64,000 nucleotides of DNA from NCBI GenBank assembly GCA_946965045.2, contig OX337229.1, positions 4,030,001 to 4,094,000 of the forward strand, read 5' to 3'. Source of the stretch: Epithemia pelagica (Eukaryota; Protista; Bacillariophyta). Positions 1 to 64,000 of the stretch are shown piece by piece; the stretch's first letter is position 1, and the number at the start of each line of letters is the position of its first letter. The position numbers were made by a program, and so were the translations under genes. A model generated the notes under the pieces. The model saw only the letters and a list, made by a program, of their open reading frames with translations. It did no database searches and was not told the origin of the DNA.

Positions 1-483
1 GTAATCAAAGCACAAATCACGATCACGCGAGACCATATCTCTGTTCCCACAAATCCAAGAATGCAAACAGCAACGCGCCCAGGACAAGACTTATACCACG
101 ACAAAGCAAGAGCTGTTGCATCCCATACATGTTATCCATCACCCTATACATTCAATATACACCAATGCCGGTCTACTCCAACCAGTGAGGACCTATCACA
201 CCAGATCCATGGCCGTATACAAGAGCCAGGACTTCGGCACCATCAACCACCTTAGTAAGTAATCGTCTCACAATCATTAATATCACCATTTTAACACTCA
301 TCTAAAGACTAACCTCTTATCAGTGGACCAACTGCCCCCACCCACGGCAGACTTCGACTTGCAACTCTTCTCTGACCCGTGGAGGATTGTTGTATCGGTT
401 GGTGATTCGATTGTCGGCTCAGCGAGCCTTTTACCTATCCTACCTATCTGTCTAACCCCTGTTGAATCGAGAGAAGTTTATCA
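1..483 (+). mobile_element. 3' part of a diverged sister-family copia LTR (runs off the window start)
   Basis: Shares collinear blocks with the downstream LTR (gatcacgcgagaccatat, caaagcaagagctgttg, aatatcaccattt, acccgtgga..tgtatcggttggtga) but is clearly diverged. Ends in ...gaagtttatCA at 483, directly against the truncated 5' LTR. Confidence 0.8.
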
Positions 484-1146
484 TATATCGACCTATATTT
501 CTTCGCAAATCATGAAAAGTGAGAATAGATTGACGAACTCACTCTCAAGACTAAACTGGGTCGTGCGGTATTACAACGGACGTAAATTTGGCCGTTGCTC
601 GGACATTATACTAACGCCCTAAGCGTACGCGCCCGAAATCATCGAGCGCGCCCAAGCGACATCCGAGCGCTGTCGGCATCTATCCGACCCAACGGTCTAA
701 GTATCCCAAGCACGACACACGATCACGCGAGACCATATTTCCATTCCCACAATCTCCAAATTGTCAACAAGCTGCGCGCCATGATAACAACTATGCCAAT
801 CCAAAGCAAGAGCTGTTGACCCTGTATATGTTATCCGTCCACATATACGTGTCATATACATCACATGAATCGACTCCAACTATTCCAAACCTGTTGCCGC
901 CAAGAACCTATGACACATGACCCTTGGCAGGACCGAACATTTCACGTAGACCTATCGTAGTAATCAACACACAATCTAACAATATCACCATTTATCACAT
1001 CCTCTTTTGTGTCCCGACTATCCTTTTGATAGACTACGACTTGCTTTCCTCTCTTACCCGTGGAGAGGTTTGTATCGGTTGGTGACTACCTGATTGTCTG
1101 CTCTACCGAGCATCAATGTCCCTACGATTCAGAAAGAATTGTAACA
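484..1146 (+). repeat. 5' LTR, missing about 121 bp at its 5' end
   Basis: Matches 7055-7717 with about 3 substitutions seen by eye; ends tgtaaCA. Confidence 0.92.
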
Positions 1147-1164
1147 GATTAACAGTCTCAAAGC
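1147..1164 (+). promoter_or_regulatory. Primer-binding site, complementary to a tRNA-Asn(GUU)-like anticodon arm
   Basis: gattaacagtctcaaagc follows the LTR directly. Its reverse complement gctttgaga-CTGTTAA-tc contains the canonical tRNA-Asn anticodon loop CUGUUAA. Confidence 0.65.
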
Positions 1165-1182
1165 TTATTTCCTTGTGGTTTC

Positions 1183-1962
1183 ATGGATACTAACGAGCTT
1201 ATCATTCCTGTACGACAGATCTATCGAGCCAACCTGCATCCCGGGCAGCCCGATACCCTGGTGCAGCAGGAACTGGTGCCGACGCCGAAGGCAGCCAACA
1301 CATCGGTCAACATCTCCGTCGACAGTTCCAACAGCAACCCATTCGAGACTCCAACCCAGCCTCACGCTCCGATCCCTGCGCCGTTGCTTCGGCCCCCGAG
1401 TCCGCCTCGTCGGCTCGATCCTTCTCGATCCCGTCGTACCACCCGGTTGATTGCTGATCATATCAAGTACTTCCGTCAACCAACTTCTTCGACCTTCGAT
1501 CCCGAGATCATCCGTGGGGAGACCCAGATCGAACGCCAGTTCCAATCGGTGACCCACATCGTCGACCAAGAAGACATTGACCGTCTGAACGACCAACTTC
1601 ACCGTTCTCCGAGGCGTCGCCTCATCTTGGCCGCCCTCTCGGGCAACCCCATCCGTACTGTCCACCTCCGCTTCCTAACCTTCGAGCGCCCAACTGGATA
1701 CTACAATACCATCTACGTCGTGAACGCGACGACTTGCCCTCTGCCTCCTAACGTTGTACGCCTAGATAACTACGTTGCCTACATCCACGAGGTCCATACC
1801 ATCGAGGACCATCGTGCAACTAATTTCCCTTTGCGTACCGAGGTCGAGAACCACTTGGCTGAAGGTGATACCCCTTCTTCTGTTGCTTGTGCTGCCCCAT
1901 CTGAGCCTGGAAACGACTCTGATTATTCGGAAGAGAGTGGAGATTCGGAGACCGAAGCTTAA
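1183..1962 (+). CDS. Extra ORF of unknown function upstream of gag-pol (259 aa)
   Basis: Uninterrupted ATG-TAA ORF between PBS and gag, inside the LTR-bounded element; Pro-rich N-terminal half and acidic tail. Confidence 0.7.
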   Translation: MDTNELIIPVRQIYRANLHPGQPDTLVQQELVPTPKAANTSVNISVDSSNSNPFETPTQPHAPIPAPLLRPPSPPRRLDPSRSRRTTRLIADHIKYFRQPTSSTFDPEIIRGETQIERQFQSVTHIVDQEDIDRLNDQLHRSPRRRLILAALSGNPIRTVHLRFLTFERPTGYYNTIYVVNATTCPLPPNVVRLDNYVAYIHEVHTIEDHRATNFPLRTEVENHLAEGDTPSSVACAAPSEPGNDSDYSEESGDSETEA

Positions 1963-2282
1963 TTACTCATAGTTAACTCCCGTCCTCTCAAAACCTTTCC
2001 AAGACTTAAACTCAACGCACATCCGGGTACCCTTGGTCGCACAACACGCCACACATTCCCGTCAAATCGCGAAAATTCGGCGAAAATTTGTTGAAACTCG
2101 GCGAAAATTTGTCGGAATCAACGGAAATTTCCAGGAGTCGCACATCACAACACACATCCGGATATCACATACGTGGTACATACGTGGCACACGTGGTACA
2201 TCCGGGTTCACATCACATCACACATTAAATAAACCACATCACACCGCACATTAAATAAACATCGAACCAACCAAATAACACC

Positions 2283-5200
2283 ATGGATCCTCAATCACCC
2301 AAGACACCTACGACTCCTAAGGGAGAAGATAACCAAGACAATGTCTCGAACACAGACCTATTCGACCACATCATATTCACTGTCTGCCAATTCTTTACCA
2401 AAGAAAGGGCCGACTACTTAATGAAGTGGATGAAATACCATGGTTTTGAGAACATTACCCATGTTATCTCGTATATGCAAACTAATACCGAGGAATCCAT
2501 GAACGAACTGACACAATACAAGGTCAACAAACAGACACATGATCTACAAGGCCCCACAAGACAGCAGATCAAGCTCTTGGCTTATTGGGCCATATACAAG
2601 ACCAATGAAATTCAAGACGAGCTATCCAATAGCGACTGGATGAACCTAACGAGGAAAGAGTTCAACACTTGGAGGATCAACACAGATTTCTTTAAGGGAC
2701 CACCTAGCCAAGTTCCAGTCTCGCCAATGAAGTCACCGTCATCTGTGAAATCTGTCAGCACAGTTACTGCCGCATCCCAATCTCAACAAGACCTTACAGC
2801 ATTCAGAAAGGGAACTAAGCGCGACGCAACTGCATATGAGGTATTCAAGGATGAACGATACTACGATTCATTCTGGCGTGTATTCAAGACTACAGCTAAG
2901 GCTCAAGGCCTATCCAACGTTCTGAATTTCAAATACACACCACCCCATGATGATGAGTATGCCGAAGAACTTTTTCAAGAGCAACAAGTATTTCTTTACT
3001 CCGTTCTTGACCGTATCATTCAGACTGACCAAGGTCGAGCCTATGTACGTGAACATGAACATGATGAAGATGCGCGTGCCGTATTGCAGAAGTTACACTC
3101 TTTGCATACCGAATCCGACCTAGCAAAACGAGAAGTCCTCCGTTTAACCAACTACATTTCCAATCTACGTCTTGACGACACATGGCGCGGAACAACACGT
3201 CAATTTCTTCTACACTTCCAAGAGCAGCTACGTTTGCTAGACAATCTAGTGACATTGTCTGATCGCATCCCTGATCATACCAGGATGACCTTCCTCATGC
3301 AAGCTGTAGAAAAGGTACCTGATCTCCGCCGAGTCAAGATCTTGGATAATGTGGTGAACACCAAATCCAGTGCAAAATCCCTTTGCTATCAATCATACTT
3401 CCGTCTCCTTCTAGACGCAGCTTATGACCATGATCAAGCAACCCAGTCATCTGTTCATAGTCGCCGTCGACATGTCAAACAACATGAATCACTATATGGC
3501 CAAGATACAGATGCTGACATAACCTCACAAGATGATATGGAGTATCATGTCCACAACACCAAAGCGACATCTGAATCTCCATCCTCTTCGTCCAAGGTTA
3601 GTCTACCGCGTGACCTATGGTTCAAACTTTCTGAAGAAGATCGCAAGTTGATCATTGAGTATAACAAGATGATTCAAGCACCTTCATCAACAACACCGAG
3701 GAAAGTGCAAACACATGCCCTCGACATTGATCCGGAACCTGATCCTGACCCCAACCAAGTTGCATCTGATGACGACTCACCTGGCGTAGTCCCTGAGCAT
3801 CCAGATGATTCAGATTCGGTTACACAATTTATCAACCAAGCCATGACGACTGATATCAATCACCCGGCAACTGACCTGACTAGTGTTCTTTCTAACGCCA
3901 AGTCCAAGACGAGCAAGAAGGTTACTTTCAAAGCCAACATGCATAAACAAGCAGGACATGTTCCACGCTATTTGTTTTCCAGGAAATCTACTTTACCAGG
4001 AAATCAATTGATTGACCGTGGTGCTAATGGAGGACTTGCTGGTTCTGACATGCGCATCCTTTCTAGGACTGGCCGCCATATCACTATTGTGGGTATTGAT
4101 AACCATGAACTTACTGGACTTCCTGTCGTCACATGTGCCGCAAAGTTTGAGACCAATGATGGACCTATTGTCGGCATCTTCAATGAATATGCTTATTATG
4201 GAAAGGGCTTATCTATCCATGCTCCTGGTCAATTCAAGCATTTCGGACTTGCTGTTGATGAACGATCTGTTAAAGTTGATGGTAAACAACGCATCACTTC
4301 ACTTGATGGTCGTGCTATACCCCTTCACATCAAGGATGGGTTAGCCTACATCCACTCCTTGGGTATCCCCAGCGACGATGACATGAATACCTTACCTCAG
4401 ATCATCTTCACGTCACCCGACACATGGGATCCTGGTGTTCTGGACCATTCGTATTCTCCCACACCCTCTGACAATGATCCTGATTGGAAACACGTAAAGA
4501 CTGATGGTAGTCTGTCAAACCATCCATATGACAACTATGGGGAGTACACTGATCGTGTTGTTTGTAACCTCAATCTCCTTTTGGATCTCCCATACGATCA
4601 TGGACCTGACGACGCACCCTTCTTTTCTATCTATGCTGACGCAGAAGGTAATGATCCTACACTTCATGCCTCTGTCCACCGTCGTTACCAGGAAGCGTAT
4701 GACTGGAAGAAGTTCCGTTCATTCTTTGGTTGGCAATCTGAAGATGTTATTGCCGATACGTTCAAGCACACTACACGTAATGGTAGCATTACTTTTGACC
4801 ACGACACCCTCAAGAAACATTTCAAGGCTCACAATCCGGTCCTTAATATACCTCGACGTCATGAACCCGTTGCTACTGACTCGGTTTTCTCCGACACCCC
4901 TGCTGTTGACCATGGCGGTAAAGTCGCACAAATCTTTGTTGGTCGAGATACTCTGGTTACTGATATCTATGGGATCAAGTCAGCCAAACAGTTTGTCAAT
5001 ACTCTTCAGGACAACATCCGGTTTCGTGGTGCCATGGAGACTCTTATCAGTGATGGTGGTTCATCTCTCATCTCTCAAAAGGTCAAAGACATTCTTTGCA
5101 CTTTGCTTATTGGGGAGTATCGATCCGAACCTTATCATCAACACCAGAATAAGGCTGAAAACCGTTACCAGACCGTCAAACGTATGACCAACGCTCTCAT

Positions 5201-5900
5201 GAATGCCACTGGTTGCCCTGCCAACACCTGGCTTCTTTGCCTTGAGTATGTCTGTGACTTATTGAACCATACGTCATCACCCACCCATTCCGGTCGCACT
5301 CCTCTTGAGGCTCTCTCCGGACGCCCACCCGACATTACTCATCTCTTGTTCTTTCCTTTCTGGGATGAGGTTTACTACCGTGTCGACCCCGCTGAACCCA
5401 ATTCTGGTTCATATCCATCTTCTTCTGATGAGAAACTTGGCCACTGGGTTGGTTTTGCTCACAACGTTGGTGATTCTTTTACTTGGAAGATTCTCACCCA
5501 GGATAACCAGATAATCTACCGTTCTGCCGTTCGCCGTGTTGAATCCACTACACCTAACCTACGTGTGGATCGACCTTCAGGGGAGGATTCGTCTGAGAAG
5601 GATGACAATGATAAGCAAGCTGACACTGTCTTCATTCGCAGTGATAGTGAAGATCCATCCAAACCAATGCCCACGATCGATTTTGACGACATGACAGGAC
5701 GCACATTCCTATGCGACACAGAAGAAAATGGGGAGCGACACCGTGCACGTGTCATCAAACGAGTCATTGATCTTAATGAAGAAGCAACGAAACAGGAAGA
5801 ACGTGTCAAGTACATCTACCGAAAGACAAATTCTGATGTTGATGAGATGATATCCTATAATCAACTCATGGAGTATATCGAACGAGATAACCAAGCTTAA
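2283..5900 (+). CDS. Copia gag-protease-integrase polyprotein, ended by a premature in-frame TAA
   Basis: Gag helical region, protease-like LIDRGANGGLAG, integrase core (TDSVFSD...ISDGG...QNKAENRYQTVKR). The frame continues past TAA 5898-5900 into 5901-6663. Confidence 0.92.
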   Translation: MDPQSPKTPTTPKGEDNQDNVSNTDLFDHIIFTVCQFFTKERADYLMKWMKYHGFENITHVISYMQTNTEESMNELTQYKVNKQTHDLQGPTRQQIKLLAYWAIYKTNEIQDELSNSDWMNLTRKEFNTWRINTDFFKGPPSQVPVSPMKSPSSVKSVSTVTAASQSQQDLTAFRKGTKRDATAYEVFKDERYYDSFWRVFKTTAKAQGLSNVLNFKYTPPHDDEYAEELFQEQQVFLYSVLDRIIQTDQGRAYVREHEHDEDARAVLQKLHSLHTESDLAKREVLRLTNYISNLRLDDTWRGTTRQFLLHFQEQLRLLDNLVTLSDRIPDHTRMTFLMQAVEKVPDLRRVKILDNVVNTKSSAKSLCYQSYFRLLLDAAYDHDQATQSSVHSRRRHVKQHESLYGQDTDADITSQDDMEYHVHNTKATSESPSSSSKVSLPRDLWFKLSEEDRKLIIEYNKMIQAPSSTTPRKVQTHALDIDPEPDPDPNQVASDDDSPGVVPEHPDDSDSVTQFINQAMTTDINHPATDLTSVLSNAKSKTSKKVTFKANMHKQAGHVPRYLFSRKSTLPGNQLIDRGANGGLAGSDMRILSRTGRHITIVGIDNHELTGLPVVTCAAKFETNDGPIVGIFNEYAYYGKGLSIHAPGQFKHFGLAVDERSVKVDGKQRITSLDGRAIPLHIKDGLAYIHSLGIPSDDDMNTLPQIIFTSPDTWDPGVLDHSYSPTPSDNDPDWKHVKTDGSLSNHPYDNYGEYTDRVVCNLNLLLDLPYDHGPDDAPFFSIYADAEGNDPTLHASVHRRYQEAYDWKKFRSFFGWQSEDVIADTFKHTTRNGSITFDHDTLKKHFKAHNPVLNIPRRHEPVATDSVFSDTPAVDHGGKVAQIFVGRDTLVTDIYGIKSAKQFVNTLQDNIRFRGAMETLISDGGSSLISQKVKDILCTLLIGEYRSEPYHQHQNKAENRYQTVKRMTNALMNATGCPANTWLLCLEYVCDLLNHTSSPTHSGRTPLEALSGRPPDITHLLFFPFWDEVYYRVDPAEPNSGSYPSSSDEKLGHWVGFAHNVGDSFTWKILTQDNQIIYRSAVRRVESTTPNLRVDRPSGEDSSEKDDNDKQADTVFIRSDSEDPSKPMPTIDFDDMTGRTFLCDTEENGERHRARVIKRVIDLNEEATKQEERVKYIYRKTNSDVDEMISYNQLMEYIERDNQA

Positions 5901-6663
5901 ACCTCTGGAGATAATCTTTTCAGGTTCAGGGACGTCATTGCCCATCAAGGCCCACTGAACACAACTGATCCAGATTACAAGGGGAGCAAATATAATTTGC
6001 TTGTTGATTGGGAAACTGGGGAGACTACCTATGAACCTTTATCACTCATCGCCAATGATGATCCGATCACTGTAGCAATTTATGGAAAGAAACATGGTTT
6101 ACTCAACGAACCTGGATGGAAGCATTTGAAACGTTATGTCAAAACAAGCAAACGTCTCATTCGAGCAGCCAAACAGTCAAGGATTAAACAAGTTCACCAT
6201 TCCGTCAAGTATAAGTTTGGATTCCAAGTACCACGCAATTATGAGGAAGCTGTCGCTCTTGATAAACAACATGGCAACACAAAGTGGCAGGATGCAACAG
6301 AATTAGAATTGTCACAGATCCAGTCCTACAAGACATTCAAGGATTTTGGGAAAGCCATCTTCATTAAAGGGAAAGTATCCAATGCACGTGAAGGATATCA
6401 TAAGATACGTGTACATCTTGTCTTTGACGTAAAACATGATGGACGACATAAAGCAAGACTTGTCGCAGATGGACATCTCACAAAAGAACCTGTTGAGACA
6501 ATCTATTCAGGTGTTGTTTCCATTCGCAACCTCCGCATTGCCTTATTCCTGGGTACTTTGAATGACTTGGAAATATGGGGAGCAGATATTGGAAACGCAT
6601 ATCTGGAAGCCTTGACAGGGGAGAAAATGTTCATTGTCGCAGGACCTGAATTCAAGGAATTAG
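5901..6663 (+). pseudogene. Pol continuation: chromodomain-like segment and RT N-terminus, truncated
   Basis: In frame with gag-pol. FRDVIAHQG..YNLLVDWETGETTYEPL, then copia RT motifs (VFDVKHDGRHKARLVADG, ADIGNAYLEA). The YVDD region is absent. Confidence 0.85.
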
Positions 6664-6688
6664 AAGGCTCAAGGCCTATCCAACGTTC

Positions 6689-6939
6689 CTCATTCCATAC
6701 TATCCAAGAGACACCATCTTCTGTCATACCACCGAGTTCGTGAAGCCATCGCAGCAAAGTATGTTGCATTCTACTGGAAAGATGGAAAGACCAACCCTGC
6801 CGATATCCTTAGCAAACATTGGGATTTCGTATCTATTTGGCCCATGCTCAAGCCATTGTTGTTTTGGAAAGGAGAAGTTCAAGACCTCAACAAATCCAAT
6901 GATGACAAGGCTGAAACGACGAGTTGTGGGGAGTGTTAG
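6689..6939 (+). pseudogene. C-terminal remnant of copia RNase H
   Basis: Translates PHSILSKRHHLLSYHRVREAIAA..NPADILSKHW..WKGE in a shifted frame, ending at TAG just inside the 3' LTR. Confidence 0.85.
6921..6933 (+). promoter_or_regulatory. Polypurine-tract-like sequence
   Basis: gagttgtggggag immediately before the TG start of the 3' LTR. Confidence 0.7.
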
Positions 6940-7717
6940 AATTCTCACCGTCTATGGTGGTTAGATTCTACATCTCATTGATTCCCCATGTCACATAGCC
7001 TCGTGCTATCGCATCATGCCATCTAGCTTCGAGCTATGTTCCCTAGCTTCGCGCTATATCGAGCTATATTTCTTCGCAAATCATGAAAAGTGAGAATAGA
7101 TTGACGAACTCACTCTCAAGACTAAACTGGGTCGTGCGGTATTACAACGGACGTAAATTTGGCCGTTGCTCGGACATTATACTAACGCCCTAAGCGTACG
7201 CGCCCGAAATCATCGAGCGCGCCCAAGCGACATCCGAGCGCTGTCGGCATCTATCCGACCCAACGGTCTAAGTATCCCAAGCACGACACACGATCACGCG
7301 AGACCATATTTCCATTCCCACAATCTCCAAATTGTCAACAAGCTGCGCGCCATGAAAACAACTATGCCAATCCAAAGCAAGAGCTGTTGACCCTGTATAT
7401 GTTATCCGTCCACATATACATGTCATATACATCACATGAATCGACTCCAACTATTCCAAACCTGTTGCCGCCAAGAACCTATGACACATGACCCTTGGCA
7501 GGACCGAACATTTCACGTAGACCTATCGTAGTAATCAACACACAATCTAACAATATCACCATTTATCACATCCTCTTTTGTGTCCCGACTATCCTTTTGA
7601 TAGACTACGACTTGCTTTCCTCTCTTACCCGTGGAGAGGTTTGTATCGGTTGGTGACTACCTGATTGTCTGCTCTACCGAGCATCAATGTCCCTACGATT
7701 CAGAAAGAATTGTAACA
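6934..7717 (+). repeat. 3' LTR (784 bp, TG...CA)
   Basis: Starts TGTTAGA after the PPT and ends TGTAACA; duplicated at 484-1146. Confidence 0.93.
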
Positions 7718-8451
7718 GGAAGACTCTTTTTTTCAGCAACAACTGACGGCCTTGCAACGTGCAGCATGTCTCTGCTTGCAGTCATATTCTTGTATTTTCT
7801 ATACCAAACACAAAAAAGCTGTAATGGCATTCTTAGTATTAACTTCGGTATGCTGTGATGAATGAAAAAGTGCAAAGGGACCCCTCATCTTTGCACGGCT
7901 GTTTTGTCCGTAGAACCTCTCAAGTTTGTTTTCACCGCGGCATCACTTTTAACTGATGCATCATCCTTATTGCCTTCCTCATCCTCTAATCTTGTTGTTG
8001 AACAGTCTTGGACTCTGTCTGTTCCGTGGAATCGGAACCAGTGGTTTTCGTTTTGTCCATGGCAGTGTTAGCCTCTGCTTGTTTAGTTCTGTCCTCTTCA
8101 TTTTAGCATCGTCTTTGACTCTTCTTGTTTATTTGTGTCATCTGTTGTAGTCTCTTTCGTTTCGTCTTCGGCAGTCTTTGCCTCAACCACATTTGTCGTG
8201 TCTTCAGTTGGTGGTGTTGTTGTGGCTATTGCGGGGGGCTCGTGGAAGGTGCTCCCATGCAACCGGCGGGTCTGTAGGTTGCTGTAAGGGATGGGACATA
8301 CGTTGGACGTCTTGGAAGGAGGGGCGAAGGTTCGTGGATGATAATATGACGACGACCAAGTTTGCTCCGTAGTGGGTGTGTGGTGGGTTTTTGTTGTTTG
8401 TGTCAACAATGGGAAATCGCCAATTTTTGAAGGTCGCGCCTGGGGGTGAGT

Positions 8452-8530
8452 AACAGTTTGCACACCAAAAGCACGACACACATGCGACCCGACCACTCAA
8501 CAGTTTGCACACCAAAAGCACGACACACAT
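8452..8530 (+). repeat. 47-bp tandem duplication at the LINE target; the second unit is split by the LINE
   Basis: aacagtttgcacaccaaaagcacgacacacatgcgacccgaccactc at 8452-8498. The second unit runs 8499-8530 and is completed by 16286-16300. Confidence 0.85.
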
Positions 8531-8635
8531 AATTTCAAGATCAGGCGAAAGTGAAAGGACCCCTTCGTGCATTGGTTTTTGAAATTTCAGTAGCTTCAGT
8601 ACTGAACTCTACGTGCGAAAGCACCTCTGTCCACG

Positions 8636-10354
8636 GTGACAATGACGGAACCTTCTACGACGACGGCAACCTCTACTGACAACATGGAGGACAATGCAAG
8701 CACCAACACTCAGACTATCGACAATCAGGCGATTCCTTATGAAGGCGAAGAGAAGGAATACACCCTCAAGTTTCTTTTCCGCCCCAAGGCAAGTAAAAAC
8801 ACCAACGTCGCCAAGAACCACTACGCTATTCTCCAAGCAATGCTTCAAGTGTTTCCAGAGATCATCCTGTACAACAACCACGGTGAAGTCCTCAATCCCA
8901 AGAAAATCAAGACCATCCTGAACTACAACGACTACTTACGCAACTTTAACTTGCACTTTTCCAAGGGCAATGCTGACAAGAACCGTTCTCCGATATACAT
9001 TGTCGTTCACCGCATCCGATCTCGCATCCCTGTGAGCCATATCAGGCGTCACAACACTATCTTTCATATCCTCTCACAAGGCCGTGCCAAAATGACAGTA
9101 CATGGTTGGAGCGAAGATGAAATTCGCATCTCTAACATTGGTTTCTTTGTGGGCTTTGATCCTAGCAATATCTTACACGAAGACATGGAAGAATGGGTCA
9201 GGAAACAGATTTTCAAAAATACCGGTACCTCCCTGAGGAAAATACCTAAGTTCCGTTGTGGTTTCTCTTCTCCATTCCTCGTGGATGAAGATGATAATCG
9301 CTTCTCAACCAAGACCTTCGATCTCCAATGCCGCCAACAAGACGCTAGAGAAATGATCGAGCTACTCTCCACGACGTTCAATGAGAATCCACCCTTCATG
9401 TTCCATGGAGTTCGACACTCGAATCCTGACACATACAGACGCGCCATTCTCCGACAAAACTCTTACCTCAAGAAATGCCAAATCGTTCCTATTGAAGGCC
9501 TCTCGTCAGATATGCTCTGGTACGGAATGCGCTCGCGCATTACTAGCATCGCAGGAGTTCGCAGAGTCACTAAACATAGAAACACAGCTGAAAAAGGCAG
9601 GTGGAGCATTCACACAGACATGCTCCACTTCAGTCAAGTCGTTACAGAGATAAAAGAAAATTTGACCAAATGGAGTGACGAAGTTTGTGAAGCAAACACA
9701 ATCCAGACCGGCTACACATTTCTTCCCAGGTTGGCTTTCAAGAAAAACAAATTTGATGAGGACGATGATGATGACGAATCACGGGCTAGTTCCTTTCAAA
9801 CATATATGTCTGCTTGCAGTTCCCTATATAACGCAGATGATGACGACTGCATGAACCCCCCATCTGATTCGGCACCAGTGGCTCAAGCCTGGGTTTGCCC
9901 TATCCAAATTAAAACTGTCGTGGCTGGACAGAAGACAGAAGAGGCCCAGAGCCAAATTACACAAGACGACTACGACAAGCTCAAACTTGAAAACGATAAA
10001 CTCACCCGCGAAATTCGCGAGCTGAAGGATCAGTTTAAGCAATTCATTGAAGAGCAAAAGAAGGCTCGCAATCACACCGTCTCCGTACAAGAGCAAATGG
10101 ATTTCAAAGCTCTTCTCAAGGCTGCAATGGCGGAAATACGTGAAGAACTTACTTTGACTTCAACAAACACCACCCATCCAAACAATAATAGCGAAGGAAA
10201 TCGGGCAGATGCACAGGAGCACGCCAATAACGATTCAAACGAAGGAGCTGCGTCTACACTTGACGCTAGCATGGCACAGGCAAATTTGTCCTTTCAGGCG
10301 GACGAATCCCTGATGCAATCAAGCATGTTTAGCCATGACTCGGTCACAGGATAG
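8636..10354 (+). CDS. LINE ORF1 protein (572 aa) with a C-terminal coiled-coil-like segment
   Basis: Long ORF at the 5' end of the element; YDKLKLENDKLTREIRELKDQF heptads; overlaps ORF2 by 20 nt. Confidence 0.85.
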   Translation: MTMTEPSTTTATSTDNMEDNASTNTQTIDNQAIPYEGEEKEYTLKFLFRPKASKNTNVAKNHYAILQAMLQVFPEIILYNNHGEVLNPKKIKTILNYNDYLRNFNLHFSKGNADKNRSPIYIVVHRIRSRIPVSHIRRHNTIFHILSQGRAKMTVHGWSEDEIRISNIGFFVGFDPSNILHEDMEEWVRKQIFKNTGTSLRKIPKFRCGFSSPFLVDEDDNRFSTKTFDLQCRQQDAREMIELLSTTFNENPPFMFHGVRHSNPDTYRRAILRQNSYLKKCQIVPIEGLSSDMLWYGMRSRITSIAGVRRVTKHRNTAEKGRWSIHTDMLHFSQVVTEIKENLTKWSDEVCEANTIQTGYTFLPRLAFKKNKFDEDDDDDESRASSFQTYMSACSSLYNADDDDCMNPPSDSAPVAQAWVCPIQIKTVVAGQKTEEAQSQITQDDYDKLKLENDKLTREIRELKDQFKQFIEEQKKARNHTVSVQEQMDFKALLKAAMAEIREELTLTSTNTTHPNNNSEGNRADAQEHANNDSNEGAASTLDASMAQANLSFQADESLMQSSMFSHDSVTG

Positions 10355-13300
10355 AGCGAACTATGTAAGCGATTACATAGAATATCCTCTTAACGACTAC
10401 ATGCATGACTTTTCTCCTAACAACATTGACAATGATACACTAGACGAAACAACAGACAATACAAGTGAAGACCTACTACAAGACCTATCTGATCAAACAC
10501 AACAACAACGCAACTACGCATCGAACCCCTACATTGGAACCGAACCACAAGAAGGAAAAGAAGACTACATATATAGAGTGTATGGAGCAAACGTCAACGG
10601 CTTTAACATTGGAAAAGATGGAGCTGAATTCTCCGAATTTTGTGAAGAAATGAGACAACTAGAAGTAGACACGTGGTGCAACTTCGAATTGAATCTAGAT
10701 ACCTTGAAGCCCCGAGTCCGTGATATCATGCAAAACACTATTTGGAAGCATTTTGACCACTCGAAAATGAAAACAAGCACATCTTCAATATCTCTGAATC
10801 GCCGAAGTAACTTTAAACCAGGAGGAACATTAATCGCTACACAGGGACACACGTGTGGACGAGTAATTTACCAAGGCAATGACAAACTGGGAAGATGGAG
10901 TTATCAAATTCTCTCCTGTAAAAACAGACGAACTCTCACTATTGTCTCGGCTTATCAAGTTTGTCAACAACAAATCGTCGTCAACAACCGGGTCAAATCT
11001 AGTACCGCCTCTGCGCAGCAGACAAGCCTACTACGACAACAGGGACGTCAAGAAAATCCGAGGCAAGCATTCGTGAAAGACCTGCAACAGTTTCTACAGC
11101 AGCGACTTGATGACGACTCGGAATTGCTAGTCTTGGGCGACTTCAATGAACCATTGAACGGTGACATGGATGGAATGACTCAGCTCTGTTCAAATTTACA
11201 ACTCTGCGATCTGATGACCCAAGTGACTGGCACCGAAACAGATTTTGGGACACATGTAAGAGGCCGGCAACGCATTGATTATGCGTTGTGTACAGAATTG
11301 GTGGCACAAAGTGCAATACGCGGATGCTATGAACCCTTTGGACAAAGAGGCAAGGGAAACCATCGCAATATGTTACTAGACTTCGATACAAGGATCTTGT
11401 TTGGAAATCTGACTCAGGCTCTTGGTCCGATCTCCACGCGAGAGTTCTCTGCTAAAGACCGCTCAGCGGTACGGATTTATCTTTTGAACAAACACAAATA
11501 TCTACAAGATCACAATTTCGCGCATCGACTGGAAGAACTTGAGACGAATTGGTCGCCAGAAACGATAGAACAACTTGATGCTGATTTTCAACGCGCCGGC
11601 AAAGTAGCAGCTAACAAGTGTATCAAGAAGCCAAGACACATCGCTTATGTACAAGAACTCGCTGACCTCCGTCGCAAAAAGAACATTTTACTCAAATTGA
11701 TATCTGAACACAAACTGAAACGTTCCTTTGCATCGGGGATTGCTCATGAGACGCGCTTTGGGTGCTCTTACCGCTTACCTACAACTCTTGAAGACTGTGT
11801 TGAACAATGTAAGGAAACCCAAAAGAAAATCCAAGACATGACAAAAGAAGCCGCTACGAAACGGCGTAAGGAACAACAGACGGCCTTAGAAACTGCTCAA
11901 GCGCAAGGTGACAAGCGTACTGTCAAGGCAATCAAACATAGACTAGCTGCCGAACGAACAAAGGCAATGTTTAACAAGATCAGACAGTACCGTGGTACTC
12001 AAAAGACGGGAATTACAAGGCTGGAAGTACCTGCTGATGCCACAAACATGGATTATGAACGATGCACCGAATGGATAACCATCGATACTCCGGCAGAAAT
12101 TGAAAGCCGGTTGCTACAAAGAAACCAAAAGCACTTTGGTCAAGCTCATGGAACGTTTCCGACACAACAACCTTTCTCCGAGTGGGTGGACTGGGGAGCC
12201 TCTTCCCATACCGCTGAGCTGATTCTCGAGGGACAATGGGAGTCTAATGAACTCGATGACTTACAGCAATGCTTACTGCAACACATGGAACGCCGTACTG
12301 AGCTCGACATGATCAAGGATACGATTTCTATAGAGGAATGGTGTGGAAAGATACAAGCGTGGCCAGAAACTACAACGACATCACCGAGCGGATTTCATCT
12401 CACTCATAGCAAGGCACTTCTTGCAACACACGACCTTGATCCTGAAACAGAGGAGGCACAAGAACTTGAACGGAAACGCAACGACCTAATCGAGTGGCAA
12501 GTCAAATTACTCAACGGTGCTATCAAGCATCAGTATTCTCTGGAAAGATGGCAGAAGATAGTGAACGTCATGATTTTAAAAGAACCGGCAAACATCAAGA
12601 TACACCGACTGAGAGTAATACATCTCTATGAGCAAGACTACAATCTGCTCTTGGCGGTTAAATGGCGAAAACTAATTCAACACGGAGCGAAACATCAACT
12701 ACTACATGATTCTCAATTTGGAGCAGTTCCTGGTCGTGACGCAGTTCTGCCCACACTTATCGAAGAGTTTCAGTATGAGATTAGTCGCGCGAGCAAGAGG
12801 CCTATGATTCACCTCGATTACGACGCAACGGCATGTTATGACCGAATCATCATGTCTTTTGGTGGCTTAGCATCACGGAGCTTCGGGCAACATCGGTCAG
12901 TGGTCTTCATTAACGCAAAGACATTAGAAGAAGCACGGTACTATCTTAAAACGCAATAAGGCGTTTCTGATCGTTACTACAAGCACTGCACAATCTATCC
13001 GATCTACGGATCAGGACAAGGCGCTGGAAACTCCCCAGCAATCTGGTGCGTCGTTAGTTCGATTCTCTTTGAAACATACGATGAGAAGGCACACGGGGCA
13101 ACGTTTTATTCTCCTGATCGCAAAACCACGGCTCAAGTTCTGATGATTGGCTTCGTCGACGACACAAGCGGGAGCGTGAATGACTTTCTCCTCCCAGCTG
13201 CGGCTCCTCCAGAACACTATACTCAACTAGCAACAGATGATGCTCAGCGGTGGAACGATCTCCTATCCTTATCTGGTGGATCTCTCAATCAGCAAAAATG

Positions 13301-16163
13301 CTCTTATCATTTTCTTTATTACGACTTCACTATTGACGGCCTTCCATTTCTCAAGAGTGGTCGATTCGGTCCTACTATTACCATCACTTCCAACCCAACG
13401 ACTGTTAGTCCTATTCGACAACTATCCGCGTACGATAGTCATAAAACGTTGGGTGTTCACAAGGCACCGTCGTCTACAGATAATTCGCAATTCCAGGCAT
13501 TGAGAAAGAAAAACCAAGAGCATGCTCGAGTGGTCGCCAGTAGTCCCCTCTCCCGGACAGACGTCTGGGCCTATTATGCCATTTATCTGCCCAGCATGAC
13601 TTACGTGTTTCCTTCTTCATCACTGTCGGTCGAACACTGTGACCAACTGCAGAAAGAGTTTAAAAAGGTTTTTCTACCGAAATATGGGTATAATCGTCAC
13701 ACTCCAAACGCTGTGGTCTTTGGAAACTCGGATTTTGGGGGTCTTGGGCTCCGTACTTTGTCGATTGAACGGGGTATTGCACAGATATATGGCTTGTTGG
13801 CATGTTTACGTTCCAATGGAGTTGCTTCCCAGTTGGCCACAATTATGTTGGGATGGGGCCAGATGTTGGCCGGTACAAGTACACCGATTCTTATGGATCC
13901 ATCGATTACTCTTCCCCATCTTGATCCTATGGTATGGATTCCACCGCTGCGAGAATCATTGCACCAGTTGGGGTGCACTATAGAAGTTCATAGCGCCTTT
14001 GTTCCTAAACTTCAACGGGATTCGGATATGTTTGTAATGGATCACGCCATTCAGGTGTTCCAGCGACCTACGGACTTGCAACTTATCAATGCTTGTCGAC
14101 TGTATCTTGGGATTACTTTGCTTAGCGACATGGTGACACCAGAAGGACGCCAAATTTGTCAATTTGCACTCCAAGGCTATCACTCTACTCAAAGTCAACC
14201 AAAACTTCTTTTCCCCTATCAACAGCGTCCTGGAAACAAGGCCTGGCTGCTCTGGAAAAAGTTTCTACGTACATTTCTTCGGCAAGGCACTGCATGCGAT
14301 CTTCAAGTACCATTGGGTAAATGGCACGTCACAGGCGCGTCATTACACCGAGAATGGAATACGTACTTATTGCAGGATCAGCGTTTACTCCTCGTGCGGT
14401 CTCCCTCAACTACACGGTTCCGTGTTCATGTTCCGACCTTGGACAATCGCGGTTTCGTCGCCACTAATCAAGAGTACACTATTCTTCCCTCGTGCGCTCT
14501 CCCAGCTTTTACGATGCAACGCAACAACGTTCACATTTTAGCTCGACTGGCCGGGGCAGTCCCTCCCGATCCTCCCTGTCCCTCACCAACCACGTTTGCA
14601 CAATTGGTTTCGACGCTTGAACCATGGGAACACGATCTGCTTTGCGGTACAAAATTTTTATGCCCCATTGAGACACTTCGACATACATTTGAGTCCCTCC
14701 TATCCTCGAATGTCTTTCCTCTTCATCTGTGTGGCGATGGATCTGTTGCCGATTTCACAGGTTCTTTTGGTGGATCATGCGCTGATGATACTGGAACTCG
14801 GCTGATTCATCTGAAGGGGCCTGCACCAGGCTATCGTACCACTTCTTACAGAGCCGAAAGTTATGCCTTTCTTGCATGGCTTCGCCTGGTCTTTCGTTTA
14901 TGCGAATTCTTCGGGTGTCCACTACCCTCCAACTTGGTATTCTATTCCGACTCCAAAAGTATGCTGGACACAATACAACAACGGTTAGAATGGACTGTCG
15001 ATTATCCGTATACAACAATGAGTCCGGATTGGGATTTGCATCAAGCGATTACATCTACCATACGTCGATTTTCAGACATACCACATTGCTGTCACGTGAA
15101 AGGACATCAGGATCGATATCATGCCTTCGATGAACTCTCTCTTCCTGCACAATTGAATGTCGAAGCGGATGAGCTTGCCTCTCAGTACACATTTCCACCG
15201 TCTCTTAATCCTACCAAGGTTCCACTCGTCGAAGGTACTGTGGCCTTGCTACACGGTCCGAAAGGCACAATCACAGCGAATTATCGAGCGGTGCTTCGTC
15301 GCTGCCACAATGAACCCTTAATTCAAGAGCACATCTGCCGCAAGCAGGGGTGGAATCATGAGACTTGGCAACTGGTTGATTGGACGTCTCACTGTAGCGC
15401 TGTACGTGCCAATTATACGCGACGCCACTTTTTGTCTAAGTATCTCCATAACTGGCTCCCACTTGGCGACCTGATCTCCCGCTACGCAGACCACTACGTT
15501 GAGACATGTGCATCTTGTAATGCCAATATCTGCGAAGACCGCGACCATTTTCTCCGATGCCCTGCACGCCGTTCGTGGATTGGCCCTTTATTCGACGACC
15601 TTAACACATTCTGGCAGGAACAGTCGGTTGATGCTTCGTTGATTGACTTGCTCACTACTGCTGTTCGTTCGTGGCTTGACTCTACACCAATTTCCTTTGA
15701 TAACTTGACACCACCCCTGGCCCGTCTTGTGGCTCAACAGACTTTAATTGGCTGGGACCAGCTTTTTCTTGGACGGTTTGCTCTTACTTGGTCCTCCTTG
15801 CAGGATCTTCATCTCTCCTCCCTCGGGATCTCTTCCTCCTTTATATCTGGCCGGGTCTTTGTCACCGGCACCATCAAACTTATATTCTCCCACACGTTCT
15901 CTCTTTGGCTACGACGAAATGAAGATGTTCACGGCCGTGATTCTGCCACTCGAGAAGCTGCTGCCTGTGTACTTGCTCAACGAGAAATTCGTTGTCTGTA
16001 TGCTCATCGCTTATCTGTCCCCACTGAGATTCAACAAGTCTTCTACTCTACTCCAGACGAACATTTCCAACTTCATACAACTTCATCCTCTCTCCAGGCT
16101 TGGCTTGCCACCTGGGCACCAGTCATTCTCCGTTCCACTACCCTTCCACATTCCAATGGTTAG
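10335..16163 (+). pseudogene. LINE ORF2 (APE endonuclease, RT, RNase H, C-terminal CCHC-like) with one in-frame TAA at 12957-12959
   Basis: APE motifs GANVNG, LGDFNE, IDYAL. RT motifs DYDATACYDR, GSGQGAGNSP, GFVDD. RNase H motifs CGDGS, RAESYA, YSDSKS, HVKGHQD, NVEADELA. Also CASC..DRDHFLRC. ORFs 10335-12959 and 13143-16163 share a frame. Confidence 0.93.
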
Positions 16164-16600
16164 CTAACATCATTATCTTGTTAGTCCTCGCCCTTCTGGG
16201 GCCGGGCGCGTCGGTCGACTTATTCCGCGTGGATAGCGTTAAAATAGACTATCACTTTTTTTTTTTCCAAAAGCACGACACACATGCGACCCGACCACTC
16301 ACCCCTACTTGGGGGTACTCGAGCGTTGTCCACTTGTATCGAAGTGTTCGCCTTTGTTCGAGCAAGAGAGACGCAGACATACGATTGAGAAGATAGATTC
16401 GCATTGCTACTTGCCACAGACGAGGGGCTTTTGTCGTTCAGACGACGAGGTAGAAGAAGACCCTCTTGTTCGTGAACAGAACAACACGGCACTTTGGTCG
16501 AGTTCGATCACCACAGAGCGTTTCGCAATTCGTCGCAATCCTACACGCTGCCACCATTCTTCGCTCCACCACCCACAACAACAAGTCGGTCGTTGCTGCC

Positions 16601-18364
16601 ATGACAAACCCCACCACACACGCAACGTCGTCGTCGTCATGGGCGGTTCCTGCGACGGCCACAGAATCAGACCGTCTTGTGCCTCCGCAACCGCACTCAC
16701 GATGGACAACAACAACAACGACGACAATAACCACTAGTGGGACAACGGTGCCGTTTTCGTTTGGAGAAGATCCTACTGAACATGGTGGTGGTGGGACAAG
16801 TTTTGGGACAACACGGTCGAGCTTCTTGGAGGAGGAGAACGATACCCAGTCTGTTTCGTTGAAGGACAAGGGCATTGGACGACACGATCCATTTTGGAGC
16901 TCGTCTACAACAACGAATATTACTACGACGTCACGGAGCAGCAGCAGCAGCACCATTGCGGGATGTTGCCTGAATTTGACCAATGCTATAATGGGTGCCG
17001 GATGCATTGGCTATGGCAGTGTCATGGCCCAATCGGGAGGTCTGGTCACTCTCATTCTCATGACGACCGTTGCGCTTCTCATGAAGGTATCCTTTGATTG
17101 GTTGATTCAATTGTCCTTGTTGGCCCACCAAAAACAACAAGTGGCCCCCAATAGTGGTGGTAGTGGTGAAAGGAGGACCCAACCATCGTACGAGACCTTG
17201 GCGCTTTATTCGGGATGTGGTGGTGGTTCTTCCTGGGGCTTGTGGACCTTGTTGGCTTGCAAGGGATTCTATTCCTTGGGTTGTATGGTTGCCTACATTG
17301 TCATTATTCACGACAATTTGGCATTGGGCTTGCAGGGACTGTTTGTCGTATGGTCTCCGACCGAGACTCCTCCTCCTTCCAGCAGTAGTAGTGTGATGAC
17401 AACATTGGTTCTGTGTGGCACGGTCATGTTGCCGCTTTGTTTGTTGCGAAATGTATCTCTGTTGGAACGCTTCTCCAGTACCAAGCTTGTTCTCTATGGA
17501 CTCTTGTTGCTGATTGTGGCCTATCTGTACATGACTCTACCATCTTCGTCTTCTTCTTCTTCTCCACAAGACTTGCCGTCACCACCATCGTTTTACAAAC
17601 AATGGTTGGAAATTCGACCCGGTATTTTTGCCAACATGGGTACCATTGTCTTGTCCTTTGAAGCCGCCCAAAACATTTTTACCTTTTATCATTCCTTACA
17701 GACCCACAATCGCAATTTGCGTGATTGGGGTACCGTCACGAGTCGATCGATTGGCGTGTCCTACCTCGTCTTTGTGGCACTGGCTGTCTTGGCCTACTTG
17801 ACGTATGGTACCGATACAGCCTCGGATTTGTTGCTGCAATACCCTTCGAATTTGCCCATTGTCAGCATTGCCCGAATCGTACTCAGCCTCGCCATGCCCT
17901 TGACGTATCCCATGCCCATGTTTGCCGTACGAGAAACCTTGGCCTTGCTGCTCTTTAAGTCCAACCAAGAAACTGCTGCAAGTCCAAAGATGCAACAGGA
18001 CAAGCAACAGGATGATTATGATCATCCCCACAAGGACGAAGAGAGCCACGTTTCATCCACGCTTTATACGAGAGAAACAACGACCAGCACAAGTACGACA
18101 TGGCTGCAACACGTGTCCTTGACAATTGTCCTGTTTGTTGTGAGTATTGCGTTGGCTCTGAGTGGTGCTTCCTTGGGACAAGTATTGAATTTGATTGGTT
18201 GCGTCAGTGGAACCATGATTAGTTTTGTTCTGCCGGCCCTCTTTTCCTATTCCCTTCAGGGCTGGACATGGAGGGGTGTCCTCTTGGGGACGGTGGGAAC
18301 CCTGGTGGGTATTGTGGGGACTGGCTACAGTCTCGCCGATTTATGGGTTGGACCAGGACAGTAG
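16601..18364 (+). CDS. Amino-acid transporter, Aa_trans/SLC38-like, paralog 1
   Basis: NLTNAIMGAGCIG motif, about 11 hydrophobic segments, LTYPMP and LNLIG motifs. The ORF is open from 16466; 16601 is the first ATG. Confidence 0.9.
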   Translation: MTNPTTHATSSSSWAVPATATESDRLVPPQPHSRWTTTTTTTITTSGTTVPFSFGEDPTEHGGGGTSFGTTRSSFLEEENDTQSVSLKDKGIGRHDPFWSSSTTTNITTTSRSSSSSTIAGCCLNLTNAIMGAGCIGYGSVMAQSGGLVTLILMTTVALLMKVSFDWLIQLSLLAHQKQQVAPNSGGSGERRTQPSYETLALYSGCGGGSSWGLWTLLACKGFYSLGCMVAYIVIIHDNLALGLQGLFVVWSPTETPPPSSSSSVMTTLVLCGTVMLPLCLLRNVSLLERFSSTKLVLYGLLLLIVAYLYMTLPSSSSSSSPQDLPSPPSFYKQWLEIRPGIFANMGTIVLSFEAAQNIFTFYHSLQTHNRNLRDWGTVTSRSIGVSYLVFVALAVLAYLTYGTDTASDLLLQYPSNLPIVSIARIVLSLAMPLTYPMPMFAVRETLALLLFKSNQETAASPKMQQDKQQDDYDHPHKDEESHVSSTLYTRETTTSTSTTWLQHVSLTIVLFVVSIALALSGASLGQVLNLIGCVSGTMISFVLPALFSYSLQGWTWRGVLLGTVGTLVGIVGTGYSLADLWVGPGQ

Positions 18365-18753
18365 AAACTGACAAATGGTACGGACATGACTAACCCACGA
18401 ACCCTGGACAATAATTCGGAACCACACATGACTGTCCTGTTGGTATGAGTTGCATGGTGGTAGTTGCCAGGAAAAGGCGCAAAGCTGGATATCGTGAAAT
18501 GGTGTCCAATGCTACCGAGAGGTAACGAGATGGGATCCATGGCCCTTCCTCTGCTGACTCGCTCGGAATCGATCTTCCCGTACCACTTGATTGGTATGCG
18601 ACTGAGTGATGCGAGAAAAACTCGATTTGTTGGGTAACAGAGCCCTATGTTATGACCTATGTTTGCGACGTTCCCACTTCCAACGTCGCATGGTCCATAG
18701 CAGACTATACAAGGCTGTTAGCTTCGATGTAGGGTGGAGGTGGAACGCTGAGA

Positions 18754-19935
18754 TTACCCATAAATCCCATCCATGTCTTCAATTTCTTGGTCACCGACAG
18801 AGTACAACATGTCGCTAATTTCTTCAACTGGCCAACCAGGCTCAAACCAGAGAGAAATGGAAACTTTGTCCCCCTCGCGAGGATAATTCAGACGTTCCAT
18901 GACCACATCTACACGATTGGCCGAGCCATTGTAAAAGGCCGCTTGTTTGATATTTTGTTGGTGACATTGGAACCAGGCAGGGGCAAAACTCATAAAGGGA
19001 AGGAAATCACTAGAAGCATCCCAATGAAGCTGCGAAAAACCCTTAGTTCCCTCCGGATGCGAAGTTCCGCGGTGAAGAGTGACGTTATGGCGTGCAATTT
19101 CTGTATCAGGCACCATTTGGTAAACATACCCGTCGTTGCACATAGGATTTGCAGGTAGTATTCAATGTTCGTTCGAGCTACCTTGGCTCCAATACGGGGA
19201 AAGCTCTGGTACAACTTTCCGTCGTGCTCGTACTCAAGGTGCAGCTTTGCGCATTCCCCAGGTTGCATCGACAGGACCTTCGCCATTGACAAACCCTCCT
19301 TGACCAGCGGGTATGTTGTCAGCCAGGACTGGAAAATTCCTCGAAGGTAACAAAGTTCAAAGCGGGCCTTTTGAGAATCTGGTAAAGATGCATCATGAAA
19401 AAGAGGGATATGCGTGGGCGCGTCCGGAATCTGGCCAGTTCGAACACCATTAAGAATGGCACGAAAAGCCGCATGTGACTCCCTGGGGTACAGGGCACGG
19501 TAGACCCGTAATTCTTCTTCTTCGATTGAACGTTCTTCGGGCATGGTGAATGAGAGCTCAGGATGTATCAACGTTGTTTCGGGATGGTAGAGTGGTTGCT
19601 GTTGTTGATTCCCGTTTTTTTTTCTATTTCGCTTTCGTTGCGTGTCTCGACATTGCGTTGCGTGTCTCGACATTTCGTTGCGTGTCTTGACACTGAGGAA
19701 ACTCGACAGATACCCCCAAAGTCTGAGTTCTTGGAGATGCTTCCATTGTTATCACTCTATCTATCCTCCTACGAGAAAGGTTACCCGAAGGAGGGATGGT
19801 AGCCGGGCGAACTTCAGTCGCCGTAAAGTTGCATGCCACCTCCAGAATCGCCGCTTCGCGTTTTCTTGTATCTTTGGGCACTACTTTCTTTCTGTGGTTC
19901 TTCGTCACTTCTCGTTCTTCTTCTTCATGCTGCAC
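18754..19935 (-). pseudogene. Probable frameshifted gene of unknown function
   Basis: Three successive overlapping minus-strand ORFs (19624-19935, 18990-19673, 18754-19143) with protein-like composition; no motif recognised. Confidence 0.3.
19636..19693. repeat. 20-bp tandem repeat, about 3 copies
   Basis: cgttgcgtgtctcgacatt(g/t) three times. Confidence 0.9.
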
Positions 19936-20044
19936 CTCTGGCTCTGAAGCTCGTGCCGACCTGATACCCTAACCGATGCGCGCCCGAATCAGCTTCATCT
20001 TGTTCCACAGACTTTGTTCAGACAGATATACTAGATAATTGGTC

Positions 20045-21910
20045 ATGTGGATGCACAGCAACGATGTATTGGATCCAGCTGCCGCGGCCAGTGACTCGGA
20101 AACCGACCAAATGTTGCAAGAAGAGGTCGGCACCGAAACGGAACTTTTGTCGAACGGTCATACGAACAACATGAAAACAAGGAGCAACGGAACACACCAT
20201 GGCACTGTTACGGTGCAAATGTCTGGTGAAGAAAAGACGCAAGAAGGCGTCGACGAACAAGCACATGCAACGATCCAAGAACAACAAGAATCCTTGTTGG
20301 ACTCCAAACAAACCCACCACAACTTTGATCAACATGCGACTGACAAGCCTGCGAATGCTCAATGTCATGACGAAGAAACAACCGTGTTATCCTCCGTCTG
20401 GGGATGTGCGATCAATCTCAGTAATGCCATTATGGGAGCTGGATGTATCGGATACGGTGGTGCCATGGCACATTCGGGTGGCTTTGTCACCATTGCTCTC
20501 ATCACGTTCTTTGCTCTGTTGAGTAAATGGTCCTTTGATTTAGTCCTTCATCTTGTCCTACTTGCTGCAGAACAAAAGAGCAAACGGTCCACATCGTCTT
20601 TAAAAGCCTTCTCGTCGTCCGATATGAATCAAAGCAGCAACACTAGGAACAAAATTGTCGAGGCTGCCGACTTTGAGGCTCTCGCCATTGATGTGGGGAG
20701 TGGTCAAATTGGCTTGGCCACGGTAATTGCTTCCAAAGGTCTGTATGCCATGGGTTGCTTGGTGGCCTATGTTGTCATCGTCAAGGACAATTTAGCCTTG
20801 GGGGTCAGAGGAATGATGGATTGGATAGTATCCTCGTCATCTTTCTCGATTGCCTTAGAAGATCAGGAACTGCACGAAAGGGATGAACACCAAGAGTTGA
20901 TAGCCACTCTTGTGGTTTGTACAACCATCATGTTGCCACTGTCTCTTCTGAGAAATGTATCCCTCTTGCAACGGTTTTCCAGTGCCAAAATCTTCCTCTA
21001 CGCGGGCATTTTGGGAATTATCATTTACCTCTTTGTGACATTGCCTCGAACAATGCCAACGACGACTACCACTACCACCACCACCTCCACTGCATTAACG
21101 TTTTATGAAAAGTGGTTGAAGGTCAAACCAGGGATTTTTCAAAACACCGGAACCATTGTGTTGGCCTTTATGGCCAATATTTTTATTTTTTGTCGATCGT
21201 TGCGTCCTCAACACCGCAATATGCGAGATTGGCGCAAGGTCACGTCCATTTCCATTACGTTGTCCTATGTGGTGTTTTTGGGACTGGCTCTCTTTGCCTA
21301 CATGACCTACTGGGATGATACTACAGCCGATTTGTTTTTGCAATATCCGGTGGATGTTCCGATTGTGAGCTTGGCGCGAGTGTTTTTGAGTGTTTCCATG
21401 CTCTTTACCTACCCTATGCCCATGTTTGCCTTACGAGAGATTGTTGCGCTCTGTCTGTTTTCTTCCTGGAAGGAGAGTCAGACGGACTGCGTTTCGGCTG
21501 GAGCATCACTTCGGAGGAGTGGTGGCTGTAACTCGGTTGATCAATCGGAAGAAGTCGAAGTGGTTCCTGCGACCAAGGAACCCCAAAGTGGAGATCCTGA
21601 CAAAGAGGACGAAACGAGGGTATCAGTCAAAAGTATTGAGAACACCACGTGGTTGCAACACGTTTTGCTCACCGTTGTACTGTGGCTTATGAGCATGGCA
21701 CCAGCTCTAACCGGGGCATCTTTGGGACAAGTGCTGAACTTGATTGGCTGTGTCTGTGGTTCCTTGATCGGATTTATTTTACCGGGGATTTTTTCCATGA
21801 AGTTACAAGGAATCACCATGTTGGGCTCTGTCTTTCTCTTGGTTGGTGGTTTTGTCGCGATTGTCGGGACATGGTTTAGTGTTCGCGACATTATCGTGGG
21901 TGAGGAATGA
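20045..21910 (+). CDS. Amino-acid transporter, Aa_trans/SLC38-like, paralog 2
   Basis: NLSNAIMGAGCIGYGG, LFTYPMP and QVLNLIG motifs; collinear with paralogs 1 and 3. Confidence 0.92.
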   Translation: MWMHSNDVLDPAAAASDSETDQMLQEEVGTETELLSNGHTNNMKTRSNGTHHGTVTVQMSGEEKTQEGVDEQAHATIQEQQESLLDSKQTHHNFDQHATDKPANAQCHDEETTVLSSVWGCAINLSNAIMGAGCIGYGGAMAHSGGFVTIALITFFALLSKWSFDLVLHLVLLAAEQKSKRSTSSLKAFSSSDMNQSSNTRNKIVEAADFEALAIDVGSGQIGLATVIASKGLYAMGCLVAYVVIVKDNLALGVRGMMDWIVSSSSFSIALEDQELHERDEHQELIATLVVCTTIMLPLSLLRNVSLLQRFSSAKIFLYAGILGIIIYLFVTLPRTMPTTTTTTTTTSTALTFYEKWLKVKPGIFQNTGTIVLAFMANIFIFCRSLRPQHRNMRDWRKVTSISITLSYVVFLGLALFAYMTYWDDTTADLFLQYPVDVPIVSLARVFLSVSMLFTYPMPMFALREIVALCLFSSWKESQTDCVSAGASLRRSGGCNSVDQSEEVEVVPATKEPQSGDPDKEDETRVSVKSIENTTWLQHVLLTVVLWLMSMAPALTGASLGQVLNLIGCVCGSLIGFILPGIFSMKLQGITMLGSVFLLVGGFVAIVGTWFSVRDIIVGEE

Positions 21911-22966
21911 ACAAGACGACTTTCTATGCACGGGATATCATCTATCCTATATTTTGGTCACCTCGCCTCGTGGTATCACGACTCACGACGATGGATGACG
22001 GACCATGCGTTCTGGGGCAGAGGAATATGATTCTTTGACTCTCTTTCTCCTGTGCATGGAATCAGCGTTTCAATCCACAGATAAAGAACAGCATAGGCCG
22101 ATCCCAGAATAAACACAGGTGGAGAAAAGTAAACGGTCCTGATGAGCTGCACCCTTGATCCATACGCTTAGTCGTGAACGAATTAATTGAAGGACGAGCG
22201 AATGGACGCGAACTCACGAACTCTCACATGAGGGCTGCCGCAGGAAACTTTCCTATACGATTCCTCATCCAATATCCAATATCCTCTGTAAGAGATGGCT
22301 ACGGTGGTAGATCGTCAATCGTCATGTTCCAGTCGCAGTCGCGCATGCGACTGAAAAGCTGCGGGTGGACGCGAATTCCGCGAATGGAGACACGTGGTGC
22401 GAAAAGATGAACGGGCCCTCTGCTTCTGTGGCGGAACTGTTCGTGTCTTTGGAGTGTCTTTGATGACATCTGTCCATTGCGAGCCATCAAGTGGGCAAAG
22501 ACACACTCATAACCTGTACTCGCGTTCCGATAGGTTCCGTTTTGTCCGACTTGTTGATATTTTATGCAATTAAGTGTTTCCGGGCGCCGTGCAGTCGTTG
22601 ACTGTCGCAGTACGTAACTGCGACGTAACGACGATGTTGGTGGCCTTTGGTTGGTGGAAAATGGTGGGCTGCGGTGAAACTTCACATTTTGCTTCCGATC
22701 AAATGGGAAGTACTTTGGAAAGGAAGAAGCCTTGCAAACAAGCCCCCACCACCGCCCACCGCAGAGAGATCAACTTCGCTTTGCTTGGCCACCCCACACC
22801 CACACAGCCCACAGACTTTCTAAATTGTGTGGTCTGTCTCTCTGCTCTCTTTTGCAGAATCGCCCTTTCGGTTCTGGTTCGAACCGACACGTGATCAGAC
22901 GATTCAACTCTCCTCCACCACCACCACGAGAGATCAAACTCCTCTCAAGAACAAACGACAGAGAGC

Positions 22967-24688
22967 ATGTTGTGGGTACACAGCAACGACTTTCTAGAAT
23001 TAGCAGCTGCCGCAGCCGATACAGAATCAGATTCAGGGAGCAAGTCATCAGGTGCGGAATCTCCTGAAGAGTCTCTACCCATGCATACCTTTTCGTTACG
23101 AGCAATAGGAAACAGTATAAGAAGCTTTTCGGAAGAGAAGGATAGTTCGGATGAAGACCAAGAAAACGCTCCTTTAAAGAAGGATCCAGAGACTCTTTCT
23201 GTTGTAGGTGAAGACGACGAGACCAGCAACAACGAGGGTTCCTCCAAGGCTACTGTTTATGGTTGTGCTATCAATGTCACCAACGCCATTATGGGCGCGG
23301 GGTGTATAGGGTACGGAGGTGCAATGGCAAAGTCGGGTGGCTTCATCACCCTGTTTCTCATTACATTCTTTGGCATACTAATGAAACGGTCCTATGACTT
23401 GCTCATTGAACTCGTGCTTTTAACGCAAGCCAATTCCACATCACCCACCTATCACAAAAACAATGTGTCCTCCGTCACATACGAGAATCTTGCCATTCAC
23501 GCAGGTTGCGGACGAATGGGCTTAATAGCTGTCATGGCTTCCAAGGGATTGTATGCCTTGGGATGTATGGTGGCCTACGTTGTGATTGTCAGGGACAATT
23601 TGGCATTTGGATGTCACGGTTTATATAATTGGCTCTCGCCCTCCTCTTCCCTCATGGACAAGTTTTCTTCTGGAGCAAAGCACAGTCACAACGAACTGGG
23701 ATTTACCTTGATCGTATGTGTTACCATTATGCTGCCCTTGTGTTTGTTGAGAAACATTACTCTCCTACAAAAGTTTTCCAGTGCTAAAATTGCACTTTAT
23801 GGCATCATCCTGGTCATTCTTGCTTACTTGTTTGTGACCTTACCTCCCGACATGCAACCCCAAAGTGAATTGGTCACCTTTTACGAAAAATGGCTGCAAA
23901 TCAGACCGGGCATCCTTCAATCGGTTGGAACGATTGTCCTCTCGTTTGCTACGGCTAACATTCACATTTACTACCGGTCCTTGCATGTACGTCACCGCAA
24001 TAAACGTGACTGGGCCACGGTTACATCGATTTGCATTGGTCTCTCCTATGGAGTCTTTTCGTGTCTGGCACTCTTTGCCTACATGACCTATTGGGAAGAA
24101 ACCACATCGGATTTGCTCTTGCAATATCCACCCAACGTTCCCATTGTGAGTGTGGCACGAGTCTTGTTAAGTGTCTCGATGCTCTTCACCTATCCAATGC
24201 CCATGTTTGCCCTCCGCGAAATCGTGGCCATGTGTCTCCATGCCATTGTTGATCAAAGGAGGAATGCCTCGGCCAACAAAACCATGACTACCGCAAGTTC
24301 TACTACCACGATATCCGATGGTGATGGGGAGGGCGAAGAGGAGGAGGTGGCGAATCTGAGCAAAAGCACTGCGTCCGAGACGGACAGCAACACGAGCTTA
24401 CCACAAGATTCTACCCGAACAATCACATGGGGAGAACATGTCGCCTTGACGTTGGGTTTATGGACCTTGAGCATTCTGCTAGCCATTAGTGGTCCGTCCT
24501 TGGGGCAAGTACTCAATTTGATTGGATGCATAAGTGGCGCCATGCTCGGATTCATTTTGCCAGCTACCTTTTCCTATCGGTTACAAGGTACCACGACACT
24601 GGGAACAATATTTTTTATTGTGGGTGGTTTTGTCGGTATCGTAGGTACCATGTTCAGTTTCAAGGACTTGTTGGTGGGTACGGACTGA
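22967..24688 (+). CDS. Amino-acid transporter, Aa_trans/SLC38-like, paralog 3
   Basis: NVTNAIMGAGCIGYGG and LFTYPMP motifs. N-terminus MLWVHSND resembles paralog 2 (MWMHSND). Confidence 0.92.
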   Translation: MLWVHSNDFLELAAAAADTESDSGSKSSGAESPEESLPMHTFSLRAIGNSIRSFSEEKDSSDEDQENAPLKKDPETLSVVGEDDETSNNEGSSKATVYGCAINVTNAIMGAGCIGYGGAMAKSGGFITLFLITFFGILMKRSYDLLIELVLLTQANSTSPTYHKNNVSSVTYENLAIHAGCGRMGLIAVMASKGLYALGCMVAYVVIVRDNLAFGCHGLYNWLSPSSSLMDKFSSGAKHSHNELGFTLIVCVTIMLPLCLLRNITLLQKFSSAKIALYGIILVILAYLFVTLPPDMQPQSELVTFYEKWLQIRPGILQSVGTIVLSFATANIHIYYRSLHVRHRNKRDWATVTSICIGLSYGVFSCLALFAYMTYWEETTSDLLLQYPPNVPIVSVARVLLSVSMLFTYPMPMFALREIVAMCLHAIVDQRRNASANKTMTTASSTTTISDGDGEGEEEEVANLSKSTASETDSNTSLPQDSTRTITWGEHVALTLGLWTLSILLAISGPSLGQVLNLIGCISGAMLGFILPATFSYRLQGTTTLGTIFFIVGGFVGIVGTMFSFKDLLVGTD

Positions 24689-25488
24689 ATTCGCCGCGAG
24701 GGAAGTTCCTCCTCCCCATCCTTAACAACGAACGGCAAGGAAACGACGGTTAACCATCACAGAACCACAGTCTCCAACTTTGTTGGTGTATCGCTACCAA
24801 ATGCCACCTTATTTGGAACCTGTACCCATGCACCCTGGCCGCGTCCACAAACTGTCTCTACTGGACACTACTATTCCGAATTCCGACGTTAAACTATCTT
24901 TGCCTGGAGACATTTACGAGAACACTCCCCATAGACATATCCGACGAGAAAGACATGGTTGTTGGCTTTACGGCCAATTACGCATCGATTTCAGTTTTGG
25001 ATTATTTCTTGCTATCACTGCCATGGTCTACTACCATCTAGTAGACCTTATCTATCAATAGAGCTCGTTATTTTTTCTATAAGCTGCTGCAGAAGAACAA
25101 GAAGGGAGGAATCTTCTCTGTCCTGGGAGTATGTGGCAATTTGGATGATGTGGTAAACCTATGTTTGTGCAAAAAAGGCCTCAAGCCACCGAAACAACCC
25201 TCAAACCCCTCCATCGTACCAACCCCCTATCCAAACCGAGATTCGTCGACCATGCATCTGTTGATTCCTCTCTTTGAGATTGAGAGCGGTGTGTCAAAGT
25301 GTCAACAGTCAACATGCGTGTGAGTTTTTTGTGGTGTCTTTTCAAGATGGTGTCTTTGCTCTTTGCAGCATATGGCAACATGCCATCAACTTTTGTGCGA
25401 CTGGAGGCGAAGTCTATGACGTGGTACCGAAACTTCAATTTCACCTCTTTTCCGCCATCGCTACCCCAAAAATTACGAACAACTCACC

Positions 25489-27354
25489 ATGAGGAACTTC
25501 CTCTTGCATGCCCGTCGTCGTTCTCATCAGGTGACTCTGTTGGCATCCCTTGTTGTATGTCCCATTGCTCTCGTATCGGGATTCGTGCTTTCATCTAGAG
25601 CAAACTCGCGTTCTCCGCAATCGCTTCACATTCCCTTGGCTTGGTCGCCCAGCCAATCTCCTTTCTTGTCGTCATCCTCCTCCAGTTTATCCATGGCGAA
25701 TCCAACAACCATATCAACAGAAAGCTCCAAGGCCAGTACCATGCCTTCGTGGGAGGAATTAAAGACACAATCAGGATTGACATTGACAGGCAAAGCCTTG
25801 AATGAGGAAGTCCAATTGCGTGCACAAGGCCATGGATCAGCAGCTCGAGAAAATACCCTTCGCAAATTTTCGTCGGAAGACGAACCAGCCGTAACATTGT
25901 ACAGGTAAGAGGGGAGGGCAAAAGAAAATACATGGAGGGAATCCATTGCTCATTATCTGTAATGATGAATGAAAACGGTTGATTGTCTTTTCTCCTGTTG
26001 TTTCATTCACAGAGACCACGCTGCTTGGTGTCCCTACTGCCAAAAGACCATGTTGCTTGTGGAAGAGAAGCAAGTCCCGGTTCATATTGAATTAGTCAAT
26101 ATGCGCAGTTATGGAGACAAATCTCGCGAATTCTTGCAAAAGGTACCAGGAGGACTTCTCCCTGCCATGGAGATTCAGGGACAGGTCATTACCGAATCAC
26201 AAATTATCATGGAGTTACTCGACAAACTTTTCCCAGAGTCTCAAGGTTACCGCTCCATGATGCCCAGTACGGAGGAGAATAAGGTCAAGTATCAGAATCT
26301 TGCGGCGTTGGAACGAGATCTGTTTGGTCATTGGTGTAATGTTGTGTTTCGACCGGAACGAAGCATGGGAGGCTTTTTTGGCGGTGGTGGCGGCAGTTCG
26401 GAAGGAATGTCAGCCGCCATGAATGGCTTTATGGATTGTATCAAGCAAGTAGATCGTTACTTGCTTTCCACAAAGGGACCTTGGTTTTTGGATGAACAAA
26501 CAGAACATCCCACCATGATTGATTTCATTTATGTGTCCCATGTCGAACGCATGCTGGCCAGTTTGGCCTATTGGAAAGGTCTAGATTTGCGGGATCTCAA
26601 AAAGTGGAATTTGCGGGGTTTGGTGGCCTGGTTGGAAGCCTTTGAGAAGCGGGAAGCCTATTTGGCGTTTAAAAGCGATTATTACACACATGTCATGGAC
26701 ATTCCTCCTCAATATGGCCCCGGTTACGACGGTGGCTTTTCCAACGACCGCACTCGGTTCCAACAATCGATCTCAGGGAGAGATGGCAAGTCGTGGCATT
26801 TGCCCCTCTCGCATGACGATCCTTTGCAACCACTTTACAAGGGCCCACCGTTGCCGATATGTGTCTTGGAAGCTCATGGCACTGAAGCTGACAGTGACGG
26901 CTCATATGAATCCGTTGACCCTAGTGTCATGGCGACGGCCTGTCGGTCCATGGCCGCTTGGAAACTTGCCAACAATGGATCGAATGTGGCGAGATTTGCC
27001 GCTCGTGGAGGTCCGGAGGGATCCCAAAATGCCCGCAAAACATTTACGGCGCCTTTGGCGGATCCCTACGCCGACCCAGATACAAATGTTCAACCGTCAG
27101 TAGACGCAGCCTTGCGCGTTATTTGTGCCGCACTCTTGGATACAACCACAAGTGAGCTATCCACGAACGGCGTACCACATGCCTCTCACACGGAAGCACT
27201 GCAAGCGGCCGTGCCATCGCCACAGCGCTTGGCGGTGGTGTCCAGTTTGGAATACGTGCGAGACCGTGTGGGTGTTCCCCGTGATTTGCCCTTAGCTTCG
27301 GCACGGTATTTCAGGGCGTACTTGAACTGGGCCATTGATATCTTGAACGCATGA
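25489..27354 (+). CDS. Glutathione S-transferase family protein, probably plastid-targeted; exons 25489-25904 and 26013-27354
   Basis: Splicing the GT-AG intron 25905-26012 gives TLYR-DHAAWCPYCQK (CPYC motif); LLPA..ITESQII; GST C-terminal DFIYVSHVER. The N-terminus is hydrophobic and ends ..VSG-FV, resembling ASAFAP. Confidence 0.88.
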
Positions 27355-27980
27355 TGTAAAGATCGTTTTGCGTGGTTGATTTGATGTTGTTCTTGTATGG
27401 TCAAGAGCTTTATCGTATGCAGCGTGAGCGTCTCCTTCTAGCTTAGATGCAGGCAATCCATCGACCAAGGTGAAACCAGGCATACCCTGTGACAGTCTCC
27501 CATTCAGCTTACACTTACAATAGGACGCTCTCGGAATCTGGGAAAGGATCGGAAACAAGCAGCTTATATGAATGTGAGTATCCTCGTAGAGCGGTCCCAA
27601 TCATTGAATCTACAATCTACATGCGTACCTCTAGAATTCTTAGGTACTCCTAGGTAGTCCCTAGGAGCATGTTATCTTGAATGCGGGATTCGAATATATT
27701 ATTGCCTATCCGCTATCTCTGGGACCTCCTTTTCCCATGATGATTGAAACCGCCAAGGCGGTAAAGGACGGCTGAGTTCAATATCCGTATTCAGGAGCAG
27801 TAGTTTTCTCTACATGATGGGTAGCGGCCATAGGTCTATTATTAAGGAGTACGAGTGAATTAAAGAGACGTGTTTCTGGTGGATGCTTGGCGGGCCTGAA
27901 ATGAACATGAAACTCTTATCACTAAGCAGACATTCCGCTGCATTTGTCTGCTTCCAACGGTTTTTTTAAGTAAGAGACCT

Positions 27981-29355
27981 TCATTTCATAAACCCGTGTT
28001 GTTGTTCAAAAACTGACAATGAGGATGGAACAGGAACTGGACGAACATGATGATCGTGATGATAGTTTCCCTTTTTCGCCACTCGGATCCAAAAATTACC
28101 CAAGATATACCCCCAGACCAGGACTGGTTTGCTGATGTTCATGGTACTTATGGCCACATGCGTGCGAGAGAGGGAGAATTTTGAACCAGACGGGAAAGTG
28201 GAATCAGAAAGGGAACTGGTTTGATTGTTGCATGTCTTTCTCATCTTATTCTGTCTAGTTGACCGTAGTTGATTGTTGCTTTCCTTCTCCATTTTGCTTT
28301 ACTGCTGCTTTGGGAGGATCGTCGGTTGAGGCTATCGTTGTGGGGGGTTGGTTTCCATATGCGCTGCTCGCTTTCACAGTAGGAAGTCTAGACTAGTAGT
28401 TTGTTTGTGCATCATTGTACTCGTATAGTCATTTCTCTTGGTCTTGTTGCTCCTCCTTGTCGTTGCTAGTTGTGGTTGTCGCTGCTCGTCAAAAAGGTTG
28501 ATTGCTGCGTTGGTTGGTCCATGGATCTGTCATTCCTCCATCCTCATCTCTTGTTGTCAGCTTTTGATTGTTGCGTTTGGGTTGCGTTGGGTGTTGTTGT
28601 CGTTCGGCCGAAACTAGGAGTGGATTGTTGTTTTGGGTGCTATTGTCGCTGGTATGCTGCTCTTTTGGATAGCTTGCGTCTGGTTGTCAATTGTTGAGTG
28701 TGGTGTTGGTGTTGATGTTGTTTCGTTCGGCCGAAACGAGGAGTGGATTGTTGAGTATGGTGTTGTTGTTGTTGTCGGTGTTGCCACTTGTTTCCGATGT
28801 GCCTCGTATAATTGTTGCATTCGGAGTCATTTCGGTTCGGTACTCCATCTGGTGTCGTTTCACAAGACAGGGGAAGCAAGGCATCCTCCGGCGTATTGGT
28901 GAGAAGGGATGGTTCTTGTTGCTGTTGTTGGTGAAGGAGAGTTACAGGCAATTGCCCCATCAAATCCAAAATAGCTTTAAGGTGGCAGCAGCACCAGCAC
29001 ACGCCTCCACATGGTTCGACTTACACAACAGTTTCCGGTTGCGTTCCAGACTCAAGAGCCAGGCCAATTCTAGGATGGATTCTGATTCAATATTTTCCCA
29101 GAATCCCTCACACAAAAAGGATACTTCGTCCGCCAAGAGTTGTAGTTGACCATCGTCTTGCAAATTGTAGACACTGGCCCCCACTCCACCATTGGTTGTA
29201 TTCGTTGACAGTCTTTTACTATGGGTTGGTGCTGGCGCTGTGGGCGACTCGGTCATGCTCTCGTTGTTGTCGGCCAGTGATTCCTCCACGGGTCCTGCAT
29301 GTTTTGATCGCAACCGTCTCGTTGTCGTCGTGGAGTGTGGTGGGGGCATTGACAT
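27981..29355 (-). pseudogene. Decayed gene with a WAPL-like N-terminal domain segment
   Basis: QDDGQLQLLADEVSFLCEG..SILELAWLL..RNRKLL resembles the start of the WAPL domain as I recall it. There is a 1-bp frameshift near 28977 and later in-frame TAG/TGA codons. Confidence 0.4.
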
Positions 29356-29763
29356 AGCGCCGTCGTGTCATTTGTGTACTATTATGAGATGTCGTGTACG
29401 AGGAGGTGTAGGAAAGGGACGAGTAGGATGGAACGGAACTACTGATGCTCGATTAATTGATTGTAGCATTCACGGTCCAACTTTGGTCATCGTCACGAGG
29501 CAGTCCACAACCCTACCTTTCTCCGCGACTGTTGGGGAACGCCATCATCGTCCTGGTGCTGTGGACCTTCTTTGTTTGGTTGCCGCTGCTGCAGCTGTTC
29601 TTTTTGTTGTCGTCGCAGTTTGAGTCGAGCACTTTTGGTGCGTGCCAATACAAAGGGTGCCACGCCCCATCCGGGCGGGGGGTGTTAGTTTTCCAAGGCA
29701 GCAATATGATTGGGTTAGACATGTCACACAACAGTTAAACACTTAACGAAAAACGAGTTAAAA

Positions 29764-32700
29764 ATGTCTTACCTCGATTTAAAACCAATCCCACGAAGGC
29801 CCCGAATCACGGATTGGCAGCAAGAAAAAAACCAAAAAAACCTCCAAGTTGGATTCCATCAGCCGATCGAGGCGGTCGCTCGCGCCATTGCCGACAAAAC
29901 ACATGACGACAACAAGACATTGACCACTTTCTGGCCATCTCAGACCTGTAGACAACGTAATCGAATAAAGATGGTTAGTAGGTCATCCTCTGGTGCTGTG
30001 CAATCATTTGCAGCAGCACAAAGTGCTGCAAGAGCAGCAATGGGTCCCCAGTCACAACGACTGGGCAACTTGTATAGTCGACTCCCTGTTCGACACGGAC
30101 AACGACGCTCTGGTTATCAAACACTTACCGGAGTTGTGGAGTTTCAACAAGAGATTGATTGTTGTGTGTGTAGAGCCAAACACAACAACCTCCCCAAACC
30201 ACACAGATCCCACCACATGCTCTGTCCACTCAACACCAAAACAAAGGGAAAACCACACAAGACAAACGAACTGGGACAGATCAAGAGACTGGTGGATAAA
30301 GCAGCGAAGGAGAGGGAAAGAAACAACAAACAACCATTGTCTGAAGCTGAAAAGCACAGACCAGGGATCACCATGGAGGACTGGGAGGACTTCATGAAGC
30401 CGCGTCCCAATACGGCCAAAAAAGTGTTGAACCCAGGAAAACTCACTCTACAGTCGTTGACAGGTGAGAAGTTGGCAGAAGGGAGAATGGGCGAAATCAG
30501 CAACGGTCAAAGTGTGACAGTGACAGAGCTGCGCATGTCGGCTGAAAATTTCAAAAAGGAAATATTACATAGGGTTACACATGGTACATTCAACGGTATC
30601 ACGTGTCCCAAGACAATGCATGCGCTTGCCTCATTTATGCAAGAAGCGTGCCTGGGGACAAAGCGTGATACGAGTGTGCTATCAAACTTCTTTGACGGTA
30701 TGGAGTTTTGTGTACCGGCCTGCGCTACCAACACGTGTGCTTTGTACGACTCGTTTTCTCGCCAGAAACTCTTGGTTGTGGATTGGGAACTCTTTTTTCC
30801 TGGAGAAGTACTCTTTTGCCCTCTATGCAATGGTAAACTCCATCGGACACGGAGTAATTTCTCCAAAAACAAGTGTCTTTTCCCCCTATTCGGAAGCTCT
30901 GGTCCCCCAAGATACGCCATTGTCATGCACTATAGGTGCTCGGCATGTAAAACATGCTTCCAAGGGAATGAAGGACGATTTTTAGCAAAACTCCCACCTT
31001 GGATGGCCATGGCATACCCTGTGGAGCCAAAGTACGCTCGTGGGATGGCACATCTTACTCGAGATGCTACCCACATGCTAGAACACTCTATGCTGACCTA
31101 CGGCAATGGAGATTATTTTTCTAGAATGATCTACAGTGGTATCAATACAGACTACAAAGACAGACAAACGAGGTACTATTCATTCTGTGCATCCACTGGC
31201 CAAAAAAGTGAGGACTATCCCAAAAAGGATGGCGAGTGGCTGGTCAACTTCCCTCCACAAGGTGACACCATCCGTCAGCTGTATGACGATGCGGCTAGTT
31301 CCAATTGGAATTGGTGGGGTCTGTCGGATCATGATAGACACACGAGAGAAATGCAAATGGTGAGATGCGAACGAACATTTGCGAATGATCATACTCACCA
31401 GACAGTGAAAAACTATCCCTCAGCCTGTAAGGCAAAGGCCCTGTTTGACGTAGCCAACGAAAAAGGTGAGATCGCCTGTGCTATTCTCGTTGAAAATACC
31501 AAAATCCAGGAAGTGAGCCATGCTGTCGAACAGCTTGCTCGTCGGCCATGGTTTCGTCCGAAGGCCATGTATACTGATACATGGCCTTCTTCCATTGACT
31601 TCTGGGTCTTGATTTGGGGTGACGAGGTGAAGGGTTGCCTCGGCCTGTTTCATTTCCTGCAGAGAATTGTGAAGACTCTGCGACCAAGACACATTGATTA
31701 TGGGCGAGCACTCCGTGATCTCAAAATGGCCCTGTATGAGTATAACGATGAGGATATGAATAATGTCCTTCAAGCGCTGAAAGAAGGAAAAATGTCAAGT
31801 AGCAAGAAACAATACACTGAGGGTGAGATACAGGATCTGCTTGACACTCCAGAGTTTGGACGAAGGTATGGAAAGTACATACGAAAAATGATCCGCTCGA
31901 AAGAAGTCATCATTGCGAAGCTGGAAGAATTCAAAGTGACCTATAAGGTCACTGCCTCACCAGGCAAGCCATCAGCAAGAGGTCGACGAGATCCGCGGAC
32001 AAATCAACCTCTATTTACGGAGGATACTCATCTCGCGATAGAAAATTGCAAACAAAAGGCAGTGTATTTGTCAGATCCACTACCACTTGAAGACATGTAT
32101 TTGACAGTTGCAGCCAACAAGAATTCACGCCACTCCTTACCTGAATACATTGCAGTCAGAGGGGAATCCAAGTTGGAGAGCTTCCACGACAACCTGGCAA
32201 ACTTTGCAAATTGTGGAATGCGTGAGAGCCTTGCAGACAATCTTAACCTACAGGGAACAGCGCAGTACAATCTTACCATTCGATTCAAGCATCGCTTGCT
32301 TGCAATGACTCTTGATGAGCGATCTCTTGTTCCAGCCGGATGGGAATGTGTGGTTCCTTATTGGAACCACACTGAACTGCGATTCATCAACGAAATGGCT
32401 GTGAGTTCTGGATCGCAACAACAATTTCAATGGGTTGAAAACTTACCAGAAGACACTGGTGAACGCTTTTTTTCGGAATACTTGGCACAACAGAGCAGAC
32501 GGAAATTGGAGATTCCGAAGCATCCACTCAATGACCGCTGTCAGTGTTGCTTGTGTGCCAAGTCTGTTGTGCGCCTTCCCCATGACAAGTCCTTTCACCC
32601 ACCACCAGCACCTACTCTTTCAACACTACCACCAGTCCAAACAGTACAGGGGATGATTGTTAACCCGTACCGAAAGAGGACACCATCAAATAACAGTGAT

Positions 32701-33498
32701 GAAACAAACCGAGACAATGAGCATGACAAGAGAGAGGAGAATGAGAAAAATGAGAGTGAGGACGGCAATTCCCCCAAAAGCAGTCCAAACAATCAGAGTG
32801 AGGGGTTGTTGTGTGTTCCGATTGTGGGAAATCCAACAGCAGTCGAATCCGAAAAAGAGCAGCATGTACAGAAAAACCAAAATGCCAGTGAGAAGGAGAC
32901 GATAACAACAATGGAATCTGGTGACAGTGAGCCTCGACAGGAGGAGAGTACTTACATCAAGAATGTGGGTGAGCAAGAACCAAGTGAGACTCGGCCGCTG
33001 GTTCCACAAGCACAACAACAAGAACAGGCTGGGGAAGCACGTCACCAAGAAAGTAGCACCAGTCAAACAAAGAAGCGAATGAGAGAAGAGAATCAACAAG
33101 AACAAGAAAGAGCACAACATAGGCGTGAGATTATGCAACAACTAAATAGTGCACGATTCAGCTCTGGTTTTGGAACAGTCAACAAGAACGACAGAATCAC
33201 CAGCACACCAGCAAGAATCACAACCACAAACACAACACATGCGCAACAAGAACTTACAACAATGACAACAAGCCAAGCAAGTGGGCCATTGGCTCAAACA
33301 CTTTTGGCTCTGTCGTTGCTGATGCCAAATTTAGTTCAACAGCAGCACCATGCCGCGACCACAGCTTGGATGCGGCCAACCCCACGAAACCAACAGCAAT
33401 TCTGTTGTCCGAAGTATTTTGAATACTTCGAGAATGGAAAGCGTGGGAGACCTCATCACAACAAAGACTGCCCCAACAAAAATACCAAGAAGCCTTGA
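29764..33498 (+). mobile_element. Zisupton/KDZ-like DNA transposase ORF (1244 aa)
   Basis: Cys clusters (FCPLC, YRCSAC); candidate catalytic D (NDHTH), D (YTDTWP) and E (RGESKLESFH); LGLFHFLQRI. RGxxxLESFHxxL is recalled from Zisupton-type proteins. Element ends were not found. Confidence 0.7.
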
Positions 33499-34383
33499 CG
33501 GATTGTATATGGCAATGGCTTGTCCATTTTGCCGTTGCTGGCAGGAAGAAGGATCCAGCCACATCACCGAAATATCATGGCGGATGTGGCTCAAGCACAA
33601 AAAGGAAAACCAAGAAATCCATCACACCAAACCCATGCACCACACCACAAAGAAGAAAAAGACACAAAACCATTAGGATGAGACGACCCGTATACCTGAA
33701 ATAAGAAGAACTAAAACATAAGATGAAGAATGAGTTAGAAACATGCCTGTTCAAAAATTATGAGAGCGATCTTTCGGTAGATTTTTGTGTCAACGATCGA
33801 CGTACAGAGCACACATGAAGCTTACCATGGACAGACGTCTTGTACGTTCGTCGAGCGTTGACCACTGATGTAAGCACAGAAATTTCTGAACTAAGACCAA
33901 AATCATTTATGGTGATTGAAGGGGAGGTGCCTTCGCCCCTCATGACAGAGAGTTAAACCAGATGCAAGGGTTAGACAAGACATGGTAATTCAGCCAATGA
34001 GAGTGAAACCGACTAGGATGCAGAAAACGACGGAATCTTACCATTTTGAACGTTGGGAATCTCTTCCTTTTTTCTTCCTCTCTTTTTTTCCCTCCCCTTT
34101 TTCCCTTCTCTCTTCTGCCTTGGCCCCCCCCCCATTTTCGGGCGGGAACGACAAGGGCAAGGAGGCACTCGTAGAAATCGTGCTGCAATCGTGTTGGTTT
34201 TTTTTTGGGGGGGGGGGGGGGGTGGCGGTCGGATTCGTGCTGTTCTCGGATCCGACACACCATGTTCCAGAGGCCGTTGCTGTTGTTGTTGTCAAGTGTG
34301 TCTGGCCGAAACTGAATCGTTGGTAGTGGTTTGATCGTCGGCCGTGTCAGGATCCTTACTGTTGTGATGGAATTGTAATGCCA

Positions 34384-34585
34384 TCTTCTTCTTCTTCTTC
34401 TTCTTCTTCTTCTTCTTCTTCTTCTTCTTCTTCTTCTTCTTCTTCTTCTTCTTCTTCTTCTTCTTCTTCTTCTTCTTCTTCTTCTTCTTCTTCTTCTTCT
34501 TCTTCTTCTTCTTCTTCTTCTTCTTCTTCTTCTTCTTCTTCTTCTTCTTCTTCTTCTTCTTCTTCTTCTTCTTCTTCTTCTTCTT
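34384..34585. repeat. Perfect (TTC)n/(GAA)n microsatellite, about 67 units
   Basis: Directly visible, 202 bp. Confidence 0.98.
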
Positions 34586-34759
34586 GGAAACTGACGACAA
34601 CAAGAGAGATGTTTCGTCCCTAGACAATGGACTTTTATGGTCGTCCTGTTTTGTGGTGTCGGTCGGCGTCCTTGTTGTTGTTGTGGGCGGTGGATGCCAA
34701 AAAGAGTCGCGAACGAAAGCCCTTTTTGGACGCCAAGAGTTGAGCCTCAATAGTCCGAT

Positions 34760-36535
34760 TCATCCGAGGTTGTCATGGTTTTGGCTTGGAGTATCATGGC
34801 GGAGTGGGTATTGTTGTGTGTCTAGCGAAAAGCATCCACAGTCGGTTTGGCGGGGTTCGTGGTGGCGGTTGGTTTGCGATGGCCTCGGCTGCTGGATCGA
34901 GAGGAGCTTTCCTCTTATGTACCAGAGGAATTCCCTACTTTGTTTTTGCGTTGCCCCACCGACAATACTGTTGATGTTGATAATGACAAGACTGTGGACG
35001 ATTGCGAGGATCCTTGGGACGAGGCAACGGACGACCAAAGACGATTCATCCTCATTGTCATCCGTTTTATCAAAGTCCAATTCATCTCGAGCCGTCGGTT
35101 TCTGGTCCAAGTCCGTTCGTTCCTTGGGAGGCGCATCGAAATTTGCTTGTTTTCTGGTTTCTTTTACGAGTGGTTCCAAACGAACGAAGACATTTCTTGG
35201 ACGGATTCTGCTTGGCCACTCGTTTCGTGTCCTTCTCGTGTTGTCATCTTGGTGAATTGCGGCGGTGCTACTACTCGTCCTTCTCGTTTGGTTAAGTATT
35301 CGAGGACTACCACAGTTTGAGTTTCCTCCCCCGAATTTTGGGAGAAGTTCCGTTCGAGTGGATCTGTTGTGTTTCGATTTTCTTTTATTTGTCGGCCTTG
35401 TCTCCAGCCAATTTTCGAGTTCGGTCACAACTGCATCTTTCGCCGCTGTCATAACCTCTACACCCTCAGATGTAAACGCCTTGACAATTTCCTCCAGCGC
35501 ATCAGCCAAGGTGGTCCAGGGGAGATTTTCCACAGATTTTTCTTCCAAAAGTTTTTGGTACTCTTTGATCGCTCGTGTTGTTTTCTGAAAGCTATTTCCG
35601 TCTCGGTTCGTTGACTTTCCGACCGGAGTTCAATAGATGGCATTGATGAAATCACCGTCATGCGACAAAATGTGGATACTGATCATGAAGATAAGGAATC
35701 TTTAATGAACCAATCCATGAATCGCTCACCAAATGATTTGTTTCGTTCTTGTGACTCTTTTCGTTTTCTCTTAGAAAATTTTTCGAAGACTAAACGAAAA
35801 GAGTCACAAGAACAGAGGAAACATGCTTTCCTTTTCAGCTGCTGGTACTTTCCTTCAAGCTGCTGGTACTTTCCTTCAAGCTCCTCGAATTTGGGAGCGA
35901 ATGCTTCTCGAAGTGCCGCCATCAGTTGAGGATTCTGCAGTCCCGCCACCAAGCGACGAGTAAACTCAGCATCGGCGGAACAACAAGCAGCGCTTGGTGG
36001 TACCACCAACGTCTTGTTGTCATCCGCTGTCGCTGTTGGCGCTTCCGTCATTGTGGTAGCAACCTTTCTTTTCTGTGATGGAGGAGGAGACATGGGATCC
36101 TCTGTCGTTGTTGTTGTCGACATTATCTGCTGTGCTTGTTGTTCCAACAAGTCAACCCGTCGACAGAGATTCTCGGATGTCACTCTAACTGTAGTTATTC
36201 GTATGTTGGTACTATGGTTTGTTGCAACTGTCCGTTGAGATCGTGGCTGCTGCCGATGCTGCTGCTGCTGCTGCTGTTGGGTTCCTTGTTCCTTGGTGGG
36301 TTTTGGAATCTACAAGATTCGGCGTCGTGCTGGTGGCGGTGATGGTGACACAGTTGTTTGCCGGTGGCGGCGGCTGCTCGTTTGGTGTTGGAGTAGTGGA
36401 ATTGCTATCGTCTTCCTCTTCCCTCGATCGTTTCCGTACCATGTCCAGTTCCCCTTTGGTACTACTACCCCTTTTCCTTGTTTGCTGTTGCGGCGGCCGA
36501 CTGTTCGTCATGGTGTATTTCATAAGGATGAACAC
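34760..36535 (-). other. Chain of minus-strand ORFs, possibly one spliced or decayed gene of unknown function
   Basis: ORFs 36212-36535, 35683-36183 (coiled-coil-like ELEGKYQQLEGKYQQL) and 34760-35548; no recognisable domain. Confidence 0.3.
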
Positions 36536-36881
36536 TTAGCGATTTTGGAGAGACTGCTGGAGCGGGGAGCTCGTAACGTCATTCAACGTCAAATTACAGG
36601 CTTCAACACAAAAAACGCTTGTAGTGGTCATAGATCGATGGTTGGGAGTCGTACATTAATATGATGGATACGTCAAGGGTGAGACCTTACTCGCAAATTA
36701 CGCGGTTGGAGGTGCACCTGCAAATCATACCGTGACTGACCATTGTAAATATACATTGCTATATCATTGCCATATATATTTAACCGTTTATCAACCGCCA
36801 TGTTTGCTCAATTGTACTTTTTACTCTAGTGTCCGTCCGTTTTTTTTTTCTTAATTTACTGTCTAAACGAAAGTGGGACTC

Positions 36882-39800
36882 CTAAGCGGCTAGCTCGCAT
36901 AGGAGTGGGGCTGTGTCCGTGGTTGGTATGAATTCTGCCATTGGGGCGGGGGAGTAGATTGGGGTGACCGGTTCAAAACACGGAGTGGCAAGATTTTGCA
37001 ATTGTGTGGTTTTGGTTTTGAGTTTTGATTGATGGTGTCGTATTGCACCTATGTTGTTGTTGGCGTGAGTTGCCAGGGCGGAGACTATGGCATGGCCTAA
37101 TGAGGCTTTTGCAAAGTGCCCGATGGAGTAGATATGTGCCTCTGGGTAGCTGAATTTCTTGGTTTTGGCGTTGGCCGCCGTAAGCAGGTTGGATGGAGCC
37201 CTGTTTGATTCTTCGAAGAGTCGGAATGCCATTGGGTGTGGTTTACTTCGGTTTTCTTCTTTGCCAAAGTACGGCGTGTGCCAAGGTGGCGGTTGTGTCG
37301 TCAAGAAGAGGTGGGGGTTGTGTGCGGATGGGAACAGGAGGCGGTCTGCAAAAGATCCTAGTCCTCCGAGATGATCCACGGTGAATGGTATCAAGTAAAT
37401 GCCGTTGTTGAAAAGGTGTTTGGAAGTGTCATGGTCTCTACAGAATTTGGCTCTTGCCGCTTCTTGATGCGTCCTGGAGGCCATGGTGGCGAGTGTGAGA
37501 TGGTCGGACGGATCGGTGATGGGCAGTGGCTGCTGTGGAGGTGGGATAGTGATGTCGATTGCGACATAGTTAAACGGTTCGTTCTTGTGTGGTGTTGAAA
37601 GGAGCATTCCGACGTCAGCTGGTCGAATGTTCCTGTGATGCTGTGGCGCCAGGCCTGGAGGTTCGATGTGGACATCGTGTGGTGAGTCGACTGCCTCGGC
37701 GGCGGGGGCAATTTGTTTGAGCACGTCAAAAAGAGTGTCTCTGATAGCGTTGGAGAGCGGTGTCTTTGATGCTGCGGTGCAGGAAAAAAGGTGGTCGCCC
37801 ATGGCATCGATTGTTTTTGTTTTGGAGCATCGGCATTTCTGGGGCCAGTGTTGTGTTGGGTCTTTAAGGAAGAGCGGCAGTCTGAGTTTCCGCTTAATCG
37901 CCGTACGGAAAACTTGGTTGGAGTATCTGAATTTCGTGGCGGTAAGAGGGAGTGAAAGTGCCATACTGGTTAGTGGTGACAGGAGACCGGGTAGGAATAT
38001 TCGTTGATTTTGGTCTGTTACAGCAATCAACCGTGGGAGGGTGTGCTCTTGAACCGTGTGGTTCAATAGTCTGTTATGGGTGGTCGGGTCGTATCTTGAA
38101 GGTATGTAAAGGGCCTCTTCTGCGTGTTCGTTCGCGAAAAGGGATAAGGCTTTCCGGAACTTGGTCATGTGTGCGTTTGTGCTATTTTTCCATGTTGTGA
38201 AATTCCGTTGGTGGACGGATGGAATTGGTGTATCTGTGGAGGAGGCCAAGGCGATGGCTCTGGCAGTCTGGGTCAGGAACCTTGGATATGCAGACACTGC
38301 TGCTTGGTGATATCCCAACCCTCCTAGTCGTTGTGGAATGGTTGCTAAAAGGGTGGATGTCGTGGAGATTTCGTTCTCAGGTAAAGAAGCGAGGTCGGCA
38401 AGAAATCGTGTGATAAGTTTTTCGGTCAGTCTGGTAGTGTTGCTGGTCCAAAGTGTTGTTCTCGGGTCTCGGTCTGGATTGGCGAGAACGATGTCGGATG
38501 GCAACAGGTGGAGGATCGACGGGATCATGGTGTATTTGAATAGGTTGTGTTTTGTTTGCAAGTCGTCGAGTTGTAAAAAGCAGTCCATCTTGTGGTGCTT
38601 GCGGTCTATTTTTTCTTTGATGTATTGCTGGGCAAAGGTTTGTGACCCGATTGGTTGGCCGAGGAATCTAACGCCCTGTGTTATTTCTGCTTGTTCCGGA
38701 TCTTCAGGTGAGAGGAAGGCAAGTGCTTGTTGGAGGTTTCGTTGTTGTTCCGGGTCCAGGTTGTGTCGCGGGGAGACGCCGGTGGTGGCGGTAAGGATTG
38801 TTGTCTTGCGTTTGTTGAGGATAATTCCCAGTGGTTTTCCTAGCTCCTCGAAGCGCTGGAGAAACCAAAGGAGGTCGCAGTGTGGAAGGCACACTGATGT
38901 GTCATCCATAATGGATGCCGTGTGGCTTATGCCGCCCATGTCGTCGTCATAAGCGTTGTTACTCATTTTACGTTTTTGTGCACGTTTTGCTTGTTCTTTG
39001 TTAAGTTGTGTTGTCAAGGCCAGGAGGACGAGACATGAAAAGAGGGGGCTCAGTGGGCATCCCTGTGGGAATCCCTCTTCCTGGGTAAGATGTTTTGCCT
39101 TTTTGTTTTCGTCAAAATACCATTGGTCGCACGGGTTGTTTGTCAGGAGATCAAAAAGGGGGACTAATTGTGTTGTGGCTTCGTCGTCGAGCAGTATTTT
39201 CCGAGCTTCGGTTCTGCTCACGTTGTTAAACATGTTGGTGAGGTCGAGCATAACAAGTGCTCGTGATGGTCTGTTGTCGTTGTCAGTGTCGTGTGTGTCG
39301 TTGTTACAGTCGTTGCCAGTTTCCTGTGTGCGGGTGTTGTCGTCTGTTTGTCTGTCGATGTATTGTTTTACCGCCATGGCGGTTGTTTGAGCGACGAAAT
39401 CAACGCCACCAGGCGTTTGTATTCCGTATTGGCCGCCTTTCAAAAGGAGTGGGCGTACTTCGTCGGTAAGATGGACTAATGCTGCTTTCGCGGCCACGCG
39501 TCGGATGGCTGTGCCAATGCCAATCGGTCGCAGTCGCTCGAGATTGGTCATGTCTTTGTGCAGGGCCAGGAAATAATTGCTGGCCAGCAGAGATTGAATT
39601 GTTGGTGGTACTTGTGCAGTGACGACCAACTGGATCAGTTCTTTGATCTTATGGAAATAAGGTCGCGTGGAGTCGGGGGATCTGGTTGTCCGATGTAGCG
39701 CCATGGACACCAGAGTGTCGGTGCTTGTGGCGAAGGGGCCGGCGGCCGTTCCAGGCTTCATTTGCCGCAGTGCTAATTCGAACGTGTTGTCTGTGAGTTT

Positions 39801-40805
39801 GAGGTATTGTGCCGCTGGTGGTGGCATTGTTGTTTGTCCGTGGGCTCTGGTTGCTGGTGGTGGTTGTTGTCTGGCTGGGAACAGGTCTTCTTGGCATTTC
39901 TTGATTCGTGGAGGGGTCAGGATGGCTGGCGGCGTGTTTGTCGTCAGTCGTTTTACAGCGGCACGGTAGTTCCCGAGGTCGGCAAGTTGTTGTGCAGAAG
40001 TTGTTTTCCATGGGGGGAGTCGGTCTGTTGCTGGTGTTGTTTGGAAGTGCTGTTGTTGGCGGCGTTGTTGCCTTTTCTTGGTGTTTGTGTTGTTTGGTTT
40101 TGGGAGCGGGGTTGGGTTCCATATTGTTTGATGGAGTTCTTCTATTCTCCCTGTTTTCAGGAGTGACAGTCGGGCTCTAAACGCATTTGAGTACGTTAGA
40201 TGTACGGTGTCTTTGATGGGAGCTAAGAGCATCGGCTCTAGGAGGATCAGCAGCTTCCAAAAGGGGCTGGCGTCGGTGTCATGTTGTTGTGGTCTGTCGT
40301 CTCGAAGGACAGTTGGGGCCAGTGGTGGGGTGGCGTCGAGGATCCATGTGACGACGTTGTTGTACGTCGAGAAGAATTCTGCTCTCAACGGTGGTTTGAT
40401 CTTGTGCCAGAGGCTGCGCCGAAAGGGCGGTGGTGTGACTTGCAGTTGGTGTAGATAAGCTAGGCTTTTTTTCCAATTTGTTTCTGTCTCTGGTTCGGTG
40501 TGTCTGTACGTGTTCAGGACTAGTTGGATGTTTGTTTTAGTCCTACTATGTTTTTTTGTTACGTGTTGTCTTAGGTGGCCTTCCGTGGTGAATATGGCGG
40601 TGGGTGTGTCGCAGGTTGGGCATGGGAAAATGCTATGCCTGTTGCAGTATGAGGGAGTCAAGTAATCGGAGGGATGGGTGTCGTTGTGGGCGGTGATAAG
40701 GTGCTCTTTGAGTGAAGCAAGGGGATTGATTGTTAAGCGAGGCACTTTCCAGGGGCAATCTGGAACTGGGCAGTGTCGCAGTTTTGGTGTTGTTGGTTTA
40801 CTCAT
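36882..40805 (-). CDS. CRE-like ORF2: two C2H2 fingers, reverse transcriptase, CCHC and restriction-like endonuclease
   Basis: CPVPDC..HLITAH and CPTC..HVTKKH fingers. RT motifs LRPIGIG, DLTNMFN, GFPQGCPLSP, IMDD, FLG. Endonuclease region CRC..DAMGDHLFSC, RPAD, IDITI. The frame is open from 41000, so the start is uncertain. Confidence 0.93.
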   Translation of the reverse strand: MSKPTTPKLRHCPVPDCPWKVPRLTINPLASLKEHLITAHNDTHPSDYLTPSYCNRHSIFPCPTCDTPTAIFTTEGHLRQHVTKKHSRTKTNIQLVLNTYRHTEPETETNWKKSLAYLHQLQVTPPPFRRSLWHKIKPPLRAEFFSTYNNVVTWILDATPPLAPTVLRDDRPQQHDTDASPFWKLLILLEPMLLAPIKDTVHLTYSNAFRARLSLLKTGRIEELHQTIWNPTPLPKPNNTNTKKRQQRRQQQHFQTTPATDRLPPWKTTSAQQLADLGNYRAAVKRLTTNTPPAILTPPRIKKCQEDLFPARQQPPPATRAHGQTTMPPPAAQYLKLTDNTFELALRQMKPGTAAGPFATSTDTLVSMALHRTTRSPDSTRPYFHKIKELIQLVVTAQVPPTIQSLLASNYFLALHKDMTNLERLRPIGIGTAIRRVAAKAALVHLTDEVRPLLLKGGQYGIQTPGGVDFVAQTTAMAVKQYIDRQTDDNTRTQETGNDCNNDTHDTDNDNRPSRALVMLDLTNMFNNVSRTEARKILLDDEATTQLVPLFDLLTNNPCDQWYFDENKKAKHLTQEEGFPQGCPLSPLFSCLVLLALTTQLNKEQAKRAQKRKMSNNAYDDDMGGISHTASIMDDTSVCLPHCDLLWFLQRFEELGKPLGIILNKRKTTILTATTGVSPRHNLDPEQQRNLQQALAFLSPEDPEQAEITQGVRFLGQPIGSQTFAQQYIKEKIDRKHHKMDCFLQLDDLQTKHNLFKYTMIPSILHLLPSDIVLANPDRDPRTTLWTSNTTRLTEKLITRFLADLASLPENEISTTSTLLATIPQRLGGLGYHQAAVSAYPRFLTQTARAIALASSTDTPIPSVHQRNFTTWKNSTNAHMTKFRKALSLFANEHAEEALYIPSRYDPTTHNRLLNHTVQEHTLPRLIAVTDQNQRIFLPGLLSPLTSMALSLPLTATKFRYSNQVFRTAIKRKLRLPLFLKDPTQHWPQKCRCSKTKTIDAMGDHLFSCTAASKTPLSNAIRDTLFDVLKQIAPAAEAVDSPHDVHIEPPGLAPQHHRNIRPADVGMLLSTPHKNEPFNYVAIDITIPPPQQPLPITDPSDHLTLATMASRTHQEAARAKFCRDHDTSKHLFNNGIYLIPFTVDHLGGLGSFADRLLFPSAHNPHLFLTTQPPPWHTPYFGKEENRSKPHPMAFRLFEESNRAPSNLLTAANAKTKKFSYPEAHIYSIGHFAKASLGHAIVSALATHANNNIGAIRHHQSKLKTKTTQLQNLATPCFEPVTPIYSPAPMAEFIPTTDTAPLLCELAA

Positions 40806-43800
40806 CTGGCCGCTTGGCCCAGTTTGCATGCGGGACCACATGGCCGGTGCGCGAGTCGGCGACGTTGGAGTGGCTCGTCTGTACCAAAGACTGAGCGAAT
40901 CTCCAAGCGTCCTGCGCGTCTGTGTCGTTCGTGAACGATTTGGTGTTTTCCAGATACTTTCGCATTTCGTCAATGCGAGAGGGGTTGTTGTGTGCCACAT
41001 ACTTGAAGATTAGTTCAATCTCTTGCATCGTGGTGGCGGAAAACTCGTGTTCCTCGTTTTCCTGGTTGTCGTCGCTGCCGATTAAGGCGTGGGAGCGATC
41101 GTCGGATTCGTCAGTGTCCATCCTGTCGTCGTTTGACTGGTGGTCGTCCTGGAGATCGGCGAGAGGCGCAAATTGGTTGCGTTTGGCTGCCGGTTTGGAG
41201 TCTTGGTCGTCATGGCCGTTGGTAGCTGTGCCTGTGCCATAGGAGTTTGTTTGGGCGGCCACTGTGGTCCAGTCAGTTCCGTCCTCGTACGGGTCGCTCT
41301 CGTCTCCTTCCGTTGGGTGCATGGCGGCAGCGCTTCGTTTGTTGGCTGGTGGGCTGGAGGGATTGGTGTTCGGTGTTGTGCCTTGAATGTTGTCGTGGTG
41401 GTTGTCGTTGTCGTCCGTGTCGTTCTCGTCCAGGTTGTTGTGTTTCCGGCGTAGCAACCGGTTAGTGAATGCTAGCAGCCGATTGGTGTGGCTCGACGAT
41501 GTAGGTGTCGCTGGGTTTTGGTTGTTGTTTGTTTGCCGTGGTGGCGTTGCCGCGACGGCCGCGAGAGTCGGGAGCAAGATGTTTTCGGGAAACTCGGGGT
41601 GTTGCCTGATGGTGTTGGTTGTTAGCATGTGCGTGTCCGGCGTCTTGCGTAGGTATAGGGTAAAGAATTGCGGGTCTGGGTCCTCGTTGTCGAATTCAGG
41701 GAAGAGGGCCACGAACTCGCGAAGGTTGCGAAGACGTTTCCAGTCTCCGTCGGTTGCTTCTCTGTTAATGGGTCTCAGCTTGATTTTGACACAAGCTCCG
41801 AAGAACTGGTCAATGTCCTTGATTGCTTCCAGAGTTGTTGTGCGGTTGTTCTGGGAGGTTGGCATCGGAATGATTTGGATGTTGTTTTTGCACCAGGTGA
41901 GTTCGGTGTTGCGGTTGGCGGACAAATAGGCGTTGTAACTCCGAAGGAGTGCCTCGAAGTTGCTTTTCGACGAGGCGGTGATGTAAATTGCTGGAACTTG
42001 TCCGCGTTGTTTGTTTTTTAGCTCACCGCTGAAGGTGCCAGCTCGGCATCCAATGTGGTTGTAGTAGTCCACATGGTTCAGTTTCCGAGGGAGGTGTGGA
42101 GTGAGGATGTTCTGGATGTCGGAGGAGAGATCCAGAGCTGCTCGACGGTGTTTGATTGTTTGAGCAGGCACTCCGACGACGATGCCGTAGGTGTCGCTCG
42201 TGCGGTTGTTGCATGCTGGCTGGTAGACGTTGACTTGGTCGTACCTTGGATAAATCGTAGGATTTGATTGGCGAGTGCCCGGTCGTAGGATTGATTGGGC
42301 GCCGTGTTCATCGAACGTAAAGTCGTCGTTGTGATGCTTGTGCCACATCTGCAGGACGAATCGGAGACCTTGTTCGTAGAACACGCCTGTATCGAAGGCG
42401 TCGTTCGCCGGCGCTGGTGAAAGCGTGACGTGGAAGGTGGAAGTGTGTCCACTGCCCCGGTTGGGACGGTTTTGGTTGTCGGAACCGCGAAGAGGGCGAC
42501 TGCCTGATTGCTTTGTTTCGATGAAGTCCACCGAGTGGACCTGGAGCCACATGGGCTCCTCTCTCTTGCTGTGGTGGAAAAACACGTCGTTTAGATGTGT
42601 TTTCAGCGCTTGCTCCGTGAGTCTCGGGAGGGTGGATTCGATTTCGTGGTTGGGGTGGTGGTTCACCGCCACGTGGAGGTGAAACAGGAAGGAGGGCTCA
42701 GGGGACGGAGGACGTTTCGTCGTTGTCGGTTTCCTGTAGGGATTGGCCACGGGCGTGTCTGTCTCGGAGTCGTTGGGCTTTGTCGTCGATTCGTGGTCGC
42801 TTGTAAGGGTGGCGGTGTTGGTGGTTGGGGTTTTCTTGGTTCCGTTGGTCACGTGTTGTTCGCCGTGAGGGGCTTCCGTGTTTTCGTCGTTCCTGGTTTC
42901 GGTCTGGTTGGGTTCGTTGTTGATGGTTTCGTTGATGGTTTCGTTGTTGATGGTTTCGTTGATGGTTTCGTTGTTGGTGTCGTCGTTGGTCTGGTTGCTG
43001 GGGTGGTTTTTTTCTGTGTTTTTTTCGTTGGTGTTGGTGTTTTCTTTGTTTTTGTTTTCGTTTTTGGTTTGTTTTTTGATGTTGCGGTCAGGAGTGATGG
43101 CGGTGGCGTTGCGGATGTTGGTGGCGACGAGGGGGACTGGGCCGAGGGCGGATGAGGTGAGTTTGGCGCGTGTCGATCGACGGCCGGAGGAGGGCTTCGA
43201 GTGGACTTGCATCGTGGTCGGTTGTTGCTGTTTGCTGTGGTCGGCTGGAAGAGGCTCTCGGTGAAAAACTCTGGTTTCACTGTTTTTGTGAGGAAGGCAT
43301 TCCGTTGTTTCTTTGGTTGGAGGGGTCATTTTGAGTTGCAGGATGACTCGCTGGAGGGCGTTAGCAATCTGTTTTCTTTTGGGGATCTTTGGGCCCGGGC
43401 AGCTGGGTTTGGTGGTGTCGGTGGTCGACATTGGTTCAAATTCGGACTTGGTGGCGGGGGTGGTGGTTGTTGTGGTGTGGTTTGGCCTGGAGTGGTTCTG
43501 TGGTGGTGGGCGGGGGAGTGTCTGTTGGTGTCTTGCCCGGTCGACGTGGCCTGGTTCTTCGTTACTGTCTTCGTGTCTTTGGGCTGGTGGTGGTGGAGTT
43601 AAGAGGTGGTCTGGCAGGGTCATCCTCTTGGCCGGTTTGGTCATCCTCTTGGTTGGTTCGGTCATCCGATTGTTGGGCTTTGTTTTGGTTTGGGGGCATG
43701 CCGGATGCGTGTTGTTAGTACTCCGTAGCAGTCGCTGGGGGTCTGCGTTTCCGTTGGTCGCTGTGTTTTCGGCCAGCTGTGGGTTCTGGGTTTTGCCATG

Positions 43801-44022
43801 GCGGCGGGGGAAACGTGTAGCGGCGTCGTGTGGTTTGGTTTGTTTGTGTTTCCAGAGACCATGTAGAGATTCCATGGCCCATGTTGCGGTCGCCATGCGT
43901 TGCATGTGTTGCCAACCGATGGGTGGGGGTGGATCGGCGTTGTTTTGGCAGTTGGGTCGTGGTTCGGCCATGGGAATTTTCCTGGCCATTATGGCCCATG
44001 GCGGGTCCGCGTCGCGCCCCAT
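40798..44022 (-). CDS. CRE-like ORF1 (1074 aa), function unknown
   Basis: Long uninterrupted ORF directly upstream of and overlapping ORF2; low-complexity ends around a globular-looking core of about 380 aa. Confidence 0.8.
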   Translation of the reverse strand: MGRDADPPWAIMARKIPMAEPRPNCQNNADPPPPIGWQHMQRMATATWAMESLHGLWKHKQTKPHDAATRFPRRHGKTQNPQLAENTATNGNADPQRLLRSTNNTHPACPQTKTKPNNRMTEPTKRMTKPAKRMTLPDHLLTPPPPAQRHEDSNEEPGHVDRARHQQTLPRPPPQNHSRPNHTTTTTTPATKSEFEPMSTTDTTKPSCPGPKIPKRKQIANALQRVILQLKMTPPTKETTECLPHKNSETRVFHREPLPADHSKQQQPTTMQVHSKPSSGRRSTRAKLTSSALGPVPLVATNIRNATAITPDRNIKKQTKNENKNKENTNTNEKNTEKNHPSNQTNDDTNNETINETINNETINETINNEPNQTETRNDENTEAPHGEQHVTNGTKKTPTTNTATLTSDHESTTKPNDSETDTPVANPYRKPTTTKRPPSPEPSFLFHLHVAVNHHPNHEIESTLPRLTEQALKTHLNDVFFHHSKREEPMWLQVHSVDFIETKQSGSRPLRGSDNQNRPNRGSGHTSTFHVTLSPAPANDAFDTGVFYEQGLRFVLQMWHKHHNDDFTFDEHGAQSILRPGTRQSNPTIYPRYDQVNVYQPACNNRTSDTYGIVVGVPAQTIKHRRAALDLSSDIQNILTPHLPRKLNHVDYYNHIGCRAGTFSGELKNKQRGQVPAIYITASSKSNFEALLRSYNAYLSANRNTELTWCKNNIQIIPMPTSQNNRTTTLEAIKDIDQFFGACVKIKLRPINREATDGDWKRLRNLREFVALFPEFDNEDPDPQFFTLYLRKTPDTHMLTTNTIRQHPEFPENILLPTLAAVAATPPRQTNNNQNPATPTSSSHTNRLLAFTNRLLRRKHNNLDENDTDDNDNHHDNIQGTTPNTNPSSPPANKRSAAAMHPTEGDESDPYEDGTDWTTVAAQTNSYGTGTATNGHDDQDSKPAAKRNQFAPLADLQDDHQSNDDRMDTDESDDRSHALIGSDDNQENEEHEFSATTMQEIELIFKYVAHNNPSRIDEMRKYLENTKSFTNDTDAQDAWRFAQSLVQTSHSNVADSRTGHVVPHANWAKRPDE

Positions 44023-44619
44023 TGGCAGCGTGCCCTTGTCCGTGCGGTAAATGTTCGTTCCCTGAGGACGGCGTACGGCTGTTGTTGGTGTTATCGTCCT
44101 CGATGTAGTTCACTTCACAGTTAGATCCAATCTTGCTCGTGGTGTAAATTGGAAGGGATGGGAAGATTGGTATCTGACCCATTGGTGAGTGAGTTTTTCG
44201 GTACAGCTGGTCTTTCTGGAAATTTTCCTTACGGCCCACCCGTCCCGTTCATACTGAACTCAGACGAACATCATCCATGTCACCATGATGTGGCGGTACT
44301 CAGGCCATTTAAGGAAAACGCTATAAGTACCGGACGCTCGGGCTTTCGAAATCGAATTGTTTGACGTCATTCAAGGTCAGTCGTCGCCAAGTGGAACTTG
44401 AACTTCTTGAGCGGCTTCACTTCATTTGTTATTAGACTGATGTATGAGGATAAACACTCAGTGGTCCCTAAGGAGTGATACAGACAGCTCAATGTGCTCC
44501 TGAGACCATACTGGATATATAGTAGGACTGTCTGTCTACTTACCGAAAGATTGTCGCTGCAGTCCATGTGATGTCTTCACAAATCTTGATTGAAAATTGA
44601 GAGAAATCGTTCAATCACC

Positions 44620-45740
44620 ATGGCGACCAATGAACCCAACAACGGCACCTCCGCTACCGCTGCGACAGAGGCAGGTCCCATGTTCCAAGTCAGTGATCCG
44701 GTAAGACTATCGTCAGAATTGTTAGTTACCGACTGGAAAGAAACTCATGCCGTTGTCTTTGTTTCGCATTCGCCCATATAACCCAGACCAACAACAAACC
44801 CATCGATCTCGATGAGCTTTTCAATGACATTTACTATCTGAATCTACCTGGTGGATTGCAGGCCCCGATCCCGGATCCATTTCCAGTGAGCAACACGGAA
44901 ACTACAGCCGCTGCCGAGACTTCGGGTGCGGCCGATCTGGCCCCTGGCACGGGAACCGACGTGAGTGCAGCGGTCGCAGCGGCACCCGCAGACGACAACA
45001 CGAAAAAGCGGTCCGCCGAATCGGCTGGACTGGAAGACGAAGAGGATCATGATGATAAGGGAGATGGTAAGGATTTGACGGAACAACAAAAGATTGAACG
45101 ACGCGAACGCAATCGCGAACACGCCAAGCGAAGTCGCTTGAGAAAGAAATTTTTGTTGGAATCGTTACAGGGGCAGATTCAAGAATTGGAAGAGCAGATA
45201 AGGGGATTCAAACATGCAATTAAATCCGAACTTCCCGATAAGGCGGAACAAATTATCAGCCGAGTTTGCGGGGACAAGGAAAAGTATACACCGCTTCCAA
45301 TGCCAAGTGGATTTGGGCCAGTGAAGACGTTGATGGAACCCGACTTCCGTCTCATGTCAGCCTTGTCGGGATCACAACAAAACTTTGCCATTTCAGACCC
45401 CACGTTACCCGACAATCCTATCGTTTATGTGAGTCAGGGATTTTTGGACCTTACTGGGTATACCTTGGACCAAGTTCTGGGGCGAAATTGTCGCTTTCTG
45501 CAAGGGCCAGGTACGGATCAGACGGCGGTTCAAGTCATTCGAAAGGGTATCTCGGAAGGAGTGGATACTTCGGTGTGTCTATTGAACTACCGAGCCGATG
45601 GGACTCCCTTTTGGAATCAATTCTTTGTCGCTGCCTTGCGTGATGCGGAAGGAAATGTGGTCAATTACGTTGGGGTCCAGTGCGAAGTTTCCAAAGCGGT
45701 GGTGGAAAAGAATATGCCTGTCCCAAAGAAGCGGGTATAA
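44620..45740 (+). CDS. AUREO1: Aureochrome (bZIP-LOV blue-light transcription factor); exons 44620-44700 and 44787-45740
   Basis: bZIP ERRERNREHAKRSRLRKK, LOV GRNCRFLQG with the photoactive Cys. Phase-0 GT-AG intron 44701-44786 joins in frame to IDLDELFNDIYY. Confidence 0.95.
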
Positions 45741-46291
45741 TAAGTAAACGTGTGGTTTTGCATGTCACAGAGGGATGAAACCAAAATATCTGTCACGGTG
45801 AAATGTTGTGAAAGTAGTTTCAGTGGTGACGGGGCACCACATTCGGTGTTTTTCTACGAGTGGCTTTGAACGGATTCACAAGAAGGTAATATCGGCCAAA
45901 GACGATGCGATTTGTAGAGGTATCTCTCAGTTCGCAGCGTACAGCAAAGCCAGTTCGTTAACCTTAGAAATAGTCACCCCAACTGGAAACTTTTCCGTTG
46001 TTTAGTTCTCTTTGGTTGCGGTTGACGAGTACTATTGCTTTATTGATTATTGAGACAAAGAGATCGCGAAGTGAGGGTGGTTGCGATCCTCATGGCGTAC
46101 GTAGCAAGGATAGTTGATCCGAGTCACGATTTGATGTCAGGAGGGTACTCTCTCTGCAGAAGCAGAAGCTGTTCCATCAACGCCTGGAGCAAAAAGATCC
46201 TGTTTCCTTGAAAGACTTGGAACCGTCAAAGCTCTTCCGACTTCCGAGCATCAGAAGAGAAGATAGCTCGTGCAAAGCAAAGAGCATTACG

Positions 46292-47908
46292 ATGAAGCTG
46301 AGTTCTTGCCGACCGATTGCTTATTTGGGTGCATCATTCTTGCTGTTGCTATTGCAAACCTCGAATCATGTAGGAGAGGCGAAGAAAAGTTGGAGTGTGG
46401 CTTCGAGGAAGAGAAGTACACCCTTATCGCCTCTCTGCCATTCGCAGCCAACGACGACTGTTGCATCATGCGCTTTGACCATTTCGACCAGCGAAACAAG
46501 TATCGTTGAGGAATCAAAAGATGTGGAACTAGATGTTCGTGGTGGTTCTCTCGTGCGTATTGACCCGACATTGCCTCAAACCTTGATTGGGGTCGGTATC
46601 TTGGCACTGATTGAAAAGGCCATGAAACAAACCCTGCATGTCTTGGAAATTAAATTTCCCGCCATGTTGGCTGGCTGCTTGGCTCTCTTTGCCTTTTTAC
46701 TCGTGACGGATGCCTGTGTATCCTCTTCGGCCGCACAAGCCATGGCGGAATATTTGGCACCTGGTGCAGCCATTTTGGCCAAGTGGTTACCCATATTCTT
46801 TGTTCCAGGATTGGCCTTATTGCCCTTGGCGCCATCGGTTGGGGGGAATCTGGAAATTGTCAAAGTGTTGGGTGTCGTGGTCTTGGGTCTCATTTACACC
46901 ATTGTGACGGTGGGTACGACCGTGTCGGCCCTGCGCGGTGGCAAGGGTGGTCCAAGTTTACCTTCAGTGACCAAGGGTGCTCGTAAAGTCAAATTGCCCA
47001 AAGCCTCTGTCGCTGTCAAAAAAGTTCGCGTCATGCCTTTTACCGAAAAGCAAATGCAATCCTTTGGTATTGTTGCCATTGTCACTGGCGCCTTGACCTT
47101 GTTTACGTGTAAAAGTGGACATGCTCTGGCCAAACTATGTGAAACGAGTTTCTTCACCAGCTTTACCATTGCCACGTATATGTGGGCCGCTCGTTTACCT
47201 TCGTCCTTTGTGGCCGTTGTCCATCCATTGGTCACGACCTGTGCCTTGATTTTGGTCATGGTTCGGGGATTGGGTCTCGTTACGGATCGGTCCTTTCACT
47301 CCATTCTCCGCGCCTACAAGGTGGGGTCTCTGAATTGGAAAAAGGCTGGATCTGGTGATATCTTATTGTACCTGTTGGGACCGTCGGCTGTGTCCTTTGC
47401 CATTTCCATGTTCAGCAAACGAGTATTGTTGAAAAAGAACCTGTTGGTTGTGGTTGCCGCCGTCTTGGTTTCCAGTGTGGGAGGATTGTTTGGAACAGCC
47501 GCGTTTGTCCGAGCCATTCATCTGGGTGGCAAGGCCTTGACCGCCCGGACCGTTCGTCTTTCTGTCTTATCTCGCAATGTGACGACCGCCTTGGCCTTGG
47601 CCCTGACTTCCATGATTGGAGGTGATTTACCTATTGCCGCCGCCGTCGTGTGTTTGACGGGTGTCATGGGAGCCACCTATGGCAAGGCTATTTTGGAATA
47701 TTTGAGCATTACCGATCCCATTACGCGAGGTCTCTGTATTGGGTCATCGGCACAGGGATTGGGTGTTGCCTCCATGGCCGATGAAGCCGATGCCTTCCCC
47801 TTTGCTGCCATGGCCATGGTCTTGACAGCACTCACGTCCACCACATTGGTGACCTTTCCGGCCATCAAAAGTGCCTTGGTGAAACTGGCCACGGGGAGCA
47901 AGATATAA
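46292..47908 (+). CDS. PLGG1: LrgA/LrgB-domain membrane protein, like the plastid glycolate/glycerate transporter
   Basis: N-terminal signal-like segment; LAKWLPIFFVPGL, LLGPSAVSFA, SRNVTTALA, RGLCIGSSAQGLG motifs; many TM segments. Orthology is inferred. Confidence 0.85.
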   Translation: MKLSSCRPIAYLGASFLLLLLQTSNHVGEAKKSWSVASRKRSTPLSPLCHSQPTTTVASCALTISTSETSIVEESKDVELDVRGGSLVRIDPTLPQTLIGVGILALIEKAMKQTLHVLEIKFPAMLAGCLALFAFLLVTDACVSSSAAQAMAEYLAPGAAILAKWLPIFFVPGLALLPLAPSVGGNLEIVKVLGVVVLGLIYTIVTVGTTVSALRGGKGGPSLPSVTKGARKVKLPKASVAVKKVRVMPFTEKQMQSFGIVAIVTGALTLFTCKSGHALAKLCETSFFTSFTIATYMWAARLPSSFVAVVHPLVTTCALILVMVRGLGLVTDRSFHSILRAYKVGSLNWKKAGSGDILLYLLGPSAVSFAISMFSKRVLLKKNLLVVVAAVLVSSVGGLFGTAAFVRAIHLGGKALTARTVRLSVLSRNVTTALALALTSMIGGDLPIAAAVVCLTGVMGATYGKAILEYLSITDPITRGLCIGSSAQGLGVASMADEADAFPFAAMAMVLTALTSTTLVTFPAIKSALVKLATGSKI

Positions 47909-48892
47909 AAATTGAGTACATCACACGACCAAAGAAATAGGTTGTTGCACTCTCTCAAGAGACGGCTCTGAAAGGGAAAGCGCGATACGATGATGGCAGA
48001 TTTATATGACAACGATTTCTAGTTGACAATAGTATCCTTCTTTCAACGTTTGAGTGTATTTCTTTAGTGACCAATATCTAGCCCAGAGTCAGAGTCTCTC
48101 CCTCCAAACCTCGGATGGAAGGAGACTATCGAATCAAACAGCCAATGACGAATGAAGTCATAGATGATCTTAGTCCAAGTAAACGCTAAAGAAATGGACG
48201 CAAGCTCACTCTCGTTTGACGGTCGGGAGTCCCGGCACACAAAAGGTTGTTCGGCGTTACGATACAACGACGGAACAAACGAACAACCAATCACTTGATT
48301 CTTCCATATCAACTCATTACACCACCAAGGCGGGTATAAGAAGAAGAAGAAGAAGTCAAAGGTAGGTATGGGAAGGAAAAACAAAAGACAGACTGGAGCA
48401 ATTACTCCCAACAACAACAAAAATAGGCGATATTAGGCTAAAATTCCTAGGAGTACCTCTACGGTCTACGGAGCTCTACTAATCCTAGCTCCCCTAGCTA
48501 CTCCTTGAGAGTAGGAGTAGCAGGAAAGAAGGTACAGGTAGACGATTCGCGCGTTCTCGGTCCCGAGTCGGGAAGTGATTTTCGCGTGAACAGTGACGTG
48601 GTCAACAAATGACGAAACGACCATGGGCAACTGCCGACGGCTATCCAAAGGTTCCATTGCCGTGTTCTTCCAGGCCTGGCTGAGGACCAGCTTTTTATTT
48701 CTGTTGTCATTGAGCCATGTGTCCATTCTAGGTCGACTCAATGTCATTGAGGCATCCACGGCTTCGGCTGGAATCCCTTGTTTCTGTTTTGCTGACAAGC
48801 ATGGGAACACAAGGCAACAATACGGCAGGTTCTGGAGGAGTCCACTCATGCGTGGACGGGGGAGTTTCCCGCAAGGTCGGGATGCCGAAGTG

Positions 48893-49870
48893 ATGACAGC
48901 CATCGAATCAAAACGTGACCGAGTGGAACACCTACAATCGACAATTTCCACGAATTCCATGGTGGAAACCCATATCTTTATATCAGCATCCGCCAGTCCT
49001 CCCTATATTGCTGTGATTACCGAGCCTGATTGTTGTGACAGTGATGAACAAATGGAACGCACATTTCAAGCCTTACAACAGGCCACCCGCGATGGTTTGG
49101 TACAATTGGTATCCGTGCGTGTCGCTCTACGGACACCAAAGAGTCATGCAACATCCTTGACCTCAACGGCCACTGACCTGGAATCTGATGACAAAAAGTG
49201 TACATCGGTAGAACAACGGGTCCGGGACTTGACATGTCGTTTGTTGCGTTTGAGCGAACAACAACCCCTCGCTATGCAGGAGACGGCGTCCACTTCCCCA
49301 GTGACACGACCTCGTTTTTGGGTGGTACTCTCCAGTGATTGGGTTGCCATGGCGATGGAGTGCCGGGCTCATGGAGTACATGTCAAGGAATCGCATCGTT
49401 TCCGTATTCCGCAAATACGACAAGACCATCAACGACAAGTACGCCCTGATTCGTCATTCTCCTCGTTCCCCTACTGGTGGATTGGAACGTCCGCGCACAG
49501 TGTCGAATCGGCCTTGCATGCTTGGGACAATTATCAACCCGATTACTTCTTTGTGGGTACCTGTTACATGACAACATCTCATCCTGAGAAACAAACAGCG
49601 GCCGACTTGGAAGGACCTGCCTTGCCGGGTCAAGTCGCTCATGCCTTGTCCCAACCATTGACACCGGAAACTCAAACGGCAATGCCGCCACCACCCGTCT
49701 TGGCGATTGGTGGGATTGATTTGGACAATTGCCACGAACCCATTGGTTTGGGTGCTCAAGGCATTGCCATGATTCGAGCCGTCCTACAGGCGGCGGATCC
49801 CAGTGCTACCGTCCATGACCTGCACCAACGAATGAGCCGCGCACGGTCCGGTATGGACCAAAACAAGTAA
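48893..49870 (+). CDS. Thiamine-phosphate synthase (ThiE/TenI) family protein; start uncertain (frame open from 48593)
   Basis: GVHVKE, IGTSAHSVESA, DYFFVGTCY.T.SHPEK, VLAIGGID and GAQGIAMIRAV motifs. Confidence 0.82.
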   Translation: MTAIESKRDRVEHLQSTISTNSMVETHIFISASASPPYIAVITEPDCCDSDEQMERTFQALQQATRDGLVQLVSVRVALRTPKSHATSLTSTATDLESDDKKCTSVEQRVRDLTCRLLRLSEQQPLAMQETASTSPVTRPRFWVVLSSDWVAMAMECRAHGVHVKESHRFRIPQIRQDHQRQVRPDSSFSSFPYWWIGTSAHSVESALHAWDNYQPDYFFVGTCYMTTSHPEKQTAADLEGPALPGQVAHALSQPLTPETQTAMPPPPVLAIGGIDLDNCHEPIGLGAQGIAMIRAVLQAADPSATVHDLHQRMSRARSGMDQNK

Positions 49871-50255
49871 TCGAGACTTCGACGCCATATCATTGGATAC
49901 GACGAGGGAACAAGGCCCAAACGCCATGGCCATGTCTAAGGGTTCCATTATTTCACAGCATCAATATGCCCTGGAATTGAAATTTGCGTCACAGAACGAT
50001 ATTCATTGTACATGAGACAGATTCCCCCTTTTTTCCCTGAAACGAGTTCCCGTCGAGACCCAGAAGAAGAACAGATGGGCCCTGTCTACTAGGAGAGCAC
50101 AAGAAAGCGCCTTGGAGGAATCTCTGCCTGTGAGTATATTGACCAGATTCGATCCGCCTCTGTTGCTCATGGTCTAAGATATGACCAATGACCACAAGAC
50201 GATGGCAAATTAGGTCCCATGGCTAGCTAGAATTTGCGTGGAATACGAGAACTAA

Positions 50256-51023
50256 GGCTATCTCCACCCGAGCGCCGCTATGCTGACGTATTGGGGCTTT
50301 CTGATTGGCCTCGCTATCCGGATAGCGGAATAGCGGAGCCAAACGGAAATAAACTCCACGATCTCCGTTAAAAGAACGCCGCTATCTCGCGTTGCGCGTA
50401 CGCCCTCTCTTGTTTCGGTTAAAAAGGGGTGCGGCTTGCGGAATTCAAACAAGACAATCAACGAGAGCACAAAGCATAAACCAAAGATGGAGGACTCGTT
50501 GTTCTCCCTCTTCATTGTTGACTGTCATGGTGAATCATGTTGTTGTTCATGGCCAATGTAGATGTAGGTTTTAGTTTGCAGTCCAATCGTCCTATTGTAT
50601 TCCCTGTCCCATTTCCGATTGATTGTCTGATAATCGAACACACCAATAGTTTGAATGATGCATTTGTTTGATTGTTGCATTCCTTCCGATCCGTGATCCT
50701 CGAATCATCTTGCTGTGCATGGTTCTTGTCCCATTGTAGGAAGTTGGGAACACAACAATGGAAAAAGAGATGGTAAGCGATCGTCACAAATCAATACAAT
50801 GTGCCATTGCCATGTTTTCGACAAGAGAGATACTGTTGGCAGCAGACGTTAATTTATTTATGCCGACGGTTATATTTTTCTCCGCTATCCGCTATTTTCC
50901 CCGCTATTCGGGGCCCCAAATAGCGGCAAAAATAGCGGATAGCAGAGCTGTTTAGCGGTTAGAGGAGATGGTGGAGTTCGATAGCAGTTTTTGGACCTTT
51001 AGCGGCCCCGGGTGGAGATAGCC
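50256..51023. mobile_element. PIF/Harbinger (Tourist-like) MITE, 768 bp
   Basis: 15-bp perfect TIR GGCTATCTCCACCCG (50256-50270 and 51009-51023); TAA flanks at 50253-50255 and 51024-51026; subterminal ccgctat/atagcgg motifs; no transposase. Confidence 0.92.
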
Positions 51024-51234
51024 TAAGACTCCAACTCTACTCTAGAAGAACTATCTTCCTACTCCTAAGTAGGAGTAGTTTTGATCATATCCTAAGAACT
51101 AGCCTTGCTAGGAAGGACCTCGAGAGACCATATATTCTCATAAAGCGACTTAGAGGCGACTAATGTACACCAACCGCAGATTTCGCAAGTTGAAGCTGCA
51201 AGTTTCCATTTTTCTTTCCCATCGGACGAGGACA

Positions 51235-54200
51235 ATGATGGTCTCAGTGCGTCTCGGATGTCAATCCTTGAACGTGTCTCGTCGTCAACTTGGTCGCTTC
51301 ATCAATCTTCTGGGAGTGATTTCGGGATGGATTCTGGTTGGGGATCAAGCAGTCGGCCCTGTCACACACCGTCTATCCACGTTACACGACGACGACTGCT
51401 TCCCCCGCGATGCAGACATTGGCCCGACGAACAGCAATGAGTTGTGCGAGCAGTCCAGAAACAAGAAAAGCCAAGTTTCCTGGGGTGTGGTGACAGCGTT
51501 TGATCTGTATTCGACTCCACGTGTGAGCCATTCTCGCGCAAGAGGACGAATATCATGGTGGTCGCCACCTTGGCTGGATGATGAACGGTCGACGAGGCCA
51601 TCGTCCAGCACCAGAAGAACGAAATTGTTTTCACTCGCGACACCAATGGTAAACACTACTCTTGCAATATCTTCACCCTCAATACCTTCCTACGCTTCCG
51701 ACAGCCTTCCATCACAAGGCTCCCGTCAGTCGAACAAACGCAACAAGAAGAAAGACGACAATAGCGTTCAACTGCAATGGTTAGTGAACAACATTGAAAA
51801 GAATTTCTTGGGGAATCATGAATGTTCCCAGGAGGTTTGGCATGTTGTGCAACAATTGCTTGTCGTACACCAGAAACATCCCCAACGAAATGGAAACGTC
51901 AACGACGACGACAACAACAATGACAGTTCATTGGAACAAATGGGTGAATTATTGGCCGAGTTGAATGTGACCGAGGACTGCAGTCCGGCCGTCCAAGAAC
52001 GGTTGATCAAAGCTGCAGCCTTGGCTGGGTTCTGGCCGATTGCCTTGCAATGGACCTATGACCTCTTTTTGGAGCAATCCATTTTGCCAGGCGACATGGC
52101 TCAAAATGAACTTTGTACTCAATTGCGACAAGCACGACGGTACACGGAATTAAGAGACTTGGTCGAAACCATGGGACGTATTCAAAAACTACAACAACAA
52201 TCCATGTCATCCAATGCTGTCTTGAACATGTCCGCGTTCAATTTGTATCTGGCCAGTTTGACCGATCAAGCTCTGGAATACCGTCCCTACGAAAACGAGC
52301 AACAGAACGACGTGTGGTTGCAGCAAGCTTGGGAATGGATTGGACCGTTGGATAAGGCGCGGCAAAAATGGGGCGTCGTACCCGATGCTGTATCCTATGC
52401 GACCGTCTTGGAAGCGGCGGCCCAGGTTGGAAATCGGACCTTGTCCAATCTCATTTGGCAGTTTGTCCAGGATAACAAGAATCTCCAACACGACAATACG
52501 ACCTCCATTCGCCACAATGGCGTTCCCATTGGCACAGAAAGTATACTTAATGTGAATGCCTACAATGCCCGCCTCAAGACGTTGGTCTTGGGTTCGGGAC
52601 CAAGAATGAAAGGACGACAAACACAAGGAAATCCAAAACATTCCATATCATCAGATTGGGGAGAACCTGTGGTTAATCACAATCAGCAAGAGGATGATAC
52701 CTTGGCCTTGCAGCTGTGGCAAGAAATGGAACAGGACCCTTACGTCCAACCCGATCAGTATACAATTGATTTGATGCTGCTTCCCTGGATACGACAGGGT
52801 CAAGGACAGTTGCAGTCATGGAAAACGATTCAATCGTCAGTAAATGAATTTTTTGCTCGCCAGTGTCCATCGACCCTGATTGCGTCGCAAGCACTAAGCG
52901 CCTTTTTGTTGCGTCTGTGTGAAGACGGAACGAGTTCTGCGTTGTGGACTGCTCGTACCATGTTTCAAGAATACATTGGGATTCCCTGGTTTGGAAACAA
53001 TGCAGATACCCCCACGCAATCGATGCCATTAAGCTTCCCGATGCCTCAAACTCGCCATTTCAATATACTTTTGAAAGGATATCGCAAGGCACTACGGAAC
53101 AACCTCAATGCTCGCCAGGATACAGACAGCATTCATGTACGTGAGGAAGCTTGGAAACTCTTTAGCATCATGCAAACTTCGTCCTTGGTGGTACCCGATC
53201 CCATCACAGTTACCACCATGATGGGACTATGTCGTTCCTCAAAGGATCTTTGCCGTCTCTTGATGCAGTCGACATCAAGTCAAAGCCAAGGTGGAGGGGG
53301 CAAACGCAGAAAAGACAACAAGGATTGGTTGAAGACGAAACCCATCATATTGCGTGCTGCCATTACAAGATTTGGCGAACTGGGTGATGTCTCGAGCGCC
53401 TGTTGGTTGTTCGATCGTTATGGATCCTTTCATTCGCAGCAGTTGAGACTTTGGAATGTACTCTTGGGAGCCATTGTCAAGGCCTCTTTGGTAGTCCAAG
53501 ACAGTAGTAGTCACGACATTCGGTTCAAACAGTCGCATATGACAACAATCAATGTTTCTATTGCGGAAGTTTCCTCATACTTGATGGGTGGGAAGAACAT
53601 CCAAGAAAATGCATTACAACCAGGCTCCGTTGCAAAGGAATTGTGTGGCTGTACATTCCCCGAGGCAGCCACGAAGCTTCTTTCCTTCATGAACAATCAG
53701 TCGCCATGTATGTCGCAGTATGGCGTGAGTGAGAAGTTGCTCCCAGCCCCACAACCCGACTCACAAAGCTACTGCTTGGTTGCCTCAGCATTGCAACCTC
53801 AAAGTTATAAGAAGAGCGTCGAAACTGACACTTTGATACAAATGTTTCGCCAGGCTTTGGCACAGGGTATTGCAATGGACGGGCGTTTCCTCAACGCCTT
53901 GGTTCGCTGCTTTGGGGACAACATCCAGGCAGCATTAAACGTATGGAAGCAAGAGATTCGTCCTGCCTGTTTTACAGCTCGTCATGAGCTTGGTGACACT
54001 GCATCAATCTCTGAACACAACAGCAATTTGCACTTGGCTGCAGCCTATCATGGATTGTTGTATTGTGCTGGTCGAGCCTGGAGGCCAGATTTGGCGGTTC
54101 GAATAGTTTATGCTATGCGAAAAGAAGGACTTGAACCCAATGAAGTGTCGTTGCATTCTTACTTGGCTGGCAAGCAACAACGTCCGGACCAGGACGAGGT

Positions 54201-54432
54201 TCAGCTAAACAGAACTCCTCGCAGCTCAAGAGGTCAACAGAATCAACCCGCGGGAAAACAAGATGAACCGAAGTCTTCGTTTCTGGGTAAAGTTGCCAAC
54301 ATTGGTCGGCGTCGTCCATGGGGATTGGTCGCATGTCCCTATGAAGCTCTTCTGCAAGTTGAGTGTACGCAATACGATCCCAGTGACAGGCGGAGATTCC
54401 AAAATGAAGCTCGTGTTCGCATCATTGTGTGA
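51235..54432 (+). CDS. Pentatricopeptide-repeat (PPR)-like protein
   Basis: Scattered PPR-like motifs: PDAVSYATVLEAAAQVG, PQTRHFNILLKGY, PDPITVTTMMGLC, PDSQSYCLVASAL, PNEVSLHSYLAG. Confidence 0.8.
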   Translation: MMVSVRLGCQSLNVSRRQLGRFINLLGVISGWILVGDQAVGPVTHRLSTLHDDDCFPRDADIGPTNSNELCEQSRNKKSQVSWGVVTAFDLYSTPRVSHSRARGRISWWSPPWLDDERSTRPSSSTRRTKLFSLATPMVNTTLAISSPSIPSYASDSLPSQGSRQSNKRNKKKDDNSVQLQWLVNNIEKNFLGNHECSQEVWHVVQQLLVVHQKHPQRNGNVNDDDNNNDSSLEQMGELLAELNVTEDCSPAVQERLIKAAALAGFWPIALQWTYDLFLEQSILPGDMAQNELCTQLRQARRYTELRDLVETMGRIQKLQQQSMSSNAVLNMSAFNLYLASLTDQALEYRPYENEQQNDVWLQQAWEWIGPLDKARQKWGVVPDAVSYATVLEAAAQVGNRTLSNLIWQFVQDNKNLQHDNTTSIRHNGVPIGTESILNVNAYNARLKTLVLGSGPRMKGRQTQGNPKHSISSDWGEPVVNHNQQEDDTLALQLWQEMEQDPYVQPDQYTIDLMLLPWIRQGQGQLQSWKTIQSSVNEFFARQCPSTLIASQALSAFLLRLCEDGTSSALWTARTMFQEYIGIPWFGNNADTPTQSMPLSFPMPQTRHFNILLKGYRKALRNNLNARQDTDSIHVREEAWKLFSIMQTSSLVVPDPITVTTMMGLCRSSKDLCRLLMQSTSSQSQGGGGKRRKDNKDWLKTKPIILRAAITRFGELGDVSSACWLFDRYGSFHSQQLRLWNVLLGAIVKASLVVQDSSSHDIRFKQSHMTTINVSIAEVSSYLMGGKNIQENALQPGSVAKELCGCTFPEAATKLLSFMNNQSPCMSQYGVSEKLLPAPQPDSQSYCLVASALQPQSYKKSVETDTLIQMFRQALAQGIAMDGRFLNALVRCFGDNIQAALNVWKQEIRPACFTARHELGDTASISEHNSNLHLAAAYHGLLYCAGRAWRPDLAVRIVYAMRKEGLEPNEVSLHSYLAGKQQRPDQDEVQLNRTPRSSRGQQNQPAGKQDEPKSSFLGKVANIGRRRPWGLVACPYEALLQVECTQYDPSDRRRFQNEARVRIIV

Positions 54433-55316
54433 TGCTGCATCTGGACATGAGGTTTGCCAGAGACATTCGTCAAGGCCATCCTTATGTAAGTTTCCAGCAA
54501 ACTTTATGAAATACCGGATGTACAAAACGACCAGTAAGTTGGAGCCAGAGGCGTCTTGTTTGCTCCTATGTTTTTGAGTGTGCTTCTAGGTGGGAGACAC
54601 ACGTGTTTGTCGTGTTAGGTGTCCTGCTAATACTAAACCTCTGTGCACGCTACACACGCACAAAGAATATGGAACGTCTAAGCTTCCATGTATCTTAGAC
54701 GCAAAATCTCTCCATTCTCCACAGAGAATCAAACACATGAAATCACTTTTTCCACAGATACATTTGTCCACCCTGCGTCGATTCCCGGATTCGTGTTGCT
54801 TTAGAGGAGAAAACTAACCATATTTTCTGAAAGTGATGCGATGCATTGGATGTGTGTATCCCAGAGAAGATGCATGATGCAGGAAATGTTTCGCTTGACC
54901 GATATCATCATGACGGGCAATGAACCTGAAATCTCTACGTAATGCTCTATCAACCTGGAAGCTCTAGGAGTAACAAGAGTTTTGACTAGTCGAAAATGTC
55001 ACGCCGAAAAGGACATTCAGCCTGGTAAAGTGAAATGTTAAGGAACCGAGTGGACAAAGATATGTGCAAAAGGACGCTAATATCGCCGTTTACGGAGAGG
55101 CTCTGATGATCTTTCCACGATGTATCAGAAGAACAAGAAGAAGCGATCCACGCAAGGACGAAAGGCAGTTGATGAAGATCACACGGCAAGTAGTTTCCAA
55201 TGTGTATCAATGAATGTCGGATACAACATTGAACAAGCTTCTCACGGGAAAGAATCTCTATGCATGAAAAGACGACAACGAATACGCAAATGGGACAAGT
55301 ACTTCCATTGATTCCG

Positions 55317-56509
55317 TCATGAGTTGGAGTCAACCTCGTCTTGACGTTCCACTAACGTTATGGAACAGCCTTTGAGATTGCAAACTTCCAGCGGTAGTCG
55401 TGGAGGCAGGTACATCAAAGAAATGCAACTTTCACAGTCCACCTGCTTTAATGAATCAAGACGCGCCAAACTGTCTGGCAGTGCTTTGAGTTTCGGACAT
55501 TTTGCGACGGAGATCATGGCCAAGCTTTCACAACGACCGATACTTTCGGGGATCGCTTCTAAACCCAGACATTTGTGAAGAACCAGATCCTCCAAGTTGC
55601 GCAGGTCGCCAATGGAGGAGGGCAAAGACTGCAGAGATATACACTTGGAGAGATCTAGCTCAGAAAGTGAGCGAAGCCCTCCAATTGATTCTGGGATCTC
55701 TTTGACAAGTTTGCATTCCTTCATGGAGAGTCTTGTAAGTGACTTGAGGTATCCAACTGATGAAGGGAGATGTTCTAGGGCCTTGCACTTGTCCAACACG
55801 AGCTCTCGCAGACTCGTGAGTCCACCAAGCGATTCTGGAAGACGACGTAGCGCTTTATTGTGATGTCCCGAAGTACCGTTGAATACTAGCCTTCTTAAGC
55901 TGTCGACAGAATCAGTTTGCGTGAGAAATAGCTTCAAACGATTCAACTACATACAAGTTAGCAAAAACGAACCTTTTGAGTTCTCCAATGGACTCAGGCA
56001 AAGATTCAATGGACATGGAATCTGTAAGGATAATCTTAATTCGTGGCAACAATCATCGCAGAATACTCATGAGTCAAAGAAAGAGCTGTAGAAAGCGCCA
56101 TCTCAATTGTACTCCGGTTCTCACAGCTCACCTCTTGTAGATTACAGAGTCGTCCCAAAGAAGATGGCAATGTTTTGAGGGCCCAGCACCTCGTCAGAAC
56201 GAGTCGCCTAAGTTGGGATAAGTTCTTCACAGATTCATGGAGAGTTGAAATGTATCTGCTGTTGTGCAGGTCCAGCTTTTGTAATTTGGAATATTTCTCC
56301 AACGAGGGCATGATGTTCCACCTCTGTTCATCACGACACCTTCGGGTACTAAGTTCTGTCGTCTCACCAGTCCTTGCATCCACAAACAGACTCACTCCGT
56401 TCATGTCATCCGAATCCTCGATAAGGATCCAGTCCGACTCATTCACTAAAACGGAGCTGTCGGACTGGTCCAAAATGTCTATGGCTGCTTCAGAATCCAC
56501 CATCGTCAT
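55317..56509 (-). CDS. Leucine-rich repeat protein; exons 56509-56132, 56034-55973 and 55899-55317
   Basis: Plant-like LRRs (LPESLGGLTSLRELVLDKC). Two GT-AG introns (56131-56035 and 55972-55900) restore a continuous LRR frame. Confidence 0.88.
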
Positions 56510-56616
56510 TGTTGGGGGTCGTAGTGATGGGGTGATGTGTTATGGATACCTCTCGCGGGTGCACACTTTAGAGCCATCACATCTCAATCTCACACGCTTC
56601 TTTCCGGTCTATTTAA

Positions 56617-58459
56617 CCCTTTCAGCCCGGCAAGTCAAATTTTTGACAAATATGTCAGTCATTTCACTTTTTTAGTGACCGCACAAACTACTTAACAAAA
56701 AAGTCAAAATACTCTATGGGTATATCAGTCCACGTCACTCCACGTATGCCTAATCTATAGGGAGTGTTCGCCCAGGACTCACCTCCTCTTCGTTTGTAAG
56801 TGATCATTGATCTTGTGATACCATTCGCCATTAAATCCCTTCCATTTTGGTGAGGCGGCCAGACCAAATTCGGTCGCGTGTCCTGGACACGTGCTTGGAA
56901 GAGCTTGCTCTCAAATGGGTGGCTTTGCCAGCTCTCCAACTGCCTGCAAGCGGCCCTGCGTGGATGACGGTTGGTTGTTTCATAATGTCGGACAAGCAAC
57001 AAGTACACAATCCTTTTCTCTTGCCAAAGCACATCGAATTAATGGCATTCCAGGTGAGCTTGATCCATTGCGGATTGCCATGACAATTACATTGCTCATG
57101 CTCACTCACACTTGTCTCTTTTGCTTGCTCTGCTCATTGGACGAGCGTCTGCTCATCTGCTGTGTCTCTGGCTCAGCAGCTTATTACTTGTCATTGTTCA
57201 TTTCTGTCGAAATGAGTCCATAACTTTCATTGCATTCATCCACAGACTATAAACCTTGTTTTCTTTATTCACTAGAAATAGAACTCATGTGCTAGCCATC
57301 TATATCTGTAGAGTTAAGTGCCTTCTGTATTCGTATTGTACATCTGTTTTCTGTTTTGAGCACGTCAATGACCCTCAGTTCCACCATGAACACACGACAG
57401 AGCAGCTCTTACACGCATCTACAGCTACGAATTGAATCATTCGCTGTATGACTCTAGATCTAGGTGCTGATAATTGGAAAGTAGGGTCTGGAAGCAAAAA
57501 CAACAACATGTTTGGTCGTTGAGAAATGATTGAGAATGATCTATCCTACAGAAGACATAAAAGTAACCAACCAGCCAACAATCAAACAACAAAAGAATTG
57601 CAACAAGGGGAAAGGGATAGATATTCCACTTGACCACAAGCAGCTTATACCTACTAGTCTACGCGTACAACATGAGACAAAACCAAAGGATTATGCATGA
57701 ACGAAAGGAAAGATTGCAGCAGTGATGAGAAAGAAGAAAGAAAAGGAGACAAGAAGATTAGAACTAAGCAGCAGTAGTGAGAAGTTAGAAGCGATTCAGC
57801 CCAGCATGATTCGTCCATGGTTCATACCTCATGTCATGTGCCTCGGTTTTGGGTTTTGTGAGAGACGCGAACGAGAGGGTTGCCCAATTTTGTGAGGATT
57901 CGTCCTAAACAAGAAACCAAATCCGAGGAAGCTGGACGCAAGCCGACCTTGATGTAACGGTGTTGGCAATTAGAGATACTTAGAGCTAATTGGAGCAGTG
58001 GCGGGCGACATTGAAAAAGGATAGGGTTGGGGATTTGTCTGGCCGCCTCACGAAAATGGAGGGGATTTAATGGCGAATGACCATGGACTCTACAAGAGAG
58101 TCGGGTTGTCCATTGGTGTTGATGAGACAAGTGGTTTTTGGGGTTTTGTATGAAAATGGGAAATTGGCGATTTCAGAACAAGCAGCCGTCAAAATACGAA
58201 GTTCTGACTATCGTACGAAAGTACATTACAATGCGCTTCATATGTGACAAACAGTAGGCCTATAACATATTGGTCATTGAAATATGATCGTTGCAAAATC
58301 ACAAATTTGGAAAATGACGATATTGTCATCATTTTTTGAATCACGAGTTGTTGGTCATAACTCACGTGGCATTTTGTTAATTGGATTGCAATTTTGTTAT
58401 GTATTTTTGGTGACAAATTTGTCAGTGACCGGGCCAAAAAAAGTGCCGGGCTGAAAGGG
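56617..58459. mobile_element. Non-autonomous piggyBac-type element, 1843 bp
   Basis: TTAA flanks (56613-56616 and 58460-58463); 16-bp perfect TIR CCCTTTCAGCCCGGCA; internal inverted repeat; no transposase ORF. Confidence 0.93.
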
Positions 58460-58680
58460 TTAACGGAAACATAAGCGAGAGGTACGAAGAACAGAAGTAC
58501 GGTCGGTGCACGGTGTACAGAATGTGAACCCGAGACTGACGTCAACCAAGACTGGATGGAGGATGCGCCCATGCGTGGGGGAGTTTAAATGACATGATCC
58601 GGGTCGTTAAATCTGGAAGATTATTTATGGTGGGAAGCGCGCTGATGCACGTGTTGACCAAGAAACGCACCCCGACACAA

Positions 58681-58803
58681 CGCAATTGCCACAGACACAC
58701 TTTTCTGCAAAGAAAGTAACACCCCCAATCGAATGAAGAAAAAGACGACACAAGACACAACTTTCTGCAAGACATTAACGCCCCCCAATCGAATGAAGAA
58801 AAA
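58681..58803. repeat. Imperfect 60-bp tandem duplication
   Basis: agacaca..tttctgcaa..cccccaatcgaatgaagaaaaa twice, at a 60-bp period. Confidence 0.85.
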
Positions 58804-59092
58804 TATGAGATTCATCAGATTCAAGATCTCACAATCTCAAGAAGTTGTCGGGAATCGGGAATAGCAACTGGTAAGATTTCAAACCATGTTTATTGATTCG
58901 ATTGATCGCAAAAGGGATAACTATTGTAGGTGGACGAAGCCTTCACCGCGGCGTGGACACAACGATGACTTGGACACTTGCAATAGCCTTTACCGTCCCC
59001 AAGCCTCCTTCGTCCAGAGCGTTCATTATTTGAATATCAACGACTTACAAAGATTGTGTGATTGGTCGGTTGGCCACCGGTCTTGGAACGAT

Positions 59093-61060
59093 TCACGGCT
59101 GTGGTTGACCTGTGATGGGTCTGTCGTCAGTAGAATTTCGATAGGCGTGAAGGGCATCATCGCATTCATGCAACCACGGGCACTCCTCCATGATGAGAGT
59201 CCAGGCGTCTCCATAGCTTTGCGAGGCTGTGGCTTCTGCAATAGTCAGCAAGAGCTGATACCTTCGACCATCGTCCTGTCGGATCCTATAAACAAGTTCG
59301 ACCATGGACTGCAGTCGTGGCAAGATACGGGTCGTCCATTGTTGTTTGTGGGCCAAAATGGGATCGTCCAAGGATATGTAATGAACGCAACATTGTAATT
59401 CTACAGAATCCTTGTTGTTATCGTCTTTGTTGTTTGTGGTATCATTCATTTTTGGCAGTTTGTCGTGTTCAATGGGGGTGGAGTTAGGTCTCTCGGATCT
59501 TTGGATCCAACCTTCCAGAGTGCTTGTGTTCTCATTACGCACTGACTGGGTTTTCGGTGATCCTCCACGTGTATTGGTCGTATTCGTTTTGCTTGGAGAC
59601 TGGGATTTTGCTGAGACAGAACGCTTCTGGGGGGACAGGCGATTCTCCTTCTGTGGATTCTTGTTTGGAGTTGACTTGTGTTTGGGTACACGCAGGACTT
59701 GAACCAGATCGGCCTGGGTAACATTGTACATAAGACAATAGACGACAGCTTGAATTTGTTCGTACAATGGCGGTGCAACTTTATGAAGACGACTCATGCG
59801 GTGTTTAACTTCGACAATGTTTGTTTGAACTTGCCATTCCTCGTCGTCGTCTTCAAAGTACAAGTCCCCTGTATTTTTGTCATGGAGATTCGTATGTAAA
59901 GAGATCGGTTCTTGGCAGGATGATGATGCTTTGTCCTTATTTTTGGTGCTTTGTTGCAGGGCAGTTGGCACACGAATCCATTGATCACGAAGACCATCGA
60001 CACTGCCTACAACATAAAAGAAGGGACGCGTATCACTATCTGCCTCGTTCTTGTCCTTGTTTGTCTCGTGGCTTGCCTGCTCCTGTTGACTGGTCGGACC
60101 GCCATGCCGGTTCTCTCCGTTTGTGTGGTTGCCGGTGCTTTCTTCGTCTACGGTCAGATCAATCACCACGGGTTCTGCTAAGTCGTCTGCTTGTCGCTTC
60201 TTTTGTTGTGAGTCACTTTTGGTGTGGATTGACGTGAATTGATTTTGTGCTGGTTCTCGCAGATGTTGTTTCTTCACTTGTGCGGGAGCCATGGGTTCCA
60301 CAACCGTCGTACCTGTCGTGGTAGTTTTCTTGGTAAAGGGCCACTCCATGAGTTGTTCATTTCGATGATGAATTTCGCATTGGACATGTTGTTGGAACCA
60401 ATCCAGAGCATGGTCTTCATGGCGTTTGCCAAATTGCGTATCGACCCGCGATCGTACACCTTGTTGCAATTGGGTAAATTGTGTCGACGACAATTTTGAG
60501 GCAGCTGTTTTGAGGACGGACGCTTGTCGCTTTCGAGCTTCTTGAACGGTCGAGGCAGGGGCGGTTTCTTCTTGAACGACCAACTGCTGCAAGGCCTGTA
60601 CCGTGTCCGGTCCAGCCACATGTGCCAATTCCCACAAGACAGCTTCTTCGTCTTGAGGCACAATTTCCAATCCTAACAATGTCGCATCGCGATGCAACCA
60701 GGCTTGTCCCTCGCGCCCTTGATAGACGAGTTCAAAGATGAGTTCTGGCAATACCTTGTAGGGATGATAGCCTGTCAAGGCAGCAATGTCGGAAACGGCA
60801 ATCCGTAAGGAATCACAGCGCATGCCACGGTCGTGCAGGATTGACGACGAGGATGAGGGCTTTGAGGAAGTCGAGGCAGGACGACGACGCTTTTGTGGGA
60901 TCATAATGGTAGGGGACGTTGGTGGACTCACTCCTTTTTGTTCTTCCACGGATACAGTGGTCTGTTCTCCAGCTGTATTGAAACCAATGACACAAGAAGA
61001 ACGTTTCTTTTGTGATACTGTCCGTGAATCTTCTAATTTCTTGGTTTCTCCGTTCATCAT
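59093..61060 (-). CDS. YqaJ/lambda-exonuclease-like PD-(D/E)XK nuclease domain protein
   Basis: Ordered motifs IAVSDIAALTG.HPYK, G.RHEDHAL, VGSVDGL, VEVKHR, YEQIQAVVYC, separated by low-complexity inserts. The frame is open from 61210. Confidence 0.75.
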   Translation of the reverse strand: MMNGETKKLEDSRTVSQKKRSSCVIGFNTAGEQTTVSVEEQKGVSPPTSPTIMIPQKRRRPASTSSKPSSSSSILHDRGMRCDSLRIAVSDIAALTGYHPYKVLPELIFELVYQGREGQAWLHRDATLLGLEIVPQDEEAVLWELAHVAGPDTVQALQQLVVQEETAPASTVQEARKRQASVLKTAASKLSSTQFTQLQQGVRSRVDTQFGKRHEDHALDWFQQHVQCEIHHRNEQLMEWPFTKKTTTTGTTVVEPMAPAQVKKQHLREPAQNQFTSIHTKSDSQQKKRQADDLAEPVVIDLTVDEESTGNHTNGENRHGGPTSQQEQASHETNKDKNEADSDTRPFFYVVGSVDGLRDQWIRVPTALQQSTKNKDKASSSCQEPISLHTNLHDKNTGDLYFEDDDEEWQVQTNIVEVKHRMSRLHKVAPPLYEQIQAVVYCLMYNVTQADLVQVLRVPKHKSTPNKNPQKENRLSPQKRSVSAKSQSPSKTNTTNTRGGSPKTQSVRNENTSTLEGWIQRSERPNSTPIEHDKLPKMNDTTNNKDDNNKDSVELQCCVHYISLDDPILAHKQQWTTRILPRLQSMVELVYRIRQDDGRRYQLLLTIAEATASQSYGDAWTLIMEECPWLHECDDALHAYRNSTDDRPITGQPQP

Positions 61061-61346
61061 TGACTTAAGGAAAGCATATGGATTGGTCGTTCGTGGTTTG
61101 AAATGGGTGGCTGGTTTGCAATGGGATGGACAGGTAAGAGCACCAAAGCCACAGACGTGAGAGGTGGATCGGTGCGCTTGTGTGCTCTCGGCAAGAACAA
61201 GGAAACTCAAGTTTGCGCTACTGAAAGGTCATCTGCTATCTCTAGACCTATTTGCCAGCGGATCATTCACAATCTGTCAACCATTGCAACCGAAAGAGAA
61301 TGATAGTGTTTGTGCCGTCGCGATTGTGGATGATGAGGTCGGAGCG

Positions 61347-64000
61347 AAAAAAAAAAAAAAGGTACAATCTATTTTAACGCTGCCGCGCGGACCCGCTAGG
61401 GTGCCGTCGACCGACGCGCCCGGCCTAGAAAACTAGGCGAGGACTAACAGTACTTGGGGGGGGGGGGGGGGGGGGTTAAGAAATCACGGGAAAGAGGCAG
61501 ACCGAAGTATAACAGGTCGCCATGTGTTGAGCCAATTGCGAAGTGCGAGTGAGGTAGTGTCGATAGAGAAATGGAGTTCCGGTGTGTCGTAGAACAGTAT
61601 AACATCAAAAGCCTGGACTTGGTCTTTGAGGGCATAAAGGCGAGAACTTCACGTTTTGCTTGGGCATACTCGGCAGTCTCGATAGTTTCGGGAGAATCGC
61701 CATGAAGATCCTGATTACGGCGGAGCCAGAGGTTGAACACGTGAAGCCAGATAATATTGATAGTAGCAGTGATGATACGAAAGCCGGAGAAGAATGGGGA
61801 AGAGAGGGAAACGCGTTGTAAGTAAGCGTCTTGGAGATGCGCCCATTGAGAAGAGAAACGGCCAAGAAACAATTGCTCATGTCCGATGGTAAGTTGTGAG
61901 AGGATAACCCGTTGATACGCATGAGGAACAGGGGGAAAGGATGGGTTGGTGTTGTTGAGAAACGAACGGAGAAATGCCAAAAGCAGAGTGCGAAGAATAG
62001 GATCAAACTCCAAGTCATGCCATTTCGACCGAAGATCTTCAGCGAGAGAATCGAACCAGTACCGTTTGGGACATTGAAGAAATGAGACCGAGTCTCAAGA
62101 GTGTTTGAGCAAAGAGGACAAGTATCGTCGTAATAAGCAGCATAGCGGGATTTCAAATACCCCAGAGGAAGCCAATCGTGAAGGAATTTAATCAAAAAAT
62201 GGCGACGAGGGAAGTTGGAATTCAAAGCACGACCATGAGCAGTCCAATCAACGGAATTGAAAACATCCTCGGACCAATCATATTTACTGCAATGGTATTG
62301 TCGGAGAGTCTCATAGCTGGCGAGCCTTCTCAAGATAGCCCGGTAATTAGAGTTAATCGAACCGTCCGCGCTGTGGAGCAACGCGTGACTTCCCGCAGTA
62401 ATCGGTGCGAGACACGAAGAGACACGTAAAGGATAAGAGTACTCGGCAGCCGCGTGATCCGCGTCGACATTGAGCTGGGCTGGTAGTGGTAACGTAGAAT
62501 AGGCTTGCGCTTGGTCTTGATGGCCCTTAATATGACAAATGTGGGGAAGTTCTGCAAACTGTCTAAGTGACCGGGAGATTGCTTGTTGTAGATCCCAATC
62601 GGCAGTCATGGTAGAATACGGGAACTCGACGAGCCATTCTAGCCGTTTTTGAATCGTCTTGACCAAACTCTCGGAGTCTGTAAACATCTGTAGAGAAGTA
62701 GGAAGAGGACAACTTAAGAACAGACACGCTTGAATCAGATACCGCAGGATTGCTAAGAACGCGTAGCTTTCCGCGCGGAATGAGGACGTTTTGTAACCAG
62801 GCGCAGGACCATGAAGTCGAAATAGTCGTTGACCAGTGTCAGTGGAACATACGCAGCCAAACGATCCGACAAAGGAACCAGCCGAACCATCCCTGCTAAC
62901 CAACAAGGCAGAAGGCGATTGGAGAAACGTAGCAAGTGCTTCAGTCGAGCACAGAGCGGTGCATTGTGTGCAAAGAGAGCGTTCCCAAGAAGTTAACTGG
63001 GCCATATGTTCACTTAAGGTACTTGGTGGTGGTGTAATCGGTCGTGGTAGCACATAATGGCTAGTGGACAGAATTTTTGCTGGACCTGTCGAAAGCGTCT
63101 GAGCTGGACAAGCCGCGGATGGGACAGAGTGATGAAGAGTCGTAGTGGGCCAGAATGCCATACCATGGTAGTGGTATTCGAGCCATTGACCATTCGGAGC
63201 CGAAACAAATAGACGAGAAGACGGACGGTCGAGATAAGAAAGCCAATTCCAAAAAGTGGAGGATCCACCAAAGTACCATTTCCCAAGCGGTTGAGCTAAG
63301 CGTCTGTATTGGGTAGAACTTAGGAGACTGTTCAAGAATTTACGCCACTTTGTCCACGATTGGGGACCGGGTCTTCGTTGATAGGGAATAAGACCGCGAT
63401 GTTGTGTCAGAATATCCATACGGCCGTCATACGCGGCGCGAGTGATCTTGGATCCTTCGGGGGTAGAAATGTCACTGACAAACGTTGCTCCAAGGTAGAG
63501 ACAACAAGCGTTAATCACTTTCAAATCTGTCGAAGATGTTGTATGGGCAAGAGCCAAATCCATCAAGAATGCGTCTTGTTCTCTCTGGCGGTTGGGGACG
63601 AAGGTTTGCTCGAGTTCAATCCGACAATCAACTTGAGAAAGGAAGGAGCGCATCTGGGGGAGCCATTACATTGGGTCCATATGCGGTAGATTGGTGTGAA
63701 CATCTTCTAGAACAGGAATTCCAGTGCCAGCGAGAAATTGACCCCAGGAAACCATAATTTGAGCAAGTTGATGTTGTACACCTTCGGAACGAATGCAAGC
63801 CAGAAAGTGGTAAACTTGAGCTATGCCACGTTCGACGGATAAAGTACGAAGACCGATACCTCCAAGTTCAGACGGTCCATAGACCACAGCATTAGGCATG
63901 CTTCTGTTGAACCCATACTTGGGCAAGAAAGCTTTCTTGAATTGGCGCTGAAGAGCAGTGCAAAATGAGTCTGAAAGGGTTGACGAAGGAAAAGGGTAGC
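61347..64000 (-). mobile_element. 3' part of a second, degenerate APE-RT-RNase H LINE related to 8531-16266
   Basis: Frameshifted pieces (63666-63926, 61605-63653, 61444-62013) homologous to the first LINE's ORF2 (PKYGFNR..P.AVVYG, RAESYAFLA, HIKGHQD, CPLC..ETRSHF). Same 3' motif and a T14 tail (A run at 61347-61360 on +). Confidence 0.92.

Follow-up and report, generated by a model that had tools for sequence, protein, structure and literature searches.

A family of diatom LINEs with heritable oligo(T) tails at their sense-strand 3' ends

Descriptions of LINE tails usually speak of poly(A) or of microsatellite-like repeats. The window analyzed here, a stretch of 64,000 nucleotides of diatom DNA, carries two copies of a LINE family whose sense strand ends in a run of T, and this raises the question of whether the run belongs to the element and, if so, how it is made and transmitted. 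A preliminary description had assigned the run to the element and had proposed that an oligo(U)-ended RNA is reverse transcribed without base pairing to the target; the U end was thought to come from Pol III-like or hairpin-plus-U-tract termination, from 3' processing, or from uridylation by a terminal uridylyl transferase (TUTase). The layout of the first copy is as follows.

8452-8530, plus strand: 5' flank and junction of copy 1, containing a 35-nt direct repeat and a 19-nt copy of the target site duplication (TSD)
8531-16266, plus strand: LINE copy 1, full length, 7,736 nt, with the 5' end AATTTCAAGATCAGGCGAAAGTG
8636-10354, plus strand: ORF1, 572 aa
10335-16163, plus strand: ORF2 frame, 1949 aa with one in-frame TAA; APE, RT, RNase H and a Cys/His tail
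16164-16248, plus strand: 3' UTR with a covarying multi-helix structure; its 3' edge is the box GCGTTAAAATAGA at 16236-16248
16249-16255, plus strand: spacer CTATCAC, subfamily-specific
16256-16266, plus strand: oligo(T) tail, T11, followed by CCAAAAGCACG
16267-16285 (19 nt) or 16267-16301 (35 nt), plus strand: right TSD copy

The 3' end reported earlier for this copy, in which CTATCAC is followed by T11 and the TSD, is confirmed by the sequence (16249-16266) and by the repeat match. The 5' end AATTTCAAGATCAGGCGAAAGTG is common to other full-length copies, as seen by comparison with the 5' ends of L036, L042 and L004. ORF2 is broken by the single in-frame TAA; this stop codon, at 12957-12959, interrupts the RT at a point flanked by YDATACYDRI on one side and FVDD on the other. 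A Pfam scan of ORF1 matched no family. The repeat finder reports a 19-nt TSD adjoining the element (8512-8530 = 16267-16285) and a longer exact match of 35 nt (8465-8499 = 16267-16301); there are two alternative TSD lengths because 8499-8530 repeats 8452-8483. Both left TSD copies sit after ...GCACA with no T run, so that what the preliminary description had stated for one left copy holds for both. The doubled segment at the 5' junction (8452-8483 = 8499-8530) is a 32-nt target stretch that spans the nick site, and it represents either target sequence copied during 5' joining or a pre-existing 47-nt target tandem.

The second copy belongs to a different subfamily and is encoded on the minus strand.

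61361-64000, continuing past the window end, minus strand: LINE copy 2, about 8.2 kb in the genome
61605-63653, minus strand: C-terminal part of ORF2
61368-61380, minus strand: box GCGTTAAAATAGA
61361-61367, minus strand: spacer TTGTACC
61347-61360, minus strand: oligo(T) tail, T14, followed by CGCTCC
61334-61346, minus strand: right TSD copy, 13 nt, CGCTCCGACCTCA

Here too the sequence bears out the end given earlier, TTGTACC followed by T14, and the left TSD copy (locus L050) is found 8,142 nt upstream of the box, beyond the window end. The 3' UTR of this copy also contains a C20 run (61456-61475, minus strand) at a position where sister copies read ACCCCAA(A)G, which is a homopolymer expansion within the UTR.

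We examined the encoded proteins for evidence of family membership. In an alignment of 14 homologues the non-LTR RT motifs YDATACYDRI, GxGQGSGNSP, FVDD and HKTLGV are invariant or nearly so, and the domain order is APE, RT, RNase H and Cys/His region. Precomputed PF00078 matches are present on several homologues and PF03372 matches on many. Our own scans of four ORF2 sequences or fragments gave no match to Pfam RVT_1 (E<=0.01 for the window copies, E<=0.1 for L040 and L034); the ORF2 scans gave weak PF03372 (Exo_endo_phos) matches that stay under Pfam's own cutoff (E 3e-5 to 7e-3) and a weak RNase_H match in the intact copy L040. When the family profile was compared with the PDB, weak matches to the L1 endonuclease variant 2v0r and to exonuclease III were obtained; no RT match was found in the PDB sequence searches, and Pfam and PDB together gave no RT clade. 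A word search returned 332 relatives; those with a species name all come from diatoms (Epithemia clementina at 56% identity, Fragilaria crotonensis at 39%), and many of the remainder are on metagenome contigs of about 8 kb. ORF1 and ORF2 are both intact in several genomic copies, including L034 (T32), L040 (T16) and L045 (T9). Based on its RT motifs, APE, variable TSDs, 5' truncation and lack of LTRs, the family is a diatom APE-RT-RNase H non-LTR retrotransposon (LINE). The label 'CRE-Ambal' is used in one paper (PMC11572971), and a literature search on Ambal found the name listed only, with no description of the tails of Ambal elements.

In order to determine whether the T run belongs to the insert or to the target, we examined the TSDs in fifty fetched loci. 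Eleven copies (L003, L004, L011, L030, L033, L036, L040, L042, L045, L049 and L050) have TSDs of 11-35 nt that start directly past the T run, and two others, L035 and L041, have repeats of 16 and 12 nt that are offset by 1 and 3 nt, respectively. T precedes the left TSD copy in only 3 of the 11 loci, where it is 1-2 nt long, about as expected by chance. Since the left TSD copies lack preceding T runs, the T run must belong to the insert, and insertion requires no base pairing between tail and target; on both points the preliminary description was correct. The box and the T tail are also kept in 5'-truncated copies of 73 nt (L032), 117 nt (L030), 453 nt (L003), 606 nt (L011) and 2,242 nt (L033). 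The T run therefore sits at the end where target-primed reverse transcription (TPRT) starts.

Three insertions from different subfamilies (L032, L037 and G000:C5:959715, one of them 73 nt) lie directly against a single shared position within another repeat, CACCCCCACGG.GCGAGGGTCCAAAATTGG... A diverged inverted copy of the repeat that flanks L032 and L037 is located in the window at 8360-8450 (minus strand), 14 nt from the copy 1 TSD, with no T run beside it. This repeat may be a preferred target, or it may be a second element that inserts beside LINE tails.

The tail was then surveyed across the 60.5-Mb assembly, in which the window corresponds to G000:C2:4030001-4094000. A search with the 3' UTR gave 37 matches, and the box GCGTTAAAATAGAY has 105 genomic matches compared to none for its reversed control, far beyond chance; 77 of the 105 are followed by Y plus T6 at a fixed register. 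We inspected the 21 nt past the box in all 105 copies, using the pattern-search output and counting by hand. A pure T run of at least 6 is present in 97 copies, and the remaining 8 are decayed or runless. Within these 21 nt, none of the 105 copies has an A tail and none has a mixed A/U tail; the preliminary description had named a majority of poly(A) ends among genomic copies as an outcome that would speak against it. Tail length ranges from T6 to T34 and is mostly 8-9, with 7 to 34 as the range within the fetched loci, and fewer than 6 T are almost never seen in intact copies. One copy (G000:C16:2863971) has T5 only, followed by at least 10 G.

Tail length varies among near-identical copies. 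Pairs that are 99-99.6% identical over 900 nt carry T13 and T7, T11 and T9, or T9 and T8; L011 (T17) and L014 (T8) show 98.9% identity over 611 nt. There is no correlation between tail length and copy age, measured as similarity to the nearest relative (Spearman -0.24, p 0.21).

The region upstream of the tail is structured. An alignment of 21 distinct 3' UTRs, which includes those of Epithemia and of an environmental contig, supports five helices with 24 pairs, in which 97% of the alignment cells are paired compared to 34-41% in slid controls. Compensatory changes are present at 8 of these pairs, and the covariation score is 0.244 versus 0.112 for shuffled alignments, with none of 500 shuffles as high. 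Within the box, GACU pairs with an upstream AGUC; AAAAU is unpaired, as are the spacer and the tail. Folded as a single sequence, the copy 1 3' UTR does no better than its shuffles (z -0.29), and the claim of a 3' structure therefore rests on the alignment. No Rfam family matched the 3' UTR; the sole match, suhB, is at chance level (E 0.44).

Next to this structure, the nature of the tail in relatives is informative. In Epithemia the same 3' module is followed by T9, in an environmental JGI contig by T24, and the Fragilaria 3' end reads ACGTAAAATAGA...T15. A protein-alignment scan of metagenomes provided 80 loci. A box of the type (A/T)AA(A/T)TAGA is present downstream of ORF2 in most of those with a readable 3' end, and 4-9 nt past it the relatives carry a lineage-specific simple repeat, which can be T(n), (TTTTG)n, (TTTG)n, (TTTTA)n, (ATTGT)n, (TTA)n, (TA)n, (TCTA)n, (TTGCTA)n or (TTTA)n. 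Related metagenome contigs have the repeat in common and diverge directly after it; these tail ends come mostly from single copies or from small groups with differing flanks, and the labels were assigned by eye. In a sister lineage with 41% RT identity (L054-L060, TARA and other marine metagenome contigs) the end is ...GAAATAAAGACATTTAA plus C2-C6, with six different 3' flanks; TSDs of this oligo(C) lineage are unusable, as metagenome contigs join flanks from different copies. Thus, the arrangement is clade-wide: a covarying 3' structure and a AAAATAGA-type box, then a lineage-specific simple repeat.

Tail type clusters on an RT tree of 89 sequences, where it requires 20 changes compared to 30.9 when shuffled, with a value as low in none of 200 shuffles. 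T tails account for at least 5-7 changes and are found in one major clade only, where they are interspersed among tails of the TTTTG and TTTG types; TCTA, TA, TTA and TTGCTA tails occur in the other major clade. The tail is thus heritable and lineage-specific. The same genome also encodes a more distant APE-RT LINE with the box AAAAATAGA and the 3' end ...TTAAAAAATAGA-AGTTACT-(TA)8 (L141:1495-1530, G000:C10:1780274). A second copy, 98% identical to L141, ends in (TA)3 just 3' of a 2,297-aa ORF2 match (G000:C13:2622402), and the 3' UTR of this relative has 9 genomic matches. The fact that (TA)n-tailed and T-tailed relatives share one genome indicates that tail identity follows the element and not the host.

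LINEs of the stringent type, with a 3' stem-loop and with repeat tails on which slippage takes place, are established (PMC3747384, PMC4176376), and binding and retrotransposition assays on LINE 3' tail RNA exist (PMC4176376). The diatom LINE has the features of this type, namely a covarying 3' structure and a terminal repeat that is heritable in its unit and variable in its number. It resembles eel UnaL2, with (TGTAA)n, and zebrafish ZfL2-1 and ZfL2-2 (L2 clade) in having a covarying 3' structure followed by a variable-number repeat (PMC3747384, PMC4176376), in lacking poly(A), and in inheriting the tail with the element. It departs from these known stringent LINEs in three respects: the repeat unit is a single base, T; a clade-wide AAAATAGA box lies between structure and tail; and the APE-RT-RNase H enzyme is so divergent that Pfam RVT_1 misses the scanned ORF2 copies. 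Binding and slippage are conjectural for the diatom element. The Drosophila I factor, as cited in PMC3747384, likewise combines APE, RT and RNase H domains with a T/A-rich simple-repeat tail, (TAA)n, and not poly(A); its unit has 3 nt compared to 1 nt in the diatom LINE, and the likeness is one of features.

Similar to L1-type (relaxed) LINEs, the diatom elements have a variable-length homopolymer at the end where TPRT starts, TSDs and 5' truncation. Unlike in L1-type LINEs, the tail is T and not A, does not come from polyadenylation and has no complementary run in the target, and recognition is probably by the specific 3' structure. T runs are also known at the ends of Pol III-transcribed SINEs, for example plant Au-type SINEs, which are short transcripts in which the T run is the terminator; the position of the run at the sense-strand 3' end is the same, but the diatom LINE is a 7.7-kb protein-coding element rich in internal T4+ runs. 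Our search of the searchable literature, outside of which Repbase Reports lies, found no description of T-tailed LINEs.

Judged by its relatives, the T tail is a one-letter form of the short-repeat tails of LINEs and not a sign of an exotic RNA-tailing pathway. The premise of the preliminary description, that LINEs end in poly(A) or in short tandem repeats, in fact already covers this case, since a T run is a tandem repeat with a 1-nt unit. We consider it likely that the LINE is of the stringent type and that its tail is a mononucleotide repeat, templated and heritable, the length of which changes by slippage. Under this model, the element RNA would consist, toward its 3' end, of a conserved base-paired UTR, a AAAAUAGA-type box, a short spacer and a terminal simple repeat, here with a single U as the unit. 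The ORF2 protein would bind to the folded module at the RNA 3' end and nick target DNA with little regard to sequence, and cDNA synthesis could then begin within the terminal repeat without target pairing. The length of the repeat would be set afresh with every insertion, through slippage or re-alignment, as the variation from T6 to T34 suggests, and post-insertion replication slippage could contribute as well. The T run would be copied from the element and inherited with it, in the manner of the I factor (TAA)n or UnaL2 (TGTAA)n, and not added by the host.

Another reading is an RNA that ends in unadenylated oligo(U) or another U-rich repeat, generated either by box-directed 3' processing or by telomerase-like reiterative copying of a very short template near the box. 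The tail would in that case be made anew at each insertion, with the unit set by the enzyme-RNA pair; the box is AAUAAA-like in some lineages. We regard this origin as rather unlikely. Logan and JGI public contigs break at the repeat edge (L144 ends within the T run) and are therefore uninformative on transcript ends. With respect to the earlier proposal that an oligo(U)-ended RNA is reverse transcribed, the T run lies where reverse transcription begins, in agreement with it, and the sources suggested for the U end are unsupported. If such an RNA end were real, the diatom clade would be a natural system in which TPRT starts independently of both poly(A) and base pairing.

Template-free synthesis could in principle give rise to a homopolymer but not to a multi-base repeat, and two further explanations make use of this. 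In the first, untemplated dA is put on the bottom strand at the nick, by the RT or by a repair polymerase, and only then is an RNA ending at the spacer engaged, so that the top strand reads T. Other LINE enzymes are known to add untemplated nucleotides at TPRT junctions, such addition is expected to give a homopolymer, and the diatom tails vary widely in length with no relation to the target. However, the multi-base repeats that follow the same box in sister lineages are necessarily templated, intact copies almost never have fewer than 6 T, and the RNA would have to be processed precisely after a spacer that varies between subfamilies; we thus find this explanation quite unlikely. In the second, host TUTases add oligo(U) after transcription and the RT copies that tail. 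LINE-1 mRNA uridylation is known in human cells, and a homopolymer of variable length is consistent with it, but tail identity is inherited by lineage, including (TTTTG)n, (TA)n, (TTGCTA)n and oligo(C), and the host enzyme is disfavored because it is unable to make the multi-base or oligo(C) tails of the sister lineages. The (TA)n-tailed relative in the same genome is exposed to the same host enzymes, and none of the box copies has the mixed A/U tail. The uridylation source suggested in the preliminary description is for these reasons improbable. The multi-base and C tails of sister lineages and the (TA)n relative in the same genome count against both explanations; for the T lineages taken on their own, each keeps a small probability.

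Termination of transcription at a hairpin and U tract, either Pol III-like or intrinsic-terminator-like, would yield an RNA that ends in a few U. T runs act as Pol III terminators, and a GC-rich structured region does precede the T run. However, 20 nt of unpaired box and spacer separate the helices from it, and the non-T tails of sister lineages would not act as terminators. Pol III terminators are not avoided inside the element: intact copies have 29-34 sense-strand T4+ runs compared to 24-38 A4+ runs, and 5-8 T5+ runs, within 7.7 kb and two ORFs. The absence of internal sense-strand T4+ terminators that marks Pol III retroposons is accordingly not observed here, and such abundant runs imply that Pol III would stop early. 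This source of the U end, also put forward earlier, is therefore very improbable. Finally, that the T run is target DNA at T-rich insertion sites, or the poly(A) of an antisense element read on the wrong strand, has practically no probability: the presence of a homopolymer is all that speaks for it, the left TSD copies are without T runs, the diverged paralogue in the window of the repeat flanking L032 and L037 has neither a LINE nor a T run beside it, and the layout of the ORFs, the position of the 5' ends and truncation from the 5' side agree in putting the run at the sense-strand 3' end.

The T-tailed LINE belongs to a large, apparently active diatom clade in which one 3' recognition module has been combined with a tail unit that switched many times (T, TTTTG, TTTG, TTA, TA, TCTA, TTGCTA and C). 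This series is natural material on the choice of the RT start point and on the origin of tail repeats. In addition, annotation tools that seek poly(A) would put T-tailed elements on the wrong strand or shorten them.

Two minor observations concern individual genomic copies. L004 (G000:C13:927227-930326) is a 1.4-kb element with the family 5' end AATTTTACGATCAGGCAAAAGTGA, the 3' module, T15 and a 17-nt TSD, and it is an internally deleted and probably non-autonomous derivative. In three copies (G000:C3:2911211, C7:2602173 and C10:2155857) the sequence AGC(T/C)TCTA directly follows a T6-T7 tail, and this shared flank suggests either that one site in another repeat was hit several times or that a segment was duplicated.
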